Positions 1 through 64,000 of a stretch of 64,000 bases of DNA are shown piece by piece (position 1 is the stretch's first letter; every line of letters starts with the position of its first letter). The stretch is from NCBI GenBank assembly GCA_021613535.1, contig CP075492.1:12834001-12898000 (forward strand), written 5' to 3'. The notes under the pieces are model-generated. The model did not search any database. It saw nothing but the letters and a program-made list of their open reading frames with translations, and had not been told where the DNA came from. This stretch comes from Adineta vaga. Lineage: Eukaryota > Animalia > Rotifera. The translations under genes were made by a program, and so were the position numbers.

Positions 1-711
1 AATCAAATAAAACCTTTTTAAAACTATGACACATGTTAAAATGACGACATCTATAGATGTCAACATTCTGCATTTACTAAACTATGAATAATACAACATT
101 TTAAGCTGACGACAATTCATTTTTATGTGATATTTTTTAAACCAAACAAGCAGTAGATCGATCATCATCGTTTGTGGTCTCTTGAAGATTCTTATACTTC
201 GTTAAGATAGTTTGTATGAGTCGAACTTTCTTAATATATCTGTCAGTCAATACATTCTTTATTCTGCCAATTCATCTATAGCTAGAAGATGTTACACTTT
301 CGATAATAAATCATCCTGTTGAAACATCTCGCTGACATATTCAATTTTTTTCTCATGTACGTTGTCAGAGTTCATCGAATTCAAATGATAGTCATCTCAA
401 TGATGCTTTTTCTTCACATTTCTCCTTGTCATGTTGATGCGTTATAGTGATAGTCTAAGCATTGGTAAACAATGATTGATTTCAGTTAGATGAAATACTC
501 GATGGAATTTTGTCAGGAGCAGAAAAAAGATTTGTCTTTAATCGAAATGATTTTTGCTATTAGTCTCCTTTTTTTTCATCTTTCACTCACGTTTTATACA
601 CATCGAGCTTTACAAAAACAAACGAAACAACTCATGTGTATATGAAAACTAGGAAAAATATGACAGACATACAAACACACAAGAAAATATATAAAAAAAG
701 AAGAGAAAGAA

Positions 712-780
712 AGAGAGTGAGAGAGAGAGAGACGAATAGAAGATAAGTAGTAATAGTAATAGTAGTAGGAATAGTAGTAT
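712..780. repeat. (AG)n and (TAG/TAA)n simple repeats downstream of FoxO
   Basis: Read directly from the sequence; probably 3' UTR or intergenic. Confidence 0.7.
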
Positions 781-1147
781 TAGAGTGTGTATGTATAGAC
801 TGAGAAGATCGATTGTCCCATATTTGTTAGTAACGATTTTTCTAGTGATCATCATACACTCTATTTGTTCTTTTGCTTGACATTTAAAGAAAATTTCACC
901 GGTTCAAATTTTAGTTGAAAGAAGGATGAAGCAAATTTTAAATAGACAGAAAAAAATCCAAAAAGAAAATGCATTCTTTTTTCTTTTCGATACCGTGTGT
1001 GAAATAGAACGACTATTACGTTTAAGAATGCTTTGCACAATATCTACAGAAAATCAATCGACGATAATATTTGATAAATTAAGGAAATATGAAAACGAAG
1101 AAGAAGAAGAAGAAGAAGAAGAGAAAAGGCAAACAAAAACCGGTTCA

Positions 1148-2945
1148 TTACACCTGTTGATTGTGCATATCTAAATGAAAAAGATTTATTTTCTGTAAAG
1201 TAAATTTGAAATAAATAAATTAATCTTACCAACAATAGGTCTTTTAAGCACCGTACGTAGTAGTGATGACGATGTTGGATCATTATGTGCAGAAAGTTGA
1301 TGGTGATCATCGATCATTCCATGATGATGATGAACAAGATTTGAAAGATCATTATCGTCATCATCGTCGTCATTGTCTCTATCGAAATCATTTAATTGAA
1401 GTAATGTTTCAATATCTGAATGATGTTGATGATGATGACTATAAAGTGTTAGAGTCCCAGTCGAAGTCGGGTGTAGATAACCACCGGTTAATGATGAAGA
1501 AGTTTTATGTGGATAGGAATAACTTGATGAGGATGAAGCAGAAGAAGATGATGAAGCTAAATTATTATTTGTCGTTAGAATAGGTGGTGAAAGTGATGAA
1601 GAAGATGAATGTGATGATGTTGAATGAACACGTAAGAACGAATGTTGTTCATCAGGTGAATCAAGCGTTTGTGCTTGTTGTTGTAATGGATATGTTAATC
1701 CATTATGAGTATGATAGGAATCAATTGGAAGAAGATGATGATCGTTCAGCACCGGTTGTTGATGATAATATTCATGAGTTGAATTTGGATCATAAGTTGA
1801 TTCATGATGATGTTGGTAGAGTGTATGTGGCTGATGATGAGAATGGTGATGGTGAAAATGATGTGGTTGATAAGAATAAGCACTGGTATGATTAGGATTT
1901 GAAGATGTATTAGATACATAATTAGTTGATATATCATCAAATGGGTATGTCGATTGAATTCCACCAGTCGGATTACTGTTCGTAATAGGTGTATGAACGG
2001 ATGTTGCATAGAGTTCTTGATCATAAAGATGATTGACTGGTGTATCCGAATCTAGCTGTGTGGACCATGGATGAGGATCATAAATAGGTACGGATGATAT
2101 ATCAGAAAGTGGAATTTGTTGAGGAGTTGATTCTAATTGTCGTTCAGTTATCGGTAATATTCGAGACGATTTTAGATTTGTACGAGTTGTACGAAGTCGT
2201 TTAGGAGCTGGTGGAGTTGCTTTTGGAGTTCGACCTAAACGCCGACGTGGTTGTTTACATTCATTGGATGATGATAATGTATCATTAGATAAATTCAATG
2301 ACGGATTTTTTTCATCGGGATTAATTATCCACCATGATGATTTGCCTGTACCTTCACTTTGTATACGTTTAAATCGGTTATGTAACGATAAATTATGACG
2401 AATTGAATTCTGAAGAGAAAAGAAAAATAAGTTTGTAATGAGAATCCTTTCAATTGAATAATTACCTTCCAACCAGCACTACTAACTCTATCGACTTTAT
2501 TACGAAAGAAAGGAACATATTTAATCATCCAATCATAAATTTCTGATAGAGTTAAACGTTGTTCACTACTCGTTGTAATTGCTTTACTAATTAATTCGGC
2601 ATAACTTAAATTACCCCAAGCATTTTTTCTTGTACCACTACCATTTTTTTTCGATAAACCAAGTTCATATTCAACATGTTGAGCTAATTGTGGATCAATA
2701 TTAGTTAGTGAATTTGTGCCTATTTCAGTTGGCACATTACCAACTGTTAATGTGTTCGTATTTGTTGTTAAGACGGTTGATAATGACGTTTTTGGTGATA
2801 GTGATGATGAACAAACTGATGGTGATCGTGATGAATCACTATGATGATAGTGATGATAATGATGAAGGTCAGATTGATGTTTCACCATTGAATTATCGCT
2901 TACTAAATCACAAGATGATCGAATACCAATATGACTGTTGTTCAT
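1148..2945 (-). CDS. FoxO: Forkhead box O transcription factor (3 coding exons: ~2945-2467, ~2410-1230, 1170-1148)
   Basis: Spliced ORFs give [18 protein letters not shown]...[18 protein letters not shown]...SSAGWK|[27 protein letters not shown], a FoxO-type forkhead domain with the intron at WK|NS. A final GT-AG intron (1229-1171) adds DMHNQQV*. An upstream exon cannot be excluded. Confidence 0.93.
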
Positions 2946-5594
2946 GATCGTTCAATATTAATAGTTGCATTGGAAAATAATTTGTTAGACTAGAAGAAAG
3001 ATGACGTCGATAATAGTGGTGATGATGACGATGATGAATGAAGAACGGATCGTTTTCTAGAAAATACAGCTGATAATTGATTTCGATTGAAAAGCTAGTA
3101 ATAAAAATAATCTAGGAAAAACTTTTTTTTTCATCATCTTCTTCATCTTCTTTTCATTCTCGGTTTTGTGCGCAGCCGGAACCTATGAATGCCTACAGTG
3201 GCATCGAGAGCGCACAAGCGAGTCGTTCAAGGACGTGATTAGTGCATGCGTCTTGCCGTCGCTTCTCTTTCTCGTCTCCTTACACCATTTTGCTCTAGCC
3301 CGACGTTTTTTCTATTGAGAAGCAAAAAAACAAAATCATTCTGCGCGTTTTTTTTCCTCTCCATATTGGATAGACGCGTCGCATCGCATCGCGTAATTTT
3401 TTTGCCTTTTTTTTCTTCCCCTTTTTTTTTCCAGTCGCTCGAGTACTGCACGTCGTAACATACAACAACGATAGACCGACATAGGCAACCCGCTAAATAC
3501 ATATAAAGAGAGAAAGGAAAGGGATCGCACAAGCTCGTCTGCTCTTCATAATCACATATAGAATATATATATATTCTATATTATATAAAGAGTGTGGTAA
3601 TATTCAAAATATTTCGTTCGTTCTTTCTTTCGTTTATCTGTTCTGTTCTGTTCTTTTTTTTGTCTTTAAGTCTTTATATATACTAGCACATGAGGGAAGA
3701 CATCCTGATGTATACAGAATAGCACAGTTGAAGAAAAGAGAAAAAAAGAAGGAGGGGGAGGAGGAGGAGACATCTAGCGTTGTTGCCGATGCATTCGTGC
3801 AGATTGACACGAACGTTCTGAGCTGCACAAACCTTCATCATCGTTTCTCTTTCATCATTCTATATTGTCTATCGTATATGGGTCTCAGTTAGCATACAGC
3901 AGCAAATCAGAAAGACAGTCATAGTAACATGAATAGTTCTGCTGTTAGTGCTAGATCGTTAGTGGAATGAAGCAGCGATAGAAGAAATCGAGACTATTTC
4001 GCCCTCTCTCTCTCTGATTCTTTCCTATTGTTGTTCTTCTTTGTTCTTTTCCTAGTAACAGAACATTATATGACACCTTTCAACAGACATCAGCAATGTG
4101 GTAACGCGTGCGTCAGACGCAAGGAAAGTCGATGAAGTGGAGTATGTTGACACTCGCTTTTGTCTTCTTGTCCTTGAAACATTGAATTGACACATCTCAC
4201 TATAAAAAAGAAGAAAAAAAAATGATATATTACTGATTAGATCGATAGAAAATCTCGATGAAGAAATATGTCCAACTTTGAAATGCAAAAGATTAACATC
4301 AATGTAACATAATTAGAAAGAAAACCCGACGAAGAAATATCATATCGCGTTCGTCTTTTTCTTTCTCGCACTACTTTATTCCCATCATACAGGTGTGCGT
4401 GCTGTGCTTTCTTTTGCCTTACACACATAAACGAAATCAAATTACACTCGTCTTTTTTTCCTGGGAGACGTTGAGTGGGAGCAAGATGAAGAAAGTGAGA
4501 GAGAGAGAGGGGGGAAAACGAGAGAAAGAGACAAAGCGCGCGTGCGCGCCCGCTCGAACACGTTGATGTAGGTATGCATAAAAAGAAAAGCGAAGTTAAC
4601 ATAATGACGACAACGATAATCATAATCTTCTCTATTGTATAAAGACTAAGAGATTAATATGATTTGATTTAATTGGACAGTTAGTTTACTATTAATAATA
4701 CAGCATTGTATTGTAACGAACCTATACCTATATACTTGGAAAATGTCATTGAAAAGAAGAATGTTCATATCTATGTAATAATCGAAAGCCTAGAAAATAT
4801 GAAGAAAAAAATAAAGAACAAGCCTTGTCATTATTGATTAATTCAGATAACTGATTGTCTATAATAATCCTTGATAATTACGTACGATTGAAATATAGAA
4901 AAGGCAAATATCAATACGATCAAAGTTATTGTATTCGAACTGTTCGCAATAGTAGATGATTGTACTTATAAGCATACCAAACAAAATACATGCTTACAAG
5001 ACCAATGATGGTCTTAAAATTTATATTTACAAGAAACGACATTTGAAAAAAAAACCTTTTTACGTGCACTTTATTTTGAATATACCTACCGTTTGATAAC
5101 GCTTAGATTTCGATCTATGAAAACCAACTAAAATATAATTAACTACAAAAGATGAAATGTATGAGAGAAGAAAATAACTGATATGTGTAGAACAAGAGAA
5201 CAAATGGTATGTTATCTATTTCTTTAAGTCATTGAAACCGAAATTTTCTCAAAAACAATGTGCGAAAAAGTACAATGATTTTCTATTAATATAATAATAT
5301 GTTAGTAAAATTTAACCGAACATATTCATTATGTGCATATTTCTATTGATTAAACTTGTAATTGATACTAATTCATGATATAATAAAATCATAATAGGAA
5401 TAAGTTTAAATAATTACACAACAAATTGCACGTACAAATTATTTGCTTTAATGAAAATAACCTTTTAATCATCATTCTTTTTTTTTAATTCTGAGACTAA
5501 TTTGATACTCTATTTTTCTATATGTTTATCTATTTTGCATAGGAAAAAGACAACAAGCAAAAAAAATAACAGAAAAAAAACTCAAAACTAGAAA

Positions 5595-6165
5595 TTAAGT
5601 CGGAGTTGTTGCATCACTGGGATCTTCTTTTTGTTTATAGCGATTTGATTGTTTTTCGGAAGGCGAACGTCTCGATTCTTGTTCAAAACGTTCTTTAGCT
5701 CGATAAATTTTCGATTGAAGATAAAATGAACCACCTTTCGATTTATCATTGAGACTAAATAGATATTCATATTGTTTTTGAACTTTTTCAGCATCAGTCA
5801 GTTCAGCATCAGCTATATTTAGAATTTGTTTTGCTTCCTAGAAATACATTTATTTGAAATTCAAAACAGATAATCAGCAACTTACTTGAAGACTCATTCC
5901 AGTGATACGATCAGCTTGAACAGTTTTATTTGTTGTTTTACCACTTTGGGTGGTAGTTTTTGCATCTAAATATCAAATCAATAGCAAAACAAAATTTGAA
6001 AAACCAGAGCGTCTCTTACGCTGAAGTTCTTGACGAAGAGCACGAGTAAATGCTCGACCGATTACTTGTGAACCTAGGATCGCAATTTGGATTAAATGCT
6101 TTGCCTATGTAGAAAAAGAAAAGGACATGATTTGAAATTAAATTTGATGAAATTCGTCATACCAT
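5595..6165 (-). CDS. PAM16: Mitochondrial import motor subunit PAM16/TIM16 (Magmas), 4 exons
   Basis: Manual splicing: M|[28 protein letters not shown]...GMSLQ|EAKQILNI...[29 protein letters not shown]. The [10 protein letters not shown] motif is diagnostic of Pam16. Not captured by the ORF track. Confidence 0.93.
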
Positions 6166-6769
6166 TTAAATAAGATTTTTAAATGAAAACGTGATAATTA
6201 TTAATACTTAATCAAAACTAATGAACAAGACATTAAGAGATCAAATACTCATGATAATCTAGAACATTAAACAATGTCAAAAATGCACTCAAATCATTGC
6301 ATGAGACAAAGATGGAGTGGAGTTTTCTTTTCTTTAAATATCAATCGAATCCTGGTTTTATTATGTAGTCGAAATAATTTTACTTTACATAGAAGAGCAA
6401 AATAGATGTCGCACATAATCATATCATCATTGATATTCAAAAGCAAAACATTGCATTATAAATTGAATAATAAAGTTCGTTATTGTTGTTGTTGCTGTTC
6501 ATCTTGTGTAAAAGAATGTATATTTTTTGATTTTGTTATTTATTTATTAATCTTCTTCTCGTTGATAAGGTAACAAACAATTCACTGTTTAACGTGTATG
6601 TGTTACCTGATCGTGTATGTTTTTTATCTTTTGTTTAACAATAAAAATAACAACAACAAAAAGAAAAATCAAATTTATTTTGCCGTCTGTATGTCTTTCA
6701 AATAAGCGTCTGATTAGAAAGTTAATATGACGGTTTGAAGAAGTGGAATGAGATGATTTTTGTCGATGA

Positions 6770-9365
<2,596 letters not shown>

Positions 9366-9945
9366 TTTTACTCTCGAAATTAAAGAGATATCTAGAACGA
9401 AAAGAATTTTATATATATATATTTAGAATTTCGTAAGAATGAAAAATTGAGCAATTAATAAATTACATTCTTTACGTTAGAGTTTTATGAAATTTTTCTC
9501 GAGCTGAAATCTAGTCGATCGATCGAATATCGAAGAGAACATATTTTTAATTCTAAAGAAATATTAATCGAGTGAGGACATACATTCTTGTAGGCCTTTG
9601 TACCAAAGACAAATCAACAACAGAAAGAAATATTATTGGTATTTGAGAGAAAAAACGATGTATGAAAACATAATAAAATTCGATTGACATTGTATGTTGG
9701 TGACCTCTATCATGGAGAATTACATAGTACCATACAAGTTTTCTCTTTCTGATTCGAATTAGTGTTTAAATAAAGTTATTAGTGATCTATCAAATCTTAG
9801 AATTTTCTATTTTCTTGTAAAATGATTATGAAACACTTAGGTAAGGTGAAAAGGAATAGAACTTCGAGTTGATCTATGAAATTACATCATTTAATTGACT
9901 AAACTATTTTGTTACAAAAAATAGAAGGTTTGAAAATAGATTTAT

Positions 9946-10941
9946 TCATTGACGCAAACGTCCGATTGCTTTCCAATAAGTATGATGTTCGGAACTGGAT
10001 AGAGTATTGTAGTAAAAATCTTCGATTTGTGCGCGATGTTCATCACATATATCTTCGTTAGTCAATGGTAATTTATATAATGGTTCATAAAGAGTTTTAG
10101 CAATTACATTCGTTACTTCGCGTCCAGCAAGATTTGGTTTTAAAAATGTAAGAAAACTTTGTTGAAAATTATGCTGAGGATGATCATCTGATGGTATTCC
10201 TGCATATTCAAGAATTTTTCCATTAATACAAATCCATAATGGAAGAGAAGGATCACTTCCATTATGTTTTTGTAGATCTTCTTCAGAATAATAAACATCA
10301 GATGGAAAATCATTGAATGATTCAAATTCATGAGGTTGCTTTCTTGGAACGACTGGTTGATCATCTCGTAATCGATTGATATAGTCAGGTTGAACTTTAT
10401 AATATTCACAACCTTTTGTTATAACATCTAAATAACGTTCACGAGGTAGACCCATTGATTGATTTTTAACTTTAATTTGATAAGCATAAACAGTATGAGA
10501 TTGATTTTGATAATCAATACATTTAGTAATAATTCGATGATAAAAACATTCGATTTCATCTAAACGTATAATTTGATAATCAGGAATTAGATGAACAACC
10601 CCATGAAAACTTGCACCGGGACATGCTTCAATATCAGCAATTCCATTGAAACACCGAAAGACTAGTTTATGATCTGGACACATCGCTGGATAGGATATCA
10701 TCGATGTTATTTGACGAAGATATAACGATATAGGATTAATCATACTACCGATAGCAAAATACCAACAATAGCGTTTTCCATTCGGTAGAACAATTTCTGG
10801 TTCTTCTGGATTATTATTAGCAAGAACAGAGTCTACGAAAGATTTTTCTGGAACAGTTAATTTCGATTGTATAAGTTCACACGATAATTTAAAGTTAACA
10901 TCACTTGATGATGCATTTAATCGATGAAGTAAATGTGCCAT
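9946..10941 (-). CDS. Intronless gamma-glutamylcyclotransferase (GGCT/AIG2-like) domain fused to a MAPR-type cytochrome b5-like heme/steroid-binding domain, copy 1
   Basis: GGCT motifs YFAIGSM, HGVVHLI, LDEIE (catalytic Glu position) and PRERYLDVITKGC. Followed by YSEEDLQKHNGSDPSLPLWICINGKILE...LAGREVT...IGRL, resembling the PGRMC/neudesin/Dap1 domain. Alternative start at 10959. Confidence 0.78.
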   Translation of the reverse strand: MAHLLHRLNASSSDVNFKLSCELIQSKLTVPEKSFVDSVLANNNPEEPEIVLPNGKRYCWYFAIGSMINPISLYLRQITSMISYPAMCPDHKLVFRCFNGIADIEACPGASFHGVVHLIPDYQIIRLDEIECFYHRIITKCIDYQNQSHTVYAYQIKVKNQSMGLPRERYLDVITKGCEYYKVQPDYINRLRDDQPVVPRKQPHEFESFNDFPSDVYYSEEDLQKHNGSDPSLPLWICINGKILEYAGIPSDDHPQHNFQQSFLTFLKPNLAGREVTNVIAKTLYEPLYKLPLTNEDICDEHRAQIEDFYYNTLSSSEHHTYWKAIGRLRQ

Positions 10942-11312
10942 TGTGAAATACAAGATCATGTTTCTGTTGTATAATAAGTTAGAGATATTCGTACACTGAT
11001 TGGTATAACCAATTCAGCAATCAATGTCAAGCAGAAAGATGAGAACGTTGTGTCACTAATCTGCAGTATCTACTGTGCATTATTTTATAGCGCTCTGACT
11101 ATACATTGACATATAAATATAAATTAGGTCGATTTTCATGCAGATATGATTTCGTCAAGAACAAATCTTGGTTTATCTAGATCAGATCAGTGAGTTCCTA
11201 GACTCGTAGTGTTGATTTACTTTTATTAGGATTCAATAGATTCAATAGTGGATAAAAGCTCTAAAAAAGAATCAATCGGAATAAAATAGTATTAAGTTTA
11301 GTTTCCAGTATT

Positions 11313-12328
11313 TCACAAGACATTTCGAATATTTTTGTGGGAAAGACGACCGATGGGTATCCAGGATGATTCATTCTGTCCACTAGCAATTCTATTATGA
11401 TAAAAATCTTCGATTTGTGCACGATGTTCATCACATATGTCTTCGTTAGTCAATGGTAATTTATATAATGGTTCATAAAGATTTCTAGCAATTGAATTCG
11501 TTACTTCACGTCCAGCAAGATTTTCTTTGATGAATTTATAAAAGTGTTGTTGAATTTCATAGTCAGGATGATCGGTTGGTGGTAATCCTGCATATTCAAG
11601 AATTTTTCCATTAATACAAATCCATAGTGGAAGGGAAGGACACTTCCATTATGTTTTTGTAGATCTTCTTCAGAATAATAAACATCAGATGGAAAATCAT
11701 TGAATGATTCAAATTCGTGAGGTTGTTTTCTTGGAACGACTGGTTGATCATCTCGTAATCGATTGATATAGTCAGGTTGAACTTTATAATATTCACAACC
11801 TTTTGTTATAATATCTAAATAACGTTCATGTGGATAAGAACAAGGATAATTATTTAATTTCATTTGGTAAGCATAGGCGCTATGGATACGATCTTGATAA
11901 TCGATGCAATTAACTTTAATTCTATTGTAGCCAAATTCAACTTGATCTAAAATTGTCATATGATCACTAGATAGAAGATGAACAACTCCATGGAAGCTCA
12001 TTCCGGAACATGCTTCAATATCCGCCATACCTCCAGATCCTCGAAAAACTAATTTATAATCTGGACATTTTGCTGGATAGGACATAAGTGGTTTTATTTC
12101 ACGAAGATATAGAGAAACAGGATTAATCATACTACCAATAGCAAGATACCAGTAAAACTTTTGACCGTCGGATGAAATAATTTCTGGTTCTTCTGGCTTA
12201 TCATTAACAAGAATGGCGTCTACAATGGATTTTTCATCAGACGTTAGTTCCGATTGAATAGCTTCGCAAGATAATTTGAAATTTGCATCACTTAATGATG
12301 AATTTAAACGATGAGATGAACTTTCCAT
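11313..12328 (-). pseudogene. GGCT-MAPR/cyt-b5 fusion, copy 2, with a 1-bp deletion at 11640/11641 (pseudogene or sequencing error)
   Basis: Paralog of 9946-10941. Copy 1 has AGT GAT CCT where copy 2 has AGT G-T CCT. Restoring one base reopens the frame through WICINGKILEY...LAGREVT...WIPIGRL to TGA at 11313. Confidence 0.75.
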
Positions 12329-12753
12329 TATAAATTTTTTTAGGGTGTGTAAATTATGCTATTTACTATACATTAATCATTTTACGAGAATAATGTTTGA
12401 CCAATCAATTTTCATTCTTTTGTTTTTTCGTGTCACAGGTAGCTGATAGCGACTCAAAGTTTCTAATCTGCTTAGTCGTAAATCGTAAACAAAGAACACT
12501 TACTATGAAAAATTGCACTGTCATAAACATTTATAGAAATATGAATCTTGTATCCGTTAAATCTATATTCTGTAGAAAAATTTATTTCAGTAAACTTCGT
12601 TAGTCTTTAAAATTCAAAATATTCCAAAGTTTTATTGATGGAAAAACGAATTGTAATAGTAAATTCGTGATACATGAAATAAAATTTATAAAAAATATAT
12701 GTATATATGGCATTATATGCAATAGAAAATTGTGTACACTGCTTTTTTAGGTT

Positions 12754-13450
12754 TTAAACTTGTGAATACGTATACGTTTTAATAAATTTTGCCAACTCAA
12801 AAGACAGTTTCAGAGTTAAAATCTAGAATAGAAAACATATACAAATCGAATACATCATTAGATTAGAGTTCTTACCGCAATAGTTGCCATTACTGCAAAA
12901 ATTATAATAATAAAAGTAATCAATTCATATGATTGATTAGTAGCACCAAAGCCAACACCTAATGCCGTAATAGCTAAAATTAGATAACTGAAAATTAGAG
13001 ATACTACAACGAATAGAACCATTCCGATTGAAGCAAACTAAAATGTTTTAAAAGTTAAGTAAAAACATTACAACTATAAAATAACATACAATAATTAATC
13101 CAACTCGATATTGTGTATATGCAACTGAAAGACCAAATGCATAGTAGAAAGTCATAACAATAATTGGAATCAATGATTGAATCTCATGTTTATAGTCTGT
13201 TGCATTATCATAGAATACAGAATGTATTCCAGCACCAAGAATTACATTGCAGAGAAACTATACAGAAGTAAAGTTTTATTTATCGAATATAATAGTCTTT
13301 CAATCCATTGAAAGTTACCCATTGTATAAAAAGCATGGTAAGAAGGTGTTTTTGCGTTGTGAATATCTTTTGGTTTTCGTCAGACGTGAATGATTGTTCA
13401 TGTTTCTCAGTTTGATCTAATGTCAATGTTTTATCTGTTTCTGATGCCAT
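12754..13450 (-). CDS. Uncharacterised small multi-pass (about 4 TM) membrane protein, 4 exons
   Basis: Manual splicing across GT-AG introns gives MASETDK...LLTMLFIQW|FLCNVILGAG...LIPIIVMTFYYAFGLSVA...|FASIGMVLFVVVSLIFSYLILAITALGVGFG...ITFIIIFAVMATIA|ILTLKLSF...QV*, an open frame with several hydrophobic spans. Confidence 0.7.
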
Positions 13451-14340
13451 CTTGAGAAAAGAAAATCTTCATATCAAATGAAAGAGACGATACATTTTTT
13501 TCAACATATATATTCTGATGTATTTCTCATTGTCAATCGTCGTCACAGCTGTCAGCAGCACTATTCACTTTTGATGGAATACCTTGAAAAGGTTATTTAC
13601 TGTCGCCTATCGATCCGTTCATATGAGAGAGAGAGAGAATATGTCAATGACCGTATGATGATTACATGCATCAAAACTGAGCAATCATTTCTTTTAAATA
13701 GATGCAATATGTGGTCTTTTTTTTCTACGGTAGTATTCATATAAAAAATGTTGAGATATAATTCTACTTGGAAGATTACTGTCAAGTGCAAAACGATAAA
13801 TTCTCCATCTACAATCATTCATTGAATACGTATTGTGTAATTCAATTACATCATTTTCATAGGGTACGGGACAAAAATAGTTATCAATTTATGATAAAAT
13901 ACTCAACATTCAAGCATTAAAGAATGATCTAATATACTGACATTTACTCATAAAATTTGCAATATCTATGCTTTTTTTACGTTTAAAACATCTACCGAAC
14001 AACCTGACAAACATTCACAGCGACGTATATATAAACGACATCATTATACTCATGAAATGTTTTCATTGACATTTTGTTTCTTTCTTAAACACTAACTTAC
14101 ATAGAAACTAATCTCTAATTAAAAACTATTTCAGTTATTTCATGTAAGACATTCATCGCCTGACAAATTGCTTTTCATGATAAAATATGTATGTATATTA
14201 TATCGACGTTATACACATGGAATGCATTTGGTATTAATCAAGAGAATAAATGAACAGAGACTATACATGAGAAGAAAAACAAAGAGAAAAAAAAGAAAAC
14301 AATTTGACGAACATAGAAACAACATTGAAATAAAGATCTT

Positions 14341-16295
<1,955 letters not shown>

Positions 16296-19200
16296 TGATC
16301 GTAAAAAAAAGTTATTTACTCCAAATCTAAATTTTTACAAATGAAATGACATAAAAGAAGAAATGAGATGAAGGTGAAACATTTCAGTGGATTCATTAAT
16401 AATTCATCGATGTTATTATACGCAGAGAAAAAGAAAAAGAGAAAATATGTCATATATGTTCTGTCATTCATTAACCATTCAATTGTCAATGTCACACCTT
16501 CATTTCATCTTTTTCTTACTAAAAAAGTTTTATTCATTAATGCACTACAATTATTTCATGTGCCATTGGTCTAACATAACAACCAATCAGAATCATGAAG
16601 GAAAAAATGATATTTACCTTTGATTGTTTGAACATTTGCATTCACATTCTGGTTCTTTTGTGTTTTTTATTATTTAAATTTATCCGTTGTTTCTCAAAAT
16701 GATCAACAATTTGGCAAGAAGACGAGTTCTAAAATAAAATGTACTTCACTTGTGTAATTTTCGTATTTTTACCTTTTGTTCTATATTGTATGAATAGAAA
16801 AAAACCACTCTCTGTCTTCGGGTTTGTTTGATTGTGAAATATGACCAAGGGTCAATTGAGAATTATTTACGAAAATGCATGGTAAAATCATCATTGTGTA
16901 GACTATTGTTATCTTTATTTTGTTTGACACTTAATTCTTAGATATTTTTTGCACTGTAGTGTAAACGACATTGAAATTGTATTGATATTGTTATAGATGT
17001 TTGTTAGATTGTATTGTTTCAGTAGATATTTATGTAGATTTGATATGATTTAATTGTGAGTATGCTCACACAATTACAAAAGATATTGCACTTCTTGATA
17101 GAATCTAGAGAAGATTTGCATATTGTTGAAAACTCTCAAACAAGTAAGTTTGCATGTTATCATGGTTTTATTCTGACATCTTCATTTGAATTGCATAGCA
17201 ATAGTATGGACATATATTTTTGTTTTTTTTATTGAGATTAACATAAGCTATGAGTCGCAAAAAGATTTATTGAAAATGAATTTGATACTTCAGATTGAAT
17301 CTTATACAAAGCCTTTAGTTTATTCGATTATCAAATATTTACATTTAAATACTATATTTCAGTTTGATATTTCATTGATACAGTTATTATTATTGTTGAT
17401 CGTTTTATTTTCAATGATAACAAAGAATAAATCAAATCAATTTTGATAAGATATGTAAATTGATAATCTCAACATACTTATCTCATTTATCGAATAAATG
17501 TATTGCTGTAGAGTTTTATGAAAACCTTGAAAATACTTTAATATACTTGTTGTTTCTACGAAGTACTGAGATTTTGTTTTGAGGGTTGATTTGCATGTTT
17601 TTCTGCATTTTTATGACGTCATACCTTGTTGTGATTTTACGCTGTGAATAATATTCATACAACAGTCTGTACTATTAAATGATATGTCTGTCATGTTTTC
17701 CTGAGAGTTGTTCATTTATTTCTACTTCATTGTAAGTAAAAAGTAGTAAGGAAAATGTGCGAGTTTTGTAAAACAATTTGATTGGAATAGACTTTTTCTT
17801 TTACAAATTTAATCGTAAGTAAATCTTCGATACCTGATCTATATTTGCTTGAATATGATCGTCGATAAATTGTATTATAATTGATAGAAAAAAAAGAGAG
17901 AGGAAAGAAATCCAGTCACTTGTCTTTTGTGATTCTTGAGATATTTGCATTATATAACAACGAAGAAACGAACTATATTTCTCTTCATTGATATTTCGAA
18001 TGAAAATAGGTCAAAATCAACGTTAGTTTATTTCTTTTTTTTACGAGCAAATCGGACGTTACTTTTATAACATAGAACTTTACTCTACTAGTATTATTTT
18101 CTTTCCATGAAGATTAATTATCTCTTTCTGTAACACGTTCGGTCGTCATATCCATCTACAGAAATAGACAAGACTTTATCAGACTGTTAGAGATATAGAA
18201 CAGAATATCCATCATTGACAAGATTTATTTCTTTTTCGAAGTTCGAGAAGAAACAAATAGGAGTTTTTTTCCATTCAATGAACGTATTCTTTTGATCGAC
18301 ATATCGAATACTTTGTCATCACTTCGTTTTTTTTAATCGATTAAGTTAAATATTAATTTAACTTTTTATTTTCAGTTTCGATTATGTTTTAAATACATAT
18401 AATACATTTCATTTCAATATGTGCACAATTCGAAGCCATAGAAGTTTGCCCATCTATTTGTAATAGCAATCGTGACAATAATAACAACAACAACACGCGA
18501 ACCTTGAAAAACAATAACTTGTGGTAAAGTAGGCTTTTTATAAGGCGAATGATCGTTTGAAATATTGACTAAACGAACGAAAGAATTTATTTATCATAAA
18601 CAAGCATTGAAGCGTCTATGAATAACAGGTAAAAGAAAACCATATTAGACGTACAATTTTTTTCAAAAGAATTAAATCAACATATTAATAAATTGGTAAA
18701 TAAAAGAAAGAAACGGATTCATTCGAGTGATTTGATAGACTTTTTGTTTTAAAAGTAAATCGAATAGGAAGATTACATGTAGAAATGAACTGTGAGAATA
18801 ATTGATCTGTATTGAATCTATCGATAATGACATTGAAATTGACGAATCAATGTTAATCGTTAAAGAGTTTTAGTTCGCTATAGAAACTATTATAAACATG
18901 TTATACATATGCAGTTTTTTTCCTGCTCTGTTATTTGTAATTCTCGGACTATTATGTATACTTATTCATCGGTTCTTTCTCTCTCTTTCTCTCTCGTTAT
19001 AATGTATATAAAACGAATAGTTTGTCAATATCGATATATATATTCAACAGTATTTATGTTTACTAATGCTTGAGGCTTTTCTTGTCTGATTTACTTCTTT
19101 TCTTCAAACGTTCAAAAGATCTTTCAGTCTATTCTCTTGTCTTCAAATGATCAACGAAAAGTATAATGAAGTAATTCTATACAAAATATTTTTTGTTCGT

Positions 19201-20190
19201 TCTCTCGTATATAAATTCTTATAGAATAATTTCCAAAGAGAAAAAAAAAATGTTTGTCGATAAATTTACGTCAATGAGACATTTGACTTTTTTCTTTTAA
19301 TCTTACTAATATTGATAAGAACATATATATATATATATATACGTGTGTGTAGGTCGCAAAGCAGGTACGTATATATGGATTATCTTATTGTATTAATTTG
19401 ATAGGTTATTTATTTATTTGCTTTGTAACTATCTCAACACCCACATAGCACATGTCATTGAAAGCAGACAAACTTTTATATTTGCTCTTTACTTTTATTC
19501 GTATAAACACTTTTTTCCTCTCTCTTTGCTTTGCATTTTTTTCGGATGTTTTATCGATTTTTATAGTTTGATCGTTGATCATGATACTAGAAAAAAAAAT
19601 TGTAATGTAATAGAATGGCATACGACGTGATAGAGCAATTTGGTTGTTGTGTATGTCATAGAAGATGTGTTTATAATAAAGAATGGAACAAATCGAGTTG
19701 TTGACTTCTCTCCTCCGATGAATATATTATTTATGATGGGAAAATCGAAGTATTCTTAGTTTTTTCTTATTAAGATTGGCAAGAGAAGAGACGAAGAAAA
19801 AAAAGGTAGTGAAAAACATTTGAATTAAAATTAATAAAATAGAAGAAGGGAAAAGTTTGTCTCATTTAGTATTTACGTCAACTTTTTTGAAAAAAAACCA
19901 ATTGCATGTCAGCGAGAATATACATCACATTTTTTTGTTCTTTTTTTCATGTATGACTTCATTTTCTTTTTTCTCTCTTGCTCTCTTCTTTCACGTTGTC
20001 TAGTTATGTAGAAACAAAAAGTATTTATTAGTGGCTAAAGAGAAAGAAAAATGTTGAAAGAGAAAGAACAACACATTAAAGCCAAGAGAACGTTTACTTT
20101 GTACATTAGAATATTTTCATATGAAAGTTTTAAATCAGAGGAAAAAGTACTTGACTAATTACAAGTGTCTTTGTACTTTATTTTTTTCAG

Positions 20191-23100
20191 ATGTTTTCTT
20201 CAACAACACAAGAAACCTTAATTGATGACGATGGTCCACCGTTAAATACAACGCTTTTGCGTTCTATATCAGTATTAAATCCAGTTGATTTTCATAGTTT
20301 TATTGAAAAACAATATGGAGCTTGTTGGGGTACATTTAAATTTGAAGATTCATTAAGTGATTATTCAAATGACGTAAGTACTCATATGATATTTCATGAA
20401 AAACGAAAAGAACCTTCGTTTTTCGTTCGTCTTTATGTCAATTGATTATTCACCAATATGTTTAATTTATATTCTAGACTCGCCCATTTCTTTATGTCGA
20501 TGACAATATCGATTTACATGTTTTACGTAAATTTATGATAAACGAATGGGAGTTACAATCAGCAAATATTGTCATTCCTGTACTAAGTGGTGTAACGAAT
20601 AATAAACAATTTAAAAATCCAAAAATGACTGAAACTTTAAGAAATGGAATTAAAAATGTATTTTGAAAGAAATGAAAATGAATTCATAATTCATACATGA
20701 TTTTATTTCATAGGCAGCAAATGCATCTGAAGTATGGTTTCTAACTAATGGTATCGATGCTGGTGTTCCACAATTGATTGGAACAGCTTTTCGAGAAGAA
20801 ATTGTATGAAATAAAGAGAGAGAGAGAGAGAAACAAAAATCAGTGCTTTGTTTTATTGATTCTTTTTCTGTTCAATTTAGGCATTGAGACGAGCAGATGA
20901 TGCTTGGGCTATTCAGATGGGTCGTGCACCAAAGAAACGTAAAACACTTGTTCTAATTGGTATAGTTTGTGATGATGAAATCAAAGATTCTATTGATTTA
21001 AAACCATCGAATGATAAACCAAGGATGGTGAGAAAAATTCATAATTCATAATACTTATGTTTTGTTTTTGTTTTCACTAGGAAATTAAAGTTCCATCACG
21101 TAAACGTGATCAACTTTCTTTAAACAGTGATCATACACATTTTATTATTATACGTGAACATCCAATTGGTCTAAGTTCAAATACAAACAATGGACGTAAA
21201 TCTATCGTAGCTGAGAGTGGAGAAAAACAATTGGAAAAATTAACTGATTCAGCTGAAAGTGCAACTAATAAATTTCGTGATCGATTTGAAGATTTTTTAC
21301 ATCAAGAAAACTTACAACAACCAAATAGTGATTCACAAACTATAGGTAACAGCAGAGCTCTGAAAATCTTATTATACTCACAGAATATACTGTCGAAAGA
21401 GTTCGACTCACTTAGATATTAGTTATTCTTGTTTTTATGATATTTCTGATTCATAGTTCTTTTCAACTATAACCTTACAGTAATCTTCTTTCGATATTTT
21501 GTATATCCAAAAAGAATAACAATGAAATGAGCCAATACATGACATAGAAAAAAGTGTACACGTACTTTCTATGATCAGATCTTTTTTTAACAAATTTCAT
21601 AATCTTCGTAAAACGTACTTAATCAGACGAGTAATCAAATGTATTGTATACTTAATAACCTAGTTAAAAACGAAGGTCAACATGTCTACAGTCATTTTCT
21701 AACTAAAAGTTTATACTCTATAGTTTTTCATTCATTTCTATTGCAAATAATTTAATTCAATGAAAGAATGCAACATAATCGATGACTTTAGAAATTTCTG
21801 ATATGCACGTCATTTATTCTCATTTTCTTTGTTTATTGTTATCTAAAGATAGAAAATGATTAATGAGACATATTTATTCAATCTTAGATTTTCTTTCGAC
21901 AACTCCATTATTAACTCGAAAAAGTAATCCATGGAGTGAAGATGGTTTTCCGATGGTATGCACATTAGTCCGTGGTACACCGGGAACTATCGAATTATTA
22001 TATCAAAAAATTCAACAAGAAGTTCCTTGTGTAGTTCTCAAAGGAACTGGATCTGCTGCTGATATAATTGCATTTGCATATGAAGAAATCAGTGCAAAGT
22101 AATGTTTGATAAAACGAACTACTATTTGATCTTTTATTGTATTGTTGTTTTTTGTTTTTCATTTAGAAATGATAAAGAATATGAAGATAGTTATTTAAAA
22201 GTTGAATTATCTCGACGTTTACTTGATGAATATCCAGCATTGAAAGATAATAATGTTAAACGAAATGAAATTCGTGATCATATTATATCAATTGTGAAAA
22301 AAGCAGATCAAGGCAAACGAAAATTTTTAACATTCGTCGATGTGAATAGTACTACAGCATCATTAAATGATTTTCATAAATTTATTCTTTCCGCTTTATT
22401 ACAATGTATGTTATTGAAAAAATGAAAATGAAAAATTAATATTTTCTTTGTTTTAGCACAAAAAACGGCTACAGGAAATAAAGTCAATGTTCAATTGAAA
22501 CGAAATCTTCTATTAACATTAGATTGGAATTTACCAGATTTAGCTCTGTCAGAAATCTTTCAACGTGATGATGATATGAAACATTCAATACAAACAGATC
22601 TTTTTGATAAAGCTGTTCTAGGAAAAAAACTTGAACCTTTCGTTGATTTATTTCTCGATCGAGAATTTGCTTTACATCGATATTTAAAATCAGATAAATT
22701 AGTTAGTTTATTTAATCAAGCAAAAGATCGAGAATTTTTAACAACAACATCACTTGAAGGCATTCTTGGTTTAACTGGAGTAATGATCTAAGAATTGTTT
22801 TTGTCAAAAAAAAAACTCGAAAGATTTCATTTTTTTTTCTTGATTATTTTCTAGGATGAAGATGAAATGCCGAAAGATTTTGTTGAACAAGGCCTCAATC
22901 ATATTGTGAAACGTTTAACAGGAATTAGTCATTTTTTTAGTAAACATGAAATGGATTGTAATGCAATGGGTATTTACTTCGGTGATAAAACTGATAAAGG
23001 TGTTCAACGACAACGAATACGTGCAGAGAAAAAAGTCTGATCTGAATTTCTTTGTTTTTTTTCGAAGGATATTTGACAACAGAAAATATTTGCCTATTTA

Positions 23101-26100
23101 GGCTCTTCGACATTTGATTATCTATGCAGTTCTAATGAATCGTCATCAATTAGCGAAAATTCTTTGGAAACGTTCTTCAGAACCAATTCCATTAGCATTA
23201 ATTTGTTGTATGATGTTCAAAAAATTAGCACCTTATTGCCATGAATCTTATCAAAGATTATTAATTGAAAAACAAGCAAAGTAATATTCGAAACTTGTTT
23301 CTTTATTGAGAAAGTGTGTTCTGTTCGATGAGAGAAAGAAATTATGGTTTCTCACAAATGATAGACACTAACTATGTATATTTTAGGGAATTTTCTGATT
23401 GTGCTGTTGGTGTACTTGATAAAGCATTCAATGAAGATAATATGAGAACATTTGAAATGCTTGATGAAAAGCATCCAGTAAGATAGGATTTTTATATGAA
23501 GGAAACAGGTTGTGTTTAAAACAGATTTGTATTTAGGATTGGAATCATATGGCAACTGTTGAATTAGCTTATAATGCAGAAAATAAAGAATTTATGGCAC
23601 ATGCTGCTTGTCAAAAATGGGTTACTAGGCAATTTTATGGAGAAATTACACCTCGAGAATTATCATGGGGTTTATTTAAATGTCCCGATTATCTTAAAGT
23701 CAGTTGTTGCTGACATCTGATTTTGTACAATTTAATAATGAATGTTCTTTGAATAGATCATTTTCAGTGCTTTTCTAATATTTCCAATGTGGTTTTGGAT
23801 TAATTTCTCTCCAATTGGTCAAGCACCACCAGCACCAAAAAAAGCGAGTGATCTACAAGACACTAAAGGTGCAACCACAGAACCCGAACAAAAACTTGAA
23901 GGTTAATTAAAATTCGATATTCTTCGTATAACTCATTCATGTTCTATATAGAAGGAAAAAAATTAAGTGAATACGTTGGAGAAGTGAACGTTCGTGAAGG
24001 AGTAAGTTGCGTATGTTCTTTTTCAATTTCTTTGAATTTTTTTTGTTTAGAATAGCATATTTCGACGAATTAGAAATCGTTTCCATAATGGTTTATTTAA
24101 AAATAAATCGAAAACATCTGCTGCTAATTCAAATTCAGATGAAGAACCAATGAGTCATTGGGAAGAAATTGGCGTACTTTGGACAGCACCAATCACAAAA
24201 TTTTATACAAATTTTGTTGCTTACATCGTATTTTTAGCATTCTTCACCTTAGCTGTTATGTGGCCATCATGTGGAAATCTCTTATTAGATTGTTTTGTTT
24301 GGTTTTGGACGGCATCGATTGCATTTGAAAATACACGTGTTGCCTATGAAAAATATTGTGTAAGACTTGAAATCTATGCATAGACAAACTAGTATCTAAT
24401 TGATTATTTAGTCTCAAAGTAGTTTACCATTACAACGTGCTGTATTAGAAGTTATTGTTCAAACGATATTTCTAGCATTGTATTTAATTGTAAGAATTAT
24501 TGGTTTATGGAATTTTGGAAGTATGTGAAAAGAAAAACATGAAAAAAATCGATAGATTGAATTTCTTTTTCTTCTAGCATGTCAAATATTGACTGCAAAG
24601 GCAATCTTAGGTATTGGTTTGATTTATTATTATTATCGAATATTATTCATCTTCTTACCAATCAGTCCTAAACTCGGTCCAATGATGATTCGTCTTCGTT
24701 GTATGGTAAATTTTATTTGATCTTCTTGCATGTATTAACAATGCGAAGATTATCTTCCTTTTTTTCTAGATTATGGATGATTTCTTTACATTTCTACAAT
24801 TGTTTGTCATCTTTATGATATCATCGGGTGTAGCAATAACAGCTGTACTTTATCCACATTATCCATTGGGATTAGAATTATTTACAAAAGCTTTTGTATT
24901 CCGTGGTTTAATGGCATTATTTAGTAGTGAAATGTCTGATTTGAAAAATCAACATCAATCCTGTTCAATTAATGCAACAAGTTCGGCAGACACGGAATAT
25001 GCTTGTCTACGATTATCACATGGTTTATCATTTAAATGTAAGAAATCAATTTCGAAAAACTTCGAATGTAAAATAATGAAATTTTAGATGATAATCTTTA
25101 TGCTTATAATCGATATGGTATAACTTCGCCTAAATGTAATCAAACATCATGGATAGCCTGGTTTTTACTAATTCAATATTTCTTTTTGGCAAAACGTTTT
25201 CTCACGTCACTTTTAACTGCAATGTTCGGGTATGTAGAAGAGATAGATGAATGAAGTATTAAAAGATGAAATTTTTCTTCCATTGCATTTTAGTTTAACT
25301 GGAGCGAGAGTACAAAGTCAATCGGAACAAATTTGGATGTATAATCGATATGAAATTGTTATGGAATATGCAAAACGACCTCGATTACCACCGCCCTTTG
25401 TTGTCATTTCATATATTGGTTAGTTTGTTGTTGGATAAAAGCATCTGATTTGTTTCTCAAGAGGAGAATTCGTGCTAATCATTAAGTTTTTATGAACATA
25501 TTTTTAGGAATGTTAATATCAAATGGCAGTCGTCAATGTGTTTTAAAATTGAAAGAATACTCAGATAAAAAGACTAACTTATTACATCAATCTCAGCGAC
25601 GTTCAACTGGAACGAACGCTCTTCTTTCTGAGAACGATCCAAATCCTACATCATTTAATTTAAATATTGATGCGAGTACAAGTCAACTCACTGATACAAA
25701 TGAAGATCATTCTTTACTTGGACGATTACTTAATTGTAAACCATGTCGTCAAGTGACGGAAACTCATAAGAAAAAATTAGTATGTTATTGTAATGTTCTT
25801 ATGAAATGGAAGAAAACTTTATTCTGCTTTTTAGGAAGATGCAAAACGAAATTGGGAAGATAGTGAAGCAAATCTCTATTGGAAATATAAAGCAGTAGAA
25901 TTCTATGCTAAAACTCAAGAAGCAGATAAAGTCCAAGAAAAATTGGACAATCTATCGAATAGGTACTATGATCAATGATAGATTTTGTTTTCTTTCGATT
26001 CAATTTCTTTAATAAAACTAATTCTAGTGTAACAAATGTACAAAAAGATATGGATGTTCAGCGAAAATCATTACGACAAATCAATGATCGTGTTGTTACA

Positions 26101-27700
26101 TTAGAAAAATTAATGATTGATTCTCATATACTATTGGAAAAGATTCGAGCAACTATTCAACAGGAAGATAAATCCTTACCTGAAACACAAAAATTTATTC
26201 ATATTTTATCTCGTGAATCTCCATATATTTATACAAATGAAGCAAGATTTCCTGTTACGGAAAGATATATTCCATGGAAGGTAAAAATGACAATGACTTT
26301 TTTTTTTCAAAATTGAAAATGGAATTTAGGTACCATTTGATTTGTATGATCCAACTATTATAACTTTGCCGAAAGAACATAATTGTTTTCGAGATGACGA
26401 ACGACCATTTGTCGAACCAAATCTGTACGTTTTTATGCTTTAAAAAGGATTTCAATAGATTGATGAAATATTATTTATAGATTAAAAGTAAATTCAACCG
26501 ATGATCAATTTCAATCTGAAGTAGATACATATGTGACACCAGTGACTCCAATATGTCAACCAGGAACATTTGGAGCTATTGAACCAGCAATGGCACATGT
26601 TAATAGCGATTTTACTATGCCATCATCAGAATATAAATGGAATCAAATTATTGAATTACAATTACTCGATGGCAAAAAGGTTTGTTGAAAAGTTATTGAT
26701 AAACTAAGAAGAATCTTCTTTTTCAGATGATCGTTGATCGAACAACTTGGGTAACAAATCCAGTAGATAAATCACCAGTGATCTATCGATTAGATACTCA
26801 ATTACTGATACCATTGTATGTTATTTTTGAAAATAATTCTTCTAAATAATAATTGATTTTGTCCGTAATTCAAGGAGTCCAATGGGACGTACAGGTGTTC
26901 GTGGACGTGGTGCATTGATTCGTTGGGGTCCAAATAAATCTATAATGGCAATTATTACTCGATGGAAAAAACATCGAGGACAATTTGCAATTGTTGATGG
27001 ACAAAGAATATTAGAAGCTATGGTTTTTAAAGATAAATTTACCAATGATTGGAAATTACCAGGAGTAAAATTAGATTTGAAGAATAATTTCGTTTGCAAT
27101 CAAATTGATTTTGTTTTAGGGAAAAATTTTAGGAGTTGAATCACCATATGGAGCTGTTTGTCGTAGTTTTAATAAACTTGCTTTTCAAGATGATGATTCC
27201 GAACATAGTTTATCACTTCAAGAAAGAGATATGATTGAAGTAATTACGAAGAATCAAGTTCATTCAATTTGAATAATCTAAAAATCTATACTTTTTTCCT
27301 TGTAGCATTTTGAATCATTTGCTCGTTCATCCGAAGGTACTGATAGACCAAATAGTTTTGAATCTCATATGGTTTATCGAGGTAAATTTTATTTGATTTA
27401 TTGACTATTCTTCAATGAAATATTTAGGTTATATTGATGATGTAAGAAATACTGATAATGCTTGGGTTGAAGCTGAAATATGGAATTTTCATTACGGCCA
27501 AACAATGTCATTTCCAAGTTTACGTACAGATGTAGATAAATCGATTGATTACTTATTTTCAGAAGTTTATTAAATTACTTTTTCTTTGTTTATAGGGTAT
27601 GGCATTTTGGAAAGATGTAACTTATAATTCTCGAGGATTTCTTATGCAAACGTCGATATTACGAGAAATAGCTCGAATTCATGATGCTTATTTTGAGTGA
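20191..27700 (+). CDS. TRPM-superfamily cation channel with N-terminal SLOG/MHR region and C-terminal NUDT9-like Nudix domain (TRPM2-like or TRPS/ced-11-like), >25 exons
   Basis: LNSDHTHFII, VPCVVLKGTGSAADIIA, LDWNLPDLA, AVLMNRHQLAKILW, WTAPITKF, LGPMMI, LLTAMF, IWMYNRY...RPRLPPPF, coiled coil, then PMGRTGVRGRGALIRWGPN...WKLPGG...YRGYIDDVRNTDNAWVE; stop TGA at 27698-27700. Confidence 0.92.
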
Positions 27701-28268
27701 ATTCTAATAAATTACTATGTGATAATTCAAATGTTATTCAAATATATCTTATTCCATCATTCATTCTTTTTTTTATTCAGTTTTTTTTTCATTTATGTTT
27801 GTATATATATATATATCTTTGTGTTTTTATTTGCTTTCTTACTGAAATGATATTTTCATGCTCATTTATTTAGAGCTTAAGTAAAACCAATATCAATATG
27901 TTCTTGTCTTTCGTTCGTAGGAAACACTTGTTTCTATGAATAATTCTCTCAAGAAAATCAGAATCAGTATAACAATCTTCTTCTCGATATAATTCAATCA
28001 GTCGAACATGAACTATTACGATGATTACATCATCGTTTCATTGATTATAGCACAAATTTTAAGATTATTAGATTTCGAAGCGAATAGCGATTGCTCTATG
28101 TATATCTCGCATATTATCCTGAGTTCTTTTACTTTCCTTCTCAAAAACTTTCATCAATCAGCGACTCTCTCGTCGGTCTTCGTTGATTGGTTGATACTTA
28201 ACCACAAAATAGTTTTGTAAGATCCATGTTGTTGTTTTTCTGCTAATGATGTCATTTGATAACAACAG

Positions 28269-28919
28269 TCATCGTTTGATTATTATTATTGAATGTAGAT
28301 TAACTGCTTTTTCGTATAGATCAGCGACTAAATTTGGATAGGTTTGTCGAAATGTAGTCCAATCTGCAGTTCCTGTTGTTTCTGCGAAGATTTGCGCTAG
28401 ATTATGATTGATAAATTTTAATGCTAGATCTTTCAAGCGTGTCGCTGTATGTCGATCGGCAAGTATTAATAATCGAAGACAATTCTCTTTTGTTAGAATA
28501 AAATAATCTTCTGCTAAGATTTTCAAACTTTCAACATGATATTTATCAGCTAATTCAAGTATTTCTTCCGCTTTCTTTTCATCATTAAAAACGCATACGT
28601 CTGAATAGAGATATTGAAGAAATAAATCAATTGATGATGAATTATAATCATTTAGAATTAGACATGAATTTGTCATTTCAATTGTATCATGTTGTTGAAA
28701 CATAGTTAGAAAAACATTCGATCGAGCAGCAAGAATAGATCGATGAACAGGATAAATACATTCTCCAACTTGAATGATAAAATCAGAAAAATAATTTTGA
28801 GATTTTAAAGCAAGTAGATCACGATTAAGTGAACGAGTAAATATTGTTTGATTACAAGAACATTCTGTTTGACGACAATTTGAACGACGACATGATTTCG
28901 ATGACATCGATAATGACAT
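28269..28919 (-). CDS. Intronless BTB/POZ domain protein (SPOP-like BTB + BACK-like, no MATH domain)
   Basis: SDFIIQVG...YPVHRSILAARSNVFLTMF...FLQYLYSD...LELADKYHVESLK...LADRHTATRLK. Confidence 0.88.
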   Translation of the reverse strand: MSLSMSSKSCRRSNCRQTECSCNQTIFTRSLNRDLLALKSQNYFSDFIIQVGECIYPVHRSILAARSNVFLTMFQQHDTIEMTNSCLILNDYNSSSIDLFLQYLYSDVCVFNDEKKAEEILELADKYHVESLKILAEDYFILTKENCLRLLILADRHTATRLKDLALKFINHNLAQIFAETTGTADWTTFRQTYPNLVADLYEKAVNLHSIIIIKR

Positions 28920-28961
28920 GATGAGAAATGAAAAATCAAACTGAAATATTTGATTATATAA

Positions 28962-28975
28962 ATCTCCATGGCAGC
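28962..28975. promoter_or_regulatory. X-box-like (RFX) motif upstream of the BTB gene
   Basis: ATCTCCATGGCAGC, one mismatch from RTHNYY-AT-RRNRAC, about 45 bp before the ATG. Confidence 0.3.
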
Positions 28976-29425
28976 AAAATAGTTTCTTAGTTATTGTTTT
29001 TTTTATTAATATTTGCTTTTGTTATTACGTATTTTCTAAGAGGGAGGATAAACTATAGATACTTAACTGATAAGTTACTTATTCATCGATAGTTTTATTC
29101 TTATAGCACATTCAACAGCTCGTATGTCAGAAGCAACAAGTAGGAGAAGAAAAAAAACTATCGTCAGGAAAAATTCTTCTTTTCTCTCATCGTTGACGTC
29201 GATAATTGCGTAGGCCGGTCACAGGACGGCATCAAGTGAAAATTACATACTAACATGAACAAATAACAGACGATAGTTCCCGAAGAAAAGAAAAAGAAGA
29301 ATATTCTTTCTTTTTTTTCTTTGCTTGTTTGAAAGCGTTCTTTCGCGAGTCTTTTTCCGTCGGTCGTTGTTGTTATTTTTCATGATACAACTATTTTTAT
29401 TTCTTTTTTTCGCTCGTAGATAACA

Positions 29426-31190
29426 ATGATTTCAGTATCTCTTTGTGTTATCCTTCTCTCCTCCCTTGTCGTACTTAGTACTGGTCAAGCAGAACATGCC
29501 AAACATCATAATACTCAAGAAGTGTTCGATATTCTCGATCGTATTCATGCGAAATGTCCGGACATTACATATATTTACAATTTACCATTGAAATCTATTG
29601 AAAAACGTCCATTACGTGTCATCGTCTTTTCGGATAATCCAAAACACCATGAAGTACTCGAACCAGAATTCAAATACGTTGGAAACATGCATGGAAATGA
29701 AGTTGTCGGCCGTGAATTAGTATTAATCTTAGCAGAATATCTTTGCGATGAATATCAAAAAGGAAATGAACAAATCAAAAATTTAGTCGATAATACACGT
29801 ATTCATTTGATGCCAATAATGAATCCAGGTATGATAAATAACGATTTAATGGTAAAAACAAAAAACTTTCTTTTAGATGGTTGGGAAAACGCTGTACGAA
29901 ATGCATGGAATAGTACCAAACCTGGTGAATTCAAAGATATTGAAACAATGTTACAAGAACAAGGTGCCACTGATTGGCAAGTTGGACGAACAAACGCCAA
30001 TGGTGTAGATTTAAATCGAAATTTCCCAAATTTAGATGAATTTATTTATGCATATAATCAACATGCAAATCATCGTAATAATCATTTAGATTTGGAAACA
30101 TTTGTTTCATTAACATCGGGAACTGATTGTCATGATCAACCAGTAATGAATTGAATTTAAAAAGAGATCAAATTGAAATATTTTCTTTTCTTAGTATCAA
30201 CCAGAGACAGTTACAGTTGCATTTTGGATCATGCAAAATCCATTTGTTCTCTCAGCAAATTTACATAACGGTGATCTTGTTGCTAATTATCCATATGATG
30301 ATTCAGCCAATCATCTTCAAACGTATTCACCATCACCAGATGATTCAACCTTTCAGTAAGTATTTCATTCTTTTTTATTAACAATGATTCTTATTTTGAT
30401 ATATATATATATTTTAGACAATTAGCTGAGTCTTACTCACATACACATTTGAAAATGCAATCACCAAAGAAACCATGTTCAACAGATGTCTTTCCAGAAG
30501 GAATTACTAATGGCGCAGCTTGGTAAATTAATTTTTTCTAAAGTTTGCTATATTTCGACATGATTCTTCGTTTTCAGGTATCCAGTCTGTGGTGGAATGC
30601 AAGATTTCAATTATTTAGCCAGCAATTGTTTCGAATTAACACTAGAACTTGGCTGTCAAAAGTTTCCACCCGGTAAATATTTATCAGGTCTTTGGGAAGA
30701 TAACAAAAATGCACTTCTCAACTTCATGTGGCAGGTACGGACAAAAAAAAACAGGAACCCAAATCTTTCTATTGTTTCTCTCTATATATCATTCCTATTT
30801 AGACTCATATTGGTATCAAAGGTATTATCGAAGACGAAGAAGGTGAACCAATCTACAATGCAAGCATCAAAGTCTATCAATTGATTAATGATAATTGGAA
30901 ATATATTGATCATGATATAACATCAAGTAAATAATATTCATTAAGTTATCTTCTTTTTCTATTTTGATTTGATTTTAGATACACATGGTGATTATTATCG
31001 TTTACTTACGGATGGTTCATATGCTGTTCAAGTGAAAAAACCAGGTTATGAAAGTCAAACACAATACATTGATATTCATAATAAAGAACATCAAATTGAT
31101 GCACAACGTCTCGATTTTACTCTTCAATCACTATCGGCTGGACGACTCGATCTTCAACGAATGCTCAGACAATACATGGATAAAGTATGA
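29426..31190 (+). CDS. CPE: Carboxypeptidase E-like metallocarboxypeptidase (M14B), secreted, multi-exon
   Basis: Signal peptide; [19 protein letters not shown]; DLNRNFP; [16 protein letters not shown]; GITNGAAWY; [19 protein letters not shown]; C-terminal transthyretin-like domain (GDYYRLL). Confidence 0.92.
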
Positions 31191-31886
31191 GTGAACATCA
31201 TTGAAAAATCTTGTCCTAATTACTTTTTCTTTCTTTCTTTAGTATTAAAAATAATCAAAACAAAAAATGAATCTCAAAAAATGAAATTCCTTTCTCTCTA
31301 TTTTTATGATCTCGCATTCCTTTACAAATCTTTATTAGTGAACAGTATTTATCAAAACAAAAATGATATTCTGATCACTCCGTTTTGAAGTCTTTTTTTT
31401 TCGCCGTTTTATCTTTAACAACGTACCAACAAATTTATTTTTGTTTTGTGCAATAATATATATATATATACATGAATAAAAGAAACATCAAGAAATAATT
31501 CGTCAAAAAACGAATAAGAAAATATCACAGAATTCTTTTGTCTATATAAAGAGAGAGTGAAAGCAATTTTCATTGTCTTCTACTAACAAGAAATCAACCT
31601 ATCGATCAAAGCGTTACTTATTCGCTTTCTCTAGCGTAAGTTTAATAATAAGCATTACTTTACAAATAAGATGTATTCATAGTGTATAACGGTCAAAAAG
31701 AAAGAAACTTCACTATTCAATGTTTTGTTCTCTTTCTCTACTTTGCTTCGATCTTTTTTTCTTTTCGTTCTTCGTTACACGAAAAAGACTATGCGTGAAA
31801 AATGACCGCTCTTATACATTCAACATTTGAGTTACACTCTACAACCGCATATCCTTTTAACACAGACAGACATACACACGTCTCAT

Positions 31887-34206
31887 ATGAATATGTTACT
31901 CTTAGTTTCACTTTGGACTTTCATATTTCTTAATAATCATTTTATTAATGCCTATTGTCCAGATGATGAAGATCTTCAACGTCAACAATGTACATGTAAT
32001 TTAAATAGTAACTATATACAATGTTCAGCATTACCCAAACAATGTCGAACATGTTATCGTTATGATGAAATCTATTTCGATGATAAAGTAACAATGTTAC
32101 CTGAAGAAGCATTTCGACATTATAATTTTTTTGGAACTAATGGAAAGAAATCATTTAAAATTCAATTTGCACAATTAAACATGATTTCATCAAATACATT
32201 CTCTCGAATTGATCTACGTTCGGAACGAATTTTACAAATACAAATTTTAAAATATTCATCCACAGTCTTACCATCAAGAGCATTCGAAGATTTAGCTATA
32301 CAATCGAAAGCAAAAGTAAATATTGATATTTTCAATGTCACTTCATCAATGTTAACAATCGAACAATATGCATTCGATGGAATAAGATTTAATCATGAAA
32401 GTCGATTTCGTCTATCGATTCTCTATGCAAAAGATACAATACTATTTGAATCAAATGCCGGTATGTTTCTATTCTTAATCATCGGATAGAATAGTCAAAT
32501 GATATTGTTCTGTTTTCTTTCAGGATCGATTCTCTTACCATCATATTCACATATGGATTTATCTTTTGCGAATTTTATTCAAGTTATTTTCGAAGAACAT
32601 AGTTTCGATCATATTACTCAAGAGCATTCAAGTGAATTGATTCTTAATTTTGATCGTTTTCAATATGCAACACTTTCGCATAATGCATTTTTTGATTTTC
32701 ATCAACTTGATCTTGCACGTTTTCAACTGCTCTTAGCTAATTTTCAAAGTTTAACAATCGAACAAACATTATTTGATACAATAACACAATGTAAGAATGT
32801 CTTTTTATTTTTAAATCAAAACTGATTTTTCTAATCTTTCTTTTCTCAATAGTAAAATCATCATTAATCGTATCGATTTATAATTTAACTAATGATTTAT
32901 GTATACCAAGTAAAACTTTCAGTCAAATTAAACAAGATGTCAATTCAACATTTCAATTAGAGATTAATTATGGACGAAATATTCTCTTTAATTCCGATTC
33001 ATTTACCAATATTAATCAAAAATTTGAATCAAAACTCTCGGTTAGTGTTACCAATGTATATGATGTTTATTTTGCTCGTTATGCATTGAATCATATTCAT
33101 CAAGAAGATCGATCATTTGTTGATATTTGGATGAAATATGGACAGAATTTAATCTTTCAAGATTATGCTATTAATAATATGGATATTTATCAAGCAAGTA
33201 TTTTAAGAGTTGGATTTCAACATTCAAGAGGAACTTTACAAATGGCTACGAATGCATTTTCTAGTATAAACGAAGGTAGTTTGTTTTTGTCTTTAATCAA
33301 AGCTTGATTAGGATGCATAAAATCGATCGATTCATTCTCGTCTTCGTTGTTTTCTTTGCAGGACAAGGTGGTGAATTTATCTTTCAAATAATGAATTCGT
33401 CCGAATTTTATTTTCGTTTCAATAAATCAATATCATTAAAACTTCTTGAAATTGTCGATCGATCTTTATCATCTCAGGATCTTTGTCATGTTGCTAATAT
33501 ACCTTCTCATATACCGATTAAATTGACTTCGGATACATTATGTTCTTGTACTGTTTATTATTTATATCGTCATCTTCATCGAAAACTTCTTCAATCGGAT
33601 TTAAATGATTTAACTCCATTATGTTATAGAAATATGTCGTTGGATGACATTGAATATGCTGAACATGAATGTTCATTTGATACTAAAATTCATAATTGTC
33701 AACAAATGGAAGGTCAAATTGAAATTGATATACCTCAAGGAATCTGTGAAGATAATCTTCGTTTAAATAATAAAAAACAACAACAACAACAAATAAAGAG
33801 GAAATCATCATTCAAAACAGTTATTTTTATTTTAATTCTACTCGGTTGTCTTATCTTTAGTATAACTTGCATTTATGTTCTATTTTCCAAAGATAAACGA
33901 TTACCTTCATGGAATTTATTTCAAAAATATCTAACGCATTATCGACGACAAAAATTAACAATCTATTCTGCAGATTCTTACCAACAATTAACACATATTG
34001 ATCAACATGAACCAACAACAAAACGAAGAAAACTTCTTGTAAAATATAATTCAACAACAGATCGAACTCAACCATATTTAGATATTGATAAATCCGATTT
34101 TATTATTTCAAACGATGATGATGGTGATGATCATGAACATAATGAAGATTTAACATTGAAATTAAATACAAATCCAATGAGTGATATTGAAGATAATGCA
34201 GTTTAG
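31887..34206 (+). CDS. Single-pass membrane protein with atypical leucine-rich repeats, 4 exons
   Basis: Signal peptide, Cys-rich cap (CPD...CTC...IQC), about 28-aa repeats with 'AF/TF/SF' (EEAF, SNTF, SRAF, QYAF, EHSF, HNAF), LRRCT-like CSC...PLC, TM VIFILILLGCLIFSITCIYVLF, short cytoplasmic tail. Confidence 0.75.
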
Positions 34207-34641
34207 ATTATATTCAATCGTGATTATTGATTAAACTTCAATAGAATTCAATATAGTGATAGAACATTTTTTAGAATTGTTTTGATTTGTTTTTTAAAAT
34301 TATTATTTATCGAAGTAAACAACAGTGTGAATACTAATATAAATTTTGATGAGTATCAAATATTCGCCCTGAACTACTTTTGTCCGTTGGTTGAAGTATG
34401 ATGCTAATCAAAGTTCTTCATTTCTGTTAGATTTAGATTTAAAGATTGACTGAAATAGCGGACGGAACGGTCAATGATTCATCGAGCATCTATTCCTTCT
34501 GACGTTCTTTGTCTATTCAATAGTCATATATATCTATACGATACAAAAGAAGAACAACATTTTTTTTCATTCTTTCAGAAGAAATTGAGAAGAAAAAATG
34601 TTTATCTCTTTTCGTTCAATATTATCTTTCTAGATAGAAAA

Positions 34642-35475
34642 ATGCTTGCCGCACTTGGCCATTGTGAAGATCCAGCTTGTCTTCAAAAAAATCCTCCATC
34701 ATCAAATGAACATGTTCGTTTATTTCGTTGTTCAATACATTGTAATAAGAATTTATGTTTATCACATTTAAATGCTCATAATGTTTATTATGAACAAGAA
34801 AAACGACAAAATGATTTGGTTACACGTGAATTAGAAACAGCTTTAGGAATTTATCAAAAATTATTCGAACAACATATTGCTACTTATCATGAACTTGTCC
34901 GTCAAGCATCCACTATAATATATCATAATACATCGACAATGATTCCTACAGAACAAATTCGTAATGTTTTAACTACTGTACGACGTGCAATTACAATTTT
35001 TGAACAAGAATTAAGTACGAGAAACGATTTTGAAGAAAATAAATTTATTGAAATTTATTTTAGTTAAACCTGACACCGCTTTGGACGTAACATTATTGGA
35101 AATTAAGAAAGAAGAAGAGAAAAATGTGATTACTCTCGATGATGATCATACTAGTACAAATAATGCAGATAAAGAAAATGATATACCTGTTAATACTTCT
35201 ACTTCAACTGAAAATACAAATACGAGTTTACCACCAACTAATTCGAATGAATGTCAAAAGTTTGTTGTACGTATTCCAAGAATCGATAGTATAAATACAG
35301 ATTCATCAATTGAAGTTATTCGAAATGATAAACAAAACGAAATAATGGCATCACCGAAAGGCAAGAAACGTTCCAGTGAAGGTCCAAAAACAAGAGTACG
35401 TTTAATGTTTATTTCTTTCTTACATCATTTACTGTTTACATTTAGGCAAAATCAACCAAACGATTACAAAAATAA
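34642..35475 (+). CDS. Uncharacterised protein with N-terminal Cys/His (B-box-like) zinc finger and helical region, 3 exons
   Basis: CEDPAC...CSIHCNKNLCLSHLNAH, then a coiled-coil-like helix and a basic NLS-like tail; GT-AG introns near 35015-35063 and 35396-35445. Confidence 0.65.
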
Positions 35476-36296
35476 ATTCTTTATCTTTCATTATTTATTT
35501 GTTTATCAGATAAATTTTTTGTTTGCCATATATATACATATACATATATATAATGTTTTTGTTCGAAAGTGTGTGATAAAAGTAAAGTTTTGATTAAAAA
35601 CTATTTCATTATTTTATGTACTGATAGTGTTGACACGTAGTGGAAGTCTATTTCTTAGACTCATCAGTTTAAAACATTTCGTATAGAAGAAGTAAACACA
35701 AGAGGATTGCACTTCGCGATCAAATGATTGTTGATGTCAAATTTTGGACAATAATTTTCGTATTGTGACACTCACTCACTGATGGATTCATCGACTGACG
35801 CAGGTTTATTCACTGTAGAGGTTATAACTTGTAAACTGTGACTATTTTCTTTGTTTGATTATCCAATCATCAGCAGAGTGATTGGTTGAATATACTCAAA
35901 TATGACTGATGTTCGTTCTGTTTTATATGCGAATATGAGTACTTTCTAATGACCTAGAGTAATCGGTCGATTTCTTTTGAAATATTAAATAACTGGAGTA
36001 GAGAATGTTGTTTAGGAATCGAGGGCAAAAATATGTTTTTGTCGAGCACTTATTTCCAGTAGTGAAGCGGTTGGGTACACTTTATAAATGACCTTATCGA
36101 AAAACTAGTAAACGATATTTATTTTACTAATAGCGATGTAATTTGCTTGAATAACTTTGATGAATCACTTGCTTGTTTACCGCGTACTGTTATAAACGAC
36201 AATAAATAGTCGCAGGATTTGTTCTCTTTCTTTCATTACAAGGATATTTTCAATAACAACTACCACATCAACGTTTTCTTTTCTCTTCATAAAAAT

Positions 36297-36824
36297 ATGT
36301 CGGACGATCAAGAGACTCCAGAAGTCGCTGCTATTCAAGCTCAACTTGGATCTTGGCTTGATAGTCATCGTCAATTGAAATTAGATTTAACTAATCCACC
36401 ACTTGATTTCAAAAAAATTAATAATTCAATATTTAATACTGATCAAAATAAAGTGCGTATTAGTATTGGTTTCACAAGTGAAAATTTAACAAAAAACTCG
36501 TCTCTGGAAGATTTCCAGTCGAGCTTTAGTTTCGTTGCACTTGATCATCTTCCTATACCTGATCTTCATGGTATACCAAGTCAATGGGATATCTATCCTC
36601 AAACACCAATGTCATCATTTTCTGAAGGTGTCACTTTTGAGCAGTACGATCCAAGTACACAAATATTACAACTAAATATTGAAACAAGATTTTTTGCTTT
36701 TTACGGGCGAATTCCGCAAGAACACTATATCGCTGATGCTGGATTACCAAAAGGTACTTGTCTACAACTTCGACGCGACTTTGAAGGCTCAATTAAGCTT
36801 CGTGCTAAACTTCATTTCGAATAA
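36297..36824 (+). CDS. Intronless 175-aa orphan protein
   Basis: Clean ORF MSDDQETPE...KLHFE with globular-looking composition, TATAAA at ~36191 and AATAAA at ~36878; no family recognised. Confidence 0.72.
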   Translation: MSDDQETPEVAAIQAQLGSWLDSHRQLKLDLTNPPLDFKKINNSIFNTDQNKVRISIGFTSENLTKNSSLEDFQSSFSFVALDHLPIPDLHGIPSQWDIYPQTPMSSFSEGVTFEQYDPSTQILQLNIETRFFAFYGRIPQEHYIADAGLPKGTCLQLRRDFEGSIKLRAKLHFE

Positions 36825-38540
36825 TAACATATAACGTAGATTTTAGATTTGTTTTAATCTCTATTTAGATAGTGTTCAATAAACTAAACAGAAAAATATT
36901 TATTTTAAATTTGAGTACATTCTGAAGAAAGACAATTGTTACTGCTTTCGTACGATAGATTGAATAGAAGGAATATGTGTACAATGAACTTCACATCAAT
37001 GGTGATCAGAAATTGTGAGATTTATAATGAATAGATATTTTATAGATAACAAATTGCTTTGTAATTACACACAACTTTACATGTGAGCAGGTTCAAAAAT
37101 TAAAAGTAAAATGAATAATATCAACCATCGATGGATTCATATACGACGAAGAAAAAAATGTCATTTACTTAGTTTCTACAGTTTCGACTGAAATGTTTAC
37201 TCGAACATCGCTATTACTAAATAAATAATTACAATATGTAAGCAAGCGTCTGCATCATAATTCATTGTAATTGTCTCTGCATGTCAATATGAAGGTAATT
37301 CACCAGCTGCAATGATACGAACGATATAGTCAATAATAGCGAATGAAAGCCTTCCGATCTTTCGAGAAACTGAAACTCCTAGTGATAAATCTCTTTTTCA
37401 GGTCACGTTAACCTAAGCATGAATAATAATTTTCATCACTTGAAACTATCTGTCGTACAGTACTGTATAGATAACGTGCATTAGACATAGGATCAGAATT
37501 CTGAAGTAAACATAACGATAAGATAGTTTTACAGAAAAACTTGAAGATCATTATCTGATTTCTTTCGAAAAATTCTCCTAGGTTATCCATCCCAATTTAA
37601 ATCGTTATCAAAATACATGAGAAGTCTTCATCAACGAATATCGTAGCTAGAATTGATGGTTCTTTTTTCTATGACATTAACATAGATAAATCAGAATTAA
37701 TCAAAATCATCTTTATTATTTTTAGGACAATATCTGCGTCAACCGAACGTGATATCTAGACGGAAACAAAAGCCAGATTTTAGTATTATATTATTTGGCA
37801 TCAATTACATGACAAAAAGAATATCTAACAGTTTCATAATAATCACGAGATTAGTTTAACTCTTTAAATATACATTTATATAGAACATTTGAGGACGGAA
37901 AATATCATGACATAGTCTATGATAAGATGACCTCATTGCATCAATATTTACATACATAGAGAGATATCATAGGACAATATTGCAGACTCTTACAAGAGAA
38001 TCGAGCGCATATGTGCATGCCATTAGCATAGAAAAACATTCTAAACACAATAGAAGATTTGCAAAAGGTGTGACGAGACAGAACGCTGTGAGAAAGATTG
38101 CATTTTTATAATTCATAGCAGTATTTCTTTTAATCTTTTTATTTCAATGTTTATTTTAAATAAATCTTTTCTTTGTGTCTTTGAATAATATTAGTAATAT
38201 TTAAACACTGAAGACAAACCGTTTTACTCGCATGACTTGAGATGATCAGGAGATTTCTCTCTCTTTTTTTTTCAGTGATTATTTTCTAAATTCAGCAAGA
38301 AAAAAACGACAACAAAATCGACGACGACAACAACAAACATTTAAACACAAGACATGATGCTAGACAAAAACAAACTATACGAATATATATGTATGTATAG
38401 ATCGATAGTGCAATTGACAAAGAAATCAAGTAGTCTGTTCAGATTTATCTGACGCATAAAGAAAAAAGAAAACTGTTCGCCATAGTTAGTTGAATAGTAG
38501 TCACTCTGTTTGTTTGATTGTATTCCTTCAGTTTAGAAAT

Positions 38541-39134
38541 TTACATTGATTGTGGTGATAAATGATTCAATTCTTTTGATGATACTGTTGCTCCATTTGC
38601 TGGCCGACGTAATTGATTCGTAGTACTTAATTGTCCTTTGTGCATAGCATTTTTCACAGCATCAGTTAAAGAAGAAAATGAAGCAACTGTTTGAATTGGT
38701 TTATTACGTATAAGCGTACTGCTAGAATCAGTTGATGTCTCTGAATATAGAGCAGACGAGGATGCAGTTTTTGGTTGCTCAGATAAATGCTTCATTTGAG
38801 CATATGGTAACCAACGTTTTGGCATTTCATCTGTCGTATGAGGCACTAAACAAAGCAAAGAGATTGTTTCAAATTCTAATATTATGATAGATTCAAAATA
38901 TACCATCATGATGATCTGCAAACATTGAATCATTCTTATTAATTTGATTGCTAACATGAACACTAAATAAGAAATAAGAAAAATTATTGTTTGTTAAATA
39001 TAGAATAAGAATTCTTACCGATAAAAATCGAATTTTCCCGGTTCAGTTGGACTCAGTGCAAAATCGTAACCTGTTTGGTTATTCTCAGCTGCTGTAATAA
39101 TTGACAATGGTTTCGTAGAAGCTTTCGATGCCAT
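38541..39134 (-). CDS. Uncharacterised small Ser/Thr-rich protein, 3 exons
   Basis: MASKASTKPLSII...GKFDFYR|VHVSNQ...|VPHTTDEMPKRWLPYAQ...KELNHLSPQSM*, joined by short GT-AG introns. Confidence 0.65.
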
Positions 39135-39678
39135 ACGCGTAAATTTATTTTGATCAAAAACAAGTTATGAAAAAATATATAGATGTTGCTTTCCTATAGA
39201 ATGTACTCTAAAATCAGCATACATGTGTTATATCTTTATTTTCTTTTCTCTGTCCTATGAAAAAAACATCCATAGTCGTATGATTGTTAGATGGGGAAGA
39301 GAACGCAAGCGAAAGGTTTTTTTTTCTTCCTTTTTTTACTCGTTCGATGTCCTTGGCTGCATAACTAACGTTATTTCTCCCCCCCTTTATTTCTTTCCTC
39401 TCTTCATGGCAACACGCCCACAACTTTTTTTCTCGATAACTGCTTCGTGTACAAGAAATGAATCCAAAACGAAACTAGACATGAAATATACTGAATAAAC
39501 GACCTCTAGTAATAGGAAAAAAACCAGAACATGCACGACATCAAGTTCAATTGATACCGATGCAAAAAAAAGTAAGTGTATAATGAAATTCACCTTCTGC
39601 CATTTCAATAACGAGAAAAAGAAAAGAAATATGAATCTGAATTACACATTCACCAACGTTATAGACGAAGAAGCAGAA

Positions 39679-39686
39679 TGACGTCA
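39679..39686. promoter_or_regulatory. Palindromic CRE (TGACGTCA) upstream of the 38541-39134 gene
   Basis: Exact TGACGTCA with additional TGACGT half-sites nearby (~39714, ~39933). Confidence 0.4.
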
Positions 39687-42163
39687 TGATGACACGTTTT
39701 TTTTTAATATTCTGACGTATATGTATATACATATAAAGCGCACTCATCGGTCATGTAAAGAAAGTTCTTACCGTCGATTAGATTCGCTCATATTGACCAA
39801 TGACAAAAAAACATTGTTTTCAAAAAGAAATTATCCAAGAAAAAACACTCATAGTTGTTATTGTTATTTTCACAATGCACTCTCTGTTTTATTTTTTTAT
39901 CAAACTAAGAACGATAGAATGCACTGACAACATGACGTGTCATATCTCGAAAATAAACATTTGACTTTTTTTTGTTTTGTTTCGTCTCTAATCAGACAAA
40001 ATTTCAAAAATAATGTCGTATACGAAAACAGTCTACTTAATCTATTGTTTATCATCTGAAGAAGTACACATTTGCCGGATAAGCAAATGAAAAGAAAAAT
40101 CGATGACCCGGAAGAAAGTAATCCTAATATAAATAAATATCCACTTGAATCTTTCAATACATCTGATATTTTTATGGAAAAATAGAACTATATCGAGGGA
40201 AAAACAAGATCAGATTATAGAGAGGACGAGAAGTTATTTACATACGGTACGATTCGGACGAGAACGATCGATCGAGAGTCAATCGGTTCGTTGATATATG
40301 AATTATTGGATTGGATTGGATCTTAGCCAATTTAAATCACATGTCAAATTTGAGAAAAATTATGTTTTATTTTTTCTTCATTCTATATGAAACTAAAACT
40401 GTTCTTTTCAACAGGAAAATAAATAAAATAAGTGAATTATTTCTATGGCGCCAGATTCGCTAATCAATCATTTGTTCAATCACAATCGATTATTATTCGT
40501 TCAAAAAGAAGAGTATGACTCATCCTTAGACTTGTTTCTATGCTGCGCTGTCTACTGTGAGTGAAGAGTGCAGCAGTTTATTGCATTTTTTTGGTTGATG
40601 GTATACTGTCAGAGGGGTGAAAGTGTGCTTTGATTTACTTCTGACGTATTGTGAAACATATTTTGTTTCTTCATCGTTCTCATACAGACGACGTACATGT
40701 TTGTTCTTTTAATTTCTTGTCAAAGAACCATAAAATAGAAGAGCCTGTACGAGGTTCGAAAATTCAATAATTAATAAACAGAAATATTTTAAAAATTAAC
40801 TTTTGTTTTTCGCTTCTTTTTCGTTATCATAAAACAAATAAATTTCTATTCATCGAAATTAGCCAATATGCTTTGGAGATTCAATTAAAGAGCGATATAT
40901 TCTTAGTAGTTCAATCAAAAAGATCCTTTTGACCTGTTTACAACACCAAACGACATTCTATATCGATATTTGTTACTGAAACTTCTAACTTGATCGCACA
41001 TTAAAATAAGAAACTTTGTTTTCATAAGCACAGAGAGTAGAAGAGTCAAAGCAGACTAAAGCAAGAAGGAAAAACCCATGACTTTCATATATGTTGCAAG
41101 AACGAATACATGCTTCATCATAAGTTGCCGTAGAAATTCAAATGACTAACTTTTGTTTTTTTTCCAAATATGGATCAATCCATAACTACAAAATTTCCGA
41201 AGAACTGGTTGGCAGTATTGGCAACTGATGGAGAAAATTCGTTAATCAATACTCTAACAAACAAACCTATCGAAGTAGAGAATAGATTACACCGATTGTG
41301 TCGCAAAGCTGTTATGAATAAAATTCAACCGACGGTGATTAAACATAGTCATATATATCGTTATAAAAGTGTTTAATTCTATTGCCTCAGTTGCAAGTAA
41401 TTATAAAGTACTGCAGATAAATTTCTCAGACAGAAGAATTTGTCGTCGAATTTAAAGTTTAAGAAAATTCACTCATGTTATGAATCAATTAAATTTCATA
41501 TTAATTCGATACAGGATAAGTATTCAGCATTCAACATCATCACATTCGTCAAGTAGTGTTTTGTAGTCTAATTTTAGAGGAAATGCATCTGAAGAGTTAT
41601 TGAAAAAAAGCTCTGATCGAATTCAACGTGTTGAAGCTTTGCCATGTTGCGATGAAATTCCAACCGGTGAATTATTAAGAAATTCTACTATAACTCCATC
41701 GGATAAGTCAACATTCAAATTACATTCACCATTACCCAAAAATGTATCTTTTGAAGGTTCTCAATGAGCTGAGTCGGCTGTTTCACAACAAATACATAAC
41801 GGTTATTCAACAATTGATTTAGGATCAATCAGAGCTCGGGCACTACTAAAAGGAGTTCGTGAATTGACTTCATTCGTAGAATCTTCGAATTACTTTTTTT
41901 GTGGGTGAAGGTGTAGGATAGATAAGATAGATCGTGAATAAAATAATTACCGATGAAGTAGCTTTATTGCAGAACATATATATATATATATATATGTATA
42001 GTATAGGTAACAAAAATAGAGAAGAAAAAGAGAAGATAATTATTACAAAAAAAATCAGCATGAATTACAATTCTAAATGAAATATATAAAGATAAAATAA
42101 CGCAGGTTATGACTTTACGTTTATTATTTAAAACTATCTGACAACAGTCAAAGTATTATCTAA

Positions 42164-44460
42164 TCACACAATACTCTCTGAACGAGAATAAATTTCTGCT
42201 GACGACGGTAATACATGTTGTCTTAAAGTTCCTGTTGCACATTGTGTTGAGTAATGATGACAACAGACAGGTACTGGAACTTGAGGATTGGATGAAGTTG
42301 TGTCATATGTTGATTTACATGTTTCCGGATGATGAAGAACATTTGTACGAGGATGATAAGGACGAATTGTATGTGTATTCGATTGAAGAACTGGTTTAAA
42401 CGCACTATGAGGAGTATGAATAATATACGTCGATGTTTCAGAAGGAGGAATTGTTTCATAAACATGATAGTCAATCGTATCACCACCAGTATGTGGTGTC
42501 TGGTAGCATAGAATAGCAGAATTAGTATTTAACTGAGATGGATTCGATAAACATGGAGGAGAAAATATTGTAGTTGCTGTATCATTCGATTTCGATTGTG
42601 AATGTTTTGATGAACATGATGATGTTGATGTAGAAGAAATAGTATTTGTTTGTTCATGATACAAATGTTGCATAAGACTACGATGTAATTCTTCATGTGT
42701 AAAAGAGGAATTTGACTCATTCTGAGTTTTACATTGTGATTGATGTTGAAGACGTCTAATAAAAATCATATAGATCAGTTTTTTCAAATAAATCAAAATA
42801 AAAGTTATTCTTACTTTTTACACGTATAACAAACAACGATATTGATCAAAAAGACTACAATACATATTCCACCGATAATAGCTGCTAGAATACCTGAAGA
42901 AGTAGAAAACAAAAGAATTTAATCAGAGCCGATCATGAAGATTGAATTAAGTATACTTGAATCAATAGCGTTCGTTATTTTTTGTGATTTAGTAATGATA
43001 CTAGTTGATGTAGGTTCATTAGCAGTATTTAGTTGAATATTCGTTTCTTGCTGATTAGATAGAGTAGTTGAACGGTCGATGGTGGTGGTGGTGGTAGTAG
43101 TAGTAGTGATCGTTGTTGTTGATGTTGTAGTTAATGGTTTACTTGAAGGGATCAATGTTGGTAGAGGATTACCACAACGAATAGTTAAAGGTAAAGATTG
43201 TCGAAGAATATCTCTCTCACATATAAATGCTTGTTCTTCATTACACGAACGTTTTATCCAACCATCAGAAGTTCGTAATATACATTTTCCTGTGGATGAA
43301 GATGATCGCCATGGCCACCATGAATGTGCTAAAATAATTTTATATAAACATATTCAATGAAAAACAATATTCCTCTAAGCTATACACTTACCATTATACT
43401 TCTGTTTTTCTTCTGATATCCAAAATGATGTTGGAAGTTGTTGATTCTTTGTTGAAATAAAATAAGCTAGTTTTTTCTCTTGAATAATATCATGTAAATG
43501 AATTAATTTCGATTGGATCGATTGACATTTTTCATTCGCAGACATCCATGTTTGTTTTTCCGAAAAAATCTTCAAACATTTCGAACCAAGAACATATTCA
43601 TCATCATTACATTGTTGATAACCTAAATATGAATAATTTCAATAGAAAAAGATTTCCTTCAATGTTTTGTATTCATTTTTTTACCATATAGACGAATCCA
43701 AAAACCTGATTGACTTAGTGTTTCATCAGTTTGAAAATTTAACGAAATTGGAGATTTTGATGTTAATAATGATGCACCGAATGGAATCATTCCGGAGAAG
43801 GATGATAATCGATCATTGTCTTGTAAATTAAATGAAAGATTCTACAAATCGGGCCAAGAAATGATATATTGAAAAAGAAAATAAATTACAAATTTACCTC
43901 AACATCAATGATTACATTGTTTCTTTTCTTTGATTCAATTGAACAAGTACAATTGACATTATTAGGATATTCATTCGGAAACATTGGACTGATTAAATTG
44001 ATACCATTCGATGATGTATAACTACGTTTAGAACATACATCAACAATTGCTGAATCTAGAATAGATAAAGTTAAAAATTTCACAACTCGCTTCTTTAAAA
44101 CATACTTTTAATACATTGATAAGAAATAAATAGATATGTGGCTTCATCTGAACATTTATGTATAAATTGTTGTGTTAAAACAACTTCACATTTTGATACA
44201 CCATTACATAGTTCAGCTATTTTATGTGTATAATCCATTATACAATCATTTTCAGATGGTTCACATTTTGTTAATGAATTCATTCGATCAAGAGATTTTT
44301 TTGTTCCATAATGTGACCAACCGATCAGAATATATTCATTCGTATTACAGTTAATATCCATATGATTTGCAAATTCTTTTTGTGTACATTGTGATTTTGA
44401 ATACCATTGATCTGATAATGTTGAATGAAAAATGAGAACAAGAAAAATGATTGACAACAT
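42164..44460 (-). CDS. Type I membrane lectin receptor: SUEL/Gal-lectin-like + CUB + C-type lectin + Thr-rich stalk + TM + cytoplasmic tail
   Basis: Signal peptide; CNTNEYILIGWSHYG...CNGVSKC...YLFISYQC; LISPMFPNEYPNNVNCTC (CUB); CLKIFSEKQTWMSANEKC...FWI...WIKRSC...YICE (CTL); poly-Thr; GILAAIIGGICIVVFLINIVVC TM; tail ends ESIV*. Confidence 0.82.
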
Positions 44461-47400
44461 TCTCTATGAAATCTAGAAGAAAAAGAAGAAAGTAATGACT
44501 TTTAATTAGTAGACCATCATTCATAGGTAAGCATTATTAAAAAAAGACGAAAGGAATGTGACATGCCTCGAGAGGTTAGGTTATGTATAGGCAGTCGAAC
44601 CATTGATCCGTATGGTAAAATTAGACGCGTGCATGACTAGCACTGTCAACGTATTGTTCATTATTGTTAAAGCGTAATATACGTTAATTCATGTTGATAT
44701 AAGTCTTTAAATATAACCAAACCGCTATTTACGCTTTCATGAACTTACCGAATATTTTATATATATATTTTTTTCTCTCTCTCATAGTGCCATATTCTTT
44801 ATCATAAGTATCAAAAGTGTGTCAATGTTCACATAAGATGATAGAGAGAAAGGGAGAGAGAAAAAAAATTCCAAATGTCAACAGTGATTGTATGACGCAA
44901 CTCTAACGCATTTCATCTTTGTATTAATCAATATCTTAAGTCACCTTATAAAAACATTCATTTCTTTTTTTTTCCTTCAACGAGTCAATAGAAGTTCGAT
45001 TTCTTCTCTCGGTACACTCGAAAAAAAGATTACTATTAGTTACTGAAAGAAGGCAAGTACTAGTTGTCGCATGACAAGTATTATATTCAAGTACATATAT
45101 GAACAGACAGACAGACAGACAGATTGAACAGCTAATTGTAAATGCATACTTCACTAAACTAACTGACAGAAGAGAGAAAAAACTACACAATAATGTTATG
45201 TCCAATATAATTTATAGAAATGATGACACACTACGAGAGATTTTCTTCCGTCTCGAGAGAAGATCAATTTCATTTGAATACAATGACGCGACAAGAAATG
45301 TGATCTATTTGAATAATTATAAATAGAAGAGAACATATAGTCAATAGAATTCTCCAGATGCCTATTGACTCTAATCTCATAGTTATATCGTTCTGTCTTC
45401 AGAAGTTATTTTATTCTAATGATTTCACATTTGTCTTCTGTTAGTGACTTTCTCTGATCTTCTTCGTCCGAATATAGAAATCAGATTTCTACTATGAATA
45501 AAACAAAAAGATCAAAAAACAACTATCACTTGACCTTTCACTTCCAAAAAAATAAGATAAGACACAACTCTCAAACGATTACCGCCCTGTCATTCTTTTT
45601 GAACCTCTTGTTTTTGTTCATTCTTTAGTCTAGATGAGCATTCATTTGTCAAACTTTCGTTTAAGTGAGTGAGTGAGTGAATGAATGAATGACATAAGAG
45701 AGAAAACGCACGCGCACATACACAGCTAATAATGAAGAGGAGGGGATAGAAGCCTACGAATAGATCAAATGGCATGCGACGAATCTATCTTACGTCAATC
45801 TCCAACGAATCCTTATTATTAATCATTAATTTGATAGAAAAAAAAAGTTGTCTATATCATATTCAAATGACATTTTAATGTTCGAGTGTTTTGTATAAAA
45901 ACGAAGGCAAGTCTATTATCTAGGATATGATATTCATTACTTGAAATTAATTGATAACCTAACTATAAACTATTTTTAATTGGAAATGTCAATCGAATCC
46001 CTGTGGATCGTACACGCATGAAAAATATCATAACTAGACGAGACGATCTCATCTGACCTTTACTTTTCGTTCACAATAGGGAATGAAAAAACAAAATCTC
46101 TGATGTCTATTCGGCAGTACAAATGATTCACCTGCTTGAATTTTTACAGAAGAAATATAAAAGAGTTTCACACGTATGTTAGAAAGTCCAACTGTTACAA
46201 CTCACTCAGACGTATATAAATATAGGCATGTCATCAATAAACGTTTAGTGGATATGAACGATGCTGATCAACAACATCATCATCGTCCACATGTGAAAAA
46301 GAAAAATGTTGGTTGAGTGCCATCGTTGACCTCCAGCTGTTGAGCGTAGAGAGAAGAAAAACATATGAATAGATCATTGATCATTCAGTTGGTGAGAAAC
46401 AGTTCAGGTACATGTTGTCAATAATCATGGAACATAGACAAAAGTCACAAAATAAAGGCGTGGCTCAATCCATACAAAAGAAATCGTTGTCAATGAGATT
46501 CTAATGAGTCTTTTACGCAAAAAGAGAAAAGAAAATCATTATGATTAGCACCAGCTGTTTGAAGAACTTAACCGAATGTAATTTACGAGTTCAATCGTTG
46601 TATATACAGATAAAAAATAACAACAACAACAACTTCCTTGTCTGTTCATCATCATTATACATCAAACCATCTTCCGGAAAAGAAGCAAAGATCTAACGAA
46701 TGTTTCGCTTCTAGACATCATTAAGAACTATAACTGATGTGAATACATATATATATATTCATCTTACCTTCTTTTGCTATCAATCTTGTTGTTAAGAATG
46801 ACCAATGTATACATATATAAACGAGAGAAACAGAGAGAGAGAGAGAAAGACGAGAAGAACAAGAGGAGGAAAAAGAAGAGAAGAGAAGAGAAAAGAACGT
46901 TCGTAAGATCAGGTAGTATTTCCGTCGAATATCAAGAGGAGGAGTTTGTGAGAGGAGAGAAAAGAAATTTAATCGGCTTTTTTTCCATTTGAATACATAC
47001 GTATCTAATGTATTTCTAATTCCTTAATAACAATAGAATATTCAACTCACTTTTTTTTAATTATCGCTTCCGGACTTATATCTCGTTGTTAATAAGAAGA
47101 AAACATTGTTAATATACAGAGATATTTCTTATATTGAATAAAAGAATTTATTTTGTATTTTCGACACTGAATAATCTCAATGAATATACACTTCCTATGA
47201 TCACTCTATCAATTTTGAAATATGTATGTCTAGTAATAAGAACATAAACGTTGCCTCAGGGAATGACTTACACATATATTCAATTTACGCATTTAGACAA
47301 TCAACAAACTAATCACACATCATAATTCACTATGGTTTATGATTTAATTTCGAAAAAAAATAATATCATTTCCGATGACAACACACACATTCAACTTAGA

Positions 47401-48411
47401 TTCTAATCTGATTGAACAGATCAACGTAGACATATACATAAATAACTGATTTCCTCATACTGATAGATGTTATTGTGTAATAGAATAATGATATCACAAC
47501 AAGAGGAAAAGAAAGAAAACTAACCTACTGTACTATTGACAAGTATAACGAGTCGTTTATATTCAAGAAAAGTCAAATATACATTTCATCTATTTACTCA
47601 ACTTACTTAAACAAACGAACGGAATGTTTTACTTGTACACACTCCAGACCAATCGGTCAGTTCTATTATTATTGTTCTATTCTGCTAACACATATCAATA
47701 TTGAAATAAGAGAAAACGGCTATGTGATATTTCTATCATTAAGTAGGTGCAATTGACATGAAAAAGTCGGTATTTTAATAATAGTACTTAACTCTACTGA
47801 TTGTTCTAATTATAAAGAATTGTCGATCAAATATAGTAGAAGAAAATGCGACAAGTAACAAGCATCGAAATGTTCTCCTTCTCTTTTTTTATTATTCAAG
47901 GTTGATAGTTGTCATTCCCAAAGGTAAAACATAACATCAAAAAGAGAAGGGGAAAGAAAAAGAAATTATTACGTTTACTCATTTGGAAAAACTATCAAGG
48001 TTATTTTTCGATAAAAAAAGAAAGTTTTTTTATTTCTTTATTTAAAAGTTCATATTAAATGTTCGTCTGACAATCAAGGTGAAATTTCTATGTTAAATAT
48101 TCATTACTCGTCGCGACAATGCCGATTTTAAAATTTTGATAATGTTTCGTTTCTGTCATTTTCATGCTTGTCAATTTAATTTTCTATACGTGTCAGACGA
48201 AGAAAAAAAGAAAGCTCTCGTTTTCATCTTTTCTCTTCAATTAGAAGTCTATCCGTATGATATCGAATTTGTTCATTTTCAAAGAAGTTCACACGTTTAT
48301 ATTGCTATGAATAATTTCTTTGACAATCAGATGAATAAAAACATTTAAGACTTATTTCAATTACCTTGAAATGAGATTTTTTTTCTCTTTATACAATAAC
48401 ACATGAATCTC

Positions 48412-48453
48412 GATCTTTTTATTCGGATATATCTTTTTATTCGGATATATCTT
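48412..48453. repeat. 18-bp direct tandem duplication (atctttttattcggatat, about 2.3 copies)
   Basis: Read directly from the sequence. Confidence 0.8.
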
Positions 48454-51400
48454 GTTGATCGTAACTGACTAATCAAGAAGCACTTGCTCATAATTATAGT
48501 GATGAATCGTTAGGAGAATGCCGCTATACTTATCTAAAGGCTTTCCACTCGCTAATTTTGAGCATCTGTGAGTAGATTTATTCTTTCTTCACGTCGTCGC
48601 GGAGTTGTGTCGGCTAATTTCAGTACACGTAATCTACACAGAAAGAAAAAAGAAGATTGCGTGAGCAACGGAATTGTGCTATTGGCGGTACACCGTACAA
48701 TCATGTTAGATCTCCGTTGGGAGAAACACACATTCAATCAATGAACCAACGAGCAACATCATCATCATCATCATTTCCGATCAGCGAAAAAAAAGTATAT
48801 GCTCCACTGAAGAGTGTCAATAGATCCTTGATCCAATCAGCAGGATAAGTAGTTTCTCTTGATGAGAAGAGCAACAACAAACACCTGTCAATCACTATTC
48901 TCTATAAATCACTATCTATTTCCACAATACATATATATATATAATGTTAAATAAATGTCCTCTGAATAAAATAAATCATAAAGACTTACACAATCCTTCT
49001 GATTGAATTACTAATAAGTCACGATGATGTAAAGTTCATTATACCTTGTTTAACATCATACACTTGTGCACATAACCAAGAAATTCGATCTTCTATTTGT
49101 GATTAAATAAAAAAAGAAGAAGAAGAAAAGCGGAAGAGAAGAAAAAGAAAGAGGGACATTTTATCTTCACTAAAGTTATTAACATGTGCATGTCGTGTGT
49201 TCTACGCATCTTTTTCTATCTCTCAAAATGTACTGAAAAAATATGGAATAGTGTAATTAACTCATCGTTGATATATGTATATGTTTATATACAAGACAAA
49301 TACATGTACTGAATCGTAATAAGTCGACCAAGGTTAAAACGATTTCTACAACTTATGTTCTTGCTAGTCTTTCAACATCTTCATGTTCTTTTATTGACTA
49401 ATGTTGACACTTTCTAATAAAGAATGCATAGAGATAATTATTATAGAATACTATGGAGAATAATTATCCTCGACTTCTTGTTATATCAACATGAAAGATA
49501 ATGAATTGAGGTCACATTTATTTTTCCTTAAAATAGAAATCGATAGTTTTCTTTTCTCGATGTTTTTTTTTTCGAAACAAAAAAATTAGCAATTTGTTGA
49601 GTAGAAAAAGAGATCATTGTTCTGCTTGATTTCATTGTAATTAACAATTGTAAAACCTTGGTTAATATATAATGTCATCATCATTATCAACCAAGTAAAT
49701 CAACCGAATAGAAATGCCTCGATTACTTTTCTGTCTGACAAGGTTGATAGTATCAAAAGATTGACTTGGAAAACTCGATTGTTATACGACAGAGAATTCG
49801 GAAATCTTGTTATTTCAATCTCAATTCATGGTCATGTTACTTTATTTATCTATAAACTATGATTAGAGTCGGAGTATGTCTCCTTGTAAATGACAAAGAA
49901 AATGATTTGTTCGAGACTTTTAATTTGATAGATTGTTGACATGTTGAAAAGAATTGTCAGATGAATTTTGGATAAGAACTTGAACGCAAACTGTTGGCTC
50001 TATCAATATACAAACGATACATTTTGTCACATAGAATATGAGATAAGACATAATTTTTTATGAAGGCTACAAGCAAAACAATATGTATATATCAGAGATT
50101 TGATGCATTGGTTCAATGGCAGAGGAAATGAAAAGCGTTTCCGTCTAGAACTACAAGTCATTAAATGTCTACAAGGTCTTGATGTTATGATTACTAATAA
50201 CTATATGTATCGATGATCAACATATTAGAAGAAAAAGAACCTCGAGCAAAGGATGATTGTTACCGTTTTTTGCTAGAACTCGCTATAGTTTATGTTAGAA
50301 TGATATACTATTATGAAATTTAAGGAAAGTCATCGACATATTTTATTTTCTCATATCTGATAATAGATGTTCCGATGTGTAAATCTCAAGGTTCAGACGT
50401 CTGATGAAGAAAAGCTATTTCTGTAAATATCTTATGGCGATTCACTGCATGGAATATTAATGGAGAATTCTTTTGAGAAAAGAAACATGATTATTACATG
50501 TTGAATCTATAATAATAATCCAAGAAGAGAAAAGTATCTATAGACCTGTGTTTTTCAATGCTAATTGTACTTATATTCTTTTTATAGGTTTTTGAGAGAC
50601 AATCAACAACTGCTTAGTCGATTGTCTGGGCGTGTGTTCACAAGGACTCAATTACTGACTCTGCGGATAATTATTTCAGCTATTCTTTGTATAGTAACAC
50701 GAACATTTTTGTCGAGACATATTAGTTTTTCATGTATAATTGTAATAAAGATAGTTTCAAATTGGATCAATATCTTCCAAGTTCATTCTACCAAAAGCTT
50801 TGATGTTCGTCATTTTTTCTGTTGGAAACTAAATGAAAAAATAATCTTTGCCTTTGACAATCCATTGCATTTGCGGGTATTTTTAATCATCAATGACATC
50901 AAAACTGTCTTGCAAAAGTAAAAAATTATATAATAAGCTCAACGATATATAGTTTTATCGAATATTAGACTACAGATTGAAAAGATTTCCTTACGACAAA
51001 TCGTTATTTATCATTATGTTTAATTTTTTTCGATTATATTGAAAATCTATTCAATTGTATGGTTTTTCTTTATTGATCTTTTCGTTTAAATCCATGTACA
51101 ATCTATTGTCTTTTTTCAAGTATATCGAATATCATAGATGATCTAATCGAAACAAATTTTATACTTTGTTAACGTCGTATAACTGTGATGTTTGTATCGT
51201 GAAGGATAGCAACATAGCTTATTGTTTTGGTGACTATTAATCGTGATCGTAATCAACGATATATGAGTAGTTTAAAACAAGCTTATCCGTGGATGACAAT
51301 CAGTTGTATTCAACAAGATATATCAGTATGTTTTATTTATTGATCAGAGTAGCAATGTGAATAGGTAACCAAAAATAAGAGATAGTTCATTGGCTATTTA

Positions 51401-51485
51401 CTGTTCTATATAGGAATTAACTATATTAGTTACTTAGTAAGGATAAGATTAAATTCAGAATGAAAAAAGATGTCTATTTCTATGA

Positions 51486-52174
51486 TTAATTCGATGTGTT
51501 TTGTAAATTTTGTACACGAGTTACAATTGTTGACAATTGTTTTTGCATTTGAATGCCATGTTGATTCATTTGTTGACAAACAGAAGCAATATCATTTACA
51601 ATTGGTAATAACTGACTCATATCTGTATTGTTTGACGGTTTTAAATTAAAGATACGTTCATTCCATCGATGTTCGAAATCATTAATCATGCTTTCGAAAT
51701 CACTGAATGAAAATAGAAGAAAGATGAGTTATAAAATAAAAACTTTTTGTTTTAATATACTAACGTTTTCTGTTTTTCTAATAAATCGAATAAACGAACT
51801 TCAGATATTGGTTGTTGAGGACATTGAGCACTGATATGTCCCTCACTACGACATTGATAACATACAGTTGGCCAAAAAGGTCGGATATAATGTGGTTTAT
51901 CTTCAATATAAATTCTTCCTTCTTGCAAAATATCGAGTACTGGCTTATCGAAATAAAAATCAATTCGAATTGAATTTAATTCATTGCCATCTTGATCATG
52001 ATTTCGGAAGACTTTTTTCACATCAACATAATGATTATTTAAATGATTGAATAACCAATTTTCATTTTTTGTTACAGAAACATTTGAAACAATTAATGAT
52101 TTTGGTGGTGATTTTTTTGATACTGAACTATGGGATGTCGTTGAAGATTGATCCGAATCTTGTTTGCCTGGCAT
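51486..52174 (-). CDS. Zinc-knuckle (CCHC) protein resembling non-LTR retrotransposon ORF1/gag, 2 exons
   Basis: RRM-like SLIVSNV...SIRIDF...GRIYI..HYIRPF, then CYQCRSEGHISAQC (CX2CX4HX4C). GT-AG intron ~51765-51703 joins a coiled-coil exon. No RT or endonuclease nearby. Confidence 0.72.
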
Positions 52175-52809
52175 TGTATGGATCAAAAATGAATAATGAT
52201 CAAAATGTCGAAAATTCGCTTATATATACAACACAAGTTACATTTCTTTTGTGAAATTAACCTAACGACATGTTGGCTGTTTCCTTGTTTTTATTGCATC
52301 ATCGTTTGCAATGATGACGTGTAATCATATCGACGTCAGAACGCAGAGGAAAAAACAATAATTTCACCATTCATAGACTATTGCCTAACTATTGATACAT
52401 AGGTTCTTTTTTTCTATCTTCATTGAAATAGTTACGATGAGATCATTATATCATAAGATTGTATATAGAGGTAATTGAACTTACAATACAAGTGAGTTCA
52501 AATGTATCATACTATTTCTTCCTTGTCTCGTACAGTATTAAATACGTTGATCTCAATTTAAACAAAATCAAAGATGTTTACTAAGTTTTTATTTCTAAAA
52601 TTATAAGCGAAACGTTCTTTTTAAAGACAGAATAACATATCTGACACAATCAAACGAGAGCAAGAGAGAGCGTGTGCGTGACGAAAGTTCTATAACATAT
52701 AGAATATCAATCACGCGTATAAATCCACACACACACACACACCGAGTAGAGTATAATGAAAGACAATTATCTAAGCAAACACATACACTCCCTCTCTTTG
52801 AATATTCAA

Positions 52810-55539
52810 TTAATTATTTAATGTACGTAACGGACTTTGAGTAAAGGCCGAATTTGTAAATGAAGAAGATCCTGTTGGAATAATATGATCATAAATATAA
52901 TGTTCAATTTGATTTGGATTGGATGTTCTTGTTGAAGAACATGATGATGTTGTTGAAGAATATTCTTCATATTTTGGATGGTTAGTAGTAGTAGTAGTAT
53001 TAGTTTTTGAAGAAGTCTGAAAAAAGAAATTTAGTGGGCGAAGAAATAATTTCCAGTGGATTTTACGGTATCATTGATCGAGATTGATTGTGTTGTAAGA
53101 TCATCAAGATTAACAGATGATGAATTATTGTTGTTGTTATTATTATTATTATTATTCATATTCCATGAATTATTCAATTGTTGATCATGAATACTTGAGA
53201 GAAATGCATCAGATATATTTTCTGATGAAATTTCTTTGCCTTTACCAGAATCAGGAGAATCACTAATGCAATCTTGTGGATTCGATGTACCATTAGTAGA
53301 ATTCGAAGCAGTTAAAGATGAAAACAATGTTGGTAATAAGAATAAATTTGTCGGACGTGATTGAAGACCCTATTAAAAATAAAAAGAAGTATAATTTTCA
53401 TTTTCTCCAACAAAAATTCTCATCAGTTTAGTTTATAATTGTTCATACCTTTAATACTTCGAATTGTTTATTATTACTATTCAACTTAAGTTCTAATTCA
53501 TGTGTATAAAGTAATAATTGTTGAATATGTGATAATAATTCTCGATTACGTTCAATTAATAATTTATTTTTATTCTAGAAAAGAAATCAATCGATTTTTC
53601 CTCCGAAAAATAATTTTAAAGACATACTTGTGAATCAATTCTAGAAGCAATTTCAATATTTAATTGTTCTTTAATTAATTTCAATTGATTGAATGTTAAT
53701 TCTGATTCATTTTGAATTTGTTGTAATTGTTCTTGCATGAATTGCATTTGATGTTTAAGTGTAAATTCACTCGTTGATGGTGAAGAAATTAAACCAATAG
53801 AACTTCTATGATTTATCGAAGGAGACTATAAATGAAAACGAATAGAGGTAGAAGAATTCGTTTTTGTAAAAGAAATATGTACTGTTGATTGTTGAACACT
53901 TGGTAAATAACGATCTGTTTTTTCAATTGGATCTGATATGACTATTTCTGAAATGAAATTAAATTGAATAAGAAATTGAAGTGAATCAATATACAAACTT
54001 GTTTCCGAAGGGACAACATTTTTCGTTGTAGTTGGTGATTGTTGTGAAGATAATTTATGGCAAACTTCAAATGCTTGTCCAATTGTTCGAACAATATGAA
54101 TTGCTTCGTTCTAAAATGAAAAGAAAATTAAATAAACAACAAGAGTTAATCAAATCAAAATAAAACGCTATTTTTGGTTTATCCTACATTGGATAAAAAC
54201 TTTCTTATAGCAAATGTGAAGTTTATATGACCTTGTTACATTATTTAAATGTTCATGAGACATAATGGTTATTCTATATCCTATCTTGATGTTTTCGTTA
54301 AATATAGACGAAGTACAAATCGATGATCAAGGATAATTCATTGTCCTTGTCTTTATAGTTTTACCTTGATTTAAAAAACGAATCAATTTACCTTCTTATA
54401 TGCTTTGAAAACATTGCAACGAAATGTATTAGTCGTATTATCTCGTGCTATGAAACTAAAAATCTTCAAATCTTGACTATCATGTGAAACATAGAAGATT
54501 CTAAAACATAATAAGATAAAAAAAAGAACTCTTTAACATATATTCTATTTCGCTTATCTTCCTACCGATAGATTGGATGTTGCATTATGATTGTTCGTTC
54601 ATCATCATAATAGATTTTTTTCTAGACGAGAAGAAAAACGAAATAGAATTTATTGAAAAAAAAGATTATTTATATTCATATTACTTTATCTTTTTTCCAT
54701 AGATCAATTTTAATTCCTTCGATAGATATTGATAAATTAACTGCATGTTTTTTAACTGCTTGTGATTTGAATTCATACTAAATTTTCATATATCAATTCA
54801 TTTCGAGCGTGAGTAAGTCATAGCAAAAACAAACTTACACGAATACGACGCATAGCAGCTATGATCTCATTTCGACTTGTCGGTTTCGGTACTTCAAGTG
54901 ATCCAATGAACTGAAAGTACATTTTAATTCATTTTACAAACGATTCAAGCATTAATAAAGGAAATGATTACTTTAACTTTAAATTGAATTCCATGTTGAA
55001 ATGCTTCTTCATTATGCAATGGAACTTTATTATCAAATCCGTCTTCAAACATTGGATTATAAGATCGAGTTTTTGTTGATCTAAGTAAAGATCTAAATAG
55101 AATATAAAAAAACAAAGACACAGTTCTTATTTGATCGATTTGAAGTATCAAAGAAAATTTCTCATATCTATTTATATATTCATATGATAGATGTCACATC
55201 TAACTGATCTGATGATTGATACAACCTTTCATTTATATTCCAGATATGTATTTATCTATTGACCTTCTTCGAAAGGTTTCGACGGTATGCAATAAGAACC
55301 TATTGAGTTTAATACATACAAGATCCAGACAAAATCTGTTCGTCGCGAATAATAAAGAAAATACCTTGACCTATCCTTTGGACTTAAAAATAGTACTTAT
55401 GGAATTTTTCAAGTAAGTTATGTCTCGAGGGATCTAAGTTTTGTCTTATAACAAACAATAGTTAAAAATAGAAAATTCTATACATAAATCTCATTTTTTC
55501 CTTAAAATAGAACAACTGATCATACCTTTTCAATCGCAT
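52810..55539 (-). CDS. NOS1AP: PTB-domain adaptor CAPON/NOS1AP (DYC-1-like), multi-exon
   Basis: [17 protein letters not shown]|[24 protein letters not shown]|YEFK...HPIYR|[20 protein letters not shown]...FRCNVFKA|...[15 protein letters not shown], followed by a coiled coil. First exon inferred as MRLKR at 55539. Confidence 0.9.
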
Positions 55540-56882
55540 TCTTCGTCGTCCTACAAGAAATTCATTTACCCACTTACAATTATTAATAAAAGAAAGTGAT
55601 AAAGTATAACTTCCGTTTCTCTTTCTAACGTTCAAATATATATATATATATCAATACATAGAGATACATATGTATACATTACACTTGTCATAAGCCATCG
55701 ATATGATCCTATCAGATTGATAGAAGTATTACATATCGTGTATATCATAGTACATATGTCATTTTAGTCATTATTTTAACATATGTATATTCATTTAAAT
55801 GAGTGTATATCTCTTACCAATAGAATGATGATATCATATATGATCCTGTACGTTTCTTTTCTATACTTTACTTAATGACAAGACATTTAAATAATCATCG
55901 ACTATTTATCAAAGAACATTTTTCTTCTTCTTTGCTCTCTATGAACGAACACCTTTGAAGATTATTCTTTTGATTTGATTGAAGAATATGTATATTTTCA
56001 TGGTCTTACGAGAGAAAGAAGAAAAAGAAAGAAGCTAAGCTGTTCTTTACATACAGACAAATGAATAACAAGAGATTTTTATCATCATTTGATTAAATGA
56101 TCAATAACAAGGTCGACGTCGTATATATGTGTAATATAAAAAAAATCCATCTTTCATCAATCTGATAACGAGTTTCTCTTTTTGTCAAGATAGAATATGA
56201 AATAGATATACACATGTGTTTGTCTATCATTTTGAATGACAAGGAAATCTTCGAATTCTGTTTTGACATGTTGTTCTATCGATCAAAAAGTGTTTGTCCA
56301 TTGAGTGAAAACAGTTTCTGTTTATTCTCAATTGTAAACTTATCAGATCAAAAGAAAACTTACTTGAATAAAGCCATCTGTGTTCAATTGAATGATCGTA
56401 TCATAAAAATCTATTATAAAAGAGGAAAAACAAACGATCATAAAGACAAAAACATATATTAACTTACTTGTCAATGATTTGATCTGAGTATAGACTCTTA
56501 GTTATACTATATATATATATATATAACTGACAAGGATAAAATTACAGATGTATAATAGATTTTCTCTCATTTTTTATGGTCTGTAGAAAAGAAAATAGAT
56601 TGTTTCGCTCTTGTGTGTTTATGTCATTTTGTTCGTGTCATGTAAGTTGATGAATAATAGAATTGAGATGAAGCAGAAGAGAAAAGAATAATAACAACCG
56701 GTGAATATAATCATTTCATATAGACAAATGAGAAAATAATTGATTGTTTATATGTTAAACTAACTTATAATTATAATCAATATGAGAGAATCTTTTCCTG
56801 TTCAAAGTGTTGTTTGTAAAGAATATTTTATTATTAAATCTTTTGTGTTACAAATCTATAATTTAGTTTCGTATCAAAACTA

Positions 56883-56910
56883 GTTGTTGTTGTTGTTGTT
56901 GTTGTTGTTG
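56883..56910. repeat. (GTT)n microsatellite
   Basis: About 9 perfect GTT units. Confidence 0.85.
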
Positions 56911-57199
56911 TGTTGATAAGAAGTTAACGACAGATGACAGATAGATTGTCAAGCGAGAAAAAACTGTATTTACAATCAACAAAAAATGATTGTCGTCATT
57001 TGATTTTCTGGATATAAACACGAATACACATAATTACCGGCACAATGTAGCGGAAATGTTCCTATCGAGCTCTATTGTAAACATGATATGTCAATGAATT
57101 GTTAATTAACTATGAAATAGAATCATGATATTCTTGCAAAAAAAAATGAAGTACTCAGTGAAAATTTTATATCAATATATATCAAAACAAAATACAAGT

Positions 57200-58375
57200 T
57201 TAAGTCGATTTTTTGCCCGTTGTCATTATTGCTGATGGTGCTTTATTTAAACGAATACGTTTCAGATCAGTTGCTAATTTTAATTGTCGAATTAAATGTA
57301 TTTGTTCTTCTTCTAGTCGTTCTTTGGATTCATTTAATGCATGAATTCGTTTGAGAAAATCTTGTAAAGATTTACGTAATTGAAGATTTTCATTTTGAAT
57401 AGCAACACTTCGATCATAGAGAAATTGTTCAGCTTCCTAGAGAAAAAGAAAAACGAAGAAGATAGATTGATTTTCTTCATTAAAAACTAACCTCATCAGC
57501 TTGTCGTCGAATAGATTGAACTTTTGCTCCTTCATCCGTTCGTTGATCATGAAGAACCTTTTCAAATGTCATTCTCATATCTGCAATTTCTCGTACATGT
57601 GTACCACGTAACTGATTAATTTCTTCCTGTAAACGTTTGATTTCATTATTTTGTTGGTCTTGTATATTCTAAAGAGATTATTTTCAAAGAAAAAAAAGCA
57701 ATTTTTTCCAATCAACAAACTCTATATTCTCCAATTGCTTGTAATTCACGATTAGTTTGTGCTAAAAATTGTTCTTTTTTCATTAATTGAGCACGTAATT
57801 CTATACATAGGAATGAGTTCAATGAAAAATGAAAAGAAAAAGACACAACGAACCATTTTTCTTTTGTTCATAATCTTTCAACATATTTTCTTTCTCTCGA
57901 TTAATATCTCGAATTTGTTCTTGATGATAATCAGTTAATGTAATTACTTGATTTTGACGTGTATTCGTCTTCTTAGACATGTATTGCACGTATTCAGCCT
58001 AGAATGAATGTTCTTAAATCAGTTCAAAATGAAATCGATACTTACTGTTTCTGCGCGAACTTTATTTGCTTCTTCATTAAGCCAATGATTTTCTTCTTGA
58101 CTATTAAGAGGATTGAATTTTTATTCGGCAATAGAATTAAGAGACTTACGCTGTACGAACACGCAATTTAATTTCAGCTAATTTTTGAACTTTTTTATCG
58201 AGTCTATTCGAGAGATGAAGATTGACATGAAGAGAAATAATATGATCAAAGAAACTTACTCAGCTTGCAGAACAAGTTCTTTGTCCGATGGACGAAGTTT
58301 TTCGTCTTTTTCTTTTGTATCTTTCTTCTTCTTCTCGGATTTTCCTTTCTTACCTTTCTTACCTTTTGGTGGCAT
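57200..58375 (-). CDS. Coiled-coil protein of the CCDC166/CCDC121 (DUF4515)-like ciliary group, multi-exon
   Basis: MPPKGKKGKKGK start, EENHWLNEEANKVRAET|AEYVQYMSKK, long heptad region ending AIQNENLQLRKSL; X-box in the promoter. Confidence 0.7.
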
Positions 58376-58444
58376 TTTGAAAAAAAAAAGTAAAATTAAC
58401 TTTTTGAAAAACAGCAAATGTCTTAAGTGGCCATTTTTGATTTT

Positions 58445-58458
58445 GTTACTATAGTAAC
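58445..58458. promoter_or_regulatory. Palindromic RFX X-box
   Basis: GTTACTATAGTAAC fits the X-box consensus and lies 70 bp upstream of the ATG of the coiled-coil gene. Confidence 0.7.
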
Positions 58459-59025
58459 ATTTGAATGAAAAGCAGAGGGCGACAGTATAGATTACTTAAT
58501 TATCATATCGATTAAATTAGATTTAAACTTAATTGAAAAAAAAGAATTGATGAGTTCTAATTTGAAAATAAACCTTTTTTTTTCTCAAATCGAAAACCAT
58601 ATTCGAAACGAAGTCCAGAGGAAAAACAAGGTAGTCAGTTGTTATTTTTTTTCTCTCTCTTTTGGAAGAATGTTTTCGTCTGAATGTATTCCACGTCAGT
58701 TTATGATTCATGCAAAATATTACACCACACTTATTCTACTTCAGAATAATGAATCGATCTTAAACGAATCATCGAATGTAAATATTTTTGAGAAATGAGA
58801 TCAGTATTATTCTTCATCAAATCGCAAATATAAGCGAGGTGTACAATTCGATTGCTATTGGTAATTATGAATGTCATATGTGCATTGAAGTGAAACATTC
58901 ATAGTAAACGCGATTGTATTGTGTGTGTGTGCGTTTTTTCGCTTATTTTTCACGGATAGCTTTTACGAGTATAATATCGATAATTTTCTTTTAGAACTTG
59001 CTTTACCTTCGTCTGCATCTTTATC

Positions 59026-60164
59026 ATGTCAACTGAACCGAAAAAACCAGATCCAAATACAGGTACTCAAGGTATACCTTTAACAAGTGTTGCTCCACAA
59101 GCAAGCGATAATGAAAATCGTCGCTATGAGATTGTACAACGTGGTCAATTTCATACACTTAACTATCGTTGTTATTTTCGTGATGTCAAAACCAATACAA
59201 TCGTCTCACCTTTTCATGATATTCCACTTGTTAATGAACAACATACTTCAGCGAGTGGAAATAAAAAGGATATTATCTACAACATGATTGTTGAAGTACC
59301 ACGATGGACAAATGCAAAAATGGAAATTAATAAACAATTGAAATTAAATCCTATTGTTCAAGATGTGAAAAGCGGTGCGTTATTTCTCGAAAGTTTAAAT
59401 CTTCTTGACATTTATATTTTTAGGTAAACCACGTTTTGTTCATAATGTTTTCCCCTATCATGGTTATCTATGGAATTATGGTGCATTACCTCAAACATGG
59501 GAAGATCCCAATCATGTTGATGAAGATACGAAAACAACTGGTGATAATGATCCATTGGATGTTTGTGAAATTGGTACTACTCTTCATGCAACCGGTTCAA
59601 TTGTTCCAGTCAAAATTGTTGGTGTTCTTGGTTTAATTGATGAAGGTGAAACAGATTGGAAATTAATTGGCATTGATATTCGTGATAAACTTGCTTCACA
59701 AGTAAAACATTTTCTTCTTACCAAATTGAAACAAAAAATTTTGCTTTCCTTTTTACTTCTAATAGATCAATGATATTAATGATGTTGATAAACATCTTCC
59801 AGGTTTACTTGAAGCTACTCGTCGTTGGTTTAAATACTACAAAGTTCCCACGGGTAAACCTCCTAATAAATTTGCTCTTAATGAACAATATGCTGATCGT
59901 GAATATGCACAACGTGTAATTGATGAAACACGAAAATATTGGGAAAAACTAGCTAGTGGTGAAACAAAAGTCGAAGAAAAAGTTTGCTCAATTGCAAATA
60001 CAACATTAAATAATCGAGGAACAATTGGTAAAGAAGATGCGGATAAAATTGTTGCAGCCGATGAAAAATATCAAGAACAACCAGCTAAAATTGATATTAC
60101 CGTTCATAATCTTGCCTATGTTGTAGATGAAGAAGAACGTACAACAAAAGAAAAGAAATTTTAA
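59026..60164 (+). CDS. PPA: Family I soluble inorganic pyrophosphatase, 3 exons
   Basis: [68 protein letters not shown]. Confidence 0.96.
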
Positions 60165-60670
60165 ACAAATTCCATACAACTATCTTTTCCGATTTTACAG
60201 GACAACGTTTTCATTACTAAATGTATTACTAATTCGAAAAACTTTTCATTTTTCTTTTGTAATACAGAATTTTTTTTTCGAAAAATATGCAAGAAACAAT
60301 ATGAATTCAGTTTATTATCAGTAAGGGCATAAAAACAATGGATTACTTCATCTCTAGTGATACGCGAAATATTATGACTTTCGCTTGTAGACAAGATTTT
60401 TTGTATGAAGGAAAAGATGAATTGTAGTCTTATTACTTATTGATGATGTTGTTATGAATCTTAAATATTGTTCTTTTATTTAAAAAGGAGTGGAAGATGT
60501 CTGCGCTCCTTCATGTAACAAAAGTGAATACGAGACAATAAAATGTAATCTTAGAACTATAAAAGCTTTCTATCATAAGTCAGCTTGGAAAACACAATTC
60601 ATTGAAGTAAAGTTATAGAAATTTATAATTAAGGAGGCTAAAAGACGAACACCACATACTTTTTATCACC

Positions 60671-61146
60671 ATGAGAAATGTACCTGTGAACCATATTCAA
60701 TATCTACCGTCAAAAAACCCTCATCCACCATTAAATACAGCTAACCCAACGATAGTCAATGAACCACCACCCGCTTATACTACTATCAATAGAAATGGAA
60801 TATACTCTAAACATCTACCTTCAGTAATGTATCAGAATGGTCAACTAATTCTCATCGTTTTTGCAAATCATAATTCAGTTGGTGTTCTTCCAGCAACAAA
60901 TCGACAACCGTCTTTTAGAGATTATAAATATTGGTCGATCTTTAACACATTATTTTCCTGTATGTTTTTAGGTTGTATGGCATTGTGTATGTCTGCTAAG
61001 GCTAAACGAAAGAATTTAACTGGTGATTACCAAGGTCGCGACGAGCAGCACGAGTAGCTATATGTTTAAATATAGCGGCTACGATTATCGGTATTGTTAT
61101 CATAACAGTGATTACTCTTGCACACATTGAACTGATTCATATTTAG
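60671..61146 (+). pseudogene. CD225/dispanin (IFITM-like) protein with a 1-bp deletion near 61037 (pseudogene or sequencing error)
   Basis: DYKYWSIFNTLFSCMFLGCMALCMSAKAK...GDYQG. Adding one G gives ARRAARVAICLNIAATIIGIVIITVITL, the second hydrophobic helix of CD225. Confidence 0.75.
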
Positions 61147-61953
61147 AACATATGTTGTACAATCTATACTTTGTTTGTTCTACTCTCAGTCACCAATATT
61201 TCTTGAATCTCACATAAAACTTTCAATATCTAAATAATTTTATGTCTTATCTTATCAAATATAAATAAATCTAATGCAAATCGTTTCTAGCAAAAAAAAC
61301 AGCAGTTTCTTTTTCAACTGAAATTCAAAAGATTGTTCAGGTAAAGCACCTCATTATTCTCAAGTGTTTTTCCCTGGAATAATTTTCTATAGTGATATCT
61401 CTCATCAACATTACTTACTTCCTCTGAAAAGAATATTTAAAAAGCACAACGCAAAATCAAACTTTAATTAAGTGCTTTTATTTATCGACAAATATCATTT
61501 TTCCTTTTTTGAATTATGTATTTTACCCTCATACCTGAAAAATACTGTATCCGATGCTTATCAAAATCAATATTTTCTTTTTTCTTTCTTAATGTTTAAT
61601 AGATAATATATTTTCATAGTTCGTATCTTCATTTAAACATATTAATATAGTAAATACTTACAGGTGAGTCAAGGACATAAATTCGAGTAGTGTAAAGAAA
61701 ATCAATTATCTCTTAATTCAATAATAACCAAACAGATGGAGAGAGAAAATATCCAAATTCACTAATGAGATAGTTTTTTCGGTGACTGTTTGATAACCTT
61801 TCTTCGTCAACTATCTAGTTGTGGTTCACAAAATTTCAATTCGATATTAGTCTATAGATATACACACTTTATTCACTATTTTGATCAAAAACCAAATTTA
61901 CAACAAGGAAAAACACCTAATCATATTTGAGAATGTAGATAAAAAGTAAGATT

Positions 61954-62469
61954 TCACTGGAAATTTAAAATCCTTTCTATGGATTCATCGAATAGATCAG
62001 GATCGTCTAAATATTGTTCTAAAAATGATAACATATCTTGATTATGATTAGACAATAATTCTTCAATCGGATCGTGAAGACAACTATTGACTTCATTTTG
62101 TAGATTCTGTTTTTTTTCTTGAAGTTGTTGAAGATAACTTTGTAGACTTGTATGTTCACCTTCGAGTTCTTTCAATTTTTGATCAAGTTCTTCTTCAATT
62201 AGTTGTCGTCGTTCCTTTAATTTTCGTGCAGCTTCACGATTCTTTTCGCGTCTTTGTTCGCGTTTAATTGCTTCATCACCACTAAGAACGAGATGTTTTG
62301 ATCGACGACCAGTTGCAATTGTTGGAGCTGGTCTACGTATTTGTCGAATCTTTATTGGACCATATTCTACGGTATTAGAATTCGTCGCAAATGCTTCACT
62401 GTCATTTGAATCGATTGATGAAATTGAATGTTGTGTTGAATATGCATTAAATGAGTTGCTTGGGAACAT
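61954..62469 (-). CDS. Intronless Fos/ATF3-like bZIP transcription factor
   Basis: KREQRREKNREAARKLKERR basic region plus a leucine zipper (L..L..L..L..L). Confidence 0.85.
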   Translation of the reverse strand: MFPSNSFNAYSTQHSISSIDSNDSEAFATNSNTVEYGPIKIRQIRRPAPTIATGRRSKHLVLSGDEAIKREQRREKNREAARKLKERRQLIEEELDQKLKELEGEHTSLQSYLQQLQEKKQNLQNEVNSCLHDPIEELLSNHNQDMLSFLEQYLDDPDLFDESIERILNFQ

Positions 62470-62517
62470 GTTAAATAATTCGTGTAAATGATATGAAAAT
62501 CAAAGAAACACCGGCGC

Positions 62518-62541
62518 ATTTATATATTTCGTCTGACGTCA
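62518..62541 (-). promoter_or_regulatory. TATA box plus palindromic CRE of the bZIP gene
   Basis: Minus strand reads TGACGTCA (62534-62541), then TATATAAA (~62519-62526), about 50 bp upstream of the ATG. Confidence 0.65.
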
Positions 62542-64000
62542 GCAGATAATCATAATGCGTGAAGGAACGAAAATAAAAGATATAAAATTCGGACTTGATT
62601 TTGTTCGATCATCGTGACAACTAATTAGATGTCGATTAGAGTTACAAAGTATCATTTTAATGATTTTTTAACGAAGGTAAATGGAAGTACGGTATGTATA
62701 TTTTTTCATTCTCTGCATCCGAAAATATGTCTGACGGTCAAGATAAACCTATGATAAATATTAATCACGTAAATTAATTAATTCTTCTTCTATTTTTTCT
62801 CTTTTTTAATCATTATGAATATGTTCTTTAAGTTCTGGTCACAATGAATAAGAGTATATTAATAAGAATGACAAATCATGAAAACGTAGGAGGGGTGAAA
62901 ATCGTCAAGCTATATTTGCATTTTAAGAAGAAAAAAACTTGTCTTGATGCATAAATGACGACCATTCAAATTGAATTTTGAACAATATACAAAGTTTCGA
63001 TACGTGATTCTTTTCAGCGCGTGAGATCGAATGTAAATGAAATATTCACTGCTTAAATATGAGGTAAATAGGTTGATTAAATTTGTTACAGCTTAGTTTG
63101 AAATATAAGTGATATGATAACCTTCAGTTGATGACTGATCGAATCATTGAAAGAATATTAAAATATTTAATGTGTTTTTTGACATTTTCTCTAATTTATA
63201 CTAAAATATTAACCCTTCTTTTTCTCTTTTTTTTTATTTTTTTTTTATATCTTGTCACCTGTCGATATCGATTTTATCGCTCATATTCGTGAAAAATCAC
63301 TAAGATTTAAATGAAATATTTTATCTTCTAATTAGCAAGAAACAGATAGGTCATTCTGATCCGAAAATCGATATGTACTCAAGAAGGCCCACAATAACAT
63401 ATAAACATATCTACGAAAGAAACAAATTGTTGCAAATGTGGATCCACATTTTCAAGTATATGTAGACTCTTAGGAACATAAAAAATATATGCAAAATGAT
63501 TCAATGGTATCTATCCAATAATTCCTGAAGCATTATTCTATGAATTTTCATTCAAAACGGATTTAGTGAGAAATGTCGAAAAAAGTAAAAGAAAACTTCC
63601 TTATATGAATATTTTCTTTATCTTTTTTCGACATCTTCCTATTCGGCGTTTTTCTTTTCACTAAAAAATGTCATTCGCCCAATATCATATCACATCAACT
63701 CACAAATGGATAAAAACTTAATAAGATTTAATTCTTCTATATGTGCATATAAACGATGTTATCGACACCAAAGTTCGATTGCTATCGTTCTTTCTCAACT
63801 CATCGCTGTAGAAACAAAAAATACAGGTAAGTAACTATACTGATCAAAATCTTTAGATTTATTTAATAAAATTACATTGAAGAATAATATTCTTTTTTTA
63901 TAATAACTATTTATTCTCAAAAAAGTATGCAAAAAGAACAAATTATTCATTTACATGAGTACGATAAGAAAAAATGAATATCGAATCTTAATTACGCTGT

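Follow-up and report, generated by a model that had tools for sequence, protein, structure and literature searches.

In the 64,000-nucleotide stretch of Adineta vaga DNA analysed here (the window), we detected two tandem genes on the reverse strand, gene A (9946..10959) and gene B (11313-12328). Gene A is an intact single-exon coding sequence of 337 amino acids, stop codon included in the span, and appears as one uninterrupted open reading frame in the ORF listing of the 64-kb window. Its homologues begin at Met7 (position 10941), thus the alignment suggests that this methionine is probably the true start and that the product has 331 residues. The search returned 106 homologues with E-values down to 5e-179, the best of them with 78% identity in Adineta ricciae; this number of homologues and a Ka/Ks of 0.3-0.5 between the two genes rule out a match by chance.

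Gene A begins with a helical extension (10795..10959, reverse strand, aa 1-55) that carries the conserved motif RLNSSSSD.NFKLSC and, in the AF2 model, helices at residues 16-33 and 39-46. The extension is specific to the bdelloid clade: it is present in the bdelloid rows of the alignment, and most protist members begin just before WYFAIGSM. The GGCT catalytic domain follows (10345..10794, reverse strand, approximately aa 56-205), with WYFAIGSM at aa 66-73 and LDEIE containing Glu137, the residue at the catalytic position (codon 10549-10551, reverse strand). The remaining 129 residues (9949..10335, reverse strand, aa 209-337) form a C-terminal cytochrome b5/MAPR-like domain, in which His260 (10180-10182), Tyr291 and His308 (10036-10038), on the same strand, are candidate ligand residues. 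Motifs found across the two genes are WYFAIGSM or WYLAIGSM, LDEIE or LDQVE, ERYLD.ITKGC, EEDLQKHNGS, PLWICINGKILEY, AGREVT and IGRL.

A first-pass annotation of this DNA had described two adjacent paralogs. The coordinates and motifs agree with this description and gene A is intact, but gene B is frameshifted in the assembly. Its first piece (11641..12328, reverse strand) encodes the N-terminal extension and the GGCT domain, and runs into the b5-like domain as far as KHNGS. The second piece (11313..11640, reverse strand) lies in the -1 frame with respect to the first piece and encodes the rest of the b5-like domain (PSLPLWICINGK...IGRLSHKNIRNVL) up to a stop at 11313-11315, and the HPDYEIQQHFY and IGRL motifs of gene B lie in this shifted frame. 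Directly after the KHNGS codons, at window position 11640/11641, gene B is one base short compared with gene A (GGAAGTG-TCC versus GGAAGTGATCC), so that the open reading frame from 12328 stops at 11501 after 275 amino acids. For Ka/Ks, alignment and tree, gene B was read across the break with N or X at the break position.

The loss of most of the b5-like domain from this frame could mean that gene B was inactivated recently and is now a pseudogene, with gene A as the only functional one of the pair, and a further locus of the family on C4 (14686690-14687671) is likewise broken by stops. We consider this unlikely. The second piece of gene B has 108 open codons despite lying in DNA of 30% GC, with a Ka/Ks of 0.48 and a Ks of 0.49 against gene A, the Adineta ricciae orthologue is intact, and RNA-like contigs span the whole of gene B. 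Four public read sets, represented by de Bruijn contigs, which drop rare variants, did not show the deletion, and contigs of two of them (X2 and X18) have an extra T behind 11640 that restores the frame. A tract of ~200 nt common to genes A and B cannot be phased in the de Bruijn contigs of all four sets, and a single contig, the RNA-like one of X18, is informative: beside the extra base it also has the bases at 11627 and 11634 that are specific to gene B, and thus represents an in-frame gene B. Gene B is probably functional, and the one-base deletion reflects either a mistake in the assembly or an allele of recent origin.

The frame break falls inside a gene-conversion tract on the reverse strand, which covers 10204..10449 in gene A (aa 171-252) and the near-identical 11592..11836 in gene B. 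Columns ~660-900 of the A/B alignment are almost wholly identical, Ks is 0.13 in the tract versus 0.82 upstream, and a single 227-nt unitig matches the tract of both genes. In the maximum-likelihood tree (LG+G4), gene A has A. ricciae P0001 as its sister, and the sister of gene B is A. ricciae P0017, an intact protein of 338 aa. The duplication would be older than the split of the Adineta species, with partial homogenisation by gene conversion at a later time. Ka/Ks between the two genes stays at 0.3-0.5 in each segment, the part past the break included, and purifying selection is evident from this codon comparison.

Both genes look transcribed and unspliced. In two runs (X11 and X18) whose RNA label is a guess by software, contigs are confined to the two gene bodies and have zero joints; RNA-like contigs cover 10067-10890 of gene A, again with zero joints. 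This supports the earlier description of both genes as intronless. The same description had neighbouring genes as intron-bearing, which the ABCE1-like gene at 8852-9365, with its split coding frame, bears out.

AF2 modelling, Foldseek, VIA and profile searches agree with the proposal that each gene joins a GGCT-type domain to a cytochrome b5-fold domain. The full-length model of gene A had a pLDDT of 91.1 and a pTM of 0.89. Using Foldseek, its N-terminal half matched human GGCT (2i5t, 2rbh and 3cry; E 2.5e-10 to 1.2e-9, TM 0.72-0.74) with an rmsd of 2.4-2.9 over ~160 columns, and ChaC2, GGACT, YkqA and AIG2 matched too. The family profile searched against PDB sequences found human GGCT at E 1.6e-9, with LDkiE under LDEQE(98)G and AiGS under AYGS. 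As first proposed, the catalytic glutamate is kept: Glu137, the counterpart of human E98, is invariant in all 42 sequences, as are G71 and S72, in a range of ~30% identity. The corresponding motif in gene B is LDQVE. The substrate-binding loop WYFAIGSM aligned to LYFAYGSN, and its match to the YGSL motif is partial at the Tyr, a position occupied by Ile in 40 of the 42. Most homologues pass the Pfam cut-offs for AIG2_2 or GGACT; gene B reaches 24.6 bits for GGACT (cut-off 22.8), and gene A stays under both (AIG2_2 25.7 bits, cut-off 27; GGACT 19.1 bits, cut-off 22.8). By modelled fold and catalytic glutamate, the N-terminal domain is a member of the gamma-glutamyl cyclotransferase superfamily of the human-GGCT type, with predicted activity.

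Human GGCT (C7orf24; PDB 2i5t, 2pn7, 2rbh and 3cry; PF13772) has the same fold, a glutamate at the E98 position and the Gly-Ser of its YGSNL motif in common with the rotifer family, and the C-terminal helix pair is retained (ERYLDII.KG under PQYKKIICMG). Identity between them is 23-24%, the Tyr of the motif is Ile in the family, and the family has invariant residues of its own (W66, R82, H123, R175, D178 and R206). The human enzyme also lacks both the 129-aa b5-like domain and the bdelloid-only N-terminal helical extension of ~55 aa. A protein that is no longer a cyclotransferase and acts as a non-enzymatic binding or scaffold protein might likewise place gene A under the Pfam gathering thresholds, have Ile instead of the YGSL Tyr, and fix H123, R175, D178 and R206, which have no counterpart in human GGCT. 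We regard such a loss of activity as very unlikely: the glutamate at the catalytic position and the loop Gly-Ser are invariant in 42/42 sequences at such low identity, the remaining invariant residues are concentrated in the GGCT domain, and purifying selection is seen.

The C-terminal domain modelled alone by AF2 reached a pLDDT of 87.6. In a VIA search of 48,161 representative chains, ranks 1-16 were all of the b5 fold (Z 7.7 to 3.1; PGRMC1 Z 7.7, 1j03 Z 7.1), a moderate match (Z 7.7, TM ~0.5), as a Z below 8 can reflect a common arrangement. The best 44 Foldseek matches were all b5 or MAPR proteins (1t0g, 1.0e-3; 1j03, 1.3e-3), and the family profile found the Arabidopsis MAPR 1j03 among PDB sequences at E 0.0022. 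Comparison with a set of classical b5 domains using hhalign gave a probability of 94% and E 1.3e-7, in the first 33 columns only. The Pfam Cyt-b5 profile (PF00173) scored gene A at E 0.21 and P0078 at E 0.015, both under the cut-off, and a lead from the protein atlas agrees with the b5 fold. As modelled, the domain has the cytochrome b5 superfamily fold expected by the first-pass annotation and is most like MAPR proteins.

PGRMC1 (4x8y) and the Arabidopsis MSBP-type proteins (1j03/1t0g) were the best structural matches to the C-terminal domain, with 91 and 86 residues aligned, and across the structure search MAPRs aligned over 86-91 residues versus 74-80 for classical b5 domains. Both groups have the hairpin motif Y/FT.EEL..H/YNG.D...P.W..ING.. 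and the AGR(D/E) helix. MAPRs carry a MIHIR insert between helices 3 and 4. In the C-terminal domain a loop of ~17 residues (YEPLYKLPLTNEDICD) lies ahead of the long helix 306-320; it falls under the 1j03 insert KMSKNEEDVSPSLEGL only in a weak alignment of 0.1 bits, and the family KLPLNEEDL under the MAPR inter-helical insert KMSKNEEDV is a similarly weak likeness.

The tyrosinate heme ligand set of PGRMC1 consists of Y107, Y113, K163 and Y164 (bioRxiv 10.1101/2021.11.17.468889). Sequence alignment did not recover this set in the C-terminal domain, and the PGRMC1 tyrosines are not recognisable. The heme-Tyr region is remodelled, as had been noticed at the outset: it spans ~42 profile positions versus 25 residues in 1j03 and does not align. 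From the hairpin to the AGRE helix, the stretch in which the PGRMC1 tyrosines sit, the family has ~17 more positions than 1j03, with an extra, predicted helix; no Tyr there is invariant among 42 sequences (Y270 in 27/42, Leu in gene A). Unlike MAPRs, the family is fused to an enzyme, with the b5-like domain C-terminal to it, and lacks an N-terminal transmembrane helix: the modelled helices of the N-terminus (MAHLLHRLNASSSD...) are all amphipathic, and its sequence shows no hydrophobic stretch, membrane anchor or signal peptide. Of the suggestion that the C-terminal half is a MAPR, what stands is that the nearest solved structures are MAPRs; the tyrosines are not kept, the N-terminal anchor is missing, and membership is not established.

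Could this domain be a genuine heme protein, its heme ligated as in b5 or MAPR proteins, that places the enzyme under heme or redox regulation? The first-pass annotation had suggested regulation by a heme or ligand module and a relevance to redox or desiccation stress; heme or sterol regulation and such a stress role are candidate functions at most. The fold and the MAPRs among the best structural matches are compatible with this, and His308 is a conserved candidate ligand by alignment, with His in 36/42 sequences of the bdelloid type and in 36/46 from protists and otherwise mostly Cys, Met or Gln, of which Cys and Met can also ligate iron. A forced global profile alignment sets 'DHP' under the His of the b5 'HPGG' motif and matches 'EHRA' to the other axial His, but per-column confidence in it is low and the significant b5 alignment is confined to the 33 columns mentioned above. 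His260, the His of 'DHP', is present in genes A and B but in just 25 of 42 sequences, and the 46 members from outside the bdelloids lack 'DHP' in their consensus. The C-terminal domain has no HPGG motif. The longer helical segment without an invariant Tyr at the place of Y107/Y113 also speaks against heme binding of the MAPR type, and the GGCT reaction requires no electron transfer. At the sequence level there is no clear retention of the MAPR tyrosines or of the b5 His pair, and a heme-regulated enzyme is possible but distinctly less probable than a soluble GGCT-type enzyme with a b5-like module.

A b5 module within a larger enzyme is also found in sulfite oxidase, flavocytochrome b2, Ncb5or and desaturases, which appeared as structural matches at Z 5.7-6.1. 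The partners of classical b5 domains are redox enzymes, with electron transfer via bis-His heme. The rotifer family shows neither the HPGG motif nor the second His clearly, and the GGCT chemistry is non-redox.

The C-terminal domain was found in 260 representative clusters; among the best 146 matches, 91 carry AIG2_2 and 78 GGACT (Pfam). Named protist members come from oomycetes, diatoms, chrysophytes, a prasinophyte, a dinoflagellate and a rhizarian (Saprolegnia, Skeletonema, Minutocellus, Dinobryon, Chromulina, Pterosperma, Oxyrrhis and Lapot). The animals with the fusion among the named matches are Adineta, Rotaria and Didymodactylos, all of them bdelloids, and two database searches returned no named non-bdelloid animal, fungal or choanoflagellate member. 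The fusion had seemed unfamiliar when first noticed; this holds among named animals, where it occurs in bdelloids only, but it belongs to a large protist family and is not a rotifer novelty. In one protist member (P0266), a GST N-terminal domain is added to the two-domain unit, which offers glutathione conjugates as a lead for the substrate.

Bdelloid sequences form one clade in the tree (support 100/99), and their position inside the protist radiation favours an old horizontal acquisition, which makes the possibility raised in the first-pass annotation a plausible one. The tree is midpoint-rooted and does not single out the donor or the group closest to the bdelloid clade. A close bacterial or archaeal donor is not supported: a pattern scan of the genomes of 185,579 species gave 38 matches, of which 0 were confirmed by tblastn.

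Vertical descent from a family ancestral in eukaryotes, with loss in other animals, would account for the broad occurrence across SAR lineages and green algae, a spread that makes the family old. It would also fit a tree that is in effect unrooted and settles no closest relative of the bdelloid clade, and the position of the genes in mid-chromosome (12.8 Mb of a 20.4-Mb contig) and not in a subtelomere. This history would, however, require many independent losses, and the two database searches returned no named member from other animals, fungi or choanoflagellates. Genes A and B are also intronless next to the intron-bearing ABCE1-like gene, and bdelloids are known for massive gene acquisition. 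We therefore think vertical descent improbable; from the patchy distribution and the midpoint-rooted LG+G4 tree, a horizontal origin of the bdelloid genes appears most likely.

Fungal GliK/AclK-type GGCTs from epipolythiodioxopiperazine clusters are proteins of ~250 aa that belong to the GGCT family and have an extra C-terminal region. An Ascomycota atlas cluster with AclK_C (PF28338) in 12% of its members aligns with query residues 52-326 (TM 0.47/0.62). The atlas (Pfam 38.1) assigns no AclK_C to the rotifer cluster, and the named matches include no fungal member. GliK strips gamma-glutamyl groups off glutathione conjugates, the reaction type proposed here for the rotifer genes.

Overall, the best explanation, which we hold as probable, is that genes A and B are horizontally acquired tandem paralogues encoding a soluble two-domain enzyme, in which a GGCT-type domain is joined to a b5-like module. 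Glu137 would act as general acid/base, by homology, while the alpha-amino group of the substrate attacks the gamma-glutamyl amide to yield 5-oxoproline and an amine or peptide partner. The high whole-chain pTM suggests that the two domains pack rigidly. The b5-like domain may be a ligand-binding module that holds a gamma-glutamyl or glutathione conjugate by its hydrophobic part or, via the conserved His308, binds heme, and the ligand bound there could set substrate choice or activity. The family would have reached the bdelloid ancestor horizontally and then grown to ~5 loci in this genome.

A bolder version seems rather unlikely to us: that these proteins represent a previously unrecognised class of ligand- or heme-sensing GGCT of protist origin, captured horizontally by the bdelloid ancestor, in which the b5-like domain gates gamma-glutamyl cleavage by binding either the hydrophobic moiety of a glutathione conjugate or heme, the latter through His308 (in some members Cys or Met). 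If it were true, gamma-glutamyl and glutathione turnover would be tied to heme, redox or xenobiotic status.

GGCT-fold enzymes (GGCT, GGACT and ChaC) are single-domain proteins of the gamma-glutamyl cycle, and some are tailoring enzymes that remove gamma-glutamyl groups from glutathione conjugates. Our literature search found no paper on a GGCT and b5/MAPR fusion or on the family in bdelloids, and the fusion is absent from the Pfam annotations inspected. A fusion conserved and widespread across oomycetes, diatoms, chrysophytes, green algae, dinoflagellates, rhizarians and bdelloids marks a whole uncharacterised enzyme family. Should the b5-like domain bind a lipophilic ligand or heme, this would be an uncommon instance of a b5 module on a non-redox hydrolytic or cyclising enzyme, and such binding would give a direct experimental handle on the control of gamma-glutamyl and glutathione-conjugate catabolism. 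For bdelloid biology, the family offers a candidate ancient foreign gene that is present in several copies, looks transcribed and has been kept by selection. Two more AIG2_2-type loci, which do not have the b5-like domain, are present in this genome.

The minus strand of the window carries a tandem pair of paralogous genes in head-to-tail order; GC content is about 30% throughout. Gene A (9946-10959) is a single uninterrupted ORF of 337 aa, but its homologues start only at Met7, so that the real protein probably has 331 aa. Gene B (11313-12328) has an ORF that runs from 12328 to a stop at 11501 (275 aa), with the remainder in another frame up to a stop at 11313-11315. The first-pass annotation described two adjacent genes here, each fusing a gamma-glutamylcyclotransferase (GGCT) domain to a cytochrome b5-like domain. 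Both are present and gene A is intact, but the frame of gene B is broken and the motifs quoted from it come from two frames; the remaining quoted motifs were all found in the window sequence.

The full-length gene A protein was modelled with AlphaFold2 from a 42-sequence alignment (pLDDT 91.1, pTM 0.89). In a Foldseek search of the PDB with this model, human GGCT was the top match (E 2.5e-10 to 1.2e-9, TM 0.72-0.74), followed by YkqA, AIG2-like proteins, ChaC2 and GGACT. The Pfam AIG2_2 match of gene A is weak (25.7 bits, cut-off 27), gene B scores above the Pfam GGACT cut-off, and most homologues pass both. At the sequence level, the family profile matches human GGCT with E 1.6e-9 and places the family motifs LDkiE and WYfAiGSM under human LDEQE98G and LYFAYGSN, respectively. 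As claimed from the sequence, the catalytic Glu position is kept: E137 stands under E98 and is invariant, like G71 and S72, in all 42 sequences. Human GGCT uses E98 as its catalytic acid/base and contacts the substrate through the backbone of the YGSNL loop. Because of the fold, the structure and profile matches and the conserved E137 and G71/S72, the N-terminal domain is predicted, on the testable membership criteria, to belong to the GGCT superfamily. Its substrate pocket would differ from that of human GGCT, as the motif Tyr of the YGSNL loop is Ile in the family, which also has invariant residues not shared with the human enzyme (W66, R82, H123, R175, D178 and R206).

For the C-terminal domain, Pfam Cyt-b5 matches only 25 residues of gene A (E 0.21). 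A profile built from the C-terminal ~130 residues of 41 family members reached the Arabidopsis structures 1j03 (E 0.0022) and 1t0g (E 0.0032), which are of the membrane-associated progesterone receptor (MAPR) type, with the match running through the hairpin motif. Modelled alone, the domain folds with pLDDT 87.6, and its best 44 Foldseek matches are all MAPR or cytochrome b5 (top E 1.0e-3). A structure search independent of Foldseek, against 48,161 representative chains, returned only b5-fold proteins at ranks 1-16, led by PGRMC1 (Z 7.7, 91 residues, 3.1 Å) and 1j03 (Z 7.1), other folds appearing from Z 2.3. With hhalign, the profile matched a classical b5 set over its first 33 columns only (probability 94%, E 1.3e-7). 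The best named clusters in a language-model search were all Cyt-b5 (0.79), which we take as a lead only. The b5 fold is thus established at the level of models; homology to b5 proteins is likely, if not overwhelmingly so, since the Z scores are moderate.

MAPRs are defined by tyrosinate heme ligation (PGRMC1 Y113, with Y107, K163 and Y164) and by the MIHIR insert between helices 3 and 4 (bioRxiv 10.1101/2021.11.17.468889). In the family, the segment where these tyrosines would be expected spans about 42 profile positions, whereas 1j03 has 25 residues there; it does not align and is modelled as an extra helix, in agreement with the insertion noted from the sequence. No position in this segment holds an invariant Tyr across the 42 sequences (Y270 is Tyr in 27 of 42, and Leu in gene A), so the tyrosinate ligand set is not recognisably kept. 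A loop resembling MIHIR (YEPLYKLPLTNEDICD) aligns weakly, and the gene A protein, unlike MAPRs, lacks a membrane anchor. The first-pass annotation had assigned the domain to the MAPR pattern; the b5 fold and the MAPRs as top structural matches bear out the resemblance, but as the tyrosines are not conserved and there is no anchor, the domain is better described as MAPR-like in shape than as a MAPR.

The HPGG motif of classical b5 is also absent. A forced global profile alignment to b5, with low per-column confidence, puts His260 (of 'DHP') under the HPGG His and His308 (of 'EHRA') under the second axial His. Just 25 of 42 sequences retain His260. His308 is His in 36 of 42 bdelloid-type and 36 of 46 protist members; the others mostly have Cys (2 and 4, respectively), Met (1 and 2) or Gln (2 and 2), as might be expected of an axial metal ligand. 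The Y(D/E)P motif contains a nearly invariant Tyr291. Heme binding of any kind by this domain is a tentative proposal that we consider rather doubtful.

Taken together, the catalytic residues are conserved in a GGCT fold, the C-terminal fold is of b5 type, and the single-body model is confident. The enzyme would cleave a gamma-glutamyl amide into 5-oxoproline and a leaving amine, and the b5-like domain may bind a ligand and thereby set substrate choice or modulate activity. One candidate ligand is the hydrophobic moiety of a glutathione or gamma-glutamyl conjugate; the other is heme, via His308. GGCT-family enzymes such as fungal GliK strip gamma-glutamyl groups off glutathione conjugates. The role of GliK supports the first candidate, as does a protein from Logan assemblies (P0266, 435 aa) in which GGCT and b5-like domains are joined to a GST N-terminal domain (aa 297-374, above Pfam cut-offs), a fusion that links the family to glutathione chemistry. 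We found no description of a GGCT and b5-like fusion in the literature searched, public annotations of the family read only 'gamma-glutamylcyclotransferase' or 'hypothetical', and in the atlas, which uses Pfam 38.1, the C-terminal half of the rotifer cluster has no family assigned. A relationship to the fungal AclK_C model (PF28338) is possible. We read the b5-like domain as a conserved, so far unrecognised module on a known enzyme family.

A first homologue search gave 106 clusters of ~335 aa, in which all named members were Adineta or Rotaria, which makes the host a bdelloid, probably Adineta vaga. With the C-terminal-domain profile, 260 proteins were detected among 1.84 billion representatives at E ≤ 1e-3 (107 at ≤ 1e-10), the majority of 260-340 aa with the b5-like domain C-terminal; among the best 146 of these 260, AIG2_2 was found in 91 and GGACT in 78. 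Named members occur in Saprolegnia diclina (two locus tags with consecutive numbers, SDRG_03161 and SDRG_03162, each on a contig of 1,218,947 bp), Saprolegnia parasitica, Skeletonema menzelii, Minutocellus polymorphus, Dinobryon, Chromulina nebulosa, Pterosperma, Oxyrrhis marina, Lapot gusevi and a further bdelloid, Didymodactylos carnosus; the atlas also contains clusters from Chlorophyta and Bacillariophyta. A scan of the genomes of 185,579 species yielded no prokaryotic relative, and database searches returned no named animal besides bdelloids. The fusion, flagged earlier as unrecognised in animals, is thus confined to bdelloids among named animals, but it is common in protists, and its oomycete, diatom, chrysophyte and other members refute a rotifer-specific invention. 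Four environmental proteins of 560-601 aa (P0253, P0100, P0254 and P0108) carry two complete GGCT and b5-like units in tandem on one chain; P0253, on a 16-kb contig, adjoins a gene with a REJ domain.

In this genome, which comprises 100.8 Mb in six contigs, the C-terminal-domain profile detects only five loci, all GGCT fusions: genes A and B, one on C1 and two on C4, one of them broken. The broken locus (C4:14686690-14687671) is interrupted by TAA and TGA stops and is probably a decaying copy; its annotated product may be P0109 (I4U23_021800, A. vaga, 300 aa, 15.2-Mb contig), which matches the family in two partial stretches only. Two AIG2_2-type loci without the b5-like domain, on the same chromosome (C3:12482603-12482878 and C3:14837484-14837723), are presumably canonical animal GGCT-like genes.

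In a maximum likelihood tree (LG+G4, 64 rows, 286 columns, midpoint root only), bdelloid-type sequences form a single clade (100/99) within a group of uncertain branching order that also holds Lapot, chrysophyte and environmental sequences. For the tree and for Ka/Ks, gene B was read across its frame break with N or X at that position. Gene A falls with A. ricciae P0001 (99/94) and A. steineri P0002, and gene B with A. ricciae P0017 (100/98); because each groups with its own A. ricciae protein, the tandem duplication is older than the split of Adineta species. Several paralogue groups include both Adineta and Rotaria, which places an expansion of the family early in bdelloids.

Contigs of four public runs under the same species label (X1, X2, X11 and X18) were placed on 9600-12600, and none was reported to contain a splice joint there. 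Contigs of X11 and X18, presumed to be RNA, lie solely over 10004-10912 and ~11115-12427 and leave the intergenic stretches empty, whereas the DNA runs X1 and X2 also cover these stretches; this pattern, in two separate studies, agrees with both genes being transcribed into unspliced mRNA. Directly downstream of gene A, an ABCE1 (RNase L inhibitor)-like gene (8852-9365, minus) has an interrupted coding frame, its 4Fe-4S motifs being split over two ORF pieces with a short interruption consistent with an intron. The proposed contrast between intronless genes and intron-rich neighbours therefore holds at least for this gene. A 178-aa ORF (14341-14877, minus), whose start resembles the end of a protein-kinase C-lobe, probably represents the final exon of a gene for a CDK-like kinase.

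Bdelloids carry much foreign DNA. This richness, the absence of introns and the failure of the searches to find other animal members make horizontal acquisition, raised in the first-pass annotation, the probable origin, with a protist as the likely source and an old date; the bdelloids form one clade in the midpoint-rooted tree. Vertical descent would need many losses, and we regard it as unlikely.

The frame of gene B is lost at 11640/11641, right behind the KHNGS codons, where the assembly has one base fewer than gene A (GGAAGTG-TCC versus GGAAGTGATCC); the ORF therefore ends at 11501. A pseudogene seems unlikely. The deletion was seen in none of the four read sets (de Bruijn contigs, with 11620-11720 uncovered in X1 and X11, where a unitig of equal length, 227 nt, was assigned to gene A). 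In X2 and X18, the sole contig across the site has an additional T behind 11640 that restores the frame, and the 227-nt X18 contig is in-frame gene B rather than gene A, because it keeps gene-B-specific bases at 11627 and 11634. Downstream of the break, 108 codons stay open to the stop at 11313-11315 in AT-rich DNA, with a Ka/Ks of 0.48 against gene A (Ks 0.49), and the A. ricciae orthologue is intact (338 aa). Both genes are under purifying selection. A heterozygous or strain-specific deletion is compatible with de Bruijn contigs, which drop rare variants, and with the near-identical A/B tract of ~200-245 nt.

This tract (10204-10449 in gene A, 11592-11836 in gene B, both minus), which contains the frame break, is a gene-conversion tract of almost identical DNA: Ks between the genes is 0.82 upstream of residue 171, 0.13 over residues 171-252 and 0.49 across the final 85 codons. 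Another stretch of high similarity lies over LYEPLYKLPLTNEDICDEHRAQIEDFY. In the GGCT domain of gene B, two contig versions at about half depth each, present in all four read sets, differ at seven sites in ~85 nt (11955, 11969, 11972, 11996, 12010, 12011 and 12038), which is either a block of densely spaced heterozygous sites or another small conversion tract.
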